Virus record (IMG/VR): IMGVR_UViG_3300025929_000015
Span: 1 to 64,000 of that record
Length of the DNA: 64,000 bases
Source: a virus
Reading direction: 5' to 3' (one strand)
Shown piece after piece: positions 1 to 64,000 of this stretch. A program made the translations under genes and the position numbers. Position 1 is the first letter of the stretch; every line of letters begins with the position of its first letter. The notes beneath the pieces were generated by a model. It had not been told where the DNA came from. It saw nothing but the letters and a program-made list of their open reading frames with translations, and did no database searches.

Positions 1-172
1 CGACATCGAGCTGCTGCTGCCGCGGATGCTTCCCGGCGCGATCATCGGGATGCATGACGGCGGCCCGCAGCATCCGTTCCGCGGCCAGCTGGGCGCGCTG
101 GAAGCCCGCGGCCTGGTCCGCGCGGTCACGCTGCGCACCCCGCGGGGCGTGTGCTTCGCGGAGGTCATGTGA
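1..172 (+). CDS. Class I SAM-dependent methyltransferase, C-terminal fragment (Methyltransf_24-like)
   Basis: Frame 2 reads DIELLLPRMLPGAIIGMHD...EVM*, matching the D..L.PGG.I..HD motif also present in the 1561 ORF. Truncated by the window edge. Confidence 0.65.
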   Translation, partial: DIELLLPRMLPGAIIGMHDGGPQHPFRGQLGALEARGLVRAVTLRTPRGVCFAEVM

Positions 173-816
173 GACTGCGCCACTACTACCACGTGTACGC
201 GGCCGGGGCGTGGGCGCTGCCGGTCCGGGAGCACATCGCCGCGCTGGGCCGGGCGGGCTTTCCCGGTGAGATGATCGTGGGCCTGACCGGGCCGGAGCAG
301 GACCGGGCGCGGGCGCGGGAGATGATCGTGCTGCGGATGCGCGGCTGGGACCTGCCCGAGCCGGCCGGCTGGGAGCAGGCTGACGATGGCTTCGAGCAGG
401 TCACCCTGGCCCGGCTGCGCGCCGACCTGCACCAGGGCACAGACGACGCCGCGGTGCTGTACGCGCACACCAAGGGCGCGCGGGATAACTCGGACTGGAA
501 CGCGGACTGGCGCCGGTCGATGACCCGGCACGTGGTGGGCCGCTGGCGCGAGTGCGTGCAGCTGCTGGCGTCCGGCTATGACACCGCGGGCTGCCACTGG
601 CTGACCCGCGAAGAGCACCATGACCCGCCGGACCGCGTCGTGACCGTCCCGTTTTACGGCGGGAACTTCTGGTGGGCGACCGCGCGGTACCTGCGCACGC
701 TGCCCGAACCGCTGACCGACTACCGGCACCGTGCCGAGGAATGGCTGGGGACGGGCAGTCCGAAAGCCTACGACCTGCTGCCCGGCTGGCCGGTCCCGGA
801 GCTGCTGAACCGGTGA
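169..816 (+). CDS. Putative glycan-modifying/glycosyltransferase-like protein
   Basis: GTG start overlaps the previous stop, with GGAGG upstream. VLYAHTKG and FYGGNFWWA motifs; lies within a GT/MTase cluster. Confidence 0.55.
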   Translation: MRLRHYYHVYAAGAWALPVREHIAALGRAGFPGEMIVGLTGPEQDRARAREMIVLRMRGWDLPEPAGWEQADDGFEQVTLARLRADLHQGTDDAAVLYAHTKGARDNSDWNADWRRSMTRHVVGRWRECVQLLASGYDTAGCHWLTREEHHDPPDRVVTVPFYGGNFWWATARYLRTLPEPLTDYRHRAEEWLGTGSPKAYDLLPGWPVPELLNR

Positions 817-1475
817 AGGCGTTCGTGATCTTCCGTGACCGGGTGACCTACGGGCGGCGTTGCGTGGCGGCCATGTTCCGCTCGGGCCTGGACCCGGTCG
901 TGGTAGATCACGGGAGCACCTGGCCGGACGCGGTGGACTGGCTGGACTGCCTGGCCTGCGACGAAATCCCGGTGCTGTACCGCGGCGGGGGGCACCCGCG
1001 GGAGCTGTGGGCGTGGCCGCCGTTCACCGCCGCGCGCGGCGATGACCCGTTCCTCGTGACCGACCCGGACGTGATCCCGGCCGCGGGCTGCCCGCTGGAC
1101 TGGCCGCAGCACCTGCTGCGGCTGCTGGAGGAGTACCCGGGGATGGCCAAGGCGGCGCTGGGGCTGCGGATCGACAACCTGCCCGCGCACTACTCGCGGC
1201 GGGACCAGGTGACCGCCTGGGAGGCGCAGTTCTGGACGAACCAGATCGGCCCGGGGGTGTACGGTGCCCCGGTGGACACCACGCTGGCGCTGTACCGGCC
1301 CGGGTCGGGGTTCGTGATGGACGCGATCCGCACCGGCCCGCCGTACGTGGCCGATCACCTGGCCTGGCACGAGAACCTGGAACATCCCACCGAGGAGAGC
1401 GACTATTACTACCGGCACGCCGAGCCCGGGATCTCCCACTGGGCCGCCCGCGGGCACAGCGCCTGGGGAAACTGA
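813..1475 (+). CDS. GT-A fold (family 2-like) glycosyltransferase
   Basis: GTGA overlap start; VVVDHGST, VTDPD (DxD) and DTTLALY motifs. Confidence 0.7.
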   Translation: MKAFVIFRDRVTYGRRCVAAMFRSGLDPVVVDHGSTWPDAVDWLDCLACDEIPVLYRGGGHPRELWAWPPFTAARGDDPFLVTDPDVIPAAGCPLDWPQHLLRLLEEYPGMAKAALGLRIDNLPAHYSRRDQVTAWEAQFWTNQIGPGVYGAPVDTTLALYRPGSGFVMDAIRTGPPYVADHLAWHENLEHPTEESDYYYRHAEPGISHWAARGHSAWGN

Positions 1476-1482
1476 CCGGCAG

Positions 1483-2022
1483 CTGATCCTGCCGGCGATC
1501 CCGTCCGCGGTCACCGCGAACGAGGCGGAAGCCCTCGCGGACCTGGCCCGCGGCACGGCCGTGCTGGAGCTGGGCGCCTGGTACGGGTTCTCCACCGTGG
1601 TGCTGGCCTCGGTCGCCGGCCGGGTCACCTCGGTGGACTGGCACCTGGGCGATGAGCACGCCGGCAGCACCGACACGTTCGCGATCTTCACCTCCTACCT
1701 GGAGCAGTACGCGGTGGCGGACCGGGTCGAGGTGATCCGGCAGCGGTTCGAGGACGCGCTGCCGGAGCTGGCCGCGCAGGGCCGCCGGTTCGGCGGCTGC
1801 TTCCTGGACGCGCACCACAGCGCCGAGTCGGTCAGCCGGGACCTGGGGCTGGCGCTGCCGCTGATCAGCCCGGGCGGGTTCATCGCGTTCCACGACTACG
1901 GGCGCGGCCCGGACAACGGCTTCCCCGGCTTCGGGGTCACCGAGGTCGCGGACCGGTTCGGGATCAGCGGCCGGACCGGGTTCCTGGCCTGGGGATACGT
2001 GACGGACAAGGTGGAGGGCTGA
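1483..2022 (+). CDS. Class I SAM methyltransferase (Methyltransf_24-like); start uncertain (CTG 1483 or GTG 1561)
   Basis: VLELGAWYGFST, FLDAHH and PGGFIAFHDY motifs. Coding-like sequence continues upstream of 1561. Confidence 0.75.
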   Translation: MILPAIPSAVTANEAEALADLARGTAVLELGAWYGFSTVVLASVAGRVTSVDWHLGDEHAGSTDTFAIFTSYLEQYAVADRVEVIRQRFEDALPELAAQGRRFGGCFLDAHHSAESVSRDLGLALPLISPGGFIAFHDYGRGPDNGFPGFGVTEVADRFGISGRTGFLAWGYVTDKVEG

Positions 2023-2462
2023 TGCGCAAAGTTCAGATGCTGGCCGGGATCAGCGGGACCCGCGCCAGCGGGGAACCGTGGCCCGCGGCGGGATACGCGC
2101 TGGTGGTGGAGGACTGGGAAGCCGAGCACCTGTACCGCGGGCAGATGGCCCGGCCGTGGCCCGGCGGGGATGACACGCCGGCGGAGCACGCGCCCGCCGC
2201 GCACAAGCCGGCGGAGCACAAGCCGGCCGAGCACAAGGCCGAGCACAAGCCGGCCGAGCACGCGGCGCACGCCGCGCACGCGCACGCCGCGGACCCGGCC
2301 AAGGCGGAGCCCGTTCACGCGGTGACCGCAGCGGAGGCGCCGAAGCCGGCCGCGCCGAAAGCCGACTGGGTCGAGTGGGCGATGGCCAACGGCGCGTCCG
2401 AGGACGAGGCGAACATGGCAACCAAGGCCCAGCTGATGGAAGCATACGGAGAGCGCGCATGA
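2022..2462 (+). CDS. Small head-associated protein with HKPAE repeats and a C-terminal helical motif
   Basis: Tandem (H)KPAEH repeats, then PKPAAPKADWVEWA...TKAQL; RBS GGAGG. Confidence 0.55.
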   Translation: MRKVQMLAGISGTRASGEPWPAAGYALVVEDWEAEHLYRGQMARPWPGGDDTPAEHAPAAHKPAEHKPAEHKAEHKPAEHAAHAAHAHAADPAKAEPVHAVTAAEAPKPAAPKADWVEWAMANGASEDEANMATKAQLMEAYGERA

Positions 2463-2619
2463 CGGAGCTGCCGGAGGAGGAAACCCGCGGCGGGGAGTCC
2501 CCGGGGGACTGGAAGATCGCCACAGTGATCTGGCAGGGCCCGGCGGTCACGCAGCACACCTGGACGCCCGGCTGCGACGGGCACCACCCGCCCGGCCCGT
2601 GCCCGGACGGGGACAGCTG

Positions 2620-3162
2620 ATGACCACCGCGGCCGTCACCCGGGTCCGCGACCTGCTGCTGACCGTCCGCCAGCTGGAGCGCAGCTGGCAGAAGCGGGCC
2701 GACACCGGCGACGACCGGTACACCCCGTGGATGCCAAGCGATGTGGCCCAGTACCTGGTGCTGCTGATCGAGGCGATGACCGAGGCGCCGGGCGACCGGT
2801 TCCTGGAGGTGGGCTGCGGGCCGGGCACCAAGATGCTGCTGGCACGGGAGCTGTTCGGGCTGGACGTGCACGGGTTCGACCGGGTCCCGGAGTACGTCGC
2901 CGCGGCCCGCGAGCGCGGCCTGGACGTCATCTTGCACGACGCGCTGGCCTACCCGGGGTACGGCACGGCCGACATCGTGTTCCTGAACCGGCCCTGCCGG
3001 GACGCGGTGCTGGAACGTGAGGTGGAGCGGACGGTGTGGGCGCGGATGCGGCGCGGCGCGGTCCTGATCACGATGAACACCGAGATGCTGCCGCCGGAGA
3101 ACCGGTGGCTGGTGGTCAGCGAGGACCTGGACGTCAAGAGGGGGGTCTGGCTGAAGCTGTGA
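2620..3162 (+). CDS. Class I SAM-dependent methyltransferase
   Basis: FLEVGCGPG motif I; TGATG coupling to the upstream small ORF 2459-2620. Confidence 0.8.
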   Translation: MTTAAVTRVRDLLLTVRQLERSWQKRADTGDDRYTPWMPSDVAQYLVLLIEAMTEAPGDRFLEVGCGPGTKMLLARELFGLDVHGFDRVPEYVAAARERGLDVILHDALAYPGYGTADIVFLNRPCRDAVLEREVERTVWARMRRGAVLITMNTEMLPPENRWLVVSEDLDVKRGVWLKL

Positions 3163-3175
3163 GAGGAGACGCGCG

Positions 3176-3466
3176 TTGAGTGACTTCGACCTGGACAAGC
3201 TCCGCTCGATCGGGCACCTGACCCGGGGCCGCACCCGGTCGCGGAGCAAGTCGGGCCGGGAGCACCCGGAGTCCGGCGAGCCGTACCAGGTGACCCGGGA
3301 CGAGCTGGGCAACGACGTGACCGAGCACGGCAAGCGGGGGTCCGGGGTCTCGGACCGGCAGGACGTCAACATCCGCCCGGAACCGGTCCGGGTGGACCTG
3401 CGGGACACGGTGCGGGCGCGGGACGCAGAAACCGGCGGTACCGACGGGAACCTGAGGATGACCTGA
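3176..3466 (+). CDS. Hypothetical protein
   Basis: RBS GAGGAG, TTG start, strong GC3 codon bias. Confidence 0.6.
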   Translation: MSDFDLDKLRSIGHLTRGRTRSRSKSGREHPESGEPYQVTRDELGNDVTEHGKRGSGVSDRQDVNIRPEPVRVDLRDTVRARDAETGGTDGNLRMT

Positions 3467-3467
3467 T

Positions 3468-3965
3468 ATGGCCTGGACCGAGAGCGGCATCTACGGGCAG
3501 GTGCTGTACGGCAACCTGAGCCTGACCGCCGGCTACCCGAACTGGATCGGCACCACCGGGTACTACATGTACCTGACGAACAACTCCGATACCCCCAACT
3601 TCCAGAATTCCGCGGCCACGTCGGTCTACTCGGCTACCAACGAGGTGCACGACTCCTCGGCCTGGCCGGCCGGCGGGGTGCAGTTCACCACGCTGGGCGT
3701 GGGCGGCACGTCGATCGTGCCGAACTGGACGCTGACCGGGACCCCGCCGACGACGCTCATGCATTACAAGGCGTCCAACGTGTCGGTGGCGGCCACCACG
3801 CTGGCCTCACCCGGCACCTACGGCGGGTACTTCTACATCAATTCCGGCACCAAGTACCAGTGGATTGCCATCTACTTCGGCGGCACCGGGTACATCACCG
3901 CTGCCGGGACGTTCGCCATCACCTGGGCCGGCGGCGACGTGGCCACGTTCGCCCTGGCCTCGTGA
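3468..3965 (+). CDS. Virion structural protein (paralog of 8911-9429)
   Basis: Thr/Gly/Ala-rich beta protein; MAW... start and GTF.I.W C-terminus shared with the 8911 ORF. Confidence 0.6.
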   Translation: MAWTESGIYGQVLYGNLSLTAGYPNWIGTTGYYMYLTNNSDTPNFQNSAATSVYSATNEVHDSSAWPAGGVQFTTLGVGGTSIVPNWTLTGTPPTTLMHYKASNVSVAATTLASPGTYGGYFYINSGTKYQWIAIYFGGTGYITAAGTFAITWAGGDVATFALAS

Positions 3966-3991
3966 TTCATGCAGTGCGAGAGAGGTTACTC

Positions 3992-4672
3992 ATGGCGGCA
4001 GATAACGGCAGGTCGGGCGACGCGCTCGGCATCGCGGTGACCGAGCACCTGGGCCCCGGTGACGGGGGCCGGGAGACCGGCGCGCTGCGCATCGAGAAGT
4101 GGGACCTGGACCAGATCGCCTGGGCCCGGGGGCGGAACCGGGACTTCTTCGACCCGCGGCGCGAGCCCGATGCCCGCTGGTTCACCGAGTTCGGCGTCCG
4201 CCCGGTCGAGGTGGCCGAGTTCGCCGACACCAACCTGATCACCGGGGCCGGGTGGGCCCGGTGCCTGAACAACGGCGGCTGGCTCGGCACCGCCGCGACG
4301 CTGTTCAGCGCCACCGTGGGCCGGGTGGGCCTGGGCCAGGGCCTGACTGCCGCGACCTACTCCGACACGGCGCTGACCACGGCGTCGGGCTGGACGGGCG
4401 GCAACTGGCAGCTGAACGGCGCGACGCCCACGTACGCCACGGCGTCCGGCGGCACGGGCGCGACCATGATCTTCCTGTGCACGTTCGGCACGGGCGCGTT
4501 CTCCGCCAACCTGATCACCGAGTTCGCCGTCGACCAGGGCACCGCGGCCAGCGGCGCCAACGTGACGGCCAGCGTGGCGCCGATGGTCAACCACGGGGTG
4601 AACGCCTCGGGGTACGGGACCAAGACCAGCTCGCAGACCTGGAACATCACCGTCACCTTGACGTTCACCTGA
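3992..4672 (+). CDS. Putative virion structural/minor tail protein
   Basis: NLIT.AG and GTKTSSQTWNITVTLTFT motifs typical of phage tail-associated proteins; RBS GAGAGG. Confidence 0.6.
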   Translation: MAADNGRSGDALGIAVTEHLGPGDGGRETGALRIEKWDLDQIAWARGRNRDFFDPRREPDARWFTEFGVRPVEVAEFADTNLITGAGWARCLNNGGWLGTAATLFSATVGRVGLGQGLTAATYSDTALTTASGWTGGNWQLNGATPTYATASGGTGATMIFLCTFGTGAFSANLITEFAVDQGTAASGANVTASVAPMVNHGVNASGYGTKTSSQTWNITVTLTFT

Positions 4673-4709
4673 TCGCCGGCCCCGGCCGATAACGCAGAAG
4701 CGAGGCGCC

Positions 4710-6218
4710 ATGCCGCAGACCGGGCCTTTCTACGGGACCGCCGCCTCGAGCGGCGGCGGCGGGACCGGCACCTGGGCCAGCCCGACCAGCGCGGACGGCG
4801 CGCCGAACGGCCTCAACGCGGTCTGGGCCCCGGCCCCCACCCGGGCGGTGGCCCTGTCGAACGTCGCGTCCGCCTCGGACGTGATCGTCCCCGGGATCTC
4901 CGGCAGCCCCGGGAACCTGACGATCCTGAGCCCGTCCGTACTGCCCGGGGTCAACTACAGCCAGGCGTACCCCGGTATCACGCTGTACGCCTCCGGCGGC
5001 ACCGCGCCGTACACCTGGACGGTGGTCGGCGGGGCGATGCCCGCCGGGGTCGCGCTGGCCGGCAACGGCCGCCTGACCGGCGGGACGCTGAGCACCGGGG
5101 CCGGCACGTACAACTTCACCATCCAGTGCGCCGATTCCGCTGGGCACTCGCTGACCCAGGGCTGCTCCATCACCGTCACCAACGAGACCCTGCAGACCTC
5201 CTCCAACGACAACGGGTTCAGCGGGTTCAACTACTACGGGGTGAACGAATCGGCGTTCAACTCGGGGAACATGCAGGTCGTGCCCGACCTGCCCGAGGGC
5301 ACCGGCTGGCAGCCGAACGTCTCCGGGCAGGTGCTCCAGGTGTGCAACACCGCGTGCTACGACCCCGGGAACTGGTCCACCACCATCCAGACGACCGGAC
5401 CGCAGCAGTCCCCGGCCAACAGCGGCACGATCGTGGCCGGGCCGGAGACCCGCCAGGTCTGGTACTACGGCGGCTACGGGTACTCCTACGAGCCGCCGCT
5501 GACCTACTTCAACTCGATCACGACCAGCTACTCGTTCATCCCGCCAGCGCCGAACGGGATCACCTTCCCGAACGAGGGCGCGCAGCTGTACGAGTTCTGC
5601 TACGACATCTGGCTGAACCTGTTCGACACCGAGATCATGGTGTGGATGTGGACGCAGGGCCCGCGCTACCCGTGGGGCAGCTGGCCGAGCCCGAGCCAGT
5701 CCAACTTCCAGCCGGTCCCGCTGACCAACCCGGTCAACATCCCCTTCCCGGGCGGCTACAACCCGTTCTACGGCCAGATCGTCAACCTCCCGACCGGCCC
5801 GAACGGCTCCAACATGACCTACGGGTTCTGCTACAACGTGCAGTCCACCCAGGCCACCTGGCAGTCCGGCACCAGCTATCCAGTGCCGCGCGGGCCGTTC
5901 AACTTCATCCAGGTGAACAGTACCGGCACCGCCTTCAACAACACCGCCTCGGGGTTCATCAACTTGTGGGGGCCGAACGGCGCGTCCGGCAACGGGCTGA
6001 TCAACTGGCTGGTCAACAACCAGTTCGCGGGCGGGACGGCGGCGGCCGGGGTGGCCGGCGGGGTGGCGGCCTACACCCCGACGCTGGACAGCGTGAACTT
6101 CGGCGTCGAGGTCTGCTGCAGCGGCGGCACGGACTACCCGGCGAACCTGTACTCGTTCACCAGCTTCACCACCATCACCGACAAGACGTGGACCGCGCAG
6201 ACGGTGACACCGCATTGA
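4710..6218 (+). CDS. Ig-like (He_PIG) domain plus GH12-like glycoside hydrolase
   Basis: ASGGTAPYTWTV...MPAGV Ig motif; YDIWL...EIMVW and VNFGVEV match the two GH12 catalytic Glu motifs. Confidence 0.7.
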   Translation: MPQTGPFYGTAASSGGGGTGTWASPTSADGAPNGLNAVWAPAPTRAVALSNVASASDVIVPGISGSPGNLTILSPSVLPGVNYSQAYPGITLYASGGTAPYTWTVVGGAMPAGVALAGNGRLTGGTLSTGAGTYNFTIQCADSAGHSLTQGCSITVTNETLQTSSNDNGFSGFNYYGVNESAFNSGNMQVVPDLPEGTGWQPNVSGQVLQVCNTACYDPGNWSTTIQTTGPQQSPANSGTIVAGPETRQVWYYGGYGYSYEPPLTYFNSITTSYSFIPPAPNGITFPNEGAQLYEFCYDIWLNLFDTEIMVWMWTQGPRYPWGSWPSPSQSNFQPVPLTNPVNIPFPGGYNPFYGQIVNLPTGPNGSNMTYGFCYNVQSTQATWQSGTSYPVPRGPFNFIQVNSTGTAFNNTASGFINLWGPNGASGNGLINWLVNNQFAGGTAAAGVAGGVAAYTPTLDSVNFGVEVCCSGGTDYPANLYSFTSFTTITDKTWTAQTVTPH

Positions 6219-6228
6219 GGGAGGGGCC

Positions 6229-6780
6229 GTGACCGTGATCCTGAAGCGCTCGGGCGCCTTCATCGGCGGCCCGCCGCACACCGCCAGCCGCTGGGTCTCC
6301 GCGGCCGTGGCGGCGTCCGGGATCCCGGCCTGGAACGCGCCCGGTCACCAGTTCCCCGGCTGGGCAGACCCGGCCGCGACCTACATCCGGCACCCGGTCA
6401 GCTGGCTCGGCTCGATGTACCGCAACCCGGTCGCGCTGACCCCGGCGATGGGCTGGTACGTGGACCGCCCGCGCGGCCAGCCGGTGGAGCAGTGGGTGAC
6501 CGCGGTGCTGGCCGTACCGGGTTCGGTGGGCCGGTTCTTCCGGCAGTGGGCGCTGCCCGGCATCCGGGTGGCCCGGTTCGAGTCGCTGCGCGCTGACCTG
6601 CGCGCCCTGCTGGAAGGATTCGGGGAGCAGCTGAGCGCGCACGCCCGGACGGTGATCGACCGGCTGGCCCCGATCGGGGCCGGGCCGCCGGGGCCACCCT
6701 GGCCGGCCGGGCTGGCGGACGCGGTGTGCGCGGCCGAGGAAGAGTTCGTCGCGGAGTTCTACCCGGAGGGCGCCCCGTGA
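6229..6780 (+). CDS. Sulfotransferase-like protein (degenerate)
   Basis: FIGGPPHTAS resembles the PSB loop; IRHPVSWLGSMY and RFESLRADL are typical of Sulfotransfer_2-type proteins. Confidence 0.5.
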   Translation: MTVILKRSGAFIGGPPHTASRWVSAAVAASGIPAWNAPGHQFPGWADPAATYIRHPVSWLGSMYRNPVALTPAMGWYVDRPRGQPVEQWVTAVLAVPGSVGRFFRQWALPGIRVARFESLRADLRALLEGFGEQLSAHARTVIDRLAPIGAGPPGPPWPAGLADAVCAAEEEFVAEFYPEGAP

Positions 6781-8024
6781 CGACGTTCACGGTCACCGCG
6801 ACCGACACGGCCGCGACGCTGGCCACGTTCGCGGCCCTGAAAGTCTTCGTCGTCACCTCCGTGTCCGCGGCCGGCGGCAACTCGGCCGGGTTCGCCGGGG
6901 GCTGGGGCGTGACCAACGACGTCATCACCCCCGCGCAGGCCGGCTCGCTGCTGCTGTTCGGCCTGGCCCAGACCGCCGGCACCTGGTCTGCCTACACCAC
7001 CGACGCGAACAACACGCTCGTCGACAACGCGCAGTACGCCGCGACCGGGTACGGGTACGCGGACGGGTACTACTCGGGGCCGGGCGGCAGCGGGCTGACC
7101 GTGGGCGCCAGCGGCCCTGCCGTCTGGACCGCAAGCGGGGTCTACGAGCTGGTCCCGCACAACGGCGCACCGGCGATCGACGGCAGCACCCCCGCGGTGG
7201 CGGTCACCGACGCGACCACCGCGCCGGTCACCGCGTCGTTCACCCCGCCGTCCGGATCGGTGCTGTGCGCCGTCCTGATGGCCAACAGCACCGGCACGCC
7301 CGTCATCGCGATGTCCGACACCAGCGGGCTCGGCCTGACCTGGACCCAGCAGCTGCAGTTCAGCGCGTCCTACGAGGGCACGGTCACTATCATGACCGCG
7401 ACCATGCCCGGCGGCGGCACCGCGATCGCGCTGGCCAGCGCCGGGACGGGCACTGAGGCGATCGCCGTCCCCGCGGTGAAGTCCCCGCCGCTGCAGGTTT
7501 CCGGGTTCGGCACGTTCCCCGCGGTGGGAGCCTCGGATACGATCAACTTCGTCCAGGTGTCGGTCACCGAGTACCAGTCCAGCGTGGCGATGCCGGCCTG
7601 CTCGTTCGAGCTGTGGGACAACGGCATCACCCAGATCGGCACCACCCAGACCGGGACCCGGTCGCAGACCCCGGGCAACGTCAGCACGGCCCAGTTCCGG
7701 CCGACCTACGCCCAGCTGGCCACCCTTCAGGTCCGGGTGTACGGCAACGCGCCCAGCGGGACCGGCGACACCGAGAACGTCGACGCGGTCGGGCTGGTCG
7801 TCGACTACACCCCGGCGTCGGGAACCTTCATCGCGCTGGCCGGGTCGGCGACGGGCACCGATACGCTCGGCGGGACCTCGTCCCTGCAGGTGCTGACCAC
7901 CAGCTTGCCCAACGCGATCGAGGGGACGGCCTACTCGGCCGGCCTGACCGCCACCGGCGGGACGCCGCCGTACACCTGGACCATCGTCTCCGGGGCGCTG
8001 CCGCCCTGGGCCACCCTGACCTGA
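6777..8024 (+). CDS. Multi-domain virion decoration/fiber protein with C-terminal Ig (He_PIG) fragment
   Basis: GTGA start; Thr/Ala-rich; ends TTSLPNA...GGTPPYTWTIVSGALPPW; shares a domain with the 29343 ORF. Confidence 0.6.
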   Translation: MTTFTVTATDTAATLATFAALKVFVVTSVSAAGGNSAGFAGGWGVTNDVITPAQAGSLLLFGLAQTAGTWSAYTTDANNTLVDNAQYAATGYGYADGYYSGPGGSGLTVGASGPAVWTASGVYELVPHNGAPAIDGSTPAVAVTDATTAPVTASFTPPSGSVLCAVLMANSTGTPVIAMSDTSGLGLTWTQQLQFSASYEGTVTIMTATMPGGGTAIALASAGTGTEAIAVPAVKSPPLQVSGFGTFPAVGASDTINFVQVSVTEYQSSVAMPACSFELWDNGITQIGTTQTGTRSQTPGNVSTAQFRPTYAQLATLQVRVYGNAPSGTGDTENVDAVGLVVDYTPASGTFIALAGSATGTDTLGGTSSLQVLTTSLPNAIEGTAYSAGLTATGGTPPYTWTIVSGALPPWATLT

Positions 8025-8034
8025 GGGAGGGACC

Positions 8035-8454
8035 ATGGCGGGTACGATCTCCGGGCTGCCCGCAGCCCCGGCCGGGACCGCCAGCTTCACCGTCCAGGTC
8101 ACCGACAACCTCGGCGCCGTCAACACCGCCGCGCTGTCCATCGCCACCGTCCCCGCCCCGGTCGCGCTGGCCGACGGCGGCACGGCCAGCACCGTGCTGG
8201 CCGTCCCCGGGGGCGCGCTGGGCCTGATCACCGGGATGCCCGTCCCGCCCACCGGGACCGCCACCTTCACCGTCCAGGTCGCCGACATCACCGGGGCCCG
8301 GTCGGTCCACGTGCTGAGCATCGCCACGACGACCGGGTCGGGCCCGAACTACGGCACCGTGGAGACCGCGGGCACCGGCACCGGGACCTGGGTCAACCCG
8401 GCCTACGTGACCGGCGCCCCGGACTCGCTGGTCGCGACCTGGACCGCGCCGTGA
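8035..8454 (+). CDS. Ig-fragment repeat structural protein
   Basis: Two copies of G.I.G.P..P.GTA.FTVQV.D; RBS GGGAGGG. Confidence 0.6.
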   Translation: MAGTISGLPAAPAGTASFTVQVTDNLGAVNTAALSIATVPAPVALADGGTASTVLAVPGGALGLITGMPVPPTGTATFTVQVADITGARSVHVLSIATTTGSGPNYGTVETAGTGTGTWVNPAYVTGAPDSLVATWTAP

Positions 8455-8470
8455 CCCCTGCGGAAAGGAC

Positions 8471-8794
8471 ATGCCGGTGAGAGTGCCGCTGCTGGACCAG
8501 GTGACGCGCTGGTCATGCCCGAACTGCGACGTGACCGACGTCACCCGGGGCGCCATGGACCCGGGCTCCTCCCGGTTCCACACCTGCGCCGGGCTGCACA
8601 TGCTCACCGCGCCGCTGGTCCGGGACGGCACCCGGTGCAAGGTCGAGGCCGAGGAGCGCGCCGACTACCTCGGCCGGGAGGTCCAGGACCACGGCGATGA
8701 CGGCAAGCCGTACATGGCGGTCCGCACCACCCGGGACGACGGGGACGACGTGGCCGTGAACGCGGGCCTGGCCCAGGCCCGGCTGGAAGGATGA
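8471..8794 (+). CDS. Small Cys/His metal-binding protein
   Basis: CPNC...HTC motif; RBS AAGGA. Confidence 0.55.
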   Translation: MPVRVPLLDQVTRWSCPNCDVTDVTRGAMDPGSSRFHTCAGLHMLTAPLVRDGTRCKVEAEERADYLGREVQDHGDDGKPYMAVRTTRDDGDDVAVNAGLAQARLEG

Positions 8795-8910
8795 CGCCAG
8801 TGAGTGAACCGGACCAGGCCCCCGCGGTCGTCGCGCATGCGGGCCTTGCCACCGCCCAGTGCTCAGGAACTGCTGAGCCGGAACCTGACAACGAGGAAGA
8901 GGACTGAGCC

Positions 8911-9429
8911 ATGGCATGGAGCGCCAGCGCCATTTTCCAGCAGGCGATGCTGAACCCGATCGCCCGGGGAGTCGCCGCGACCAGCGGCTTCCCGACCACC
9001 TACGCGGGCCTGGTCGCCGACGCGAACGTCAAGGCCGCCCTGTTCAACAACACCGGGACCCCGTCCAAGTCGGTGTCGCTGGCGAACTCGTGCTACGCGG
9101 TGGACCAGTGGGTGGTCGGCAACGAGGTCATCGACACGCTGAACACCAACTGGGTCGCAGGCGGCCGGGCGCTGGGCAGCAAGTCGTTCGCCATCGACAC
9201 GACCTCCAGCTCGCTGTGTTTTACTGCGGCGAACACCGCGGGCGCCGCCAACGTCACCATTACCAACGCCTACGGCTGCCTGGTCTACGACGGCACCATC
9301 ACCGTGACCGCCAACCAGGGCATGTGCTACAACTACTTCGGGGGATCACAGAACGTGACCAACGGCACATTCACGGTGATTTGGGCTACAGTAGGTCTCA
9401 CGACTGCCGTTTTCAACATTACCGTCTGA
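8911..9429 (+). CDS. Virion structural protein (paralog of 3468-3965)
   Basis: VKAALFNN, NEV...W.AGG and YNYFGG...GTFTVIW motifs. Confidence 0.65.
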   Translation: MAWSASAIFQQAMLNPIARGVAATSGFPTTYAGLVADANVKAALFNNTGTPSKSVSLANSCYAVDQWVVGNEVIDTLNTNWVAGGRALGSKSFAIDTTSSSLCFTAANTAGAANVTITNAYGCLVYDGTITVTANQGMCYNYFGGSQNVTNGTFTVIWATVGLTTAVFNITV

Positions 9430-9495
9430 CCTGCATAAACTTACTCTTTAGGGATGCGCTAACCTGTGGGTCCCGACCTCGGAAGGTAGGAAGAA

Positions 9496-10104
9496 ATGCC
9501 TGGCACCCTATGGTCGGCTCCGGTCCCGGCCCTGAGCAACAACAGCCTCGTCATCTCCCCGGCGACGGGGACGCTGACGGACATCTCCCCGGCGCAGGTG
9601 ATCATCAACCCGCCGCAGCTCAACGTCGGCACCCGGGTGCGGCTGTTCTCGTCCGGCTCCTACATCGCCACCACCACGGCGTCGTCGATCACGCTGGGGT
9701 TCTACATGACCTCAGCGGCCGTCGCGACGACCGCGAACCCGCTGGTGGCCAGTTCGGCGGTGCTCGGCGTCGGGCCGTCCACGGCGGTCGGCGCGGTCAC
9801 GGCAGAGTGGATGGCGCAGTATTTCGGCGTGATCACGAAGATCTCCTCCCCGGTGATCGGGACGTCCAACGCGACGATCGTGGGCCACGGCATGGTGTTC
9901 TGGCAGACGGCGGTCGGCGGTAACTTCACCGTCCTCGCGATCCCGCAGACAGTGGCGGCCGCCACTGTCATCCAGACCGGCACGACAGCGTTCGGCATGG
10001 TCACCAACATCGCCCAGCTGGTCTCCATCGGCGCGACCGTCGCGGTCAACACCGGGCTGACCTCGATCACGTGCGACGAGCTGACCTGCGAACTGCTCGG
10101 TTAG
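9496..10104 (+). CDS. Putative structural protein
   Basis: Beta-rich Thr/Val/Ala composition; operon context. Confidence 0.55.
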   Translation: MPGTLWSAPVPALSNNSLVISPATGTLTDISPAQVIINPPQLNVGTRVRLFSSGSYIATTTASSITLGFYMTSAAVATTANPLVASSAVLGVGPSTAVGAVTAEWMAQYFGVITKISSPVIGTSNATIVGHGMVFWQTAVGGNFTVLAIPQTVAAATVIQTGTTAFGMVTNIAQLVSIGATVAVNTGLTSITCDELTCELLG

Positions 10105-10118
10105 TCCTGCCCGCCTGA

Positions 10119-10188
10119 CCCGGGAGGGCGTAAGCCGCGACCTGGACCGCGACCCCCGGGAGGGCGGTAAGCCGTGACCTGGACCGCG
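10119..10188 (+). repeat. Tandem duplication (~33 bp) of the RBS and start region of the 10174 gene
   Basis: cccgggagggcg(g)taagccgYgacctggaccgcg occurs at 10119-10151 and 10155-10188. Only the second copy has GTG. Confidence 0.85.
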
Positions 10189-12642
10189 CCGGGAGCCTGG
10201 CTCTTCGCGAACAGCACGGGCCTGACCGTCTCCAACCAGGCGATCGGGAACCTGCTGCTGGTCGGGGTCACTAACACCAGCAATAACACGGTGTGGTGTA
10301 CCGGGCTGAGCGGCGGCGGCGCGACCTGGGTGCTGGTCGGCACCAAGTTCGCCGGGACCGCCATCGCGGATTACTTCACCTTGTTCGCCGGGACGGTGAC
10401 CGCGACCGGGGCCGGGACGGTCACCCCGTCCTGGTCGGGTACCACCCCGGCCGGTTACCACCTGGACGGGCACGAGTTCAGTTCCAGCGTCGGCGCGTGG
10501 TCCCTGGACGTGCAGGGGACCGTGGACGCGGTGACGGGGAGCTGGGCGAGCCTGACTCCGGGCAGCAACGGGGAGCTGTACTTCGGGTTCGAGGACAACC
10601 TCGGCTCGGCTGGCGCCGGGAGCACCTCCGGGTACGTCTACAGCGTCAATGCCTCCTCGGCCGGGCGGGCGTACAACCTGTCCTGCCCGTCGGGCGTGGC
10701 GACCTTCCCGACGTGGACCGACAGCACCGACACCCGCAGCGGCATCATGGTGCTGATGCGGGAGGTCACGCCCGCGCCCGCGGCGCTGGCCCCGCTGTAC
10801 AAGCCGCTGCCCCCCGGCTGGTTCCCCGGCGCCGACCAGGTGACCACCTCGCCTGGCGCGGTCCCGTTCGGCCAGGTTCCCGCGCCCGCGGATCCGAGCC
10901 AGGTCATCCTCCCGCCGAACTTCCCCGAAGCGACCGGGTTCCTGCCTCCGGCGCTGCCCCCCGGCTGGTTCCCCGGTGCCGACAAGGCCACCACGGAGCC
11001 GGGCGGCATCCCGTTCTACGCCCAGCCGCAACCCGCGGTCAGCCCGCCGCCGCAGCCGCCCGCCCCGGATAACAACGGGGAAGTCCAGTGGCTGCCGTGG
11101 CCGCCGAACTACTTCCCCGGCAGCCAGGCGGTCACCGTCGACCCGGGCGGCGTCCCGTTCTACTCCCAGCCGCAGCCGCTGCTGGCGCCGCCCCCGCCGC
11201 TGGCGCCGCCGTGCATCTCCGGCCTGGCCGGTAAGCCGGGGCCCGGCTGGTTCACCGACCAGTACGGGAACCCGAAGCTGTGGGTGTGCGCCCAGCCGTG
11301 GGGGCTGGTCACCAACGCCGGGCGGTACGCCGGGACCACCGGCGGCACCTGGCAGCAGGACATCGACCGTTTCATCGCGACCCGGGCTGCCCAGGGCTGC
11401 ACCGCGATCCTGGTCTACCCGATCCAGAACACCGACAACGGCGGCGTCTTCGACAACGGGAACACGTGGGATAACGTGCCGCCGTTCAACACCGGCCAGG
11501 ACCCGGCGTCGGGGCTGAACAACACGTACTGGACCCGGATCGACTACATGTTGACCAGCGCGCAGAACGCCGGCCTGGCGCAGGTGGTCAACATCGACCC
11601 GGTCTACAACACCGCCGTAGGCCGGTGCTTCAACGGCTGGACCCTCACCCAGTGGCAGCAGTGGGCCGCCGCGCTCGGCGCCCGGTACGGCGGGCGGCCG
11701 GGGCTGCACTGGTGCTTCGGCGAGGACGGCGTCCCGGGCGGTTTCGACAGCCAGTATGACGCCTTCCTGACCGGCCTGGCCAGCGCCGGCGACACCCACT
11801 ACCTGTCGGCCATGTGGGCCGGGGAGTACACCAGCCGGTACGAGACCGACAACAACGCGAACGCCGCCTGGGGCACCGCGCACAGCGCGTTCAACTTCGT
11901 CTACACCTACAACTGCGGCTACTTCTGCATCGAGTACGCCTACAACGAGATCAGCCACGGCGCCAGCGTCCTGCTGCCGGTGGTCTGGGGGAACGGCTGG
12001 TACTACGCCGGCAGCGGCCTGGTCTACAGCAGCGCAGCCGACCGCCCGTGGCGGCAGGAAATCTGGTGGTGCCTGGCCTCCGGGGCACGCGGGTTCTGCG
12101 CGGAAAGCCACGAGCGGCTGTGGTCCTCCAGCGCGCCGGGGTCGGCCGCCACCCAGTGGTCGTTCGTCAACGCCCTGCCGAACATCGTCAGCACGTACAG
12201 CTCCTGGACGCAGTGGTACAACCTGCTGCCCGACCTGTCCTCCGCGCTGGTCACCGCCGGGCGGGGCACCCGGGTGGGCGGGCTGGTCGCGGGCGGGTCC
12301 GGCACCCCGTACGAGCCCGCGTTCACCAACAGCTACGTGGCAGCCTCCAAGACCCCCGACGGCACCCTGGCCGTGTGCTACCTGCCGAACAGCACCACCA
12401 TCACAGTGAACACGGCGCTGCTGGCGGGCGGCTGGACCGCCTCGTGGATCGACCCGATCTCGGGCGCCGCGTCTTCGGCCGGGGCCGGGCCGACGTTCAA
12501 CTCCACCGCGAAGGGCACCAACAGCCAGGGCGACCCGGACTGGGCGCTGGTGTTCCAGGCGCCGCCGGTCCGCGGGGCGACCCGCGCCCGGCAGATGCCG
12601 TCCGCCGATTCCGCCACCTCCGGCATGGCGACATTCACCTAA
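10174..12642 (+). CDS. Virion-associated protein with DUF4038 (apiosidase/GH140-like) TIM barrel and C-terminal collagen-binding-like domain
   Basis: FTDQYGNP.LW, YWTRIDYML..A, LGARY and WTASWIDPISG motifs; three PPGWFPG...PGG.PF repeats in the linker. Confidence 0.65.
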   Translation: MTWTAPGAWLFANSTGLTVSNQAIGNLLLVGVTNTSNNTVWCTGLSGGGATWVLVGTKFAGTAIADYFTLFAGTVTATGAGTVTPSWSGTTPAGYHLDGHEFSSSVGAWSLDVQGTVDAVTGSWASLTPGSNGELYFGFEDNLGSAGAGSTSGYVYSVNASSAGRAYNLSCPSGVATFPTWTDSTDTRSGIMVLMREVTPAPAALAPLYKPLPPGWFPGADQVTTSPGAVPFGQVPAPADPSQVILPPNFPEATGFLPPALPPGWFPGADKATTEPGGIPFYAQPQPAVSPPPQPPAPDNNGEVQWLPWPPNYFPGSQAVTVDPGGVPFYSQPQPLLAPPPPLAPPCISGLAGKPGPGWFTDQYGNPKLWVCAQPWGLVTNAGRYAGTTGGTWQQDIDRFIATRAAQGCTAILVYPIQNTDNGGVFDNGNTWDNVPPFNTGQDPASGLNNTYWTRIDYMLTSAQNAGLAQVVNIDPVYNTAVGRCFNGWTLTQWQQWAAALGARYGGRPGLHWCFGEDGVPGGFDSQYDAFLTGLASAGDTHYLSAMWAGEYTSRYETDNNANAAWGTAHSAFNFVYTYNCGYFCIEYAYNEISHGASVLLPVVWGNGWYYAGSGLVYSSAADRPWRQEIWWCLASGARGFCAESHERLWSSSAPGSAATQWSFVNALPNIVSTYSSWTQWYNLLPDLSSALVTAGRGTRVGGLVAGGSGTPYEPAFTNSYVAASKTPDGTLAVCYLPNSTTITVNTALLAGGWTASWIDPISGAASSAGAGPTFNSTAKGTNSQGDPDWALVFQAPPVRGATRARQMPSADSATSGMATFT

Positions 12643-12657
12643 CACGGAAGGCGCCTG

Positions 12658-13176
12658 ATGTCCGAATACCGAGCCGGTCCGCGCGCGACCAGCACCCCGT
12701 TCGCGCCGGTGGTCGTGGCGCTGGCGGCCGCGACGACCAAGACGGTGCTGCAGGTGAACATCCCGTCCGGCCAGGACATCCGGCTGCTCGGCTGGGGCGT
12801 GTCGTTCGACGGCGCTTCCGGCACTGCGATCCCGGTGATCTGCGAGCTGACCGAGGGCGACGTGGCCGCCTCGGTCGGCACGTCGCTGACCCCGGACCAG
12901 TGGGGGAACGCGATCGCGCCCGCCTCGGTGTGCATCGGCGGGGCGGCGCTGACCGGGTACAACTTCGGCACCGAGGGCACCATGACCGTGGTCCGTCAGC
13001 TGGACTGCCAGCACGTGCACCCGCAGTCGGGCTACGGCCTGTTCTGGGGGTCCGGGGCGGAGCACCAGCCCAAATGCGGGGCGGGCGGCGCGGCCCGGTT
13101 CCTGCGGATCCGGTGCACCGCCCCGGCCATCGTGAACGTTCTGCCCTGGATCATCTGGGCGGAGCCCAGCATCTGA
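12658..13176 (+). CDS. Putative structural protein
   Basis: Operon context; strong codon bias. Confidence 0.55.
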   Translation: MSEYRAGPRATSTPFAPVVVALAAATTKTVLQVNIPSGQDIRLLGWGVSFDGASGTAIPVICELTEGDVAASVGTSLTPDQWGNAIAPASVCIGGAALTGYNFGTEGTMTVVRQLDCQHVHPQSGYGLFWGSGAEHQPKCGAGGAARFLRIRCTAPAIVNVLPWIIWAEPSI

Positions 13177-13205
13177 CGGCTACCGGGCGGGAGGCGTGGT
13201 GAGTC

Positions 13206-14597
13206 ATGCCGCTTCGCGGTAGCACGAACGTACGGATCGGCCGTCCGGCGCCGGATCAAGGTTCCGCGGCGGGCACCGCCCCCGCGGGGCTGGCCACCGG
13301 CACCGGCCTGGCCCAGCCCGCCGAAGCGCAGGGATCGTGGCTGGCCACCGGAACCGCGACCGCGCAGACCGCGGAAGCGCAAGGGTCGTGGCTGGCCACC
13401 GGCACCGGTACCGCACCGGCCGCGCAGGGGCAGGGCTCGTGGCTGGCCAGCGGCACCGCGACCGCGCAGACCGCGGAAGCGCAAGGGTCGTGGCTGGCCA
13501 CCGGCACCGGTACCGCCCAGCCCGCTACGGCCGGTGCCAGCGCCGGGCTGGCCAGTGCCACCGCGACCGCCCAGACCGCGCAGGGGCAGGGGTCCTGGCT
13601 GGCCACCGGCACCGGCGCCGCCCAGGCTCCGGTTGCCGGGCTCGGCGCCAGCGCCGGGCTGGCCAGCGGAACGGGCACGGCCCCGCAGGCCGGCGGGCAG
13701 AACGTCCAGGCCGCGACCGCGGCCGGGGCCGCACCGCAGCCGACGGTGCAGACGTCCGGGAACACCAACGCCCCGGCCGCCGTTGCCACCGGCACCGGTG
13801 CCGCACCGGCCGCGCAGGGGCAGGGCTCGTGGCTGGCCAGCGGAACGGGCACGGCACCGGCCGCGCAGGCGCAGGGCTCGTGGCTGGCGACCGGCACCGG
13901 CGCCGCCCAGCCCGCGCAGGGGCAGGGGTCGTGGCTGGCCAGGGGGACCGGTACCGCCCAGGCCCCGGTCGCGGCGCTCGGCGTCAGCGCCGGGCTCGCC
14001 ACCGGCACTGGCACTGCCCAGCCCGCCGGAGCGCAGGGGTCGTGGCTGGCCAGCGGCACCGGCGCTGCGCTGCAGCCGTCGATACAGACATCGGGGAACG
14101 CGAACGCCCCCGCCACCGTCGCCACCGGCATCGGCACCGCCCAGCCCGCGGTCGTGGCGCTCGGCGTCTCCGCCGGGCTGGCCAGCGGCACCGGCACCGC
14201 ACCGGCCGCGCGGGGACAGGGGTCCTGGCCGGCCACCGGCGCCGGAACGGTCACCCCGGCGGGCATGGCGCGGGCCCAGCTGGCGTCCGGCACCGGCACC
14301 GGGCAGGCCGTGGTGTTCTCCTGCACTGCACTGGCCGGCCTGGCCGCGGCCACTAGCACGGCCAGCCAGCCCAGCGGCCACCAGGCGCAGCTGGCCACCG
14401 CGATCGCCGCCGCGCTGCGCGCGACCGGGCTGGGCCAGGCCGCCGCGCTGGACTTCATGTCCGTCGCGACAACCGGAGTCCGCGGGTCCGCGCTGGTCTC
14501 GGTGACCTCCCTGAGTGACACCGCCGTCCCGGGGCGGCAGACGCAAAGCTCCGTGACGGTCGGCAAGCTTTCCGGCGCGGGCGTGACCGTGTCATGA
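13206..14597 (+). CDS. Repeat-rich fiber-like protein
   Basis: About 20 imperfect repeats of AQGSWLA(T/S)GTGTA or SAGLASGTGTA. Confidence 0.7.
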   Translation: MPLRGSTNVRIGRPAPDQGSAAGTAPAGLATGTGLAQPAEAQGSWLATGTATAQTAEAQGSWLATGTGTAPAAQGQGSWLASGTATAQTAEAQGSWLATGTGTAQPATAGASAGLASATATAQTAQGQGSWLATGTGAAQAPVAGLGASAGLASGTGTAPQAGGQNVQAATAAGAAPQPTVQTSGNTNAPAAVATGTGAAPAAQGQGSWLASGTGTAPAAQAQGSWLATGTGAAQPAQGQGSWLARGTGTAQAPVAALGVSAGLATGTGTAQPAGAQGSWLASGTGAALQPSIQTSGNANAPATVATGIGTAQPAVVALGVSAGLASGTGTAPAARGQGSWPATGAGTVTPAGMARAQLASGTGTGQAVVFSCTALAGLAAATSTASQPSGHQAQLATAIAAALRATGLGQAAALDFMSVATTGVRGSALVSVTSLSDTAVPGRQTQSSVTVGKLSGAGVTVS

Positions 14598-14628
14598 CAG
14601 GACCGCCGACGCTCCCGGGAGACTGCGC

Positions 14629-14970
14629 ATGGCCGTGACCCTGTACCACACCGGAACCGAGTACACCTCCAACTCGATCACCTTGCTGCGCGGCTCGGTC
14701 TCCGACATCACCTCGGTCGGCGTCTACCACAACGTCAACCCGGCCTACATCCCGCTGATCACCGATTTCGTCACGGTCACGCTCGCCGACGGGACCACCA
14801 TCCCGCCGGCCGCGCTGGCCATCCCCGGCGAGATCGACGTGGTGGCGCTGATCGGCCCCAAAGCCGGCGCGCAGCTGACCCTGGCGGCCGGGACCTACCA
14901 GCGGTGGGTGCTGATCCGGACCGCCGCGGAAGACATCATCCGGGCCGCCGACACCATCATCGTGCTATGA
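14629..14970 (+). CDS. Putative structural protein
   Basis: RBS GGGAG; beta-rich; ATGA-coupled to 14967-15200. Confidence 0.55.
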   Translation: MAVTLYHTGTEYTSNSITLLRGSVSDITSVGVYHNVNPAYIPLITDFVTVTLADGTTIPPAALAIPGEIDVVALIGPKAGAQLTLAAGTYQRWVLIRTAAEDIIRAADTIIVL

Positions 14971-15196
14971 ACGCGCGCTGGGAAGACGGCTGGCTGAAGA
15001 TCCCCTACAGCGGCCCGGAGAACGCGGTCATCGAGATCGGGCTGGGCCGGGTGTACCGGGCCGCGTACCGCGACTGGGACGCCGCCGGCACCCGGGTGGT
15101 GCAGATCCAGATCCCCGCCGGGCAGGTCCCGGCCCAGGTCACCATCCGGGTGAACGGCCAGCCGTACGGCAGTTACCTGGTGATGAGGAGCGCGCC

Positions 15197-16135
15197 ATGA
15201 CCGCGGTGGTGTTCTACGACGGAGCAGCCGAGCAGGCGATCCTGAACGTCACGTTCACCGCGAACTTCGTCGAGACCGACCCCACTGCGGTGTCGTGCGT
15301 GGTCACCGACCCGTCCGGGACCGCGGTGACGCACACCTACGGCGGGGCGTCCCCCGCGGACATCGTGCGCCTGTCGACGGGGAACTTCCAGCTGGCCGTG
15401 TCCTGCTCCCCGGCCGTGGCGGGGGTGGACGGGCTGTGGGCCTTCACCTGGGTCGCGTCCGGCGCGGTCAGCGACATCCAGCCGGGCACCTGGCGGGTGC
15501 ACGCCACCAGCCAGTACACCTGGTACGTCGGCCCGGAGGAGCTGAAGGACCGGCTCGGCATCACCGACACCGCCGACGACTCGATCGTGGTGGACGTGTG
15601 CAGCGCCACCTCCCGCTGGATCGACGAGTTCTGCGGGCGGCACTTCTACCGGATCGCCGAGACCCGTACCTACCAGCCGGAGAACATCTGGCTGCTGGAC
15701 ACCGACGACCTGGTGTCGGTGACCGCGCTGAACATCGACCTGGACGGCGACGGGGTCTACGAGACCGCGTGGACGCAGAACACCGACTACATGCTCAAGA
15801 TCGGGGAGCGCCGGTTCAACCCCGGCGAGTACGGCGAGCCCCGCCCCTACACCCAGGTGCAGGTGCTGCACGGCGGCAGCACCTGGTTCCCGTTCACCTG
15901 GCCGTTCACCCACCTGGACCGGGTGCAGATCACCGGGGTGTTCGGCTGGCCGCGGGTCCCCCCGGCGGTGCACCAGGCCGCGCTGCTGATCGCCGCGGAC
16001 TGGGTGAAGCTGAAGGACGCGCCGTGGGGGGTCGCGGGGATCTCCGACGTGGGCATCGTGAAGACCAACCCGAATCCGTGGATCGCCGATCAGCTTCGCC
16101 CGTACGTCAGGGGCCGGGGCAAGGTCGGGGTGTGA
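15197..16135 (+). CDS. Head-tail adaptor (gp6/gp15-like) with N-terminal Ig-like extension
   Basis: YVGPEELKDRLGI...SRWIDEFCGRHF and VQITGVFGWPRVPPAVHQAAL motifs. Confidence 0.85.
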   Translation: MTAVVFYDGAAEQAILNVTFTANFVETDPTAVSCVVTDPSGTAVTHTYGGASPADIVRLSTGNFQLAVSCSPAVAGVDGLWAFTWVASGAVSDIQPGTWRVHATSQYTWYVGPEELKDRLGITDTADDSIVVDVCSATSRWIDEFCGRHFYRIAETRTYQPENIWLLDTDDLVSVTALNIDLDGDGVYETAWTQNTDYMLKIGERRFNPGEYGEPRPYTQVQVLHGGSTWFPFTWPFTHLDRVQITGVFGWPRVPPAVHQAALLIAADWVKLKDAPWGVAGISDVGIVKTNPNPWIADQLRPYVRGRGKVGV

Positions 16136-16136
16136 G

Positions 16137-16883
16137 ATGAGCCGGCAGGCCAAGCATGGCCGCACCCGGGCGCAGGCCGCCGCGGCGTCGGCGTTCGCGG
16201 CGGCCGGCCGGGCTTCGCAGGCCCGGAAGCGGGCGGCGGCGATCGCCAAGACCGGCAAGCCGCCCCCGGTGAGCAAGAGGCGGCACCAGGCGGCGCTGAA
16301 GTGGGCGGCGGCCGGACGCGCGGCGCAGGCCCGGAAGCGGGCCGGTCTCAAGCCGCTCCCGGTGCACGTGCGGGCGCTGGCCGGCGACCCGGCCGTCTCG
16401 ACCATGGGCGGTGCCGTATCATACATGAGCCCGGCCGCCGGCGAGGGTTCCGTGCCGTGTGATGCTTGGCCTGCCGTAGGTCCCATGAGCACGGCTACCT
16501 ACCTCATGATACTCGCTGAGGCGAACAGGGACAGCCCGTGCTGCGCGGCCACGGCCATCGCCACCCACCTGTACCTGTTCCGCGGGATCATGGCCACCGC
16601 GGACGACATCCTGGCACTGCACGCCGCGGGCGGCGGGGACGGCACGCACGGCGCGCTCCTCCCCGACCTGCTCGAGCTGGCCAGCGGTGGTTTCGCCGGC
16701 ACCCGGATCGCCAGCTTCTTCCCCGTGGAGGACGACACGCTGCCGGGGCTTGTCACGGGGCTGCGGCTACCCGGCGGCGCGCACGCGGTCCTGTCCCTGG
16801 GCGGGGCCGCGTGCGTGTCCTGGGGCCAGGTCACGCCGGTCACCGGGCGTGACGGAGAGGCGTGGTGGGCCGAATGGGAATGA
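16137..16883 (+). CDS. Basic N-terminus plus degenerate papain/C39-like domain; linker carries two antisense stem-loop units
   Basis: CCAATAIA...HAVL...SWG motifs. The linker at 16390-16520 has atypical codon usage. Confidence 0.5.
   Translation: MSRQAKHGRTRAQAAAASAFAAAGRASQARKRAAAIAKTGKPPPVSKRRHQAALKWAAAGRAAQARKRAGLKPLPVHVRALAGDPAVSTMGGAVSYMSPAAGEGSVPCDAWPAVGPMSTATYLMILAEANRDSPCCAATAIATHLYLFRGIMATADDILALHAAGGGDGTHGALLPDLLELASGGFAGTRIASFFPVEDDTLPGLVTGLRLPGGAHAVLSLGGAACVSWGQVTPVTGRDGEAWWAEWE
16381..16505 (-). ncRNA. Two dual-spacer stem-loop units (F1, F2), candidate guide-like RNAs
   Basis: On + strand: ccgt-ctcgacca-tgg-gcggtg-ccgt-atcataca-tga and ccgt-gtgatgct-tgg-cctg-ccgt-aggtccca-tga, each closed by an inverted repeat. 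Confidence 0.75.
16506..16534 (-). promoter_or_regulatory. Putative promoter for units F1/F2
   Basis: Minus strand CTGTCC-N17-TATCAT, directly upstream of the units. Confidence 0.55.
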
Positions 16884-17067
16884 GGAAAACCGGCGGCAAC
16901 GCCGGCCGCGCCGGCAACAAGACCAGCGACGCGATGAGCGTCCGGCCCTGGACCGCGAACCTCACCGCCGACCGGCCCGGCTGCCACCAGTGCACCTGGG
17001 TCCGGGTCGGCGCCGTGTGGAAGCTGAAGTTCGTCCACCGCGCCTGCCGCCAGCACAAGAACCTGGG

Positions 17068-17529
17068 GTGAACGCGCCCGGTTCCTGGCGGGACCTGTCA
17101 TCCAGCGCGCTGTTCGGCCTGATCGACGGGCTCAACGGGATGGTGGGCCTGGTGATCGGCCTGCTGCGGGTGCACGCCGTGGCCGCGGTGATCTTCGTCG
17201 CGCTGCTCGCCCGGGCCGGGTCCAGCTCGGTGTCCATGGCCGGCGCCCAGTACGAGTCCGCCGACCCCGGCGAGAGCCGGCGCCAGCGCTGGTCCCGGGT
17301 GGCCGCGATGGGCCTGGGCTACCTGGCCTCCGCGCTGACCCCCGGGCTGGGCTTCGCGGTCAGCACCCGGGCCGGGCTGATCGTGTTCATCCCGGTGACC
17401 GCGGCCATCCTGGCCGGGATCACCTGGTTCCGGTCCAGCACGGCCGGCTGGCTGCGCGCCGCCCTCACCACCGCGGTGATCTTCATCCTGGCGGTCGGTG
17501 CCGGGCTGGCCGCGTCCCTGGCCGGCTGA
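17068..17529 (+). CDS. VIT1/CCC1-family (Fe/Mn exporter-like) membrane protein, minimal
   Basis: FGLIDGL...SVSMAGAQY matches the VIT1 TM1/TM2 motifs (G..DG, SMA.G.Y); about 5 TM segments. Confidence 0.7.
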   Translation: MNAPGSWRDLSSSALFGLIDGLNGMVGLVIGLLRVHAVAAVIFVALLARAGSSSVSMAGAQYESADPGESRRQRWSRVAAMGLGYLASALTPGLGFAVSTRAGLIVFIPVTAAILAGITWFRSSTAGWLRAALTTAVIFILAVGAGLAASLAG

Positions 17530-17541
17530 GAACGGAGTGCC

Positions 17542-17937
17542 GTGAAAAACCTGCGCTGGCTGGTCCTGGCCGCCGCCGCCGCGCTGGCGGCGTGGATCGG
17601 CCTGGCCCCGGGCGCCTGGCAGGACTGGCTCGGCTTCTCCCATGCCGCCTACTTCACCACCGGCCAGAACTACGCGTTCTTCTCCGGGTTCGGCGCCTGG
17701 CTGTCCTCCACCCTGGGCCTGTCCGCGATCATCCTCACGCTGTGGCACCACATCAACTGCCGCGCCGACGGGTGCCCGCGGATCGGGCACTACCCGGACA
17801 GCCGCGGGCTGAAGTGGTGCTGGCGTCACCACCCCGACCATCACGGCCGCAAGCCGACGACGGAGATGCTGCACCGGCTGCACTTCGAGCACAAGAACCG
17901 GACGGCGCCCCCGGGCCCGGCGGGCGATGAGCCGTAA
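17542..17937 (+). CDS. Membrane protein with C-terminal Cys/His cluster
   Basis: Two hydrophobic segments; CRADGC...CWRHHP motif. Confidence 0.55.
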   Translation: MKNLRWLVLAAAAALAAWIGLAPGAWQDWLGFSHAAYFTTGQNYAFFSGFGAWLSSTLGLSAIILTLWHHINCRADGCPRIGHYPDSRGLKWCWRHHPDHHGRKPTTEMLHRLHFEHKNRTAPPGPAGDEP

Positions 17938-18316
17938 AGCCGCAGCTATCACCGTCGCCGCCGCGGCCGCACTGGACGCCGCGGGCGGGCTGGCTTTCGC
18001 CGCCGCCGAGCATGTCAGTGACGCCGCCGGGCTGTACTGGGCGGTCGCCACCGCCACCACCGTCGGCTACGGTGACGTTGCCCCGCGCACCCATGCCGGG
18101 CACGTCCTGGCCGTCGCGGTCATGCTCACCGTCATCCCGCTGTTCGGCGCGGCCTTCTCCCTGTTCACCTCCGGGCTGACCGCACTGCACATCCGCGGCC
18201 ACCTGCGCGACACCGAAGCCGGCATCAAGGCGCACCTGGCCGACAGCCTGCGCCGCCACCACGCCGACATCATCACCCAGCTGAACAGGACGGACAGGAC
18301 GGACGGTCATGGCTGA
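17927..18316 (+). CDS. KcsA-like two-TM potassium channel
   Basis: LYWAVATATTVGYGDVAP selectivity-filter signature, flanked by TM helices. Confidence 0.9.
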   Translation: MSRKAAAITVAAAAALDAAGGLAFAAAEHVSDAAGLYWAVATATTVGYGDVAPRTHAGHVLAVAVMLTVIPLFGAAFSLFTSGLTALHIRGHLRDTEAGIKAHLADSLRRHHADIITQLNRTDRTDGHG

Positions 18317-18722
18317 CTTCGACGCTATGCGGAACGGCCTGGCCGCGCTGATCGGCGCGGCCACCGGGATCCGCGCCCACGCCGACGCATCCGGGGCGAT
18401 CTCCCCGCCGTGCGCGGTGGTGCTGCCCGGGCGCCCGGCCATCACCTACGGCAAGACGATGGACGACGAGGTGGATGTCAACCTGCTCGCCATCGTGCTG
18501 CTGTCCGCCGCCAACGAATCCTCCGGTCAGGTCAACCTGGACGCCTACGTGTCCAGCAGCGGGGCCAAGAGCATCAACGCCGCGGTGGCCACCGACCCGA
18601 GTCTCGGCGGGACCTGCGAATACGCGGTCGTGGTCGCTGTCCAGCAGTACGGGCTCATCGAATACGCTGCGCAGCAGTACATCGGCGCGACGTTCCTGAT
18701 CCAGGCCGGGGCACACGGGTAA
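18309..18722 (+). CDS. Tail terminator-like protein
   Basis: PPCAVV and DPSLGG motifs; size and position typical. Confidence 0.7.
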   Translation: MADFDAMRNGLAALIGAATGIRAHADASGAISPPCAVVLPGRPAITYGKTMDDEVDVNLLAIVLLSAANESSGQVNLDAYVSSSGAKSINAAVATDPSLGGTCEYAVVVAVQQYGLIEYAAQQYIGATFLIQAGAHG

Positions 18723-18736
18723 TCAGGAGGTGTCAC

Positions 18737-18811
18737 ATGTACATAGGCGGCGGAGTCGTACTCCTGATCATCGTCATCATCATCGTCGTACTGCTGCTCA
18801 GGCGCAGGTAG
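18737..18811 (+). CDS. 24-aa single-TM peptide MYIGGGVVLLIIVIIIVVLLLRRR
   Basis: Perfect RBS AGGAGGTG; hydrophobic helix with basic tail. Confidence 0.7.
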   Translation: MYIGGGVVLLIIVIIIVVLLLRRR

Positions 18812-18823
18812 CACATCACGAGG

Positions 18824-19390
18824 CTAGATCACGTGATTCCACTTCTTGCGGGTTTTGATCAGGCTGATATTTGCCTGGGTGACTCCGTATTCAGCGGCGA
18901 GAGCCACCTGGGTCGCGGACCGGTCAGCGAGACGCTGGCGGATGAATCGGACGTCCTGCTCGGTGAGTTTGGCCATGCCATGCTCCTCGCCGCTGAGCGA
19001 ACGGTGAATGAAGGTGCCGTCCCGCTTCTTGTCCTGCTCGTTTTGAGCCCGGGTGCCGTAGCTCAGGTTTTGCGCTGAGTCGTCTCCGGTTCCTGCTGGC
19101 CCGTGCCTGACATCCAGGCCCGGCGGGCGAGGGCCTATAAAAGCCGCCGCGACCAGCGCGTAAACCTTGAACGTCTTGTACTTGCCTTCCCTGGAAAGCA
19201 TGACCTGGCGGTAACCGTGACCGTCTGGCTGAGGCTTCCGGAGCTGGCCGCCGCGCCACCCGGTACGGGTCAGCCGGGGTAGACTGCGGACGCGACCCCG
19301 ATCGCTGACTTCATAGAGCCCTTCGTATCCGGGGACTGGTCTCCATTCTTCGGAATGAGAGGAGGTGGTATGAGAATCTTGATTGTGCAT
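18824..19390 (-). CDS. Free-standing NUMOD4-HNH homing endonuclease
   Basis: EEWRPVPGYEGLYEVSDRGRVRS (NUMOD4), AFIGPRP...NL.YGT..N (HNH_3-like, degenerate) and AKLTEQDV HTH; lower GC; antisense to the operon. Confidence 0.88.
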   Translation of the reverse strand: MHNQDSHTTSSHSEEWRPVPGYEGLYEVSDRGRVRSLPRLTRTGWRGGQLRKPQPDGHGYRQVMLSREGKYKTFKVYALVAAAFIGPRPPGLDVRHGPAGTGDDSAQNLSYGTRAQNEQDKKRDGTFIHRSLSGEEHGMAKLTEQDVRFIRQRLADRSATQVALAAEYGVTQANISLIKTRKKWNHVI

Positions 19391-20441
19391 CCTGGCCCGA
19401 ATTTCAGTGTTGCTGATGTTTTTGCTGGGTGGTCTGAGGCCCTGACAGGGCTCGGTTGTGAAGTCCAAAGCTACAATCTAGATGATTTAGGACCGCCTCT
19501 CTTTCTACGGGAGCTGTCTGCTGCCGACCGGGGAGGAAGACGACGAGGGGCGCCCGGAGATCCACAAGGCGCTGACCAACGACCAGGCCATCCACGCCGC
19601 GCTGCAGGGCATGTCCCACGCGCTGTACACCTACTGGCCGGACGTGGTGCTGTTCATCTCCGCGTTCTGGGTCACCCCCGCGCTGCTGCATGTCATCCGG
19701 CAGCGCCGCCACAAGATCGTCATCTTGCACACCGAATGCCCCTACCAGGACGACTCCCAGCTGGAACGGGCCCAGTTCGCCGACATCAACCTGCTCAACG
19801 ACCCGGTCAGCATCGACCGGTACGCCCGGCTGGACGGCGACGCGGTGTACATGCCGCACGCCTACCGGCCCGCCGTGCACCACCCCCGCCCGGCCGGGAC
19901 CGGCGCGGACCCCGCGCTGGCCGCGGACCTGGCGTTCATCGGGACCGGCTTCAAGTCCCGGGTTGAGTTCTTCGAGGCGATGGACCTGACCGGGCTGGAC
20001 GTGCTGCTCGGCGGGATGTGGATGGACCTGGCCGAGGACTCGCCGCTGCGCACCTACCTCGGCCACGACACCGAGCTGTGCGTGCACAACGACGAGACCG
20101 CCATGATCTACCGCAACGCCCGGTGCGGGATCAACTTCTACCGCCGCGAATGGGAAGAAGGCATGGCCCCGGCCGATGGCTGGGCGATGGGGCCGCGCGA
20201 GGTGGAGATGGCGGCCAGCGAGCTGTTCTTCCTGCGCGACCCGCGCGGCGAAGGCGACGAGCTGTTCAAGGGGATCCTGCCCACCTTCAGCGGGCCCGCC
20301 GAGGCGTCCGCGCTGCTGCGCTGGTGGCTGGCCCGGGACGGACTGCGCGCAACGCGGGCCGGTCAGGCGCGGGCAGCGGTCGCGGACCGGACGTTCGCGA
20401 ACCACGCCCGGCGGCTGCTGGCGATGCTGGACGACCGGTAG
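19370..20441 (+). CDS. GT-B glycosyltransferase (CgeB/Glyco_trans_1_2-like), split by a frame disruption at 19487-19493
   Basis: RBS GGAGGTG, then MRILIVHPG...YNLDD in frame 0. Continues RLSFYG...DLAFIGT...PREVEMAA in the +1 frame from 19494; 354 aa if joined. Confidence 0.8.
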
Positions 20442-20691
20442 CCTTCCGGAACTTCTCCGCCAGCGGGAGCAGGTCCGGGCGCTGCTCCCGCCAGACACCA
20501 TCCCGGCTGCGGAACAGCACCTGGGTGCCGTCCCGGCGGTGGATCAGCGACGGCTCCAGGCACACCACGCCCCACGGCCAGAACAGCCGCTGGTGCCACT
20601 CGAACGCGCTCGGCGACCCGAACGTCTGGTGACACTGCGCGCAGTGGCAGGTCCGCTTCCCGGTGAACGCGCACGTGCACATGCGCACCAT
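20287..20691 (-). CDS. Zn-binding protein (CxxC...F...AF.xH type)
   Basis: CHCAQCHQTFGSPSAFEWHQR motif. Confidence 0.55.
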   Translation of the reverse strand: MVRMCTCAFTGKRTCHCAQCHQTFGSPSAFEWHQRLFWPWGVVCLEPSLIHRRDGTQVLFRSRDGVWREQRPDLLPLAEKFRKATGRPASPAAAGRGSRTSGPRPLPAPDRPALRAVRPGPATSAAARTPRRAR

Positions 20692-20799
20692 GATAAATGT
20701 CCGGGCCGCCGGCCTCCTAATGCGTCCGCGCGCGAGAGCGCCGGCGGTCAACACGGCCCTGAACGGGCTCCCATCACTCAAAGCAAGGAGTGGAATACT

Positions 20800-21570
20800 G
20801 TGAGTCGTATTCACGGTCTACACCAGCAGGCCGCCTGAGAGAGCGATCTTTCAGAGTAAACCGCGAGAATTGCTGGGACACCCGAGTCACCTGGCCAGGC
20901 CACAACGTGGGGCGAAAGCCCGGGCGTGACGGCTTGAGAACTGGCCAGCAGAGGGGCAATCAGCAGCCGAGCCCGCCTGGGTCCGCCCGACGGGAAGGTT
21001 CAGAGACTATGTACGTGGCACCCCACGCGGGTGAAGATATAGTCCGGTCTGCATGGAGACATGCAGAGGCAGGCGGAAACGACCTGCCCGCCCGTTTTCA
21101 GGTAGCGGAAACGGGAAGTAACAAATACGCGCAACGGAATCGCCTACGTCGCCGTCAACGGCCCAGGTGGGGGCGCCGCCACCGGCTCCGCCGTCGCCTC
21201 GCCGATGGCTTTTCTTACTGACTGGAGTATTAATTTCACCGTCGCTAAGGTGGATGTCACCGCGATGGGGGACTCGAACCTGATCTACGTGGCCGGCCTG
21301 CCGGACGCTTCGGGGGACTTCACCGGGTTCTACGACACCGCGACCGCGCAGACCTACGTGGCCGCGACGGACGGCCTGAGCCGCAACTTCTACCTGTACC
21401 CGTCCACGATCGGGGCCCAGGGTACCGCTCCTGGTCAGTACTTCTTCGGAACGATCATCCCTGACTACTCCCTGACGGGTGGTGTCGGGGCCGCGGTCAC
21501 CATGAAGTCAACCTGGAACGCTGCCACGATCATCTCGCGCTACCCGGCGTCTGGTATCGCGGGTACGTAA
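20800..21570 (+). CDS. Major tail tube protein, spliced: join(20800..20817,21130..21570)
   Basis: RBS AAGGAG. Spliced frame reads MSRIHG|RNGIAYV...WSINFTVAKVDVTAMGD...YVAGLPDASGDFTGFYD. Lies upstream of the chaperone and tape measure. Confidence 0.88.
20818..21129 (+). ncRNA. Group I self-splicing intron, 312 nt, no ORF
   Basis: P AATTGCTGGGA (20868), Q AATCAGCAG (20958), R GTTCAGAGACTAT (20998), S AAGATATAGTCC (21034); P7 GACTAT/ATAGTC; P1 cggu|cu pairs with aggccg with U.G at the splice site; terminal G. Confidence 0.93.
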
Positions 21571-21576
21571 CCTGGC

Positions 21577-21715
21577 GGCAGCACCCCGGCCGTATCAATT
21601 CTGGGTTTCCCGTGACCAGTCTGGGCCGGGGTGCTGCCCCACGATCCGCTGTGCTGGCAGCACCCCGGCCGTTTCTCTCATGGAGGCCGTTCCCCTCTGG
21701 GCCAGGGTGCTGCCA
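21577..21715 (-). ncRNA. Two dual-spacer stem-loop units (A1, A2)
   Basis: A1: ggcagcaccccgg-ccgt-atcaattc-tgg-gtttc-ccgt-gaccagtc-tgg-gccggggtgctgcc. A2: ...ccgt-ttctctca-tgg-agg-ccgt-tcccctc-tgg-gccagggtgctgcca (one 7-nt segment). Confidence 0.8.
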
Positions 21716-21737
21716 TACCCGGTTGATGGGTTCTGTC

Positions 21738-21766
21738 AGGGTAACCCATGCGCGAAGTTAGGACAA
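21738..21766 (-). promoter_or_regulatory. Putative promoter for units A1/A2
   Basis: Minus strand TTGTCC-N17-TACCCT; same -35 type as the promoter at 16534. Confidence 0.55.
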
Positions 21767-21767
21767 G

Positions 21768-22337
21768 GTGAGCACAGACAGCTACGACCTGGATCTCGGG
21801 TCGGAACACGACGCGATCGTCGTGCAGGCCAGCTCCGACCGGGAGCTGGCCGGTGAGGTCATCACGCCCGGTGAGAGCATCACTCTCGCCGGGCGTTCTT
21901 TCCGTGTCGCGGAGAAGGTCGGCCTGATGCCGCTGCTCAAGTTTTCTCATGCGGCCGGGCTCAAGACGACCGATGAGCGGGCGTACGTGGCGATGTACCA
22001 GATCCTGCGGGACGTGATCCGCGGGGCGGACCCGGCCTGCGGCCGGTGCGAGGGATGCAAGGAGGCGGCCGGGGAGCCGACCGCGCGGGACTGCCTGACC
22101 GCGGACGGCGGGGACTGGGACGCGTTCGAGGACTGGGCGGTGGAATGCAAGGCGGACGCCGATGAGCTGCTGGACGTGGTGTCGGAGGCGGTCAAGGTGA
22201 TCACTGCCCGCCCTACCAAGCCAGCTTCCGGCTCCTCGCCTTCGTCGCCGCGAACTTCGCGGACCTCGACGGGCAGCAAGTCCGCACGTGCGGGCGGGGC
22301 CTCCGGGGGCTCACGCCGCGGGAAGCGTGCAACCTAG
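21768..22337 (+). CDS. Tail assembly chaperone (short form)
   Basis: Lies between tube and TMP; ends RPT plus a Ser-rich tail, typical of G/GT genes. Confidence 0.75.
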   Translation: MSTDSYDLDLGSEHDAIVVQASSDRELAGEVITPGESITLAGRSFRVAEKVGLMPLLKFSHAAGLKTTDERAYVAMYQILRDVIRGADPACGRCEGCKEAAGEPTARDCLTADGGDWDAFEDWAVECKADADELLDVVSEAVKVITARPTKPASGSSPSSPRTSRTSTGSKSARAGGASGGSRRGKRAT

Positions 22338-22519
22338 CCTGGTCGGTGCTGGCCGAGGGCAAGGACGGCGAGGAGCGCCAGATGCTGGCTGACGAGCTGT
22401 ACGCGGGCGGGCGCGGCGAGGCCAGCTCGCACGACTGGGCGCTGGATCAGCTGCGCCGGGACATGGCGGCGCGCGGGATGGACATGGAGGGCGGTCATGG
22501 CGCAGATCCGGCTGGATGA
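22211..22519 (+). CDS. Tail assembly chaperone -1 frame extension (GT-type)
   Basis: Start-less -1 frame PYQASFRLLAFVAANFADLDG...; overlaps at CGC CCT ACC. Confidence 0.65.
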   Translation, partial: PYQASFRLLAFVAANFADLDGQQVRTCGRGLRGLTPREACNLAWSVLAEGKDGEERQMLADELYAGGRGEASSHDWALDQLRRDMAARGMDMEGGHGADPAG

Positions 22520-22874
22520 GCTGGCGATCCGGGAGATCCTGGACGACCCGGGCGGGGAGGTGGCGCTGTGGCTGGAGGAGCTGGCGTCGCGGGCGGCCGG
22601 GGTGGCCCGGTCGACGGTGCGGGTGCGGACCGGGGAGACGCTCAGCTCGATCGCGACAGAGATGCATTACGGCCCGGATTACCTCTCCAGCGAGGTGCAC
22701 GCGAACTACGCGGTGTTCTTCCTGGAGAAGGGCACCAAGCGGCACACGATCCGGGCGCACGGCAAGTACTCGCTGGCGCACGACAAGCTGGACTACTTCG
22801 GCCCGGTGGTGGACCACCCGGGCCAGCCCCCGCATCCGTTCCTGACCACGGGGCTGTGGTCGCTGGCGGAGTTA
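22497..22874 (+). CDS. HK97 gp10-like tail-completion protein; apparent end at TTA 22872-22874
   Basis: YAVFFLEKGTKRHTIR...VDHPGQPPHPFL is the usual C-terminal motif. The standard-code ORF runs on to 23006, antisense to small ORFs. Confidence 0.75.
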
Positions 22875-23166
22875 GCCGCCGCCGCGGGCGCACCGGGTGC
22901 ACAGTACGCACCCGGGACGGGCCGGGTAGACCTTGCACCGCCGGCAGGTCACGATGCCGCCGGGGCGGGCTGCCAGCCGGGGAGCTGGTCGTGCTCGATG
23001 CTGTGATCGGCGAGTTCCTGCCAGGACTCGTGCGGGCCTGGCTGCCCGTTGACAAGCTTCTCCACCGCTGCCCCTTCGCTGCATGAAAGCAGGCTGGGCC
23101 GGGGTCTGGAGTCCGCTGCTGTCCTTTTCCTGCTTTGACTGTACCCGAACCGGGAGGTGACCCGCC

Positions 23167-26100
23167 ATGGCGAAACGCCTAGCAGAGGCGTATGTCTCGA
23201 TCGAGGCGGACTCCCGGCTGTTCCGCGCCGAGGCGCTGGCCGGGCTGAAGAAGGCGCTGGCCGGGGTGGAGGCGAAGATCCCGCTGACCGCCGACACCAA
23301 GAGCGCGATCACCCAGATCGAGATCCTGAAGAAGCGGATGGAGGCACTCGGCAAGCAGCTGGCCGAGGTGAAGATCGGCGCGGACGGCAAGCCGCTCGAG
23401 GCGACGGTGCGGCGGCTGCAGCTGAAACTGCTGGAGGTCGCCAAGACGGTCGCGTCGGTGACCATCGGCGGGGACACCACCAAGATCGACGCGGCCATCG
23501 CCCGGTCGGAAGCCAGGCTGGTGGGGCTGTACCGGCAGGCGTCCGCGCTGAAGCTGGACGCGGACGAGAAGGCGCTGGCGGCGAAGATCGCCAAGGCGGA
23601 GGCAGAGCTGGCCGGGCTGGAGGCGCAGGCGTCCGGGCTGCAGCTGGACGCCGACGACAAGGCGCTGCAAGCGAAGCTTTTCAAAGAGTACGCGCAGCTC
23701 GAGACGCTGAACCGGAAGATGTCGAACCTGCAGCTGGACGCCGACGACAAGGCGCTGCTGTCGAAGATCGCCACGATGAAGGCGCAGATTGTCCATCTGG
23801 AAAACGCGATGGGCAAGATGAAGATCCCCATGGACATCGTCGCCGCGAAGCGGAAGGTCGATTCGCTGAAGGCCGATATCGCGGTGCTGAAGGACGAGGC
23901 GTCCAGGATCGAGCTGTCCGCCCACTACGAGGAGCTGCTCGCGGCGATCGACGCGTCTGAGGCGCGGATCGCGGTGCTGAAGTCGGATGCCGCCGACATC
24001 GAGCTGATCGCGAAGGCGGTCGCGCTGGACGCTGCGGTGGACGCGTCCCGGGCGAAGCTGAAGGTGCTGAAGGAAGACGGGCGGGTCGAGCTGGTCGCCC
24101 GGGCGGTCGAGCTGAACAAGACGATCGCCGTGGAAGAGGATCTGCTGCGGGGGCTGAAGCGGGAGGCGGCCGACATCAGGATCGCCGGGCCGGACACCGG
24201 CGAGCTGGCCGGCGCCGAGCTGTCCATGCTGCGGCTGGAGAAGGAGTTCGGGGACCTGCGCGGCAGTGCCGGGGCGCTGAACGTGGCACTGGTCACCGGC
24301 GGGCGGAACTTCGGCCGGTTCGGGCTGGGCGTGCTGACCGCGCGGGTGGCGCTGTTCGGCGGGCTGAGCGCGGTCTCGGGCTGGCACCTGGCGCTGGACG
24401 GGGTCGTGGAGACGCTGGCCGTGGTGGTCCCGGCGCTGGTGACCGCGGCCGCGGGCCTGGCCGCGTTCGGGATCGCGGGCGCCGACGCGGCCCGCGCGGT
24501 GTATCAGCGGCTGCAGAACATCCACACGGTCGCCGACGCGACCAACAAGACGATCGCGCCGATGACCGGGAACCTGGAGGCGCTGCACGCCCAGGTCCGC
24601 CCGCAGGTGTGGCAGCTGTACGGGGACGCGATCGCGATCGCGGGCACCAAGACGGGGCTGTTCAACCAGCTGGCGGTCAGCACCGGCGGGGTGATCGACC
24701 GGTTCGCCGCGAAGATCACCGTGCTGGCCACCACCAGCGGCACGGGGCTGTCGAACTTCCTGAAAGTGGGCCAGCGGGACCTGGCCGAGTTCGGGCGGAT
24801 CGCGGCGTCGCTGGGCAGCGCGTTCGGCAAGCTGATCCAGGTCACCCAGCAGACCCACATCGCCGAGTACCTGCTGAACATCGTCGGCGCGGCCGCGAAG
24901 GCGTTCGACATCTTCACCAGGCTGCCGCTGCCGCTGCTGGCCACGGTGGTGGCGATCCACGGCATCTACCTGTGGTCCGGGCTGGCAGCCTCGGGCATCA
25001 TCGGGCTGCTGCGCCCGCTGGAGCGGATGACCGCCGCGGCGGCCGGGGCGAAGCTGGCCGGCACCGCGGTCAAGGACCTGGCCGACGCGGGGAACGCCTC
25101 GAAGTTCCGGACGCTGGGCGCCACGCTCTCCGACCTGGGCACGAACCTCAAGGCGCTGCCGGGCCGGGTGGTGACGCTGGGCAAGGCGTTCCTCGGGCTG
25201 TTCGCGAACGGGTGGACGTGGGCGGTGGTCGGCGTGGTCCTGCTGGCCGGCCTGGCGATCGCGCTGTCGCGGACCAAGAGCGCCACCGACCGGTTCATCG
25301 ACTCGCTGAACACCATGGTCTCCCGCGCGTCGGTGTTCACGGTCATCAATACCCTCGGCGCGGGCCTGATCCAGACCAACACCCGGCTGGCCGCCGCGAA
25401 CTCGGCGGTCGCGGCCGGGCTGAAGGCGATGCAGGACCGGATGCACTCGGCGTCCTCCGAGGCCGTGCAGTACGGCTCCAACCAGAACCAGCTGGTCAAC
25501 GACACGCGCGCCCTGGCCGCCGAGCATGACAAGCTGGCCGGCCAGCTGACCTTGGTCACCGGGCGGCTGACGTACCTGACCCAGGCGTTCGGCACCCAGG
25601 GACTGACCGGGGCGATGGCGCTGGCGCACCTGGCCGGGGTGAACCTGAACCAGCTGCTGTCCACCGACAACAAGGTGTGGGCGGCAGCGGTCCAGCAGAT
25701 CGCCGGGGTGGTGCAGGGCTACGCCAACATGGGGCAGGGCGCTACCCAGCTCGCCAACGACATCAACGTGCTGACCGTCGTCCAGTCCGACCAGCTGAAA
25801 AACGTGCAGACGCTGAACAGCGCGTTCGACGAGTTCACCAAGATCGTGTCCGGGCCGGTCACCGGATTCCTGACCCTGGCCAACACGCTGAAGCGGTTCG
25901 GCTCCGACGCGTCCGTGGCCGGCGCGCAGATGTCCGGGCTGGGCACCGGGATGACCGGGGTGTCCAAGAAGGTCACCGACGCGTCGCTGCAGCTGCAGAC
26001 CGACTTCCAGGACACGTTCAGCGCGGCCACCCAGATGGCCGACGCGATGCGGCTGACCGGGACCGCCTCGGCCCAGCAGGTGTCCGCCATCAGGAACGTC

Positions 26101-29100
26101 GTGCAGGTGATGATCCCGATGGCGGGGTCCAACAAGGCGGCCGCGGCGGAGGTCTCCGCGCTGGCGCAGGAGGCCGGCGGCCCTGCCACCACGAACCTGA
26201 AGGAACTCGCCAAGTGGGCCGGGCACACCAAGGACCCGCTGTCCGCGGCGCAGAAGGCGGCCCAGGACGCGGCCATCTCCTTCTACAACATGTCCCTGGA
26301 CGCGCAGAAGCTCGGCACCACCTTGTCGCAGGACCTGACCAAGGACATGGCGGCCGCGGTGGAGAACGCGGTCGGGCTGCAGGGCGCGATGAACAAGTTC
26401 GCGCTGGACCTGAAGAACGCGGGCACGTCGATCGTGACGACCAACAGCGACCGCAAGGCGCTGATCGCCGACCTGGCGCTGGTCGGCATCAAGGGCAAGC
26501 AGGCCGACGCGATCGTCAACGCGATCAGCGGGACGCTGAAAAGCTCCAAGGGCCCGGTCAGCGACGCGGCCGTGGCGTTCGAGAATTTCGCCATCCACGG
26601 GCTGGGGCTGAGCCAGGCCAAGGCCGATGCGCTGTGGAAGACGCTCGCGGCGTCGGACCTGCCCGCGCTGGCCGCCAAGGCGGACACCACCCGGGCGAAG
26701 TTCGACGACCTGGCGGTCAAGGGCCTGAACCTGACCCAGAACCAGGCCGACGCGCTGTGGAAGCACCTGCGGATGCAGTACCTGGACCAGATCGCCACCA
26801 AGACCGACACGTCCAAGACCAAGTTCGAGCAGCTCGCCAAGGACGGCCTGGACCTGACCAAGGGCGCCGCCGACGCGCTGTGGACCAAGCTGCGCCAGCA
26901 GTACCTGGACACGCTGGCGAACAAGTCCGACATGACCAAGGCCAAGTTCGAGCAGCTCGCCTCGCAGATGGGCATCACCCGGGGCGAGGCGGACAAGCTG
27001 TGGGCGTCGCTGCGCCGGGTCGCGTCCGGCAGCCCGTACGTGGCCAAGACGATCGTGGAGGCGTCCGGCAGCGGGCAGATCACCATCCAGGGCTCGGGGT
27101 GGGCGACCGGGTCGGGCAACGTCCGGTTCCACGCCGCGCGCGGCGCCTACATCAACGCCGGGTCCGGGCCGACCGCCGACGACGTGCCCGCGATGCTGTC
27201 CAAGGGGGAGCTGGTCGTCCCCACCCACATGGTCAAGGCCGGGGCGGTCGATCACCTGCGCGGCAAGCTGCCCGGGTTCGCCTCCGGCGGCCTGGTCGGC
27301 CTCGCGGACCAGGCCCCCGGCCTGCCCCCCCAGGCCACCAGGATCGCCGGGAACCTGGCCACCAAGGCGGTCAGCACCTTCATCAACAAGACGATGGCCG
27401 CGATCAAGGCCGAGGTGAACAGCAACGACGCGCTGGCCGGGTCCGGCCCGGCCGTGGTGTCCTACGCGCGCAGCTTCCTCGGCAAGATCCCGTACGTCTT
27501 CGGCGGTAACAGCCTGTCCAGCGGCATCGACTGCTCCGGGTTCACCCAGGCGGTGTACGGTCACTTCGGCATTCACGCGCCGCGCACGTCCGAGTCGCAG
27601 TTCGCCTGGGCGACCAAGTCCGCCCCGACCCCCGGCGGGCTGGCGTTCTACGTGAGCCCGGCGGGCGGGCCCCCGCCCGGTCACGTCGCCATCGTGCAGG
27701 ACGCCAAGAGCGTCATCTCCCAGGGCGGCGGGATGGGCCCGCAGATCGAGTCGCTGCGGTTCCTGCCGCTGATGGGTACCGGGGTGCCCAAGGGCGGCTT
27801 CCCGGCCGCCGCGGGCGGGGGCGGCAACCTCCCCATCGGGCCCGGGACCGGGGGGCGCTTTTCCTGGGGGCAGCTGGAGCAGCTGTGGGTCCGGGCCGGG
27901 GGCCGCGGCGGCGCCGCCGCGGCCATGGCCTCGATTGCCATCGCCGAGTCGGGGGGCGACCCGCGGGCGCGTAACCCCAGCGGGGCCAGCGGCCTCTGGC
28001 AGATCCTCGGGCTGCCGTTCCCCGGGAACCCGTTCGACCCGATGACCAACGCCCGGATGGCGGTCGCCAAGTACAACGCGAACGGGTTCTACCCGTGGAT
28101 CTCCGACCCGGTCGCGGCCCGGCTGATCGCCGCCGGCATTACCCGGGCCAAGGGCGGCCTGGTCGGGTACGCGGCCGGGGGGACGGCCGGCGGGCTGCGC
28201 GCCCAGCTGGCCGCCGAGCAGCGGGGCGAGCAGGCCAAGTACTTCGGGCTGGAGCACAGTTTCGCGATCGGGCCGGCTAAGTACCGCACCGCGCTGACCC
28301 GGCAGGAGCTGGCTACCCTGGCCCGCAACCAGCAGCTCGAGGTGGCCGCCTACCGGGGGCTGACCGGTCCGGGCCTGACCACCGCGGCGCTGCACCACCT
28401 GGGCGCGACCGCGCGGGCAGTGCAGCGGACCGCGTCGGACCAGGAGCTGTCCCGGCCGGCGTCCCAGGGCGGGCACCCGCTGTTCGCCGCGGACCTGCGC
28501 AAGTACCTGGGCCAGCTGTCCGCGACGGCCAGCGGCACCGTGCCCGCGGGCGGCGGCGGCACGGGCGGCGGCACGGGCGGCAGCGGCACGCCCGGCGGGA
28601 AGATCACCAGCGCCCGGCAGCTGCGCGCCCAGCTGGCCGCCGAGCAGCGGGGCGAGCAGGCCAAGTACTTCGGGCTGGAGCACAGTTTCGCGATCGGGCC
28701 GGCCAAGTACCGCACCAAGGCCGTCAAGGCGGAACTGGCCGCGCTGACCCGCAACCAGGCCGCCGAGCTGGCCGACTACGCCCGGGTGTCCGGGTCCGGC
28801 GAGCTGGCCGATAACGTCCGGCTGTCCGGGCTGAACATGGCGAACCTCAAGCACCTGTCCCGGACGGCGGACGCGGAATCGAAGACCGCGGCCGGCTTCT
28901 GGCTGTCGCACAAGCCCGGCGGTCACCCGCTGTTCGCGAAAGACCTGCGCAAGTTCCTGGCGCAGATCTCCGCGACCGTGGCAGCGGGCGTGACCGCCGC
29001 GGAGACCGGCGTCCCGGGCCTGGGCCTGCCGCCGGTCACCCACACTTACGGCGGCGACGTCGGCAACCGGATCGCCGCGTTCTTGTCCGCGGTGATGGCC

Positions 29101-29343
29101 CCGTTCGCCGGCGGCGGCCTGGTCAAGAGCTTCGACTCCGGCGGCTGGCTGTCCCCGGGGCTGACCATGGCCTATAACGGGACGGGCAAGGCCGAGCGGG
29201 TCGGCGGCCCGCAGGCCGTCACCGTGGTCTTCGACGTAACCCCGTCCGGGAGCGCCTTCGACCAGTTCCTGCTGGCGTGGCTCAAGAAGAACGTCAAGAT
29301 CCGGGGCGGCGGTAACGTGCAGACAGCGTTCGGAGCGCACTGA
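23167..29343 (+). CDS. Tape measure protein with NlpC/P60 and lytic transglycosylase domains
   Basis: 2058 aa, helical. D.VPAMLS.GE motif; PYVFGG...DCSGF...GHV (NlpC/P60); AESGG...ASGLWQI (SLT-like); FDSGG...NGTGKAERV. Confidence 0.93.
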   Translation: MAKRLAEAYVSIEADSRLFRAEALAGLKKALAGVEAKIPLTADTKSAITQIEILKKRMEALGKQLAEVKIGADGKPLEATVRRLQLKLLEVAKTVASVTIGGDTTKIDAAIARSEARLVGLYRQASALKLDADEKALAAKIAKAEAELAGLEAQASGLQLDADDKALQAKLFKEYAQLETLNRKMSNLQLDADDKALLSKIATMKAQIVHLENAMGKMKIPMDIVAAKRKVDSLKADIAVLKDEASRIELSAHYEELLAAIDASEARIAVLKSDAADIELIAKAVALDAAVDASRAKLKVLKEDGRVELVARAVELNKTIAVEEDLLRGLKREAADIRIAGPDTGELAGAELSMLRLEKEFGDLRGSAGALNVALVTGGRNFGRFGLGVLTARVALFGGLSAVSGWHLALDGVVETLAVVVPALVTAAAGLAAFGIAGADAARAVYQRLQNIHTVADATNKTIAPMTGNLEALHAQVRPQVWQLYGDAIAIAGTKTGLFNQLAVSTGGVIDRFAAKITVLATTSGTGLSNFLKVGQRDLAEFGRIAASLGSAFGKLIQVTQQTHIAEYLLNIVGAAAKAFDIFTRLPLPLLATVVAIHGIYLWSGLAASGIIGLLRPLERMTAAAAGAKLAGTAVKDLADAGNASKFRTLGATLSDLGTNLKALPGRVVTLGKAFLGLFANGWTWAVVGVVLLAGLAIALSRTKSATDRFIDSLNTMVSRASVFTVINTLGAGLIQTNTRLAAANSAVAAGLKAMQDRMHSASSEAVQYGSNQNQLVNDTRALAAEHDKLAGQLTLVTGRLTYLTQAFGTQGLTGAMALAHLAGVNLNQLLSTDNKVWAAAVQQIAGVVQGYANMGQGATQLANDINVLTVVQSDQLKNVQTLNSAFDEFTKIVSGPVTGFLTLANTLKRFGSDASVAGAQMSGLGTGMTGVSKKVTDASLQLQTDFQDTFSAATQMADAMRLTGTASAQQVSAIRNVVQVMIPMAGSNKAAAAEVSALAQEAGGPATTNLKELAKWAGHTKDPLSAAQKAAQDAAISFYNMSLDAQKLGTTLSQDLTKDMAAAVENAVGLQGAMNKFALDLKNAGTSIVTTNSDRKALIADLALVGIKGKQADAIVNAISGTLKSSKGPVSDAAVAFENFAIHGLGLSQAKADALWKTLAASDLPALAAKADTTRAKFDDLAVKGLNLTQNQADALWKHLRMQYLDQIATKTDTSKTKFEQLAKDGLDLTKGAADALWTKLRQQYLDTLANKSDMTKAKFEQLASQMGITRGEADKLWASLRRVASGSPYVAKTIVEASGSGQITIQGSGWATGSGNVRFHAARGAYINAGSGPTADDVPAMLSKGELVVPTHMVKAGAVDHLRGKLPGFASGGLVGLADQAPGLPPQATRIAGNLATKAVSTFINKTMAAIKAEVNSNDALAGSGPAVVSYARSFLGKIPYVFGGNSLSSGIDCSGFTQAVYGHFGIHAPRTSESQFAWATKSAPTPGGLAFYVSPAGGPPPGHVAIVQDAKSVISQGGGMGPQIESLRFLPLMGTGVPKGGFPAAAGGGGNLPIGPGTGGRFSWGQLEQLWVRAGGRGGAAAAMASIAIAESGGDPRARNPSGASGLWQILGLPFPGNPFDPMTNARMAVAKYNANGFYPWISDPVAARLIAAGITRAKGGLVGYAAGGTAGGLRAQLAAEQRGEQAKYFGLEHSFAIGPAKYRTALTRQELATLARNQQLEVAAYRGLTGPGLTTAALHHLGATARAVQRTASDQELSRPASQGGHPLFAADLRKYLGQLSATASGTVPAGGGGTGGGTGGSGTPGGKITSARQLRAQLAAEQRGEQAKYFGLEHSFAIGPAKYRTKAVKAELAALTRNQAAELADYARVSGSGELADNVRLSGLNMANLKHLSRTADAESKTAAGFWLSHKPGGHPLFAKDLRKFLAQISATVAAGVTAAETGVPGLGLPPVTHTYGGDVGNRIAAFLSAVMAPFAGGGLVKSFDSGGWLSPGLTMAYNGTGKAERVGGPQAVTVVFDVTPSGSAFDQFLLAWLKKNVKIRGGGNVQTAFGAH

Positions 29344-32300
29344 TGGTCCAGCTGGTCAACGACTTCGCCGAGGGCACCAACGGCACCGCCCTGACGACCG
29401 GCAACACGGCCGGGTCCGGGGAGAACGCCTTCGACGTGGTCTCGGCCGGGGCCGGCACCACGCTGGCCTTCAGCAATACGGCCGTCGCGCACGGCACGCT
29501 GGCCGCCCAGGTCGCCACCGGCGGCACGGCGGCGGGCGCCTATATGGGCTGGTCTACCTCGCTCGGCGCGCAGGCCGTCCATTACGGGCGGATCTACGTC
29601 AACGTGTCGGGGACGCCCGCGGCCAGCGACGCGTTCGTCCAGTTCCAGTCCGGGTCGGGCGTCTTCGCCGGCGGGCTGCAGCTGACCACCGGCCGCCAGG
29701 TCGCCATCCAGCTGACCAGCCTCGCTATCCAGGCCACGATGTCCACGGTGCTGGCGGTCGGGACCTGGTACCGGATCGAGTGGAAGCTGGTGTCGTCGGC
29801 GTCCGGCGCCGGGCAGGTCACCGTCTCCCTCTACTCCGGTGATGCGGCGACCGCGACCGAGACCTACACCAGCGCGGCGACCCTGACGATAGGCGGGGCG
29901 GCCACCGACGCGGTGCTGGTCGGCTGGACCGGGGCGCACGCCGGCCAGCCCGCGGTCTACGTCGACGACGTGGCCCTGTCCACCACCGGGCCCCTGGGGC
30001 CCTGGTCCGGGCCGTCGGTGACCTCCCCGGTTATCGAGGTCTCCTCGTTCGGCACGTTCCCCGGGGTCAATCCCGGCGACATGATCAGCACCGTCACCGT
30101 GGCGGTCACCGAGCACCAGTCCAGCACCACCCAGCCGCCGTGCACGTTCGAGCTGTGGGACTACTCAGGCGGAACCCCGGCGCAGATCGGCTCGACCCAG
30201 AACGGAACCGCGTCTACCAGCCCGTCGAATGTGTCCAGCGCCGTGTTCACCGGGGTCACCTACCCGATGCTGGCGACCTTGCGGGTCCGGGTCTACGGCC
30301 ATTCCACCGCAACAGGCCAGTCCGAGTCGGTGGACAGCGTGTCGCTGCTGGTCAGCGCGGTGCCGCCGGAGACCTCCCCGTTCCTGGAGGTCTCCGCGTT
30401 CGGCACGTTCGCCGGGGTCCATCCCGGCGACACGATCAACTCGGTGACCGTCACGGTGACCGAGCACCAGTCCAGCATCGCCCAGCCGCCGTGCACGTTC
30501 GAGCTGTGGGATTACAGCGGCACCCCGGCCCAGATCGGCACCACCCAGACCGGCACCGCGTCCACCAGTGCCGGCAATGCCAGCACCGCGACCTTCACCG
30601 GGGTTACCTACCCCATGCTGGCCACGCTGCGGGTGCGGGTGTACGGCCACGGCTCCGCGGCGGGCCAGGTCGAGTCGGTGGACAGCGTGTCGCTGTCGGT
30701 CAGCGCCACGCCGGGGACGGGAGGGACCGCCACCCCGGCCACGCTGGCAGTCACCACCGCCCGGCCGGCCCCGGTCGTCACCGGCGGGAACGTCACCGCC
30801 GCCCCGGCCACGCTGGCGGTCACCACTGCCGAGCCGGTCCCGGCCGTCACCGGCGGCAACGTCGTCGTCACCCCGGCGACGCTGGCGGTCACCACCGCCG
30901 TGCCGCGCCCGGTCGTGACGGTGCCCGTCTTCGTGCCGACGTACTTCCCCGCGGTCGTGCTGGGCATCAAGGTGGAACTGCAGATCGCCGGGAACTGGAC
31001 CGACATCACCCGGTGGGCCTACCAGCGCAACCCGCTGCAGATCACCGGGATGGGCCGGGCGGACTGGACGTCCACCATGCAGGCGTCCCAGCTGACCATG
31101 ACGCTGAACAACCGGGACGGCCGGTTCACCCCGAAGAACAGCGCCGGGGCGTACTGGCCGAACATCACCCGGAACGTCCCGGTCCGGGTGTCGGTGACCA
31201 CCAAGTCCAGCACCGGGGTCACCTACAGCGGGTTCCGGTTCTTCGGGGAGGTCACCGAGTGGCCGCCGCGCTGGGACCCGTCGGGGCACGACGTCACCGT
31301 CGAGGTGGTGGCGTCGGGGATCTGGCGGCGGCTGTCCCAGCTGCAGACCACGCTGGGCTCGGCGTTCCGCCGGTACAACGTGAACACCGCGGCCGCCACC
31401 GGGATGCAGGCGTACTGGCCGTGCGAGGACGGGACCGGGTCGGGCCAGCTGGTCCCGTACGGGCCGCCGGCCGCGAACGCGGTCCAGCAGTTCGTCACCG
31501 GCCAGGCGGGCCTGTCGCTGACGGCCAACTCCGATTTCAGCGGCAGCGACGCGATCTGCGTGCTGAACGCCGCGGCCATCACCGCGACCGTCCCGGCCGG
31601 GGGGGTCGCGTCGAACAACGTCACCCGGTTCGTCATCTCGGTGCCCGCGGCCGGCGACTCGGCGTCCGGGACCACGAACTGGAACCTGATCGAGATCGAC
31701 TCAGGCGGCACGGTCGCGAAATTCGAGGTGTACCTGAACGCTACCGGGACGCTGCTGATGCAGCTGCGCAATTCCGCCGGGACCGTGATCGCGTCCGGGG
31801 TGACGACCACGAACGTCAAGGGCGTCCCGTACCTGGTCTCATGCGAGCTGACGCCCAGCGGCGGCAGCGTGGCGTTCGCGCTGCGGATCATCAAGCAGAA
31901 CGCCGGCGGGATCACCGAGAGCATGCTCGGCACGGTCGGCGGGCTGGTGGGCGCGGTCAGCAAGGTGGTGGTCTCCCGGGCGTTCGCGCTGAACGACACC
32001 GCGTTCGGGCACCTGTCGGTGTCCTACGGCGCGCCGACCTCGCTGGTCCAGGCAGCCGGGGCGCTGGCCGGCTACATCGGGGAGACGGCGATGGACCGGT
32101 TCACCCGGCTGTGCGGCGAGATGGGCATCGCCACCGAGACGATCGGGACGGCCGCCTCGACCGCGCCGCTGGGGCCGCAGGTGGACGACACCCTGGCGAA
32201 CGTGCTGCAGTCCATCGAGGACACCGACTGCGGGCTGCTGTATGAGTCGCGCAGCCAGTTCGGGCTGGGCTACCGGTCGAACGCGTCGATGGCGAACCAG

Positions 32301-34034
32301 GCCGCCGCGGTCGTGCTGAACTACACCGCGCCGGTGCTGGACTCCTCGCTGGCCCCGGTCTATGACGACCAGCTGACCCGCAACAACGTCACCGTGTCGA
32401 ACTGGACCGGGTACACCCAGCAGGCCATCTTGACGACCGGGCCGATGAGCGTGCTGAACCCGCCGGCCGGGGTCGGGAACGGGTACGCCTACCAGCGTGC
32501 CGTGACGGCCGCGGCCGACTCCCAGCTGCCCGGGATCGCGAATTTCCTGCTGAACCTCGGGTCGGCCGATGAGATCCGGTTCCCGGTCATCACCGTGAAG
32601 ATGGTCCGCACCCAGGCCGCGCCGCTGCTCGCGGCGATCCCCGCGCTGCGGATCGGGGACTACCTGCAGATCACCAACCCGCCGCCGTTCCTGCCCCAGA
32701 CCACGATCCGGCAGCTGGCCTGGGGGTATGCCGAGACGCTGAACGCCAAGGAGTGGACGTTCAGCTTCAACACGGTGCCCGAGTCGCCGTGGGAGGTCGG
32801 ATTCTCCCCCGGGACCATCCAGACCGCGCAGATCCCCGGGGGCAGCCCGGTCACCTCGCAGGCCCCCGGCAGCGGGTTCGGCTCGCTGGCGAACGGGTCG
32901 ATCACCCCGGCGATGCTCAACTCCGGCATCACCATCCACACCCTCGGCGGCAACGCGGTCACCATCTCGTTCACCGCGCCGGCCAACCCCAACACCGGCG
33001 ACATCTGGATCGCCGCGGCGACCGGGCTGCTGTCGCAGTGGAACGGCACGGCGTGGATCCCGTTCAAGTTCGACGGGTCGGTGACCATCCAGGGCAACAC
33101 GATCACCGCCGGCCAGATCGCCGCGGGGACCATCGTGGCGTCCAACATCGCGGCCGGGACGATCACCGCGGCGCTGCTGGCCGCGGGCATCATCGTCGCG
33201 GGCATCGTGGACGCCACCACCATCACCGGGTCGGTGGTGCAGACTGCCGCCGCGGCGCCGTGCGTCATCATGGACGGCACCCGCGACTCCATCTTCGGCT
33301 ACAACGCGGCCACCGGGCTGCTGTTCAGCCTGGCCGGGGCGGGCGGGACCGATTTCTTCGGCCACACCTACCCGCAGGGCCTGTACTCCCAGCAGATGAC
33401 CCTGGCCAACCAGGTTGTCGCGCCCGCCTCGTTCGGCAATGCCAGCGTGTTCTACTCCTCGGTGACCGGGCGTCCCCGCTACCTGAACTCGGCGGGCTCG
33501 GACGCGGTGCTGGAGCGGTCCTCGGTGAACACGGCGCAGTTCACGGTCGGCAACACGGCGACGCCCGGGCCGATCTCCGCGCTGATGAGCATCTTCCCCA
33601 ACGAGGGCGAGCAGTCCAGCGAGTACGAAATCGAGTGCTCCGGTTCGGCGCACTTCGGCACGGCGGCGAACCACAACCTGGACTTCCGGCTGTTCAAGGA
33701 CGGATCGGCGTACGCCCCGGGCGGCACGCAGCTGAACGCGATGACGCTGGACAACAGCATTGTCGGCACCGGGATCTCCATCGCGTACACGGTGACCTTC
33801 CGGGTGACCTACATCGGGTCCAGCCTGGCGAACCTGGAGGCAGTGGGGTTCTGGCGGGACCAGAACGCCACGACGCTGATGGCCAGCAACACCGGGACCA
33901 TGGGAGGTAATGCCCAGAACCTGGCCTGGGACCCCACGATCAGCCATACGCTGGAGATCCGGGCATCGTGGGGAACGACGCAGGCCGGGCAGACGCTGAC
34001 GACGTACCGGACCAAGATGGCAAGGAGAATGTGA
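29343..34034 (+). CDS. Large tail tip/baseplate-fiber fusion protein
   Basis: Follows TMP; VELQIAGNWTDIT...TLNNRDGRFTP hub-like motif, YWPCEDG and ITA..IAAGTI repeats. Confidence 0.8.
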   Translation: MVQLVNDFAEGTNGTALTTGNTAGSGENAFDVVSAGAGTTLAFSNTAVAHGTLAAQVATGGTAAGAYMGWSTSLGAQAVHYGRIYVNVSGTPAASDAFVQFQSGSGVFAGGLQLTTGRQVAIQLTSLAIQATMSTVLAVGTWYRIEWKLVSSASGAGQVTVSLYSGDAATATETYTSAATLTIGGAATDAVLVGWTGAHAGQPAVYVDDVALSTTGPLGPWSGPSVTSPVIEVSSFGTFPGVNPGDMISTVTVAVTEHQSSTTQPPCTFELWDYSGGTPAQIGSTQNGTASTSPSNVSSAVFTGVTYPMLATLRVRVYGHSTATGQSESVDSVSLLVSAVPPETSPFLEVSAFGTFAGVHPGDTINSVTVTVTEHQSSIAQPPCTFELWDYSGTPAQIGTTQTGTASTSAGNASTATFTGVTYPMLATLRVRVYGHGSAAGQVESVDSVSLSVSATPGTGGTATPATLAVTTARPAPVVTGGNVTAAPATLAVTTAEPVPAVTGGNVVVTPATLAVTTAVPRPVVTVPVFVPTYFPAVVLGIKVELQIAGNWTDITRWAYQRNPLQITGMGRADWTSTMQASQLTMTLNNRDGRFTPKNSAGAYWPNITRNVPVRVSVTTKSSTGVTYSGFRFFGEVTEWPPRWDPSGHDVTVEVVASGIWRRLSQLQTTLGSAFRRYNVNTAAATGMQAYWPCEDGTGSGQLVPYGPPAANAVQQFVTGQAGLSLTANSDFSGSDAICVLNAAAITATVPAGGVASNNVTRFVISVPAAGDSASGTTNWNLIEIDSGGTVAKFEVYLNATGTLLMQLRNSAGTVIASGVTTTNVKGVPYLVSCELTPSGGSVAFALRIIKQNAGGITESMLGTVGGLVGAVSKVVVSRAFALNDTAFGHLSVSYGAPTSLVQAAGALAGYIGETAMDRFTRLCGEMGIATETIGTAASTAPLGPQVDDTLANVLQSIEDTDCGLLYESRSQFGLGYRSNASMANQAAAVVLNYTAPVLDSSLAPVYDDQLTRNNVTVSNWTGYTQQAILTTGPMSVLNPPAGVGNGYAYQRAVTAAADSQLPGIANFLLNLGSADEIRFPVITVKMVRTQAAPLLAAIPALRIGDYLQITNPPPFLPQTTIRQLAWGYAETLNAKEWTFSFNTVPESPWEVGFSPGTIQTAQIPGGSPVTSQAPGSGFGSLANGSITPAMLNSGITIHTLGGNAVTISFTAPANPNTGDIWIAAATGLLSQWNGTAWIPFKFDGSVTIQGNTITAGQIAAGTIVASNIAAGTITAALLAAGIIVAGIVDATTITGSVVQTAAAAPCVIMDGTRDSIFGYNAATGLLFSLAGAGGTDFFGHTYPQGLYSQQMTLANQVVAPASFGNASVFYSSVTGRPRYLNSAGSDAVLERSSVNTAQFTVGNTATPGPISALMSIFPNEGEQSSEYEIECSGSAHFGTAANHNLDFRLFKDGSAYAPGGTQLNAMTLDNSIVGTGISIAYTVTFRVTYIGSSLANLEAVGFWRDQNATTLMASNTGTMGGNAQNLAWDPTISHTLEIRASWGTTQAGQTLTTYRTKMARRM

Positions 34035-34037
34035 CCC

Positions 34038-34454
34038 GTGACCGCGAACCTGCCGGTGCTGGACTCCACCATGCACGTGGCCGGCGTCATGTACGCCTGC
34101 ACGTTCGGGCTGACCACGGCCAGCAGCGGCCTGGTCACGTTCCAGGTGCCGGCCCCGGTGCAGTTCGCGTTCACCTTCGACACCGGCCGCACCCAGCCGG
34201 ACCCGGCGGTGAGCGTATACGACGTCACCACGGACACGTCCTGGTTCAACCAGGCCGCGACCGAGGCCGCGATCAAGTCCGCGCTGGACACGATCTGCAC
34301 GCAGATCGCCGCGATGCTCGGCGTCACCCAGGCCGCAGTCCAGGCCACCGTCACGGTCAAGCGGGCGTGGCGGGTCGCAGCCAACCAGGAAGGGGACGCG
34401 GCGCCGGTGCAGGTCCCGCCGTTCATCTACTCCGAGGCCATGGCCTACCCGTAA
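34038..34454 (+). CDS. Hypothetical tail-associated protein
   Basis: Operon context; ends with TAA 34452-34454. Confidence 0.6.
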   Translation: MTANLPVLDSTMHVAGVMYACTFGLTTASSGLVTFQVPAPVQFAFTFDTGRTQPDPAVSVYDVTTDTSWFNQAATEAAIKSALDTICTQIAAMLGVTQAAVQATVTVKRAWRVAANQEGDAAPVQVPPFIYSEAMAYP

Positions 34455-35015
34455 CTTCTTCAGCACGAACGCGAGCACCGAGCCCAGCGCGATCAGCATC
34501 GAGGCGATCATGATGATCACGACAGCGGTCTGGCTGAACCGCTCCCGGGCGGTGCTCACGTCCCCGGCGTGCTCCTTGATCCCGCGGGTCAGCGACTCGA
34601 TCGCGGTCAGCCGGGTCCGCACGTCGTCGATCTTTCCGGTCATCGCGTCGTGCGCGGTGCTGTACTCGGCCCGGGGCAGGTACATCTTGGTCTGGTCGGT
34701 CAGCGCGGCCCGGAACTCGTTGACGCCCTCGAACCGTTTCTCGCTGGCGGTCTCGGCCTTGGTGACGGCCTTCTCCGCGGCCGCCAGGGCCGCGGTGACG
34801 GCACGGCCGGCGTCGTCCAGCCGCTGGTTGATCAGCCGGTCCAGCGCGTCGATCTTATCGCCGAGGATCCGGTCCAGCACGGCCAGCTCGCGCCGGTAGC
34901 TGACCGTGGCCTTGTCGACCGCTTCGGTGGTCAGCTTGGTGGGGTCCGGGCGGGGCACCAGGTCGGCGCGTTCCCAGCCGCCGGTACTGGTGCCGGCCGG
35001 CTCTGGCTGGGTCAC
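34452..35015 (-). CDS. Coiled-coil protein with C-terminal TM anchor (187 aa); ends ...VLKK followed by TTA
   Basis: RBS GGAGG plus GTG 35015; strong GC3 bias. No standard stop until 31839. Confidence 0.75.
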
Positions 35016-35054
35016 CCCTCCAGTTAACCATCCCCCGACTGCAGGAGAGCCCGT

Positions 35055-35681
35055 ATGCCCGACGATCCGAGGCTGGCCCCGCTCGGTAAGTTCACGCCCG
35101 AAGGTGTCCTGACGCCGGGATACGGCGAGAGCTACTTGTTTTTCGTGGGTCGCGATGATGTTCACCAGATCCTGCTGTACCTGATCACCCATGAAACCCG
35201 CCGGTTCCGCCTGAATATGTTCGGCTACGATGACGCTCCTCTTAATGCCGCGATTCTGGTGCTGATGAAGAACCCCAACGTAGCGGTGCAGTGCACCCTG
35301 GACAGGTCTCAGGCGGGCGGGGCGACTGAGGGGAAGATCCTCGCGGCGGACGTGGCGAACAACCCGGATTTCTATAACAGCTTCGCCGTCGGCATGTCGG
35401 CTACGCACCAGATCAGTCACACGAAGGGCGGGGTGCTGTCGGCGCAGGGCCTGTGGTTCGAGGGCAGTACCAACTGGTCGGCGTCGGGAGAGGGTACCGG
35501 CATCAAGCTCGACCCAAGGGCCGTTCCGGCGCCTGGTTTCCGGTCTCAGAACAATACACTGCTGGTCAGCGCTAACGCGGTCAACCTGATCCAGTTTTCC
35601 GACCGACTTGACGTGGAGCACTTGATCGCGATTCAGCAGCAGGCGGCGAGGGCGGCGAAAGAGGTCGCGGCGGCTAAGTTA
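35055..35681 (+). CDS. Phospholipase D-superfamily (Nuc-like) protein; apparent end at TTA 35679-35681
   Basis: HTKGGVL...EGSTNWS HKD-type motif and QNN. Confidence 0.75.
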
Positions 35682-35685
35682 CCGG

Positions 35686-35716
35686 CTACGATAGCACCAC
35701 CGTGGTGCTATCGTAG
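35686..35716. promoter_or_regulatory. Perfect 31-bp palindrome, likely operator/promoter of the Arc-like gene
   Basis: ctacgatagcaccac-c-gtggtgctatcgtag; overlaps a TATCGT -10 element 6 nt before ATG 35721 (leaderless). Confidence 0.75.
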
Positions 35717-35720
35717 TGTA

Positions 35721-35963
35721 ATGAGTGACGACGAAACGCGCATGACGCTCCGATTGCCTGCCCGCATGCGTGAGCAGCTAGGGGCAACTGCTTCACAGAA
35801 TCGCCGTAGTGTCCACGCTCAGGTGCTCATCTACATCGAGCTGGGCCTGGCTATCGGCGACACCCGCGTTGAGCTGGAGCTGGCGGCATTGCACAATCCC
35901 GCGATCCGGGCAGCGGTGAAAGAAGCGAAGTCAGGCGGGGGAGCCGGTCCCCGCCCGCGATGA
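35721..35963 (+). CDS. Arc-family ribbon-helix-helix regulator
   Basis: RMTLRLPARMREQL...A.QNRRS.HAQV motif. Confidence 0.8.
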   Translation: MSDDETRMTLRLPARMREQLGATASQNRRSVHAQVLIYIELGLAIGDTRVELELAALHNPAIRAAVKEAKSGGGAGPRPR

Positions 35964-36451
35964 GCACGCCGGAAGCTCGCAGGAGAGCCCAGCAAGCGTT
36001 CCACGCGCGGAACCCAGGGTACCGGGCTGCACTGATGAAGAGGTACCGGGAGCGTAATCCTGAGAAGGCGCGCGAATCTACCGCAAAGTATGCAGCCAAG
36101 CCGGAAGTGAAGGCGGCCAAAGCGATCCGGATGAAGGCGTGGCGTGGAGCCAATCCTGAACGATCACGCCAGTACGTGCGGGATTATCAGCGACGCCGCC
36201 GGTCGACGGTGGTGGGTGACATCCGTGAAATCGAAGCATGGATGCGGGTACTCGAATGCGATCCCTGCGTGTACTGCGGCGGCCCTGGCGGCGAGATTGA
36301 TCACATCGTGGCCCTGGCCAGAGGCGGGAATCATTCTGTGGACAACCTGACGGGTGCGTGTAAGTCGTGTAATAGCAGTAAGCAGACGGCAGGACTCCTG
36401 CGCTTTATGCTCCGGCAGGCCCAGAATAATAAGCCCGCGGCCGCCACGTAA
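35960..36451 (+). CDS. HNH endonuclease
   Basis: CVYCG...IDHIVALARGG...NLTGACKSCNSSK. Confidence 0.9.
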   Translation: MSTPEARRRAQQAFHARNPGYRAALMKRYRERNPEKARESTAKYAAKPEVKAAKAIRMKAWRGANPERSRQYVRDYQRRRRSTVVGDIREIEAWMRVLECDPCVYCGGPGGEIDHIVALARGGNHSVDNLTGACKSCNSSKQTAGLLRFMLRQAQNNKPAAAT

Positions 36452-36504
36452 CGGCTGACTCCGCGCGCACCCGCGCGCACTTCCGCACCATCTCTGGAGG
36501 CCCC

Positions 36505-37404
36505 GTGCCCACGTTCACCGTCGACTACGAGCGGATCCCCGAGCTGCCCGGCGCGGGCCGGCTCGGCCGCCACTACCACCGCGACTCGCGCGCCGCCGCC
36601 TACCGGCACCGGCGTACCGCCCGGTCCGTCGCCGACGTCGCGTGGTTCCGGCACACGCCGGTCCTGGATCAGGGCCAGCTCGGCAGCTGCACCGGAAATG
36701 CGGAGACGGGGGCGCTGGGCTGCGACCCGCTGTTCGGCGCGCTGCCCGCCGGGTACCCGGCGCTGGACGAGGCGCTGGCGGTCAGCATCTACTCCGACGC
36801 GGAGAAGATCGACGGCGGGGCCGGCTACCCGCCCGAGGACCAGGGGTCGTCTGGCCAGTCAGTGTGCAAGGTGGCGCAGAACCGGGGGCTGATCTCCGGC
36901 TACACCTGGTGCCAGGACCTGGCCGACATGCTGGACGCGCTGCAGGCGGGCCCGGTGATCATCGGCATCAACTGGTATACCAGCTTCGACTCCCCGGACA
37001 GCGCCGGGATCGTCCAGCTGCCGCCCGGCGCGACCGTCCGCGGCGGCCACGAGGTCCTGGTCCGGCAGCTGGACACGGCCGGGAAGCTGATCTGGTGCGA
37101 CAACTCGTGGGGGCCGTCGTTCGGGCTGGCGGGCCGGTTCGCGCTGCCGTACGCGGTGATGACCCGGCTGTTCGCCGAGCAGGGCGACTGCGCGGCCCCC
37201 CAGCCCGCCTCCGCCCCGGCCCCCGTCCCCGTCCCGGTGCCCGTCCCGGTGCCGGTTCCGGTACCGGGCCCGCACATCGACGACGCGGACCGGGCGCTCG
37301 CCGGGGCGATCCCCGCCGGCTGGCTGACCGGGTCGCACACCGGCGGCAACAAGCGCGTCGCCGCCGCGGTCCGCACCTGGGAACGGGCCAAGGGGCTCCT
37401 GTAA
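36505..37404 (+). CDS. Papain-like C1 cysteine peptidase (possible lysin)
   Basis: DQGQLGSCTG, GGHEV and NSWG catalytic motifs; PV linker. Confidence 0.85.
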   Translation: MPTFTVDYERIPELPGAGRLGRHYHRDSRAAAYRHRRTARSVADVAWFRHTPVLDQGQLGSCTGNAETGALGCDPLFGALPAGYPALDEALAVSIYSDAEKIDGGAGYPPEDQGSSGQSVCKVAQNRGLISGYTWCQDLADMLDALQAGPVIIGINWYTSFDSPDSAGIVQLPPGATVRGGHEVLVRQLDTAGKLIWCDNSWGPSFGLAGRFALPYAVMTRLFAEQGDCAAPQPASAPAPVPVPVPVPVPVPVPGPHIDDADRALAGAIPAGWLTGSHTGGNKRVAAAVRTWERAKGLL

Positions 37405-37588
37405 ATCCGGCCCGCCCCCGGCTGAATCACCGGCCGGGCGGTGGGATTCCTGGTCACGCCGTCACGGTGATGAACTCGTTACTTTCGCCGTGAATCACCG
37501 GGCGCGCAAAGAATCGGGGTGATTCACGCGGCGGGACGCCGATCAGGTCTACTGTCCGTCTGGTACCCAACCAGACAAGGACAGCACA

Positions 37589-38518
37589 ATGAGATACACG
37601 CGATGGCCGGCCCTGCTGGCTGTCACTACCTCGGGCCTGCTGGCGTCCGCCCTGGCGGTCCCCTCCCCCGCGCACGCGCAGGTAAACACGCCGGTGACGG
37701 TCGCCACTGCGGTCGCGACCGACCCGGGCCTGCTGCCGGTGACGGCAGCGCTTGGTACGCTGACCGCAGCGGAGCCGGGACGTACCTCCGGCACGGCATC
37801 CACCCGGCAGGCCCCGGCTCCGCGGTCCTGGACCGTGCGGCCCGGTCAGACCCTGTCCGCGATCGCCGCCGCCGCGTACGGGAACGCGCAGCTATGGCCT
37901 GCCCTGTGGTGGGTGAACAAGGCGGCGGTGAAGAACCCGGACCTGATCCTGGCGGGCCAGGTGCTGCACCTGTCCGCGTGGCACCCGCAGGCCGCGTGGC
38001 TGTACCGGGCGGGCAAGGCCGCCGACGGCCCGCCCGGTGCGGGCCGCCAGGCGGTCCACCGGGCCATCCGGCGCGCGGTCCGGACCGGCGACGGCCGGAT
38101 CTGGGGCGTCACCTACGGGTACCCCAACTACTGCGGCGACGGCGACGGGGACGGCTGGGACGTGTCCTGCGGCCGCGCCGCCGCCCGGCATGCTGCCGGT
38201 GGCGCTGTAGCGCGCCCTGCGCGGCGCGCCGCCGTGACCTATGCCGGGTCCGGGGTCTACTCCTACGGGGCGCTGGAGGCGCTGTGGATCTCCGCCGGGG
38301 GGCCTGCCTGGGCAGCGTCCGCCGCGGCGGCCGTCGCCGAGTGCGAATCCGGCGGGCGGGTTGACGCCCACAACCCCTCGGGGGCGACCGGGCTGTGGCA
38401 GATCCTGGGCTCGGTTGTAGCCGGGAACCTGGACAACCCGTACGTCAACGCGCTCAACGCCGTGGCCAAGTTCAAGGCCAGCGGTGACTCCTGGGCGCAA
38501 TGGGTCTGCAAGCCGTGA
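37589..38518 (+). CDS. Secreted LysM plus lytic transglycosylase (Rpf/SLT-like) protein
   Basis: Signal peptide (AHA); WTVRPGQTLSAIA...NPDLILAGQVL (LysM); CESGG...ATGLWQI. Confidence 0.88.
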   Translation: MRYTRWPALLAVTTSGLLASALAVPSPAHAQVNTPVTVATAVATDPGLLPVTAALGTLTAAEPGRTSGTASTRQAPAPRSWTVRPGQTLSAIAAAAYGNAQLWPALWWVNKAAVKNPDLILAGQVLHLSAWHPQAAWLYRAGKAADGPPGAGRQAVHRAIRRAVRTGDGRIWGVTYGYPNYCGDGDGDGWDVSCGRAAARHAAGGAVARPARRAAVTYAGSGVYSYGALEALWISAGGPAWAASAAAAVAECESGGRVDAHNPSGATGLWQILGSVVAGNLDNPYVNALNAVAKFKASGDSWAQWVCKP

Positions 38519-38967
38519 GGGCCCGCGTGCTGCCCGTGCTGGGCGTGCTGGCGTGCTTCGTGATCGCGCTGCTCGCCGTCACTGCGCGGCCGGCGGCCGC
38601 GTCAGAGTCGCTGGGCAACCGGATGCTGGACTGGGCCGAGGCCCACGCCTACGGGCACTGGTACGGCTGGGGCGGCACCGGACCGGCCGTCTTCGACTGC
38701 TCGGGACTGGTCTTCGCGGCCGCCCGGGCAGATGGGGTCGCCCTGCCGCGGACCACGTACGGCATGCTGGCCGGCTCCTCTCACCTGTACCGCATCCCCC
38801 TGTCGCAGGCGCGGCGGGGGGATCTCCTTTTTTACGGGTCCGGCCACGTCGAGTTCGACACCGCCTGGTACCACACCAGCTTCGGCGCGCACGCCAGCGG
38901 CCAGCGGGTGGGGTGGATCCAGTGGTCGTCCGGGTGGGCGCCGACGATGGCGATGCGGCTCCGCTAG
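38515..38967 (+). CDS. Secreted NlpC/P60 peptidoglycan endopeptidase
   Basis: Y.WGGTGP..FDCSGLV, LPRTT and GDLLFY..GHV motifs. Confidence 0.9.
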   Translation: MRARVLPVLGVLACFVIALLAVTARPAAASESLGNRMLDWAEAHAYGHWYGWGGTGPAVFDCSGLVFAAARADGVALPRTTYGMLAGSSHLYRIPLSQARRGDLLFYGSGHVEFDTAWYHTSFGAHASGQRVGWIQWSSGWAPTMAMRLR

Positions 38968-38980
38968 CGAAAGGATCACC

Positions 38981-40255
38981 ATGACCAAGTTCCGCGCCGC
39001 GGCGATCATCGCGGCGATCACGCTGCTCGCGCCGGCCGGCGCGGCGGCCATAACGGGCCCCGCCCTGGCGGGCGCCCCGTACTCGTGCGACACCACGTCC
39101 CTGTCCGGGTCGTGCGGACCCTACACGTCCAACCCGGCCGTCCAGCTGGGCACCGCCGAGACGGCTAACGTCGTGCAGGACGCCTGGAACGCCGGGTACT
39201 CCGGCGGCACGATCAACAGCCAGGAGCTGCTGGCCAACAGCACTTCGGACTGGCAGATCAAGGCGAACGTGACTGGCGACGGGGCCGTCATGACCGGGCC
39301 GGAGGCCCAGGTCACCCCGGAGAACTGGACCGGTACCACTAACCTGCCGGTGCCGGTCGCGGACTACAGCTCCATCGCCAGCAGCTGGGACATCTCGATG
39401 CCCAGCCCGGGCGCGAGCGACGACTACGAGGCCGCCTACGACATCTGGCTGGCCGATGCTACCCAGCGGCAGTGGACCAATGACCAGGAGATCATGGTCT
39501 GGACGGACAACCACGGCCAGCAGCCGGCCGGCACCGACACCGGGAAGACCTGGACGGATGCCTCCACCGGCGCCGTCTACGAGATCTGGGTCCGCACCGG
39601 CACGTCCACGCTCGGACCTGATTCCACCGTGTCGTTCGCGGCGAAGGCCAACAGCGTCACCGGCAGTGTGGACCTGCTCGCCCTGTTCAGGTTCCTGCAG
39701 GCCAACGGCTACTCCACCGGGTCCGTGGGCATCGACCAGGTCAACTTCGGTTTCGAGCTGTGCAACACCAGCGGGCAGGCCGAGGACTTCACGGTCAATA
39801 ACTTCACGCTCACCGCGGCCGGTGACGGGCTGAACGGCGCCCCGGGCGGCGGCACCGGCGGAGGTGGCGGAGGTGGCGGCGGAGGCGGCGGCTCTGCGCA
39901 GGCCCCGGTGGTCACCACGGGCGCTGCCAGCGGGGTGACCAGCTCGGCGGCGACGCTGGCCGGGTCGGTCAACCCGGAGGGCGCGGATACGTCCTACCGG
40001 TTCGACTACGGGACCACCAGCTCCTACGGCAGCTCCACCGCAGCCGTCGATGCGGGCAGCGGCACCGCCGCGGTGGCGGTGTCCGCGAAACTGGCCGGAC
40101 TGCTCCCGTCCGCCACCTACCACTACCGGCTGGAGGCCACCAGCGCGAACGGGACCAGCGACGGCGCGGACCGGGTGTTCACCACGGCCCGCAAGCACCG
40201 GCACGCGGCCCGGGCCCGGGTGCGCCCGGCGGGTCCGCCGTGGTTCCGCTGGTAA
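38981..40255 (+). CDS. Secreted GH12 endoglucanase-like protein with FN3-like domain
   Basis: YEAAYDIWL, EIMVW and VNFGFEL motifs; poly-Gly linker; GLLPSATYHYRL. Confidence 0.85.
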   Translation: MTKFRAAAIIAAITLLAPAGAAAITGPALAGAPYSCDTTSLSGSCGPYTSNPAVQLGTAETANVVQDAWNAGYSGGTINSQELLANSTSDWQIKANVTGDGAVMTGPEAQVTPENWTGTTNLPVPVADYSSIASSWDISMPSPGASDDYEAAYDIWLADATQRQWTNDQEIMVWTDNHGQQPAGTDTGKTWTDASTGAVYEIWVRTGTSTLGPDSTVSFAAKANSVTGSVDLLALFRFLQANGYSTGSVGIDQVNFGFELCNTSGQAEDFTVNNFTLTAAGDGLNGAPGGGTGGGGGGGGGGGGSAQAPVVTTGAASGVTSSAATLAGSVNPEGADTSYRFDYGTTSSYGSSTAAVDAGSGTAAVAVSAKLAGLLPSATYHYRLEATSANGTSDGADRVFTTARKHRHAARARVRPAGPPWFRW

Positions 40256-40322
40256 CCTGGAGCTGACACAATCAGCGTCCGGTTTGCCGGGCCTGGTGTG
40301 ACGTTTCAGGTGATGACAGCCA

Positions 40323-40361
40323 GCACAGCCCCGGGCACCCGTCCATTGCCCGGGGCTGTGC
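40323..40361. terminator. Hairpin between convergent transcription units
   Basis: gcacagccccgggca...tgcccggggctgtgc, 15-bp stem. Confidence 0.65.
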
Positions 40362-40366
40362 CATCC

Positions 40367-40426
40367 GGGGCCGGCCGCCGGCACTATGGGCCGGTTCCCC
40401 GGCCGTAGCCATTCTGGGCCGGCCTC
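40367..40426 (-). ncRNA. Dual-spacer stem-loop unit D
   Basis: ggggccgg-ccgc-cggcacta-tgg-gccggttccccgg-ccgt-agccattc-tgg-gccggcctc. Confidence 0.75.
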
Positions 40427-40597
40427 ACCGACGGGGCGGGCGGGCTTTCTCCTGGAACTCGACCCGGTCGACGCGACGCTGGGGGGCGGGCGACAGCCAG
40501 GTCTGCATCGCCACTTCCAGGTCGACCCACTCGCCCTTGACCCCGTCGTCGTAGACGAACCGGACCTCGATCCGGCTGGCGGGCAGGCTCATGGCCA

Positions 40598-41710
40598 TCA
40601 GATGATGTCCTGGAGCAGCGCGATCATCTCGGCGTTGGTGCCTTTCCAGTCCTGGCCGCACATCAGCCCGAATCCTTCCCGGTTCCCGTCCGGGGCCTTG
40701 AGCACGCCGGTGCCGGGCTCGGTGCCGCGGACCGTCTGGGCGGACAGCGACCACCAGCACCAGCTGACCCCGCGGGCGCCGGCCCAGGCCAGGAAGTTCG
40801 CCATCCAGCCGCTGGTCATCGCCGCGCGGCTGGCCAGGTCCTGGCCGAACTCCCCGACCCAGACCGGCGCGGTCCCGGACAGCCGCAGGTAGCCGCCCTG
40901 GCGGTCCATCTGGTCGAAGTAGGCGGACGTCGCCTGCCCGCCCGGGTGGAACCAGGAGTAGTCGTGCAGGGACGCGACCACCCCGGGACCGGTGACCGGG
41001 TGCGCGGCCCAGCCGGTCAGGTCGGTGGCGTAGGACAGGCCCTCGCAGAACACCAGGCAGCCGGGGGCGGTGAACCGGATCCGGTCGGCGGTGGCCTGGT
41101 ACATCCGCCGGAAGTCGGTGGCGGGGTTGCCGTCTCCCCAGGTCGGGTGCACGGTGACCCCGCCGATCACCGCGCTGCGCGGCTCGTTGCGCAGGTCGTA
41201 GCCGACCCGCGGGTTGGCGCCGAACGCGGCGGCGACCGTGTCCCAGCAGGCGGTGAACACCGCGGCGGGCCAGTTGTCGTTATGCCACAAGCCGTTGACG
41301 TCGGCGTCGCTGCAGCACCAGCCCGGGTAGGACAGGTGGTTGTTGACGATGACGTACAGCCCGGCGGCGGTCATGTCGGCGACCAGCGCCTGCATCAGCT
41401 GCCACGGGGTCAGCCCGGCCAGGTCGGGGTTGGCCGCGACGCGGGCCAGCGGGACCGGGCTGGTGAACGGGGTGCCGTCGCGGTTGAGCAGGGTGCCGGT
41501 GGCGAACGGGAACCGGACGTGATTCATCCCCCAGCTCACGATCCGGCCGATGATCTCACTGCGCGGCAGCTTGTCCAGGCCCGCGGCGACACGGTTGTCC
41601 TGGTGCGCGCCGGGCCAGTTCACTCCGCACAGCCGGTACGGCTGCCCGTCGGCGCCGGTGATGGCGGCGCCGGAGACGGCCAGCGGGAACGCGCTCGCGG
41701 GGATGATCAT
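40598..41710 (-). CDS. GH5 glycoside hydrolase (cellulase-like)
   Basis: GVNWPG, NHVRFP, YDLRNEP (acid/base), SLHDY and WVGEFG (nucleophile). Confidence 0.9.
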   Translation of the reverse strand: MIIPASAFPLAVSGAAITGADGQPYRLCGVNWPGAHQDNRVAAGLDKLPRSEIIGRIVSWGMNHVRFPFATGTLLNRDGTPFTSPVPLARVAANPDLAGLTPWQLMQALVADMTAAGLYVIVNNHLSYPGWCCSDADVNGLWHNDNWPAAVFTACWDTVAAAFGANPRVGYDLRNEPRSAVIGGVTVHPTWGDGNPATDFRRMYQATADRIRFTAPGCLVFCEGLSYATDLTGWAAHPVTGPGVVASLHDYSWFHPGGQATSAYFDQMDRQGGYLRLSGTAPVWVGEFGQDLASRAAMTSGWMANFLAWAGARGVSWCWWSLSAQTVRGTEPGTGVLKAPDGNREGFGLMCGQDWKGTNAEMIALLQDII

Positions 41711-41958
41711 GACTCCTCCGTCTGCGCCGCCAGCCGCCGGGAGACGCCGCACGGCCCGGCGGCTGCCGGCTCGCTTATCGTATCACGCTGTCCAAGTGTC
41801 ACTGCACGATCCTCGCGCCGCACCGGCGGCACCGCCACACCTCGTAGGTGACCCCGCTCTTGGTCACCGTGCCGACTTTGGCCAGCTTCCTGCGCGGGTG
41901 CGGGCATTCTTCCTGCGCGGGCGGGGGCTTTTTCTTCTTCGGCATCAGCGTTCCTGCG

Positions 41959-42480
41959 CTAGGGGATGCGGACCAAGGTGGCGGTGCCGCAGCCGCCGCG
42001 GACCGGCGCGGTGATCGCGGTGACCGAACCGGTCAGGCTGCTGTACCGCACGCAGATGGTGAAGCTGCGCACCGGGCCGGGCGGGCCGGTGCGGCCGGGT
42101 GCCCCGGCCGGGCCGGGCAGCCCGCGCGCGACCAGCCCGCCGTTCGCGGCGGCCAGCAGGCCCGCGACCGCGCCGGCCAGCAGCAGTGTCACCACGACCA
42201 GCGCGGTCACCGCGACCGTGGCGTAAGAGTTCCGCGGTGGCAGCCGGTAGCGCGGCTCGTCGTCGTCGTCATAGGCGGCGGGCAGCAGGGCGTGCAGCCC
42301 GGACGGGGGAGTGGTGTCCATGGCGACCGTGTTCTCGGCAGGGGGGTCTTTCTTCATCCGGTCCAGGATGCGGACCACGGTGGCCTGGCTGGTCTGGACT
42401 TCCCCGGCGATCCGCCGGGTGGACCAGCCCAAGCGATGGTAAGACCAGACCAGGCCGTCAATGGGTGTCGGTGATGTCAC
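41959..42480 (-). CDS. HTH plus TM plus short collagen-like protein
   Basis: GWSTRRIA...SQATVVRIL; TM helix; GPAGAPGRTGPPGP. Confidence 0.55.
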   Translation of the reverse strand: MTSPTPIDGLVWSYHRLGWSTRRIAGEVQTSQATVVRILDRMKKDPPAENTVAMDTTPPSGLHALLPAAYDDDDEPRYRLPPRNSYATVAVTALVVVTLLLAGAVAGLLAAANGGLVARGLPGPAGAPGRTGPPGPVRSFTICVRYSSLTGSVTAITAPVRGGCGTATLVRIP

Positions 42481-42482
42481 GT

Positions 42483-42968
42483 TCAGCCTCCGGGCTGATC
42501 GTCCCCCGCGAGGCCGGGCGCGCCGCTAGCTCCATGGTGTCCGTCATCGCCTTGGGCGCGCCCGGCCCCGGTATCGGCGTAGAGGTCCTCCACGCCGATC
42601 ATGGCCCGGCCGCGCCGGGTCAGCTCCGTATTGAGGGTATCGATGAGGATCCGCAAGGTGGAGATCTTGGGGCGGAGCCGGTCCCCGTTCTCGATCTTGG
42701 CGATGGCGTCGCGGGAGATCCCGACGTGCCGGGGGAGCGCCACGCCCGCGTCGTGCAGCGTGGCGGTCAGCTGGGCTTCGCTCATCGTGGCGGAGCCGCC
42801 GATGTCGTTGGCGGCGGCGAGCTGGCGCAGCTCGGTGAGGCGGGTGAGCGCGGACAGGTCGATGCGCTCGAGCAGGGCCGCCTCACGCAGCGCCTTCAGC
42901 TTGTGCCGGTCGATGGCGATGCCGATGCCGGGCCGCCGGACGGGGGGTGCGGGGGGGGAGCGCTTCAT
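42483..42968 (-). CDS. XRE-type HTH regulator with an insertion
   Basis: KLKALRE...(insert)...VGISRDAIAKIENG..RPKISTL. Confidence 0.65.
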   Translation of the reverse strand: MKRSPPAPPVRRPGIGIAIDRHKLKALREAALLERIDLSALTRLTELRQLAAANDIGGSATMSEAQLTATLHDAGVALPRHVGISRDAIAKIENGDRLRPKISTLRILIDTLNTELTRRGRAMIGVEDLYADTGAGRAQGDDGHHGASGAPGLAGDDQPGG

Positions 42969-43070
42969 AGAAGTCCATGATACCGAATAGGACGGCATGA
43001 GCACCCGCCAGTGCAGTTGCCACCGTCTCAGACGCAGTGATACACTAAAAGCTCCTCTGTTCCAGGAGGG

Positions 43071-43337
43071 ATGATGAGCACCCTGACCCTGACCCCCATG
43101 CTGAAGTTCCGCGTGCAGGTGGCGCTGCGCCAGAAGCGGATCCGCCGCGCCGACTACACGTCCGCCATGCTCGCCTTCACCCTGACCGACGGGACCGTGC
43201 TGAAACTGACCAGCGAACCCGAGGTCCTCATCGCGCTGCGCTGCCTGACCTCCGCCGCCCACGCGGGCATGACCCCGTTCGAGGCCCGCGCGGCCGAGCG
43301 GTCCGCCACCGCCGAGGCCGGCCCGGCGGCGACATGA
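43071..43337 (+). CDS. Hypothetical protein, divergent from the XRE gene
   Basis: RBS AGGAGG; TACACT -10 upstream. Confidence 0.6.
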   Translation: MMSTLTLTPMLKFRVQVALRQKRIRRADYTSAMLAFTLTDGTVLKLTSEPEVLIALRCLTSAAHAGMTPFEARAAERSATAEAGPAAT

Positions 43338-43742
43338 CCGCGCCGAAGACGCCGCCCCCGCCCAGCATGCCCACGGAATCTCCCAAAGTTCCTACGGCGG
43401 GGGCGGGCGGGCCGCGGCTGCCCACGTTCGGCAAGCTGCCCCGCCCGTTCGAGCCGAACCTGACCGCGGCGCACGCCCCGGCGCACTGCCTGTGCACCTG
43501 GACCTGGACCCCGGCGCTCGGCGGGCCGGACCGGCCGTTCGCGATGAAGTTCAGGAACAGGGCCTGCCCGGTCCGGCACTAGCTGGGGAACCGGCGGGTG
43601 ACGTGTCCTTCCCCGCCGCATTCGGTGCACCGGGCCTTGACCCCCCATTTGGTGGGATGCGGCACCCACCCTCTATCGCACCGGGCCGGGCAGCGGATCA
43701 CCCGGGTCACGCCCTTTTTCGCCCTGGCCATCCCTCAGTGTA

Positions 43743-44060
43743 TCATGGCGTATCTGGCTGCCAGATCTCGACGCTGCCGTCCTCCCGCAGCAAGATGGGC
43801 CCGGCCGGCCACACCGCATGCTGGACCGGGACCAGCGCCGGGTCGGCGGAGCGCAGCACCACCCAGCCCTGCGCGCCGGCCTGCTCCGGGTGGGCGTGGC
43901 ACCAGCGGTGGCAGGACGCGCACAGCGTCACCCGGTTCGCCGCCGACTCATCACTGCCGCCCGACCGCGGCATCCGGTGGTGGATGTGCAGGTCCGCGGT
44001 GCTGGCACAGCGGGCGCACTTGAACCCGTCCCGTTCCCGGATTTCCGCGTCGGTCAGCAT
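43743..44060 (-). CDS. HNH endonuclease
   Basis: RDGFKCARC...HHRMPRS.GG...N..TLCASCH. Confidence 0.85.
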   Translation of the reverse strand: MLTDAEIRERDGFKCARCASTADLHIHHRMPRSGGSDESAANRVTLCASCHRWCHAHPEQAGAQGWVVLRSADPALVPVQHAVWPAGPILLREDGSVEIWQPDTP

Positions 44061-44443
44061 TCCGCGCTACCGCCGGATCCCGCCCGCAGGACCCTGGCCC
44101 GCGCCTTGGCGAACGCAGCCGACACAACCTCCCATGTCCGGTCCGTGTCCTTCGTCAGGTGCTGGATGGCGCAGATCCCGGCCGACACGGTGTCGCCCAG
44201 CTCGCCGAGCAGCTCGTCCAGCGTGCCGCAGGCGCCCTTGCGGAGGTTCTCCCCGGTGTACTTGCTGAGGGCAGCCCAGACCTCTCCGGATTCCTCGCAG
44301 ACCTTCGTGACCCTCGCCCAGTCTGCGGCGAGCGGCTGAGCCAGGAACTCCGGTGCGGCGTTCGCGTCAAGGTGCGCATCCACGATCTCGGCGACCTCGA
44401 GCAGGCCGGCCAGCGTCATGGCGGCGGTCTCGGTGGCGCTCAC
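44054..44443 (-). CDS. MazG-like NTP pyrophosphatase
   Basis: KVCEESGEV...ELGD motifs. Confidence 0.8.
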   Translation of the reverse strand: MSATETAAMTLAGLLEVAEIVDAHLDANAAPEFLAQPLAADWARVTKVCEESGEVWAALSKYTGENLRKGACGTLDELLGELGDTVSAGICAIQHLTKDTDRTWEVVSAAFAKARARVLRAGSGGSAEC

Positions 44444-44463
44444 TAGTTCGTTCCCTCCTGGAG

Positions 44464-44823
44464 TCAGCACTCATATCTCCGCACCGGGATCCCCGCCTGC
44501 CGGGCCGCCTGCGCGCAGTGCGACGCGCCGCGCGAGCCGTCCCGGATGAACGCCAGGCACACATCCGCACCTAGCTTCACCATCAGGCTGTTACGGCGGA
44601 ACCCGGCACCTCGTCCGGTAGCCCAGTCGGCGGGATGCCGTTCCACCGTCCAGCCCATCCGGCGGCCGATGCGGTCCGCGATCTCATCCGCACCGCGCGG
44701 GCAGGCGCCGTGCGCGATGACGAACTCCTCCCCCGGCGCGGTCACCGCGAACGCCTCACGCAGCGCGGTGCGGATCACCGCCTCGTCGTCCCAGGTCCGC
44801 GACCCGGTCACCAGTACTCTCAC
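44464..44823 (-). CDS. SLOG-family protein (DUF2493/YspA-like)
   Basis: RVLVTGSR.W, HGAC.RGAD and AGFRRN..M motifs. Confidence 0.85.
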   Translation of the reverse strand: MRVLVTGSRTWDDEAVIRTALREAFAVTAPGEEFVIAHGACPRGADEIADRIGRRMGWTVERHPADWATGRGAGFRRNSLMVKLGADVCLAFIRDGSRGASHCAQAARQAGIPVRRYEC

Positions 44824-45051
44824 CGCCGCGGCCAGCCGCACGACCGCGGATCCCACCAGCAGGTCCATTCCTGCCCGCACACCGCGCAGCGGTACCCGGC
44901 GCGCACGCTGCCCCGGTCGTCACTGACGCGGTACGGGTAGGTGGCCGGGTAGTCGCCGGGGAAGTGCTCCTGGCAGGCGTCTCCCAGCCCGGCCAGCAGC
45001 GCATCCAGCCGGTTGTTGCCGTAGGCGAAGCCCGCCGGGGCGGGCATCTGG

Positions 45052-46662
45052 TCAGTCATCGCGTCCTCCGTACAGGGTGCGGTCCCAGGTCTGGTGGCCG
45101 TTCACGGCATCTTTGACTACCCAGGGGAAATCGGACGGACGGGTGCCCCAGGTCAGCTCCCGCGGCCAGTCGTACTCATCCCGCGGCCCGCGCCACGCAT
45201 CCACCCGTACGTCCCGTTTCTTCGCCGGGTCCGGCTTGAAGATGCCGTAACCGAAATCAGGCCATCCCATGAACAAGCTCGAACCGCGGGGGCGCAACGT
45301 CCGCGGCGTGCCGTGCGGCGAATGCGCCTCCACGATCAGCGCCGGCTCGCAGATCTCCAGCGCCAGGTCCAGCACGTGCACGATAGCGCGGGCGGCCAGC
45401 TCCTCATTCGCGTCGATGGCGTGCAGCTTGTACAGCGGCCCGACCACCAGCAGGTCCGGCCGGTAGGCGCTGACCCGCTCGAAGACGAACTCGGCGTCCT
45501 CGCCGGACAGCAGGTTCATCCCGCCGGGACGGTGCACGATCCGGAACCCGCCCGGGGGCAGCGGGCGGTGCTGCAGCTCGCACGCCCGGACCAGCTCGCG
45601 GAACTTGCGCCGGGACCGCTTCACCCGGTTCTCGCAGTCCAGGAACAGCACCCGCTGCGGCGGCAGGTGGTTGAGCTTGAACGGGTGCAGGCCCGCCGCC
45701 GCGGCCACCGCGATCTGCCGGGTCACGGTCGTCTTGCCCAGCCCCTCCTCCCCGGTCCAGATCAGCCGGTCGCCCCGCTCGAGCAGGTCCTTGATCACCC
45801 AGTTGTCCGGGGGGTCGGGCTGGGTGACGAACGCCAGCAGGTCCATCGCCAGCTCCGGCTCGCGGTCGGCGTCCTGCTCGCTGGTCACCTCCAGCTCCGC
45901 CAGCGTGCGCCCCGCGCCCAGGTGGTCCGAGACGTCCTTGCCGACCGCGGGCTCGCGGATCTCCGCCGCCGCGGCCACCCCGTCCAGGCTCCGCGCGATC
46001 GCACGGGCGTGCTGGCGGCCGGGCTTGTCCGCGTCGGCGACGATCACCACGATCGCGTCACGCAGGCACTCGGAGTACTCCGGGCGCCACTTGCCCGCCC
46101 CGCCCGGGTTGCAGGTCGCCACCACCCCGGCGCGTTCCAGCGCGTGCACGTCCTTCTCGCCCTCGGCCACCCAGATCAGCTCGCCCGCGTCGATCGCGGG
46201 CCGCAGCCGGGGCAGCCGGTACAGCACCCGCCGGGTGTCCCCCAGCCGCCAGCGCCACCCGCTGGCCGCCAGCGGGTCCGGCACCCGGACCGGGAACTGC
46301 TTCTTGCCGCCAGGTGGGGGCGGCACCCGCAGCACCTGGTACAGCACCGTGCCCTGCTCGTCGGCGTAGGAGTACACCTCGGTGGCCGTCCCGTACGGCG
46401 TCCACAGCTCCCGGTCCGCCGGCGCCGCGGCGTCCCGGTCGGCGCTGATGTCGGCCAGCGTCAGCCCGACCGCGGCCAGCACGCCGGCCGTGTCGCAGCC
46501 GGCCCGGCAGATCATCACCACGGGCTGGTCCAGGCCGGGCTTGATGTCCAGGCTGGGGGTGGTGTCCTCGTGCGCCGGGCAGCGTGCCATCCAGTAGCCG
46601 TGCTGCGGGCGCACGTCCTCCAGCCGCTGCAGCACACGGTCCAGGATCTCCTGGCCCTCCAT
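45052..46662 (-). CDS. Primase-helicase (Zn finger, TOPRIM, RepA/AAA_25)
   Basis: CPAHED; AEGEKD and DADKPG (TOPRIM); GEEGLGKT Walker A. Confidence 0.9.
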   Translation of the reverse strand: MEGQEILDRVLQRLEDVRPQHGYWMARCPAHEDTTPSLDIKPGLDQPVVMICRAGCDTAGVLAAVGLTLADISADRDAAAPADRELWTPYGTATEVYSYADEQGTVLYQVLRVPPPPGGKKQFPVRVPDPLAASGWRWRLGDTRRVLYRLPRLRPAIDAGELIWVAEGEKDVHALERAGVVATCNPGGAGKWRPEYSECLRDAIVVIVADADKPGRQHARAIARSLDGVAAAAEIREPAVGKDVSDHLGAGRTLAELEVTSEQDADREPELAMDLLAFVTQPDPPDNWVIKDLLERGDRLIWTGEEGLGKTTVTRQIAVAAAAGLHPFKLNHLPPQRVLFLDCENRVKRSRRKFRELVRACELQHRPLPPGGFRIVHRPGGMNLLSGEDAEFVFERVSAYRPDLLVVGPLYKLHAIDANEELAARAIVHVLDLALEICEPALIVEAHSPHGTPRTLRPRGSSLFMGWPDFGYGIFKPDPAKKRDVRVDAWRGPRDEYDWPRELTWGTRPSDFPWVVKDAVNGHQTWDRTLYGGRDD

Positions 46663-47819
46663 CAGTCCCACAACCCGGACCGCGGTACGAGCGGGTCGGC
46701 GGCGGAGGTGCCCGGGCGCCGCCGGGCGGCTGCCTGCAGGACCACGTATTTCTCGCGCAGCTTGCTCATCGACAAGATGTTCGGACGCCAGAACTCATCG
46801 TCCTGGCACCAGTCGATCGCGGCATGGACCCGGTCCTCGCAGAGCCCGTCGATGTCCAGCAGGTAGCGGGCGGACTGCCGCCACAGCTTGCCGATGTGCG
46901 GTCGCCGGCCGCTCTGCTGCTCGATCCGGTCCGCGAGGTGCTGGCAGAGCCGGTCCACGTCGGGCCGCACCCCGGGCTCATCCCGGCCGCCGTCAGCCAG
47001 CTCGCCGAGTTGCTCAGTGGTGATCTTGCCGTCCGCCAGCTCGGCTAGATGATCCTTGGTGGACCGGCGCGCCACCGTCGCCGTCACCCCGTGCGCCGTC
47101 GCCCACGTCACCCACACGGCCTTGGTGGCGCTCACCGCGGGACGCCGAACCGGATCATCATCACCGTCCGAACCGTTGACTTTCGGTTCGGACGAAGAAC
47201 AAGAACTACGTAGTAGTTCTTGTAGGTCTTTAGGTGAGGTGAGGTGAGGTGAGGTGTTAGGCATAAAACGAGCATTGCTTGCAGCATGGATTTGCTGGGA
47301 CGATGCAGCACTGATAGTTGAACTTTCAGTTACTTCCGGCTCCTCGGCATGCTGAAGAGCCGTCATTTCATGCGACCCGTTTCTGAGCATCGTTTGAGCA
47401 TTGCTCGCAGCATCGATTTGCTGGGACGATGTGCCGGGAGCATTGCTCGGGGCATCGGTTTCCTGGGACGATGCGTCCCACCGCTTGCGTGCGGCCCGGA
47501 CCGCCCGGTCGGAACGACTGGCCCACCGGCCGAGCTGCTGCCAGTGCGCGAAGTCGTGGATGATCCACCCGTCCCCGGTGGCCTGCCACAGCCCGACGGC
47601 CACGAGCAGCCGGGCCAGCTCGGCGCTGCCGCCCAGCCGCCGGGGCAGCGACGCGGGGATGTGCCCCGCCTCGTCGGGCACGTGCGGGTCGGCGTGCCGC
47701 TTGGCCCAGCCGAGCGCCAGCGCCCACAGCCCGATGGCGGCCAGCCCGCCGTCATGCTCCAGCAGGGCCAGCACCTTGGGGTGATCGTAGAACTGGTCAT
47801 CGACCAGCGCCCAGGTCAT
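46662..47819 (-). CDS. Replication initiator (replisome organizer)
   Basis: W...DD.FYDHPKV N-terminus; DEFWRPNILSMSKLREKY C-terminus; internal iterons. Confidence 0.8.
   Translation of the reverse strand: MTWALVDDQFYDHPKVLALLEHDGGLAAIGLWALALGWAKRHADPHVPDEAGHIPASLPRRLGGSAELARLLVAVGLWQATGDGWIIHDFAHWQQLGRWASRSDRAVRAARKRWDASSQETDAPSNAPGTSSQQIDAASNAQTMLRNGSHEMTALQHAEEPEVTESSTISAASSQQIHAASNARFMPNTSPHLTSPKDLQELLRSSCSSSEPKVNGSDGDDDPVRRPAVSATKAVWVTWATAHGVTATVARRSTKDHLAELADGKITTEQLGELADGGRDEPGVRPDVDRLCQHLADRIEQQSGRRPHIGKLWRQSARYLLDIDGLCEDRVHAAIDWCQDDEFWRPNILSMSKLREKYVVLQAAARRRPGTSAADPLVPRSGLWD
47270..47473. repeat. Three ~36-bp iterons; likely replication origin
   Basis: gagcattgctYg..gcatSgRtttSctgggacgatg at 47270, 47396 and 47438, next to a lower-GC tract with tandem ggtga repeats at about 47200-47270. 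Confidence 0.75.
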
Positions 47820-47825
47820 GGCCGC

Positions 47826-48134
47826 CTACTCGCCGTCGTAGTCCGGCGCGAAGACCCAGCAGCCCTCGCGGTGGGCCGGGTGCAGCGGGCAGGGATTGCG
47901 GTGGTACCAGTCCACGTCGCCTGGGCGCACGGCCTCGATGAGCCCGCGCTCGAAGTCCGCGACGAACACGGCCTCCAGCTCCGACCGGGGGTCGCGCCAG
48001 CTGACGGCATCAAGATGGGTCGCGATGGGCGTGCTGCTGGTGCACCCGGGGTGCTTTACAGCCCCCGGGCTGGTCGTTATCATGTGGCTTGACAGCGATC
48101 CCCCGCTGCCCCGGGGACGTGTGTCTCTTGACAT
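47826..48134 (-). CDS. Hypothetical protein
   Basis: ORF with RBS-like GAGAAGGGA. Confidence 0.45.
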   Translation of the reverse strand: MSRDTRPRGSGGSLSSHMITTSPGAVKHPGCTSSTPIATHLDAVSWRDPRSELEAVFVADFERGLIEAVRPGDVDWYHRNPCPLHPAHREGCWVFAPDYDGE

Positions 48135-48241
48135 GAAGATTTCCCTTCTCTCATGTCAAACGGTGCGGGTGCCGGCTTGTCCTTTCCCCGGCATCCGAGG
48201 GGAGAGGGGACGGGCAGCTGGCTTGTCCCCTCAACCTACGG

Positions 48242-48285
48242 CCGCCCCCTGGGGACCACAATCCCCGGGGGGCGGGTTTTTTGTT
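48242..48285 (+). terminator. Intrinsic terminator
   Basis: ccgccccctgggga-ccacaa-tccccggggggcgg followed by gttttttgtt. Confidence 0.8.
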
Positions 48286-49863
48286 ACCCCCCCGGACCCA
48301 TAGACAGGACCGATATGTTGGGCACCCCGCCGGAACGCGACGCCGCGACCTTGCGCGCCGCCGCGTGGATCCTGCACCGCCGGGCGGGGTGCCGACCCCG
48401 GCTGGGCCTGCGCGTCGTCATCACGGTGCTGCGCCAGTCCGCGCGGCGGATCGAAGCCGAGAATAAGTCCCCGGACCGATTGAAGAGATTGATCAGTTGA
48501 CCGTTCAATCACCGGCCCGGGCGGCCTACGCCGCGGCCCGCACGCGCGCCCGGCGGTCCGCCGACCCCCAGCGGATCACCGGCGGGCCGGCCGCGCTGGC
48601 CGCGGTCGCGGCGATGACACGGCGCTGCCGCTGCGGCCACATGGTCCTGCTGCACGAGATCACCCCGCGCGGGGTCCGCAGCTGGTGCAGCTACGCCAGC
48701 CAGGCCGGGCGCTGCCCCTGTACCGCCTGCGAGATCGCGGCGTACAGTGAGGCGGTGCCCAAGAAGCCGCGCGACCTGGAGCTGCAGAAGAAGTCCTGCC
48801 CGACCTGCAAGGGAAGCGGCCTGTACCGGGGCGGTGTGTGCCCGGACTGCGAGGGGGACGGGGACCGGAAGTAACGGTGTCCGTGATACGGTAACGGACA
48901 TGAGCTGCATCCATGCACGCGGCGGCTGGCTGCTGTACTCCGGCCAGCTCGGCGTGATCGCCGCGGACGTCCTGGACGCGGACATGTCCATGCGCTCCCG
49001 TAGCCTGGACGTGACCAGCATCGTGAGCCCGGTGCGCCAGCTGGTCTACGGCCCGCCCGACATCACCTTCACCGCCCAGCTAGGGCGGAAAATCGACTGG
49101 AACCAGGCAGCCGCAGCCGGGGAGCCCCCGGACCTGAACGCGCTCCTGGCGCTGGCCCGCCGCCACCCGGACGAATACCAGCGCTGGCACGAGGCCGAGA
49201 CGGTCCTGAAAGCGCTCGGCGGATGACCCCGGAATCGCCCTGGTGGGAGACCGGCCCGGCCGAGATCACCCCTACCGCCGACGGGACCACCCTGGACTGC
49301 GGCGGCGACCGCCAGACCTGGGGCTGCGGCTGCCCGGCCTGCCTGCCCCGGCAGCACCCGCTGGACCTGATGGCCCGGGTCAGCGCCGCCCAGCTGGCCC
49401 AGTGGGCGCAAGCCCGGGCGAAACTGAGCGCCCAGCCGCGCACCCGCGGATCGTGCTACTGCGGCCAGCCCGGGCGGCTGTACGCCGGCGGGTTCCGCTG
49501 CGACACCCACGTCCGCCAGGCCCCCGGGCCGCTGTCAGCAGCCACCCGGGACGCCATCGGCAGCTACGTCCGGGAGCACGGGACCACACCGTGGCCGCGG
49601 AAACAGAAAAAGGACTCATGAATGCAATAGCGGAATGGCTCGCCACCGAGGAAGGACTGCACTGGGCACTGCACCACTTCTACGACGCCACCGAGTTCCA
49701 CCCCCTCATCGAGATCATCGACGAAGACTGCTACACCGGCGACCACCCGGACCTCCCCGCCCAGACCATTTTCGACCACCTCCGCGAACGGCCCCCGTGG
49801 CAGGACCTGACCTGGACTCCTGATGAGCCGCCGTGATAGGTTATACTGAGTGTGTTACTACGC

Positions 49864-49938
49864 CGCGGGGTCGCCTAGCTCGGTATGGCATTGGGCTCAT
49901 AACCCAAAATAACGCGGGTTCGAATCCCGCCCCCGCTT
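49864..49938 (+). tRNA. tRNA-Met(CAT), initiator type, no encoded CCA
   Basis: Acceptor CGCGGGG/CCCCGCT with unpaired C1; anticodon arm TTGGG-CTCATAA-CCCAA (3 G-C pairs); T arm GCGGG-TTCGAAT-CCCGC; TATACT upstream. Confidence 0.85.
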
Positions 49939-49940
49939 CT

Positions 49941-50324
49941 ATGATGAGCGTTGAGTGGCACCGCGAATACCAGCGCAACCGCCGTATCGAGCGGCTGGCA
50001 CTAGCGCGCGAGCGCCTCGGCGGTCGGTGCGTGCGGTGCGGTGCGACCGAGGACCTGGATTTCGACCACATCGATGCGGGGACCAAGGTACGGAACATCT
50101 CCGAGGCAACCAACTGGGCACTGGCCAGGTTCTTGGAAGAAGTAGACAAATGCCAGCTCCTGTGCCGACACCATCACCACGAGAAGTCAGCCGAGGCCGG
50201 GGATGTCAGGATCGTAGAGCACGGCGGTGGCGTCAAAGGCAAGCACAACTGCCCGTGCACTCTATGTAAGACTGCACGTCGGGAGAATATGCGGCAGCGC
50301 CGGGCGCGGGCGGCCTCGGTCTAG
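49941..50324 (+). CDS. HNH endonuclease abutting the tRNA
   Basis: LGGRCVRCG...LDFDHID...KCQLLCRHHH. Confidence 0.85.
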   Translation: MMSVEWHREYQRNRRIERLALARERLGGRCVRCGATEDLDFDHIDAGTKVRNISEATNWALARFLEEVDKCQLLCRHHHHEKSAEAGDVRIVEHGGGVKGKHNCPCTLCKTARRENMRQRRARAASV

Positions 50325-50330
50325 TACACG

Positions 50331-50666
50331 TCACAGCTTCCTGGTGATCGCCCGGAGCTGGCGGGCGACGTGCGCCCGCCCGCGCTCGGTGTCCAGGTCG
50401 GCCTCGATCACGGCGTCGGCGACCTTGCGCAGCCGGGCGGGGATCACTGCCCCGGGCTGCACGATCAAGATGATCGGCTTGTCCAGCATCAGCGCCATGC
50501 CCAGCTCGACGGCGTATTTCACGTCGAAATTACCGCCGTCGGGGTACAGGCTGGCCACGTACGCCGACTCCGCCATCGCCTGGACGGTGTGCTCCCGCTG
50601 GTGCTGCACGAACCGGTCCCATTCGGCCCGCTCCGACGGGGACAGGCCCTCCACCCAGTCGCTCAC
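50331..50666 (-). CDS. Hypothetical protein, nucleoside deoxyribosyltransferase-like fragment
   Basis: AVELGMALMLDKPIIL motif. Confidence 0.5.
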   Translation of the reverse strand: MSDWVEGLSPSERAEWDRFVQHQREHTVQAMAESAYVASLYPDGGNFDVKYAVELGMALMLDKPIILIVQPGAVIPARLRKVADAVIEADLDTERGRAHVARQLRAITRKL

Positions 50667-51139
50667 AGCTCCTCCTGTCCCGTGTCCCCGGGCCGGCCGC
50701 CGTACCCGGTGCCCCGGCCGTGCTGCTGCTCGGCGGCGGCCAGGAAATCGTAAAGTTCCCGGTTCTGCACGTACATCTTCCGGCCTTCAAACATCATGCC
50801 AGGGGCGACCTTGCGGAGGGTTTCCGGGTCGTCCACCCACCAGGCTCCGACGGGTTCGATGCCATCGGGGATGGGGCCGAGGTCTTCCTTCACGGTCACG
50901 GTGCCGTACGGGGGGCCATTGTCCCAGTCGTCTTCGGTGAACAGGTACAGCGAGCCGAATTTCTCCCGGATCCCGATGAACCCGCCGTTCCCGTCATAGA
51001 CCCCGTAGGGCAGGTTCCGCGAAACGATCCGGTACAGGTGCCCCCTGATCAGGGTGAATTCTTTATTGCGCGGCCCGTTATCCGGCTTGAGTTTTTCCTG
51101 TGCTTCGGCGATCCGCTGTTCCAGTGGTTTGCTGTCCAT
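50663..51139 (-). CDS. Hypothetical protein
   Basis: Coupled ORF (TAAATG); lower GC. Confidence 0.6.
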   Translation of the reverse strand: MDSKPLEQRIAEAQEKLKPDNGPRNKEFTLIRGHLYRIVSRNLPYGVYDGNGGFIGIREKFGSLYLFTEDDWDNGPPYGTVTVKEDLGPIPDGIEPVGAWWVDDPETLRKVAPGMMFEGRKMYVQNRELYDFLAAAEQQHGRGTGYGGRPGDTGQEEL

Positions 51140-52123
51140 TTATTCACCCTCTTTCGGTGCTACCAATTCCAACTTGACGCTCTCACCCTCGCGCAGCGGC
51201 GGCCGGGCCCCAGCCCGGGCATAGTCTTCGCGGACCTGTTCAGTGTCCAGGGACCGGCGACTGGAGACGGTCCAGCGCAAGACGTACGGGAAGTTCTCAA
51301 GCTGGACCTCGCCGCGTCCGCTGGTGTTGGGCCGCAGCGCGTCCAGCGCCCCCTTGGCCAGGGCTTCCTCGGCTTCGGCCTGCTTCTTGGCCTCCCGCGC
51401 GGCCGCCAGCCGCTTGGCCCATCCGGCCGCGTCCTGGTCCTCGACCAGCAGGACCGACCGCTCGTCCCGGTCGATCACATGGCCTTCCCAGCAGGTGCCC
51501 GAGAACGGGCAGTTCCGGCATTGCGCCGAGTCGGGGGCGAAGTCGCGGGCCAGCCATTCCAGCGGGGTTTCGCGGACCTGCTCCAGCCACTGCATCGCCT
51601 CGGTGACGGCGGCGTAGTCGAACGGCCCGGACCACATCCACGTGTTCCCGGAGTCGCGGACCAGGTAGTCCAGCTGGACCTGCTCCACGTCCAGGCCGCG
51701 GACGATCAGCGCCGCCGCATAGACTTGCACCTGCCAGAGGTGGCGGCGCGGCGGGCCGTTCAGCCGGTAGTTCGCCACCTGCATGTCGTAGCCGACGGTC
51801 TTGACGTCCCGCAGCACCGGCCGGACGTACAGGTCGGGGTGGCCGAGCACCCCGCCGAACTGCACTTCCTCGTTGATCACCGAGTCGGCGGGGATCAGGC
51901 CCTCGTCCCGCATCCGCAGCAGCGCCCGGTCCACCGCGTCGTGCACGGCGGTGCCGATCACCGCCTGCACGCTACCGCTGGGCTTCTCCGGCGGATACCC
52001 GTGGACGGTGTAGCCCGCCCGGCGCCGGCACCCACCGAGGTCCGATACGCCGAGGGCGCGCTGGCGGCTCCGCGGCCGTTCCCAGTCGGCCTTGAGTAGC
52101 AACTCCGCAGTAGACGGAATCAT
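51140..52123 (-). CDS. PD-(D/E)XK Cas4/RecB-like exonuclease
   Basis: S.LGGCRR, GTAVH, GHPD...DVKT, QVQVY and CRNCPF...C (4-Cys cluster). Confidence 0.88.
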   Translation of the reverse strand: MIPSTAELLLKADWERPRSRQRALGVSDLGGCRRRAGYTVHGYPPEKPSGSVQAVIGTAVHDAVDRALLRMRDEGLIPADSVINEEVQFGGVLGHPDLYVRPVLRDVKTVGYDMQVANYRLNGPPRRHLWQVQVYAAALIVRGLDVEQVQLDYLVRDSGNTWMWSGPFDYAAVTEAMQWLEQVRETPLEWLARDFAPDSAQCRNCPFSGTCWEGHVIDRDERSVLLVEDQDAAGWAKRLAAAREAKKQAEAEEALAKGALDALRPNTSGRGEVQLENFPYVLRWTVSSRRSLDTEQVREDYARAGARPPLREGESVKLELVAPKEGE

Positions 52124-52307
52124 GGGGCACTCCGGCCGCGCTCCCCATGGGCAGCGCCGTGAGATCCATGAGCCGGAGTGCCCCACGCGGCACCCCGTCC
52201 GTGTGATCTATGGGCCGGGCCGTAGCGTGCATGGGACGGGGACCCGCAGGCGGCACCCCGGCCGTACCCGCACTGGATACCGTATCTCAGATGGGCCGGG
52301 GTGCCGC
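52123..52307 (-). ncRNA. Array of three dual-spacer stem-loop units (B1-B3)
   Basis: Units at 52123-52185, 52187-52247 and 52250-52307. Segment pairs: gctcccca/gagatcca, gtgatcta/agcgtgca, acccgcac/atctcaga. Compensatory stem changes. Confidence 0.85.
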
Positions 52308-52310
52308 GGC

Positions 52311-52574
52311 TCACCAGTGGCGCGCTTTCGGGTGCCGCCGCGGCTTGACCGGGGCGGGCGGCTTGGCGTCCATGTCCGGGTACTTGTACCAGCGCAGCGT
52401 GCCGTTCTCGTTCTTCTTGTGCGGGCAGGCGACCGGGCCGGCCTCGAACTGGATCATCCCGCACCACGGGCAGCACCACAGGGTGCAGTGCCCGGCGCGG
52501 CAGTACCGCCGGACGGGCTCGGCGTCCCCCCGGTCCTCGCACAGGCACGACTTGCAGTCCTTCAGCTTGGTCAC
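52311..52574 (-). CDS. Small Cys-rich protein
   Basis: Several CxxC motifs; RBS GGAGG. Confidence 0.55.
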   Translation of the reverse strand: MTKLKDCKSCLCEDRGDAEPVRRYCRAGHCTLWCCPWCGMIQFEAGPVACPHKKNENGTLRWYKYPDMDAKPPAPVKPRRHPKARHW

Positions 52575-52814
52575 GTCTTACCTCCCGCAGTTCAGGACAG
52601 CGCGGCCCGGCGCCGGCGTTCCTCGTCGACCTCGGCCATGGCGAGGTCCAGCATCATGGCGACGTGCCGCAGGTCCTCGGTGGAGGTGATCAGCCGCCCG
52701 CCGGGGTCGCCGCCTTCTTCGCGTACCGCGACCACCACCGCGAACCCGATGGTGCGCTCGCGCGGGACCCCGCTCAGCGCGGCCAGCACTTCGGCGAGCG
52801 GCTCCAGGTCGTCT

Positions 52815-53984
52815 TCACGTTTCCTCATCAGCATCCTGCCCGGGTTCCTCGATGGTTTTCAGGTAGCGGTCCAGCGCCTGGCGGCGGGCCCCGGAGGAGG
52901 CGTGCCCGCCTGCCACCCGGGTCACCGTATCGTGGATGATGAACACCTCACCTTTGGACAGCTCGTTCATGCCGGACAGCTCGCGGTGGGCCAGCACGGC
53001 GCACAACCGGACCTGGGCGGGGCCGCTGACCCCGCAGCGGCGCAGCAGTTCGTGCAGCTCGGGCAGCCCCGGCGGCTCAGCGCGGACCGTCCCGGCCGTT
53101 TCACCTGTGGTCGCCGTTTCGACGTTGGGCCGGGACGACCCGCTGACCTCGTAGTCCGCCGAAGCCGCCGTCTCTGATGTGGGTTCCGTAGTCGTCATGG
53201 GCGGCCCCGGCGGGACCGCCGCCCCCGCCGTAGCTGGTTTGGGTTCCGTCGCCTCTGTGGGCGGGGGCGGATGCTCGGTGCCGGCGGCGTGCTGGCGGTC
53301 CAGCTGGGCCAGCTTGTCGCGCACGTCCTGCACGCCCGGCGCGGGCTGGGGGGCGGGGACGACCTCGGCCAGGACGGTGCTGCCGTCGTTGCCGTCCCCG
53401 ATCCCGGCCAGGTCAAATCCAAAGATCAACTCAGGGCAGCCGCGGGCGGCGCCGCGGGCGACCGCCCGCCATTGGAGCATGTCTTTCCGGTAGCTCTCCC
53501 AGGGCAGGGGCTGGCCGCTGCTGGACCGGGCGACGAGCTTGCCGTCGTGCCTCTTGACCAGGCCCGCGGCCTGCGCGTCCTGCACGGTAAACCGGCCGGT
53601 GTATTTAATCTTGAATTCCTCGTCTTTGCGAGTGATCACAAACTCGCAGGAATCCTCGGACTCGACGAAGTCGTACCTATGGCCGGCGGCGCGGATCCGG
53701 GCCAGCAGCAGCGCGCCGCGCAGGCCCGGCTGGCCAGACGGCAGCACGTAGATGCCCCGGATCGCCTGGATCCAGCTCAAGCCCAGCTCCCGGCCCAGCA
53801 GCATGGTAATGAGGCAGTTCTGCGGCGAGCCGCGGAGCGCCTGCGGGACCATGGACGACTGGGCCAGCATGGTGGCCAGCCGGAACGCCTGGTCCAGGTC
53901 GGACAGCGGGTCGTTCAGATCGACGGCAATCCGCTGCTGCTCCGTCCGGGCGAGCGCCGTGCCCGGCTCGTCAGGCTGCGTCAT
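52815..53984 (-). CDS. RecT-like single-strand annealing protein
   Basis: LAQSSMVP...G.ELGL, AQAAGL and W..Y..DML.WRA...AAR..CPE motifs; upstream of the exonuclease. Confidence 0.8.
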   Translation of the reverse strand: MTQPDEPGTALARTEQQRIAVDLNDPLSDLDQAFRLATMLAQSSMVPQALRGSPQNCLITMLLGRELGLSWIQAIRGIYVLPSGQPGLRGALLLARIRAAGHRYDFVESEDSCEFVITRKDEEFKIKYTGRFTVQDAQAAGLVKRHDGKLVARSSSGQPLPWESYRKDMLQWRAVARGAARGCPELIFGFDLAGIGDGNDGSTVLAEVVPAPQPAPGVQDVRDKLAQLDRQHAAGTEHPPPPTEATEPKPATAGAAVPPGPPMTTTEPTSETAASADYEVSGSSRPNVETATTGETAGTVRAEPPGLPELHELLRRCGVSGPAQVRLCAVLAHRELSGMNELSKGEVFIIHDTVTRVAGGHASSGARRQALDRYLKTIEEPGQDADEET

Positions 53985-54004
53985 GGTGTTCCTCCCGTGG
54001 GCGG

Positions 54005-54055
54005 GGAGGTGCCGTAGGTAGCATGGGTGAAACCGCTACGGCCCTGGGCACCTCC
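54005..54055 (-). ncRNA. Dual-spacer stem-loop unit E
   Basis: ggaggtg-ccgt-aggtagca-tgg-gtgaaa-ccgc-tacggccc-tgg-gcacctcc. Confidence 0.8.
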
Positions 54056-54151
54056 GCACGTCCATTGTACCCTGGTTGTCTCTGGCTGTCTTCCATGCTA
54101 GCGTGGGGGTACGACAAAACGGAGCGTGGGTACGGCAAAACGGGAGCCCGC

Positions 54152-54829
54152 ATGACCATCAGCCTGATGTACGACGCCACCCATGACAACATCGGCCACC
54201 TGCCGCCGCACGCCACCTACGCGGGCTACACCACCGGCAGCGGCGGCATCGCCTGGACCGCGGCGGACTGGAAGAAGTTCCCCGACGCGGTGCGGATCGA
54301 CCAGGACGCCAGCGCCGCCGACCCGTCCGCCGACATCCTGGACGTGGAGAACGGCGCGGCCACCCCGGCGGAATGCCCCGGCTGGGCCCGGCGGGCGCTG
54401 GCCAGCTTCGCCAGCGCCGCCCGGCCCGGGCAGCGTTCCCCCGCCATCTACGCCGGCGCCGCCGCCATCACCACCGTGGCCAACGCGCTGACCGCGGGCG
54501 GCGTCACGTCCGGTGTCGGGCTGTGGGTGGCGAACTGGAACCTGACCGACTCGGAGGCGGTCGCGGCCGTGACCGCGGCGTCCGGGCCGTTCCCGGTCAT
54601 CGCGGTGCAGTTCCGCAACGCCGGCCCGTACGATATCAGCGTGGTATCGACCAGCTGGCTGACCCGCCGGTCGGCGCCGCCGGTGACCGCGCACGTCCCG
54701 CCCGGGCAGTGGCTGGACCCTGCCGCGTGGACGTGGCAGACGGCGCGGCTGTCCGGCACCGGGCTGGACGGGAACACGCACGAGTGGGATTACCACCCCG
54801 GCACGGGGCAGTGGTCGCGGGCCACGTAG
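54152..54829 (+). CDS. GH25-like muramidase/endolysin
   Basis: LDVENG, PAIY, LWVANW, AVQF and DIS motifs. Confidence 0.7.
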   Translation: MTISLMYDATHDNIGHLPPHATYAGYTTGSGGIAWTAADWKKFPDAVRIDQDASAADPSADILDVENGAATPAECPGWARRALASFASAARPGQRSPAIYAGAAAITTVANALTAGGVTSGVGLWVANWNLTDSEAVAAVTAASGPFPVIAVQFRNAGPYDISVVSTSWLTRRSAPPVTAHVPPGQWLDPAAWTWQTARLSGTGLDGNTHEWDYHPGTGQWSRAT

Positions 54830-54985
54830 GCATGCCCGCGCCCGCCCCGGAAGTAGTGCTGGCCCGCTGCGCGGTCTGCCGGTTCCGGATGGACCCGGTG
54901 CTGCCGCTGCACGGGTACCGCACCCACCCGTGCTGCCAGCCCGGCGAGGTATCCCCGCGCTGGGAACCCGGCGACACCCCGCTGC

Positions 54986-55153
54986 GCGGGCCCAAGAGGA
55001 AAACGGCCCACCGGGCCCAAAGAGCCAACGGCCCGCCGCCCACAACGGGTACGGAACCAGCCAGGGTGATAACGGCGGCGGGTACAGTAGCGGGATGACA
55101 GGCAGCCCCGGCCCAGGGACCAACCCCACAAAGATGACGGCCGGGGCTGCCTG
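54986..55153 (+). ncRNA. Three dual-spacer stem-loop units (C1, C2, degenerate C3)
   Basis: cca-agaggaaa-acgg...cca-aagagcca-acgg; cca-caacgggt-acgg-aaccag-cca-gggtgata-acgg; caggcagccccggc-cca-gggaccaa-cc-cca-caaagatg-acgg-ccggggctgcctg. Confidence 0.75.
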
Positions 55154-55870
55154 ATGCGTGACCTGGCGGAGGCGTGCGAGGAGCTGCTCACCCAGCTCCA
55201 GGTGTTCGACCTCGGCGCGGCTGACGACGACCGGGCCGACGCGGGCCTGGTCACGGTAACGTGCCTGATCGCCGAGGCGGACACCGACCCGGGGCTGCGC
55301 CGCTCCGGGCTGCTGGAATCCCGTCCGCCGTGGAACGCCAACGTGGCCGGCGCCTACCTGTCCGCCCACCAGCTGGTGCGCCGCCTGGAGGCGTCGCTGC
55401 GGCTGGCGGTGGCCGGGCACCCGGGCCGGGCGCGCGGCGGGTCGGATGCGAATACCGCCGAGGCCATCCGGGCGATCGCCCGGATGGCCACCGCGGCCAG
55501 CGTGATCCCCACCGCCGAGCCGGTCTCCCGGTCCGACCCGGACGGGCGCAAGCTGACCGTGGCGGAACTGGCCGCGATCGTGCTGGACCGCGCGATCCGC
55601 GTCATCGGCCAGCTGCCCGCCATCGACGAGTTCCCCAAGTGGGAGAAGATCCGGGCCGGCCCGGACGGGCTGCCGCCGCGCTGCCCGAACTGCGGTACGT
55701 TCTCGCTGCGGGTCGCGGTGCAGTCCGGGGTGGTGGTGTGCGTGCTGCCGTCCTGCGCCGACCTGGACGGGAACAGTCCCCCGCAGGCGCACCTGGACGT
55801 CTCGCGGCTGGACGGCAGCCCGGCGCTGGTGTGGCGGGACGGCACCGTGCAGTGCCCGCCGGCCGCGTTA
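55154..55870 (+). CDS. Actinophage Zn-ribbon protein (238 aa); apparent end at TTA 55868-55870
   Basis: SRPPWN and RCPNCGTFSLR...VVC..PSC motifs. After TTA the frame is antisense to other genes. Confidence 0.65.
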
Positions 55871-56032
55871 CGGCAGGTCCCGGAGCGGGATCCAGCCGTC
55901 TGGGTAGTCACCCCGGCTGATGGCCTGGGCCAGGCAGATGGCCGCGAACGGCCTGTACCCGCGCGCCCGGCCCGTGACTACCGCCAGGGCCTCGTCCGGA
56001 TCTTCGTCCAGTTCCAGGAGAGGGTCTTTCAT
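55868..56032 (-). CDS. 54-aa hypothetical protein
   Basis: MKDPLLELDEDP...RDLP*; last ORF of the minus-strand run. Confidence 0.5.
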   Translation of the reverse strand: MKDPLLELDEDPDEALAVVTGRARGYRPFAAICLAQAISRGDYPDGWIPLRDLP

Positions 56033-57255
56033 GAGTTCTCGAATTCGATGTCGTCGATCATGTTCTGCCTTTCCCTTTCGTCACGGATTACCTCCCCAGA
56101 GTTTCCTGCTGAGCACAGGAACGCATTCCTTGCAGACCTGGAACTGGCACCACCATTTCAATTTCTTCCCGCAGTTCAGGCATCGCCCGGTCATTTCCTG
56201 CGCCGCCGTGCGGCGATACCCCTGGCGATCATCCGTAGCTTCTCCTCGAAGCAGGGTGTACACAGGCCATGATTGCGGTTGGCCACCTGAGGCGTGATCT
56301 CGTTCTCGCATCCTGCGGTCTTGCACTGCACCGTGCCCTTGCCCATGATTTCTCCTAATTTCCTTCCCGCTGCCGCCGTATCTCGGCGAGACCTTCCGGG
56401 GTGAGCAGCCAGCCGACGCACCGGCCCGTGCGGTTGCTGAGGTACCAGTCGCGGTGGCATCTGCCGCAGTGCTGGGCGGTAAGCCACCGCCCTTCATGTG
56501 CGGCATACGTGAGCGTGAAGAGGTCGAGAGGGCAGAGCCCGACCTGGAGGGCGCCGCCCCACAAGATCCAGTTGGCCTCACCGAGCGTCATGTACTCCGT
56601 CATCTGACCTCTTTTCCTTTCATGCGTCACCCGGCCCCCGAGGCCCTGCTCAAGCCCACCTGCGAACGTGGTTCCCGGCTGCCCGGAACCGTAGGTTTGA
56701 GCAGGACCTCCGCGGTCAGCTACTTCTTCTTGGCCTTGGTCTTGCGGTACCTGTTCAGGTCCCTATTCGCCTGGACCAGCGCGGCGGTAAGCCCGAAGTG
56801 GTCCGGATCTCCCCGCCTGAGCTGTCTCAGCGCATCTGCTATGTCGTTGCAGATGTCAATGAGCCGCTGCTCTTCCTGGTCTGCGGCCATCGTTACGGTT
56901 CGATCGGGCCGCAGAACGGCTGGGTCATGTGCGGGGCGATCAGCCGGCAGGCCAGCACGTGGTGGCCGGGCCGGCAGTGCGGCCGGAGCGGGTTCGCACG
57001 GTAGGCGGCGACTGCCCAGCGGATGATCGTGGTCATGGTTTTCCTTCTTCCTTCTCGGTGAATGACCGGGAATACTGGTCGTCGGGAGTGTAGGACGGGT
57101 AGTATTTCGCGTCGATCCAGGGATGCGTGCCCGGGTCGGGCACGAAGACGACCAGGCCGAACCACGGGGTCCGCAGGTACAGTGAGCAGTTCCCGTACTC
57201 GTCCCCGCCGTGCCCGGCGTACCAGCCGGTGGACGGGCCCTCCAGCAGGAGCCGC

Positions 57256-57789
57256 CTACCGAGGCTTCGCATGGCCGTCCCCTTTCGCTCGCCGGATCCT
57301 GGCCTTGGCGGCCAGGAACCGGACCGTATCGGCGAAACGGCCGCCTACCTGGATCTCACCCGAGGCGCTGAAGTACTCGGCGATCTCGCCTGGGCGGTCC
57401 CGCCGCTTCTCGCAGGCCCACAGCCGGCCGTCGATATCAGCACACACGGCGACGGCGATCTCGATCCGGTCCGGCCGCAGGCTGGGCCGCGGTCCGGGGC
57501 CTTCCGCGGCCCACCCTTCGATCTGGAGGAGATACGCGTACGGCGGTTCGCCCGGGTGCTCCTCCAGGTGCTGCCCGGCCAGCCCGGCCAGCATCATCGG
57601 GTACTGGTCCGGATCGACCGCCGGGTCGATGCCGGCCAGTACCCGGCAGCTGACTTGCTGGCCGTCCCAGCCCAGGATCATGAACTGGTGCAGCGAATCC
57701 CACTGGTCGTGCTGCTCGATGACGCCGCGGGTGTAGGCGGCCATGACTTCTTCCGGCGCGGATTTCTTGATCTGTTCGTTCTCATCCAT
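57256..57789 (-). CDS. Hypothetical protein
   Basis: Codon bias; first gene of a minus-strand run of small ORFs. Confidence 0.55.
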   Translation of the reverse strand: MDENEQIKKSAPEEVMAAYTRGVIEQHDQWDSLHQFMILGWDGQQVSCRVLAGIDPAVDPDQYPMMLAGLAGQHLEEHPGEPPYAYLLQIEGWAAEGPGPRPSLRPDRIEIAVAVCADIDGRLWACEKRRDRPGEIAEYFSASGEIQVGGRFADTVRFLAAKARIRRAKGDGHAKPR

Positions 57790-57892
57790 AGATCTCACCG
57801 ATCGGTCGGTGTCTCCTTTTCTCGTTGTGGTCCGTTCCGGTTTCGCACTTTCGCACTGCTCTCCTTTCCGTCTTGGGTATACGCTGAGGTTC

Positions 57893-58465
57893 ATGAATGT
57901 GGATGTCAGCCAGCTCCAGCCCGGCGTCTTCGGCGTCTCGCATGGCGGCGGCCTGGCCGGAGAGCTTATCCGCCACGCGACTGGCTCCTGGGCCGGGCAC
58001 GCGTTCCTCTACCTCGGCGGCGGGCGGCTGGTCCAGGGCCAGCCGCCCGCCGCCGCGCTCGCGCCCGCGGACAGCCACGGCGACGCGATCTGGGCCTGGC
58101 GGATGTGGGACCAGCTGCGCGCCGTGACCGGCTGGACCGCGGACCAGGTGACCGCCGCGCAGCGGCGGGTGGTGGCCCGCGGACACGCCCTGACCGGCTG
58201 CCGGTACGACTTCGAGGCGTACGCGGGCTTTTCCCTGGAAGTGCTCAAGCTAGTCAACGCCGGCCAGCTCGACCCGGTGTTCAGCAGCGACAGCTACCGG
58301 GTATGCAGCGCACTGGTGGACGACGCGGAGGTCTTCGGCGGGGTGCCGATGACCTACGTGCCCGCCGACGGGCCGGGCGTGGCCCCGGGCGGGGCGATGA
58401 TCGCCGCCAACCTGGTCGCGCCCGGCATGCTGCTCGGACTGGCCGAACGCAGTGAGTGGATCTAG
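57893..58465 (+). CDS. Permuted papain-like NlpC/P60 (YiiX-like) enzyme
   Basis: LQPG, GHAFLY, G.RYDF and VCSALV, with His before Cys; leaderless. Confidence 0.75.
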   Translation: MNVDVSQLQPGVFGVSHGGGLAGELIRHATGSWAGHAFLYLGGGRLVQGQPPAAALAPADSHGDAIWAWRMWDQLRAVTGWTADQVTAAQRRVVARGHALTGCRYDFEAYAGFSLEVLKLVNAGQLDPVFSSDSYRVCSALVDDAEVFGGVPMTYVPADGPGVAPGGAMIAANLVAPGMLLGLAERSEWI

Positions 58466-58607
58466 CCGTCAGCCTCCGGCCGGCCGATGTTGTAGCCGGC
58501 CTCAGCTTCGGCGGCCCAGGCTTCCAGCTCCGCCTCGGTGATCACCTTTCCGGTCTTCGTGACCGGCGGATGGCAGATCAGGCAGCCGGGATCGCCGCAT
58601 TCCTTCC

Positions 58608-59096
58608 TCACGTGCTGATCCCCGCCGCGCGGGCCCGCGCCTCGGTGGCGGCCGCCTTGGCATCGGCGAACTGCCGCGCTTCGGTGAACTCCTTCCGCGC
58701 CTTCTCGGCGTCCTCGCGGGCCCGGGTCAGCCGGGACAGCTCAGCGCGGTCTGCGTCGCTCAGCCGGGGCATCGCCCCGTCCAGGCGGTACCAGGCTTCC
58801 TGCGTGCGCTTGCCGGTGTCCTTCCATAGCACCAGCGCGTTGCCGCTGCCCGCGTGGAACCCGGTGATCACCGCATCGCGGCCGTCCCGGGTGGTGACGG
58901 GCAGCTCGAACCGCACGTCCTTGAACTCGCGGGCCTTGTTCTCCAGCCCGTAGAAGCTGGGATCGGACAGCTCCTGGCCGTCACCCAGGTCCACCCGGAA
59001 TTTCACCCTGTTGATGTAGTCACTGCTGTTCTCGGCCAGCTCGACCGGGTAGTCCCGGCCGAGCACCGACACGGTCAGGCCGGTGTACCTGTTCAT
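58608..59096 (-). CDS. Hypothetical protein
   Basis: RBS GAGGAG; codon bias. Confidence 0.6.
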   Translation of the reverse strand: MNRYTGLTVSVLGRDYPVELAENSSDYINRVKFRVDLGDGQELSDPSFYGLENKAREFKDVRFELPVTTRDGRDAVITGFHAGSGNALVLWKDTGKRTQEAWYRLDGAMPRLSDADRAELSRLTRAREDAEKARKEFTEARQFADAKAAATEARARAAGIST

Positions 59097-59399
59097 TTCT
59101 CTCCTCTCGTTGTTTCGCTGACGTCGCCATCGGCCCATTCGATCCGGACGCTGACGGGCCGCCCGGCGTTGATGTCGCCTTTGCTGGGGACATGCAGCGC
59201 CCCCGGGCCGGTGACGACGGTGCGCCAGCATTCGTCCCCCGTCCCGGCATCGGCCAGGATCACGGTAAACGGGAAGCAGCTGGCGGGCAGGTCGTGAAAC
59301 GGGATGCTGCCCACTGGCGTCCTCCTTCCTGCTTGCTTCCTGGCAAGCAGAACAACGCCCGGACCCCAGGGGTCCGGGCGTGTTCCTCCTGGCAGGATG

Positions 59400-60506
59400 C
59401 TACGGCTGGGTGTAGCTGAACGCAGGCAGCGGCACGGCCACTGCCGGGTCCCCGGGCGGTGGCGCCCCGTTGGGGCACCACAGGTTGACGATCACCTGCT
59501 GCTTGCCGGTGGCGGGGACGGCGACCGTGCCGCTGAACTGGTTCCCGCCGTACAGCTGGGTGTAGCTGTACTTCTGCCCCTGGACGGCGGTCACCTCGGC
59601 CAGCACGGTCCCGTCCGCGGCGGACAGCCGCCATCGCAGGGAGCCGGGCAGCCAGGTGAACTCGGCGGTCAGGCTGCCATGCCCCGCCGGGATGGCGAAC
59701 TGGCTGCCCGGTACCAGCACGTGCCCGGGCGGGGTGCCCTGCACCGAGCTGAGCTGGTCGGCGTAGTAGCCGAACTGGACGAACGCCGGGGCGCCGGCGA
59801 TAGTCCCGGCCGAGTAGAACTCGATGTCGATTTCCTTCTGCCCGCCGGGGCCGCCCTTGCTGGCTGCCCAGTAGGTGAACAGTCCCAGGCACAGCCCGGG
59901 CGGCAGTGCGGTCAGGTCGGCGCCGATGCTCCACCGGTAGGTGCCGTACCCCCAGGTCGAGGCGTTCGCCGCGATCCCCTGGTCACCCCGGGCGGAGTCC
60001 GCCTCCGCCCCGGCATACAAGCCGGGTGACAGCTGCGCGGCGTGCAGCGTCAGGACCTGACCCAGCGCGTCCACGGTCACGTTGGCCGCCTTAGGCTGGC
60101 CGGGCGCGGTGCCCCAGTCCTCCAGCTCCCACAGGTGATTGCCCCAGGACACCGCGTTCCCCGCCTGGGAGGCAGGCGGCTCGGCCCCGCCGTAGCCGGA
60201 GACGATGGCCTTGCCGGCTGACGGGGCGGCCCCGGCCAGCAGCGCGGTGCCGTTGGCGTTGGACTGCAGCGCGTACGACCCGCCCTGGTCATCGGTCAGC
60301 GCCACCACCGCGGCCGGGGTCCCGGACGGGGTCACCGTGTAGCTGGTGGTCGCGGTGGCGATCTCCCCGGTCGCCGGGTCCTGCGCGGTCCCGGTCAGGT
60401 TGACAGTGAACACCGCCGCCCGGTCCGCGTAGTTCGCCGTCACCTTCACCGCCTCCCCCGGGGCGTAATTCGTCTTGTCGGTGGACAGGGACAGGCTCAG
60501 GGTCAT
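59400..60506 (-). CDS. Ig-like domain plus GH16-like glycoside hydrolase
   Basis: TDKTNYAPGE; WGYGTY, GLFTY, EIDIEF (GH16 catalytic motif) and VNLW. Confidence 0.8.
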   Translation of the reverse strand: MTLSLSLSTDKTNYAPGEAVKVTANYADRAAVFTVNLTGTAQDPATGEIATATTSYTVTPSGTPAAVVALTDDQGGSYALQSNANGTALLAGAAPSAGKAIVSGYGGAEPPASQAGNAVSWGNHLWELEDWGTAPGQPKAANVTVDALGQVLTLHAAQLSPGLYAGAEADSARGDQGIAANASTWGYGTYRWSIGADLTALPPGLCLGLFTYWAASKGGPGGQKEIDIEFYSAGTIAGAPAFVQFGYYADQLSSVQGTPPGHVLVPGSQFAIPAGHGSLTAEFTWLPGSLRWRLSAADGTVLAEVTAVQGQKYSYTQLYGGNQFSGTVAVPATGKQQVIVNLWCPNGAPPPGDPAVAVPLPAFSYTQP

Positions 60507-60649
60507 GGTCGACGCCTCCTTCGCGGGGTCAGCCGGACCCGGGGCCGCAGCCGGGTGGCCGCAAGTACCGCGTAGACCAGGGTCACCCCGCTGATCACGT
60601 ACGTGCCCAGGAAATGGTACATGGGCATGTACCAGCCGTAATTCTGCAT
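60503..60649 (-). CDS. Small single-TM protein between GT2 and GH16
   Basis: MQNYGWYMPMYHFLGTYVISGVTLVYAVLAATRLR...; RBS GAGGGG. Confidence 0.55.
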   Translation of the reverse strand: MQNYGWYMPMYHFLGTYVISGVTLVYAVLAATRLRPRVRLTPRRRRRP

Positions 60650-60666
60650 GATATTTCCCCCTCGGG

Positions 60667-61785
60667 TCAGATGGACGTACCGGCACCCCAGCTGGAGCTG
60701 CGCTTGCGCAGCATCCGGTACAGCGCGCGGATGTAAACGAACTGGCGGGCGACCGAGTAGAACAGGTCGGGGACGATCAGCAGCGTCGCCACGATGGCGA
60801 CGATCCCGGCCTTGCGCGCCTGCCAGGTCTGCTCGATGATGATGAACAGCAGGCACAGCGCGTACAGCTTCGCGTTCAGCGGGTTGATGCCCTGCCAGCC
60901 GAACAGCGCGAACGACCAGGACAGGTAGAACGCGGTCAGCGGCAGCGCCAGCATCCCCAGGTAGGTGGCGGACTGCCGGACGATCATCCCGCGCGTCTCG
61001 TGCCCCCACCCGTACCGGACCAGCTCGGCCAGCGTGCCGTGCTGCCAGCGCAGCCGCTGGCTCACCCAGTCCCGGACGGTCTCCATCACGTCGGTCAGCA
61101 CCCGGCAATTCCCCGGCGCCAGCACCGGGATCCGCAGCCGTTTCAGCGCCAAGGTCAGCTCGTAGTCCTCGACCAGGCTGTGCACGTCGTACACCTGGCC
61201 GTCCGGGCGGGTCGCGGCCACCGCCCACAGCACGCACACCCGCATCCCCCACCCGGTGCCGGACAGCACGTCGGCCCGCGGGCGGCGGTTCTGGTGCTGG
61301 GCGAACCGGGCGAACTCGGCCCGCTGCAGCGCGCCGAGCAGGCCGCCGCCGGGGCGGCCGTGGAACGTCGCGCCGACGCTGCCGTAGCCTTTCTCCAGCC
61401 ACCGGATCGTGTTGGCGATGAAGTCGGGGTCCGGCACGGAGTCCGCGTCGAACCCCATCACGATGTCGGTGTCATCCAGCCGGGGCAAGATGTGCGCCAG
61501 CCCGATGTTCAGGTTGCCGGCCTTGCGGTGCGGGTTGACCGCCGTCTGGGTGATGCTCACCCCGTACGGCGCGACCTCGGCTGCGATCCGGTTGGCCAGC
61601 TCGCGGTCGGCTGTGTTGTCGAGCAGGACATACAGCTCGTCCGGGGGCCTGGTCTGGCCGAGCACCGCCTCCACGGTCCGGCTGATCGTCCCGGTCTCGT
61701 TGTGGGTGGGGATCACGACGACCACCCGGTCGGCCGGGTCGGTCAGCAGCGGACCGAAATCCCTTCCTCGTCTTGAATGGTTCAA
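60667..61785 (-). CDS. Processive GT2 polysaccharide synthase (IcaA/PgaC/cellulose synthase-like)
   Basis: IPTHNE, KAGNLN, DAD, VED and QRLRW motifs, plus C-terminal TMs. Confidence 0.9.
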   Translation of the reverse strand: MNHSRRGRDFGPLLTDPADRVVVVIPTHNETGTISRTVEAVLGQTRPPDELYVLLDNTADRELANRIAAEVAPYGVSITQTAVNPHRKAGNLNIGLAHILPRLDDTDIVMGFDADSVPDPDFIANTIRWLEKGYGSVGATFHGRPGGGLLGALQRAEFARFAQHQNRRPRADVLSGTGWGMRVCVLWAVAATRPDGQVYDVHSLVEDYELTLALKRLRIPVLAPGNCRVLTDVMETVRDWVSQRLRWQHGTLAELVRYGWGHETRGMIVRQSATYLGMLALPLTAFYLSWSFALFGWQGINPLNAKLYALCLLFIIIEQTWQARKAGIVAIVATLLIVPDLFYSVARQFVYIRALYRMLRKRSSSWGAGTSI

Positions 61786-61939
61786 AATTTCTCCTTTCGC
61801 AGCGGAACGTGGCCGTTCCCCGCGGCGCCCGCCCGCAAGCGGGCGCCACGGCCAGCGGCCTCAACCCAGGTGTCACCAAAGCAGGAACACTATTTTTCCC
61901 CGCCTGCCCCGCGGGGGCCAGCCCTGACTTCGGTGACCT

Positions 61940-62536
61940 TTACGGCTGACCCGACGATTCCTCCTGCCCTTTCAGGTAGCGCAGCGCCCGGTGCTCATCC
62001 CAGCCGAACGTCTCGTGCAGCCCGGCGGCCAGCATCTCCTGGTATGCCGGGGCGGGCGCCAGCGGTTCGACGTCGGCCATCCGCCACGGCGCGCCGAACG
62101 TGACCACCGGGTGCCCGCGGAGCCTGCCCACGCAGCTGACGGTCTCGTAATGGCCGGGCCCGGCGGACAGCTGTGCCCCCGGGGTGAGCGGCAGGTCCCA
62201 GTCCGTCCCGGGGACCTGCTTCATCTCCTGGGCCATGATGTCACAGAGCTGTGCCGGGGCGATCAGCCAGGCCCGGGCCGCGGTGATGCCGGCTGCGTGA
62301 GGGTCATACAGGGCCCGGCCGCCGCCCCAGAACGCCGACCGGGTGGCGAAGTACATCCGGCCGGGCAGCCAGGCAGCCGTCGTGTCGACCGGATCGGCCG
62401 GGTCGCGGGCCCCGTGGTGGACCCGGCCGGTCTCGGCCAGCACACCGCCGTGCAGGTAGTACCGGAACCGGCGCCAGGTCATGTTCGACCCGTAGGCCGC
62501 ATACCAGACCAGGCTCGTGTCCTTTCCTGTTCCCAT
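61940..62536 (-). CDS. Gamma-glutamylcyclotransferase-like protein
   Basis: VWYAAYGSNM motif; own RBS AAGGAG. Confidence 0.75.
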   Translation of the reverse strand: MGTGKDTSLVWYAAYGSNMTWRRFRYYLHGGVLAETGRVHHGARDPADPVDTTAAWLPGRMYFATRSAFWGGGRALYDPHAAGITAARAWLIAPAQLCDIMAQEMKQVPGTDWDLPLTPGAQLSAGPGHYETVSCVGRLRGHPVVTFGAPWRMADVEPLAPAPAYQEMLAAGLHETFGWDEHRALRYLKGQEESSGQP

Positions 62537-62539
62537 GGT

Positions 62540-62722
62540 TAACTCCTTTTCTCCGCTGCCGCGCTTGCGCCGTTTCTCGGCGGTATCAGCGCACCTGTCG
62601 CTGCAGAACCTGCTGCGCGCCAGCACTGCGAAATATGGCTTCCCGCAGCACTCGCATCTCTTCTCGATAAGTTTCTTACGGCGGGTATATGTCGCGCCTT
62701 TCTGAGGCCCGCGTTTTCCCAT
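62540..62722 (-). CDS. 60-aa treble-clef Zn finger; apparent end at TTA
   Basis: CECCGKPY...RFCSDRC. Confidence 0.7.
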
Positions 62723-62725
62723 GGG

Positions 62726-62959
62726 TCACCAGCTCCCTAGATACTTCCGGCACTTCGGGCAGCGGTACAGCGTCGTGCCGTTCTTGTTTTTCTTTATTGG
62801 CCGGGGATTGTGCGGCGGGCAGCGCTCGCTGTAGTTCTTGGCCGGCCGGGGGACCGGAGCCGGGTTCGGCCGACGCCTCTTACTCGCCTTAGAACACGTG
62901 GGATCGTGCGGATCGCCGCCCTTAGCCCCGCATTCCGCGCACGGCGGCTTCTTCGGCAT
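62726..62959 (-). CDS. Small Cys-rich protein
   Basis: CAECG...C and CPKC motifs. Confidence 0.5.
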   Translation of the reverse strand: MPKKPPCAECGAKGGDPHDPTCSKASKRRRPNPAPVPRPAKNYSERCPPHNPRPIKKNKNGTTLYRCPKCRKYLGSW

Positions 62960-63037
62960 CGCGCTAACGCCGCGAATTGAATACGTCCGCCCAGTAATCG
63001 GCGGTCATGACGTTATCCATGTTTCCTTCCTTCTTTC

Positions 63038-63487
63038 TCACAGCGGGATGTGGCCTTTCGGCCAGCCATCCTCGCGGATTTTCCCGTCCGCCAGCATGGC
63101 CAGGTGCTCCAGTGTGCCCGGTTCGTACCGGCGGACCGGCGCGGTGGTCCGGGCGATCTGCCGGGCCACCCGCCGGGCGAACCGGGCCTTGCGCCAGGCC
63201 GCCCGGGCGGCGGCGGTCTTGACCCGTCCGGTCAGCGGCGTGTAGACGTAGGCGTCTTCGATGTGCACCCCGGACACGGTGCCGTCCCCGTCGAACCAGA
63301 CCTCGCCGGTCAGCTCGTGCCGGGCGACCGTCAGCGCGGACAGGTCCACCTTGCACTGCCCGTCCGGCCAGAAGTCGACGTCGGTGCCGTCGGCCAGGTG
63401 CACGGTGAGCCGCACGGCCGGCCGGCGTCTCATGGCCGGCTCAGCTGTCTGCCGCAGCGGCAGCAGCATCCATCTCGGTCCGGTCAT
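63038..63487 (-). CDS. Hypothetical protein
   Basis: ATGA-coupled ORF. Confidence 0.5.
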   Translation of the reverse strand: MTGPRWMLLPLRQTAEPAMRRRPAVRLTVHLADGTDVDFWPDGQCKVDLSALTVARHELTGEVWFDGDGTVSGVHIEDAYVYTPLTGRVKTAAARAAWRKARFARRVARQIARTTAPVRRYEPGTLEHLAMLADGKIREDGWPKGHIPL

Positions 63488-63780
63488 CGCACTGCCCGGC
63501 CGGCGATCCGGTCCCGGCTGGTCCAGCCGTTGACGTGCCCGTGGTTGTTGGAGATCTGCACCCGCTGCCCGTCGATCGCGGTGATCTTATGCAGGTAGAT
63601 GCGGCCGCGGACGCGGGCCAGCACGATGTCCCCGGCTTCGAGCGTGTCATCGTCGCGCAGCCGCCGGATGGTCACCCGCTCCCGGTCGCAGATCAGCGGT
63701 TCCATGGAGTGGCCGCGCGGCCGGATCGTGACCTGCTCCGCACCGTCACGGAGCTGGTGATAAGCCCAGGTCTCGGTCAC
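63484..63780 (-). CDS. Peptidase S24/S26-like protein
   Basis: GHSMEP...GDIVL...LHKI. Confidence 0.8.
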   Translation of the reverse strand: MTETWAYHQLRDGAEQVTIRPRGHSMEPLICDRERVTIRRLRDDDTLEAGDIVLARVRGRIYLHKITAIDGQRVQISNNHGHVNGWTSRDRIAGRAVR

Positions 63781-64000
63781 CGTTCCTCCCTTGCACGAAT
63801 ACCTTCAGGGTCCGCTGGTCGTCCTGTAGCTGCACCTGCACCTCCAGGTGATACCGGACATACACCCGCCCGTCTTCGTCGATGACCTCGAACCTGGTGA
63901 CCTGATCGAACATGGCGCTCAGATCGATGCTGTTGCTCACCTGTTCTCCTCCTTCTCTTCCAGCAGGTACGGCGTCCGTGGCCGGGCGGACGATGATTTC

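Follow-up and report, generated by a model that had tools for sequence, protein, structure and literature searches.

TIGR-Tas systems have been described only in 2025-2026. They include stem-loop TIGR arrays with TasA (PlTasA, BlTasA and MbTasA; Faure et al. 2025, PMC12045711), and further sources on this type are Xu et al. 2026 (bioRxiv 10.64898/2026.09.09.750476) and Guan et al. 2026 (bioRxiv 10.64898/2026.08.11.744272). Units of such stem-loop arrays have two variable spacers of 8-12 nt, and TIGRFinder lists 2,559 of these arrays. A CUU motif is frequent at the processed stem bases (Xu et al. 2026, bioRxiv 10.64898/2026.09.09.750476), though it does not strictly define the type. Published stem-loop tigRNAs are flexible in their genomic positions, such that in-frame intragenic units in disordered regions occur as well, and the intragenic units described in a preprint are located within tas. 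In the dual-repeat type of TIGR array, which goes with TasR or TasH, the edge and loop repeats are conserved and the products have 36 nt. The Rickettsia palindromic elements, of 100-150 bp, are another known kind of in-frame palindromic insertion in genes.

We have analysed a 64,000-nt stretch of viral DNA (the window; positions 1 to 64,000 of IMG/VR record IMGVR_UViG_3300025929_000015) from a 99-kb contig. In it, the genes for a RecT-like annealing protein and a Cas4-like exonuclease belong to an operon that contains several hairpin-forming units (Table 1). The preliminary description had noticed four of them, E and B1-B3, and had seen them as bracketing the recombination module. All four are indeed at the places given, but this was an undercount, because R1-R3 and X1-X3 had been missed; with these, the 3-kb region harbors ten units. 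Seven (E, R3-R1 and B3-B1) lie on the recT-exo operon and three (X1-X3) on a divergent operon. The contig carries about 18 units in total.

Table 1. Features of the recT-exo operon and of the neighboring divergent operon (positions in the window)
Feature	Position	Strand	Remarks
Predicted sigma-70-like promoter of the recT-exo operon	54064..54092	-	-35 AAGACA, 17 nt, -10 TACAAT; consensus match only
Unit E	54005..54055	-	9-bp stem, CCA-GGGCCGTA-GCGG, 6-nt linker, CCA-TGCTACCT-ACGG; 5'-terminal element of the recT leader
recT, RecT-like single-strand annealing protein, 389 aa	52815..53984	-	PHROG 561 and 4171, E about 1e-24
Unit R3, in frame in the recT linker	53219..53270	-	11-bp stem, same sequence as in the unit at 43352
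Unit R2, in frame in the recT linker	53156..53213	-	Full grammar; repeat D2
Unit R1, in frame in the recT linker	53082..53143	-	16-bp stem with G.U pairs
p80, small gene of unknown function	52592..52834	-	In L148, the homologue has a terminal ATGA that overlaps the exo start
p87, small Cys-rich protein of unknown function	52311..52574	-	Other small Cys-rich genes at the same position in relatives
Unit B3	52250..52307	-	14-bp stem; spacers TCTGAGAT and GTGCGGGT
Unit B2	52188..52247	-	Spacers TGCACGCT and TAGATCAC
Unit B1	52121..52187	-	First box UCA; 17-bp stem; exo AUG inside the stem
exo, PD-(D/E)XK / Cas4-like recombination exonuclease, 327 aa	51140..52123	-	Pfam PF12705; PHROG 1674, 1706 and 1990
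Units X1, X2 and X3 on the divergent operon	54983..55153	+	ORF 54832-55098 (small, zinc-finger-like) overlaps with X1 and X2 by its 3' tail

E and B1-B3 share a common grammar, which runs from a stem arm through (C/U)CA-N8-RCGG, a linker and CCA-N8-RCGG to the other stem arm, and they form strong hairpins. R1-R3 show this grammar in full as well. When 16 units are aligned, both spacers of a unit have (C/U)CA before and RCGG after them, and the CCA and CGG columns are invariant or nearly so. The palindromic stems are GC-rich, 8-17 bp long and differ in sequence from unit to unit, and the linkers between the spacers have 3-13 nt, with mini-hairpins in X1 and in the unit at 40367. In the tandem arrays B3-B1, R3-R1 and X1-X3, units follow each other with periods of about 57-76 nt; the tight period of about 63 nt that had been given for B1-B3 agrees with the 60-63 nt that we measured.

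The core unit pattern occurs 10 times in the whole 64-kb window, as compared to 0.05 expected matches, and a comparison of 13 units showed compensatory changes in 11 of the 15 stem pairs. Fourteen units gave a clean parse, by program or by hand, with variable segments of 8 nt (the spacing in the unit at 21655 is 1 nt shorter than this norm), and no two of the 32 spacer segments in the 16 units analysed are the same. Common stems combined with unrelated spacers were found for R3 and the unit at 43352, for the units at 21577 and 21655, and for B1 and B3. Such paralogous units suggest that spacers have been replaced within a scaffold that was kept.

The resemblance to stem-loop TIGR arrays with TasA comprises a variable palindromic stem, two short spacers, each between a box C (CCA, as for TasR) and a box D, a variable linker able to form a small hairpin, tandem units, occurrence in a phage, flexible genomic positions and in-frame placement in disordered protein regions. 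However, this contig lacks tas, and its units are scattered over 40 kb, with some embedded in genes other than tas (recT and the small zinc-finger-like ORF). Furthermore, the spacers here have 8 nt and are accompanied by a conserved purine, RCGG stands in place of UG on the box-D side, and the stems are long (up to 17 bp). The sequences that flank and join E, R1-R3 and B1-B3 have no CUU at the stem base. With dual-repeat TIGR arrays, the units have in common the dual-spacer logic and the CCA box C, whereas variable stems stand here in place of the edge repeats.

Other known repeat types agree less well. A CRISPR array requires identical direct repeats of 25-36 nt, single spacers and cas genes, whereas here the stems differ and the spacers have 8 nt and are paired, and apart from the Cas4-like recombination exonuclease there is no Cas-like gene. 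The doubled box-N8-box is not matched by REP/RAYT-like elements, integron attC sites, ECF-sigma promoters, iterons or single-strand origins. Rfam searches of the 64-kb window at gathering thresholds returned only a group I intron and a tRNA, with no match at the units, and a tandem-repeat search (TRF) found no array at the locus.

In other high-GC phage contigs (L062/G005, L026/G004, L174, L175 and L177), units of identical grammar, in which the first box can again be UCA, flank a gene of the A3 family. This family has 75 members, and for a protein model of A3 (pLDDT 85.6) the top 10 PDB matches were TasH and TasR with a probability of 1.00, followed by IS110-type recombinases. Loci of more distant Tas relatives do not have this grammar, which agrees with the published finding that guide and protein co-vary (Xu et al. 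2026, bioRxiv 10.64898/2026.09.09.750476). Since the same grammar flanks a gene whose product has a TasH/TasR-like fold, we take the units to be stem-loop TIGR (tigRNA) units. Our favored explanation, which we hold to be probable, is that E and B1-B3 are stem-loop TIGR-Tas guide-RNA genes that have been placed opportunistically and are not functional partners of RecT and Exo.

We consider it highly improbable that the hairpins are Tas-independent structures (terminators, mRNA stabilisers or REP/RPE-like selfish palindromes) that merely resemble tigRNAs. Their positions at gene boundaries and in frame within genes are reminiscent of the Rickettsia palindromic elements, which likewise are hairpin-forming repeats tolerated in frame in coding genes, and the contig has no Tas of its own. 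However, the loop is not of free form, as it contains the box-N8-box motif two times, with boxes that do not vary and 8 nt between them. At least five other contigs have this grammar next to a Tas-fold gene, and the hairpins have no U-tract. To our knowledge, the Rickettsia elements have neither a box-spacer-box grammar nor an associated guide-binding protein.

The promoter search yielded one site as compared to 0.0 expected in shuffles, and the transcript start predicted from it (approximately 54055-54058) coincides with the 5' base of unit E; between recT and exo, no promoter was predicted. Unit E was correctly assigned before to the leader of the annealing-protein gene. It spans 54055-54005, and 21 nt separate it from the downstream recT ATG (53984), in front of which there is a GGGAGG of its own. 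The RecT core and the C-terminal domain are both conserved in an alignment with the relatives L119 and L120. In wider searches, neither blastn of the region against phage records nor a search of viral contigs with RecT peptide patterns gave a match, and tblastn with RecT gave only distant ones.

We propose that one early transcript would start at the base of E and run through recT (with R3-R1 in frame in a disordered linker), p80, p87 and B3-B1 into exo, and that units would have inserted at permissive spots of this well-transcribed operon, i.e., the leader, the disordered linker and an intergenic junction. By analogy with the published family, the units would be cut out of the transcript and bound by a dimer of a nuclease-less TasA, which would be guided to DNA sites of 16-18 bp and block them. 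A soil-phage locus in which guide units have colonised a recombination operon, at the transcript start, in a disordered linker of a protein other than Tas and at a formerly coupled junction, offers a concrete and testable case of how such units spread, and of what cost or regulation they bring to the genes that carry them.

Both proteins and their order are those of phage RecET-type modules, though this operon, unlike such modules, has seven guide-RNA-like hairpins, three of them within recT. The syntenic relatives L119/G001, L120/G002 and L148 have the same RecT/Exo module and no units. In a phage with TasA, G005, the units lie beside tasA, 41 kb from its exonuclease, and a RecT homologue was not found in G005. 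Around tasA, no RecT/Exo homologues were found within 10 kb, except for weak exo matches (25%) at 3-4 kb in L173 and L176. The link between units and RecT/Exo is therefore not conserved. Since related phages keep the recombination genes without the units, these most likely just make use of a well-transcribed operon. Among three readings that had been offered earlier, the coincidental use of a strong early transcript is thus the one that best fits what is seen in L119, L120, L148 and G005. Co-occurrence in related phages had been proposed as a check on the linkage, and the result comes close to refuting it, because the relatives have no units at the module at all.

The same comparison bears on the idea that spacer renewal in the units is carried out by RecT and the Cas4-like exonuclease, which would hence constitute an adaptation module for TIGR arrays. 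The published TIGR papers name no adaptation machinery, 10 of the about 18 units lie within 3 kb of recT/exo, and paralogous units have, as mentioned, kept their stems with unrelated spacers. Against it, the module is present without units in three relatives, the units of G005 are far from its exonuclease, the surroundings of tasA gave no more than the weak exo matches mentioned, and RecT with an exonuclease is a common phage recombination pair. We regard this role as very remote, and the earlier proposal that the pair is linked to spacer turnover found no support, as the association with the module is not conserved. The locus thus weighs against RecT and Cas4-like nucleases as the missing TIGR adaptation machinery.

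A different kind of relationship may exist at the exo junction. In L119, L120 and L148, the exo start overlaps the upstream stop, such that exo is translationally coupled at the site where B1-B3 sit here. In the present phage, p87 stops at 52311 and the exo ATG is at 52123, and the 187 nt between them are entirely occupied by B3-B1. A 231-nt region with the array folds at -131 kcal/mol (z = -3.7), and none of 200 shuffles was as stable. The last stem had been described as abutting the exonuclease ATG, and the B1 stem in fact includes the AUG itself. It had also been stated that exo has no obvious Shine-Dalgarno sequence. There is, however, a GGAG in the 3' arm of B1, 6 nt before the AUG, and as G.U pairs extend the stem through the AUG, both elements are present but sequestered. 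Between B1 and the similar unit B3, there are two compensated stem changes, and one of them gives rise to this GGAG in B1. As far as can be read from the sequence, the output of exo should be governed by whether B1 melts or is cleaved, and B1 processing or melting may thus gate exo translation. Under the opportunistic explanation, this would be a side effect, in which the B array appears, at the sequence level, to have taken the place of the stop/start overlap by which exo is coupled in relatives.

The earlier reading in which processing of the array generates the 5' end of the exo mRNA is still plausible. It is conceivable, though on balance unlikely, that the coupling is functional. A host RNase would excise B1 and thereby generate an exo mRNA with its 5' end at the AUG or directly beside it, while excision of R1-R3 would destroy the recT message, and the ratio of RecT to Exo would be set in this way. 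Leaderless translation is common in Actinobacteria. The filling of the formerly overlapping junction by the array, the inclusion of GGAG and AUG in the B1 stem and the compensated change that makes the GGAG would all accord with such a device, as would X3, which is degenerate here and whose 3' arm likewise adjoins an ATG (at 55154). Against it, published processing sites are variable or lie at the CUU motif that is absent here, the relatives manage without such a device, and the GGAG could serve as an ordinary Shine-Dalgarno sequence once the stem breathes. Functional coupling is compatible with opportunistic placement and can hold in addition to it.

A further and more doubtful version, to which we give a rather low probability, is that the recT-exo transcript doubles as a precursor of seven guides, such that guide maturation and protein synthesis compete, with TasA as the switch. 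Excision of R1-R3 would then kill the recT message and a cut at B1 would free a leaderless exo message, and TasA would come in trans or from the unassembled part of the genome. If true, these would be the first TIGR guides embedded in, and regulating, an operon other than tas.

A search of the 99-kb contig in six frames with the TasA-family (A3) profile gave no match (best E 1.5), whereas the same profile detects G004 and G005 at about 1e-120. Tas proteins combine a coiled coil with a Nop domain, and the Pfam Nop profile had no match on the contig at E<=10. Three genes were considered individually and rejected as Tas. ORF C (55154-55867) encodes a helical and zinc-ribbon protein that is present in relatives without units, ORF A (54152-54829) has no resemblance to TasA or other similarity, and its sole homologue (L144) is without units, and the 384-aa gene at 40598-41752 encodes a GH5 cellulase-like protein. 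As the contig is 83% complete, the absence of tas applies to the contig and not to the whole phage, and in our favored explanation tasA would therefore lie in the missing part or in another element.

The absence of tas also raises the question whether the units are orphan decoys, i.e., abundant guide-like hairpins with which a phage that has no TasA of its own would titrate the TasA of a rival phage or prophage. No tas gene was found on the 99 kb, and the stems are unusually long and stable, with 8-17 bp in this phage, whereas most of the units next to tasA in L026, L062 and L112 have 4-9 bp. Moreover, searches for spacer targets in the phage's own genome, in 1.6 Mb of loci and in the whole relatives G001 and G002 (both tandem orders, both strands, gaps of 0-4 nt, up to 2 mismatches) gave counts not above those of nonsense-order controls. 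However, the contig is only 83% complete and ends in a repeat-rich stretch, and a sponge would not require spacers that are all different. We know of no decoy RNAs of this kind for TIGR, and we consider this explanation improbable.

The repeat-rich stretch at the right end of the contig also ends another contig. A search of viral contigs for an extension beyond it, seeking tasA, gave no match, and one 1.3-kb metagenome contig extends the right end by 38 nt, with a different short repeat, before it ends as well. Arrays and tasA could lie just past this end, as there is weak synteny with the tasA-bearing G004, but this is no more than a lead, since it is based on two ORFs with 40-59% identity. 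The phage is present in rhizosphere samples, and high-GC Actinomycetota are candidate hosts. The same arrays are present in contigs from other metagenome runs, and in the run labelled "X2" (which is not unit X2), B2 carries three of the six differences across 1638 nt.

The virus contig (99,376 bp, 70% GC, 83% complete by CheckV; its first 64 kb are the window) carries a recT-exo operon that is interspersed with hairpin units. The preliminary description had four such units bracketing the recombination module, and all four are where it placed them, E in the recT leader and B3-B1 upstream of exo, though its count was too low, since with R1-R3 and X1-X3 there are ten.

Units and genes of the recT-exo region
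Feature	Position	Strand	Remark
recT	52815-53984	minus	PHROG RecT-like, E about 1e-24
p80	between recT and exo	minus	
p87	between recT and exo	minus	Cys-rich product
exo	51140-52123	minus	PD-(D/E)XK / Cas4-like exonuclease
recT-exo operon	51.1-54.0 kb	minus	recT, p80, p87, exo
Predicted sigma-70-like promoter	-35 54092-54087, -10 54069-54064		would start transcription at 5′ base of E
Unit E	54005-54055	minus	
Unit R3	53219-53270	minus	inside recT reading frame
Unit R2	53156-53213	minus	inside recT reading frame
Unit R1	53082-53143	minus	inside recT reading frame
Units B3, B2, B1	entire 187-nt gap, p87 stop to exo ATG	minus	
Units X1-X3	54983-55153	plus	divergent operon

A hairpin scan of the window uncovered the units as a family with GC-rich stems of differing sequence and a loop of about 30 nt that contains fixed landmarks. 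In the RNA sense, each reads stem, (C/U)CA, 8 variable nt, RCGG, a linker of 1-13 nt, CCA, 8 variable nt, RCGG, stem. The core pattern has ten matches in the window where 0.05 would be expected, and an alignment of 13 units shows two-sided changes that preserve pairing at 11 of 15 stem pairs. The region of the B array folds far better than its shuffles (-131 kcal/mol, z = -3.7). Approximately 18 units exist genome-wide, ten of them inside 3 kb around the module; none was found beyond 56 kb of the genome.

The units agree point by point with the published stem-loop TIGR arrays, whose flanks are palindromic yet variable in sequence and whose two spacers of 8-12 nt are both enclosed by a box C and a box D, with a linker that varies; box C of TasR is CCA according to the published description. 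Scanning viral contigs with the unit pattern revealed arrays of identical grammar, including UCA as an alternative first box, in several high-GC contigs. In two of these (L062 and L026), the arrays flank homologous genes with 44% identity to each other, belonging to a family of 75 members without a Pfam domain. The ten best PDB matches of the AlphaFold model of this family (pLDDT 85.6) are cryo-EM structures of TasH and TasR, with probability 1.00, followed by IS110-type recombinases. Among 21 viral loci encoding this TasA family or distant relatives, same-grammar units group around the gene at five of the eight closest loci and are all but missing at the distant loci, in line with the co-variation between guide and protein published for TIGR-Tas (Xu et al. 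2026, bioRxiv 10.64898/2026.09.09.750476). Because their grammar matches published TIGR and same-grammar arrays flank a Tas-fold gene elsewhere, we file the units of this phage as stem-loop tigRNA-type units of a TasA clade. Their kind, stem-loop TIGR, is thus already known, having been published in 2025-2026.

It is noteworthy that the contig itself lacks a tas gene, but as it is 83% complete and ends in a repeat-rich stretch, the phage may still have one. The TasA-family profile, which picks up the two array-bearing TasA genomes (G004, G005) at about 1e-120, had no match in any of the contig's six frames (best E 1.5), nor did Pfam Nop match on the contig. The ORFs adjoining the units were rejected as Tas candidates, being unrelated to TasA. 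The right end (genome 99290-99376) is a low-GC intergenic stretch that closes with short repeats, CCATGGTC followed by GGCCGTCAC; an independent metagenome contig (L169:1-84) runs 38 nt past it before ending too, and the assembly probably broke off here on account of the repeats. A 276-aa gene (genome 69330-70160, minus strand) is 70% identical to a G005 gene approximately 900 nt upstream of tasA (L170:8326-9137), and is the sole gene common to that tasA neighbourhood and this genome.

Are the units partners of RecT and Exo? The preliminary description had considered that the exonuclease/SSAP pair might be linked to spacer turnover, or that the linkage merely reflects use of a strong early transcript. 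Two syntenic relatives (119 and 104 kb) share the order p111, exo, recT, ORF B, ORF C, with exo 73% and 69% identical to that of this phage, but hairpin units are missing around the module and do not exceed control genome-wide, and neither relative has tasA. Conversely, G005, a TasA phage that is 93% complete, has its units next to tasA and 41 kb from the exonuclease, and no RecT homolog was found there. The association is therefore conserved in neither direction, which weakens the spacer-turnover idea and favors coincidental use of a well-transcribed operon; a functional partnership is not supported. A promoter is predicted at the base of E, and neither promoter nor terminator between recT and exo, such that E, R3-R1 and B3-B1 would share one transcript. 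In the syntenic relatives (L119:4720-5160, L120:5200-5800), the recT-exo interval holds differing sets of very small Cys-rich ORFs with stop and start codons overlapping in a chain. p87 is another gene of this sort, and the interval has the look of a rapidly changing site for small zinc-binding proteins.

In both syntenic relatives and a third (exo 83% identical), exo begins with a start codon that overlaps the stop codon of the small gene before it. The B3-B1 array occupies precisely this junction and is thus a lineage-specific insertion that broke translational coupling. The B1 stem (17 bp including G.U pairs) holds both the exo AUG and a GGAG 6 nt upstream of it, so that exo translation should require melting or cleavage of B1. 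Two compensated stem changes separate B1 from its look-alike B3, one of which creates the GGAG. It is noteworthy that a unit inserted at a once-coupled junction now hides the exo start codon.

By analogy with the published family, host RNases would excise the units from the transcript, and a TasA dimer would bind them and be guided to short DNA sites, where transcription would be blocked; excising R1-R3 would inevitably sever the recT message. A search for spacer targets as tandem words in both orders, covering the phage itself, two whole relatives and 1.6 Mb of fetched loci, gave nothing above controls.

It is also noteworthy that guide units lie in frame within a non-tas gene. R1-R3 encode a Pro/Thr/Glu-rich RecT linker (residues ~238-301), the recT frame stays open through them, and the C-terminal domain beyond is conserved with the relatives, whose own linkers show no sequence relation to it and have some 28 fewer residues. 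On the divergent side, a small zinc-finger-like ORF (54832-55098), whose frame is supported by third-position GC, shares its tail with X1 and X2, and the 3′ arm of X3 adjoins the ATG at 55154. The 372-aa ORF starting there (55154-56272, plus strand) matched about 65 homologs, nearly all of 205-260 aa, which cover its first 63%; the match stops around codon 238, where there are an in-frame TTA (55868) and a phase change in third-position GC.

These arrays also turn up in contigs from other metagenome runs. Run X4 has identical copies of B1-B3, and R2 and R3 show no differences in runs X4 and X6, with R1 partly covered. In run X2, B2 accounts for three of the six differences across 1,638 nt (A-U to G.U in the stem, one change in spacer B, one in the linker), and the loop of unit X3 has several indels in runs X2, X5 and X6, together with single-base losses that match between its two stem arms. 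Small as these numbers are, they are consistent with units that change more quickly than the sequence around them but retain their stem. Identical 11-bp stems (CCGCCCCCGCC / GGCGGGGGCGG) with unrelated spacers occur in two units that lie 10 kb from each other on opposite strands (43352-43406 and 53219-53270), and the pairs 21577/21655 and B1/B3 likewise have stems, not spacers, in common, which suggests duplication of units followed by replacement of the spacers inside a retained scaffold.

Elsewhere in the window, a group I intron (20807-21066, plus strand; Rfam RF00028, 65 bits) precedes two TIGR-type units (21577-21715); in their guide sense, these run antisense to the late genes around them. 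A different sample yielded a 6.4-kb contig (L074, IMGVR_UViG_3300025928_000349) with 98-100% protein-level identity to genome 15971-22405, a segment that takes in the regions with units at 16.4 and 21.6 kb. A further TIGR-type unit (40367-40425) lies directly downstream of a GH5 cellulase-like phage gene (40598-41752, minus strand; Pfam PF00150, E 7e-33).
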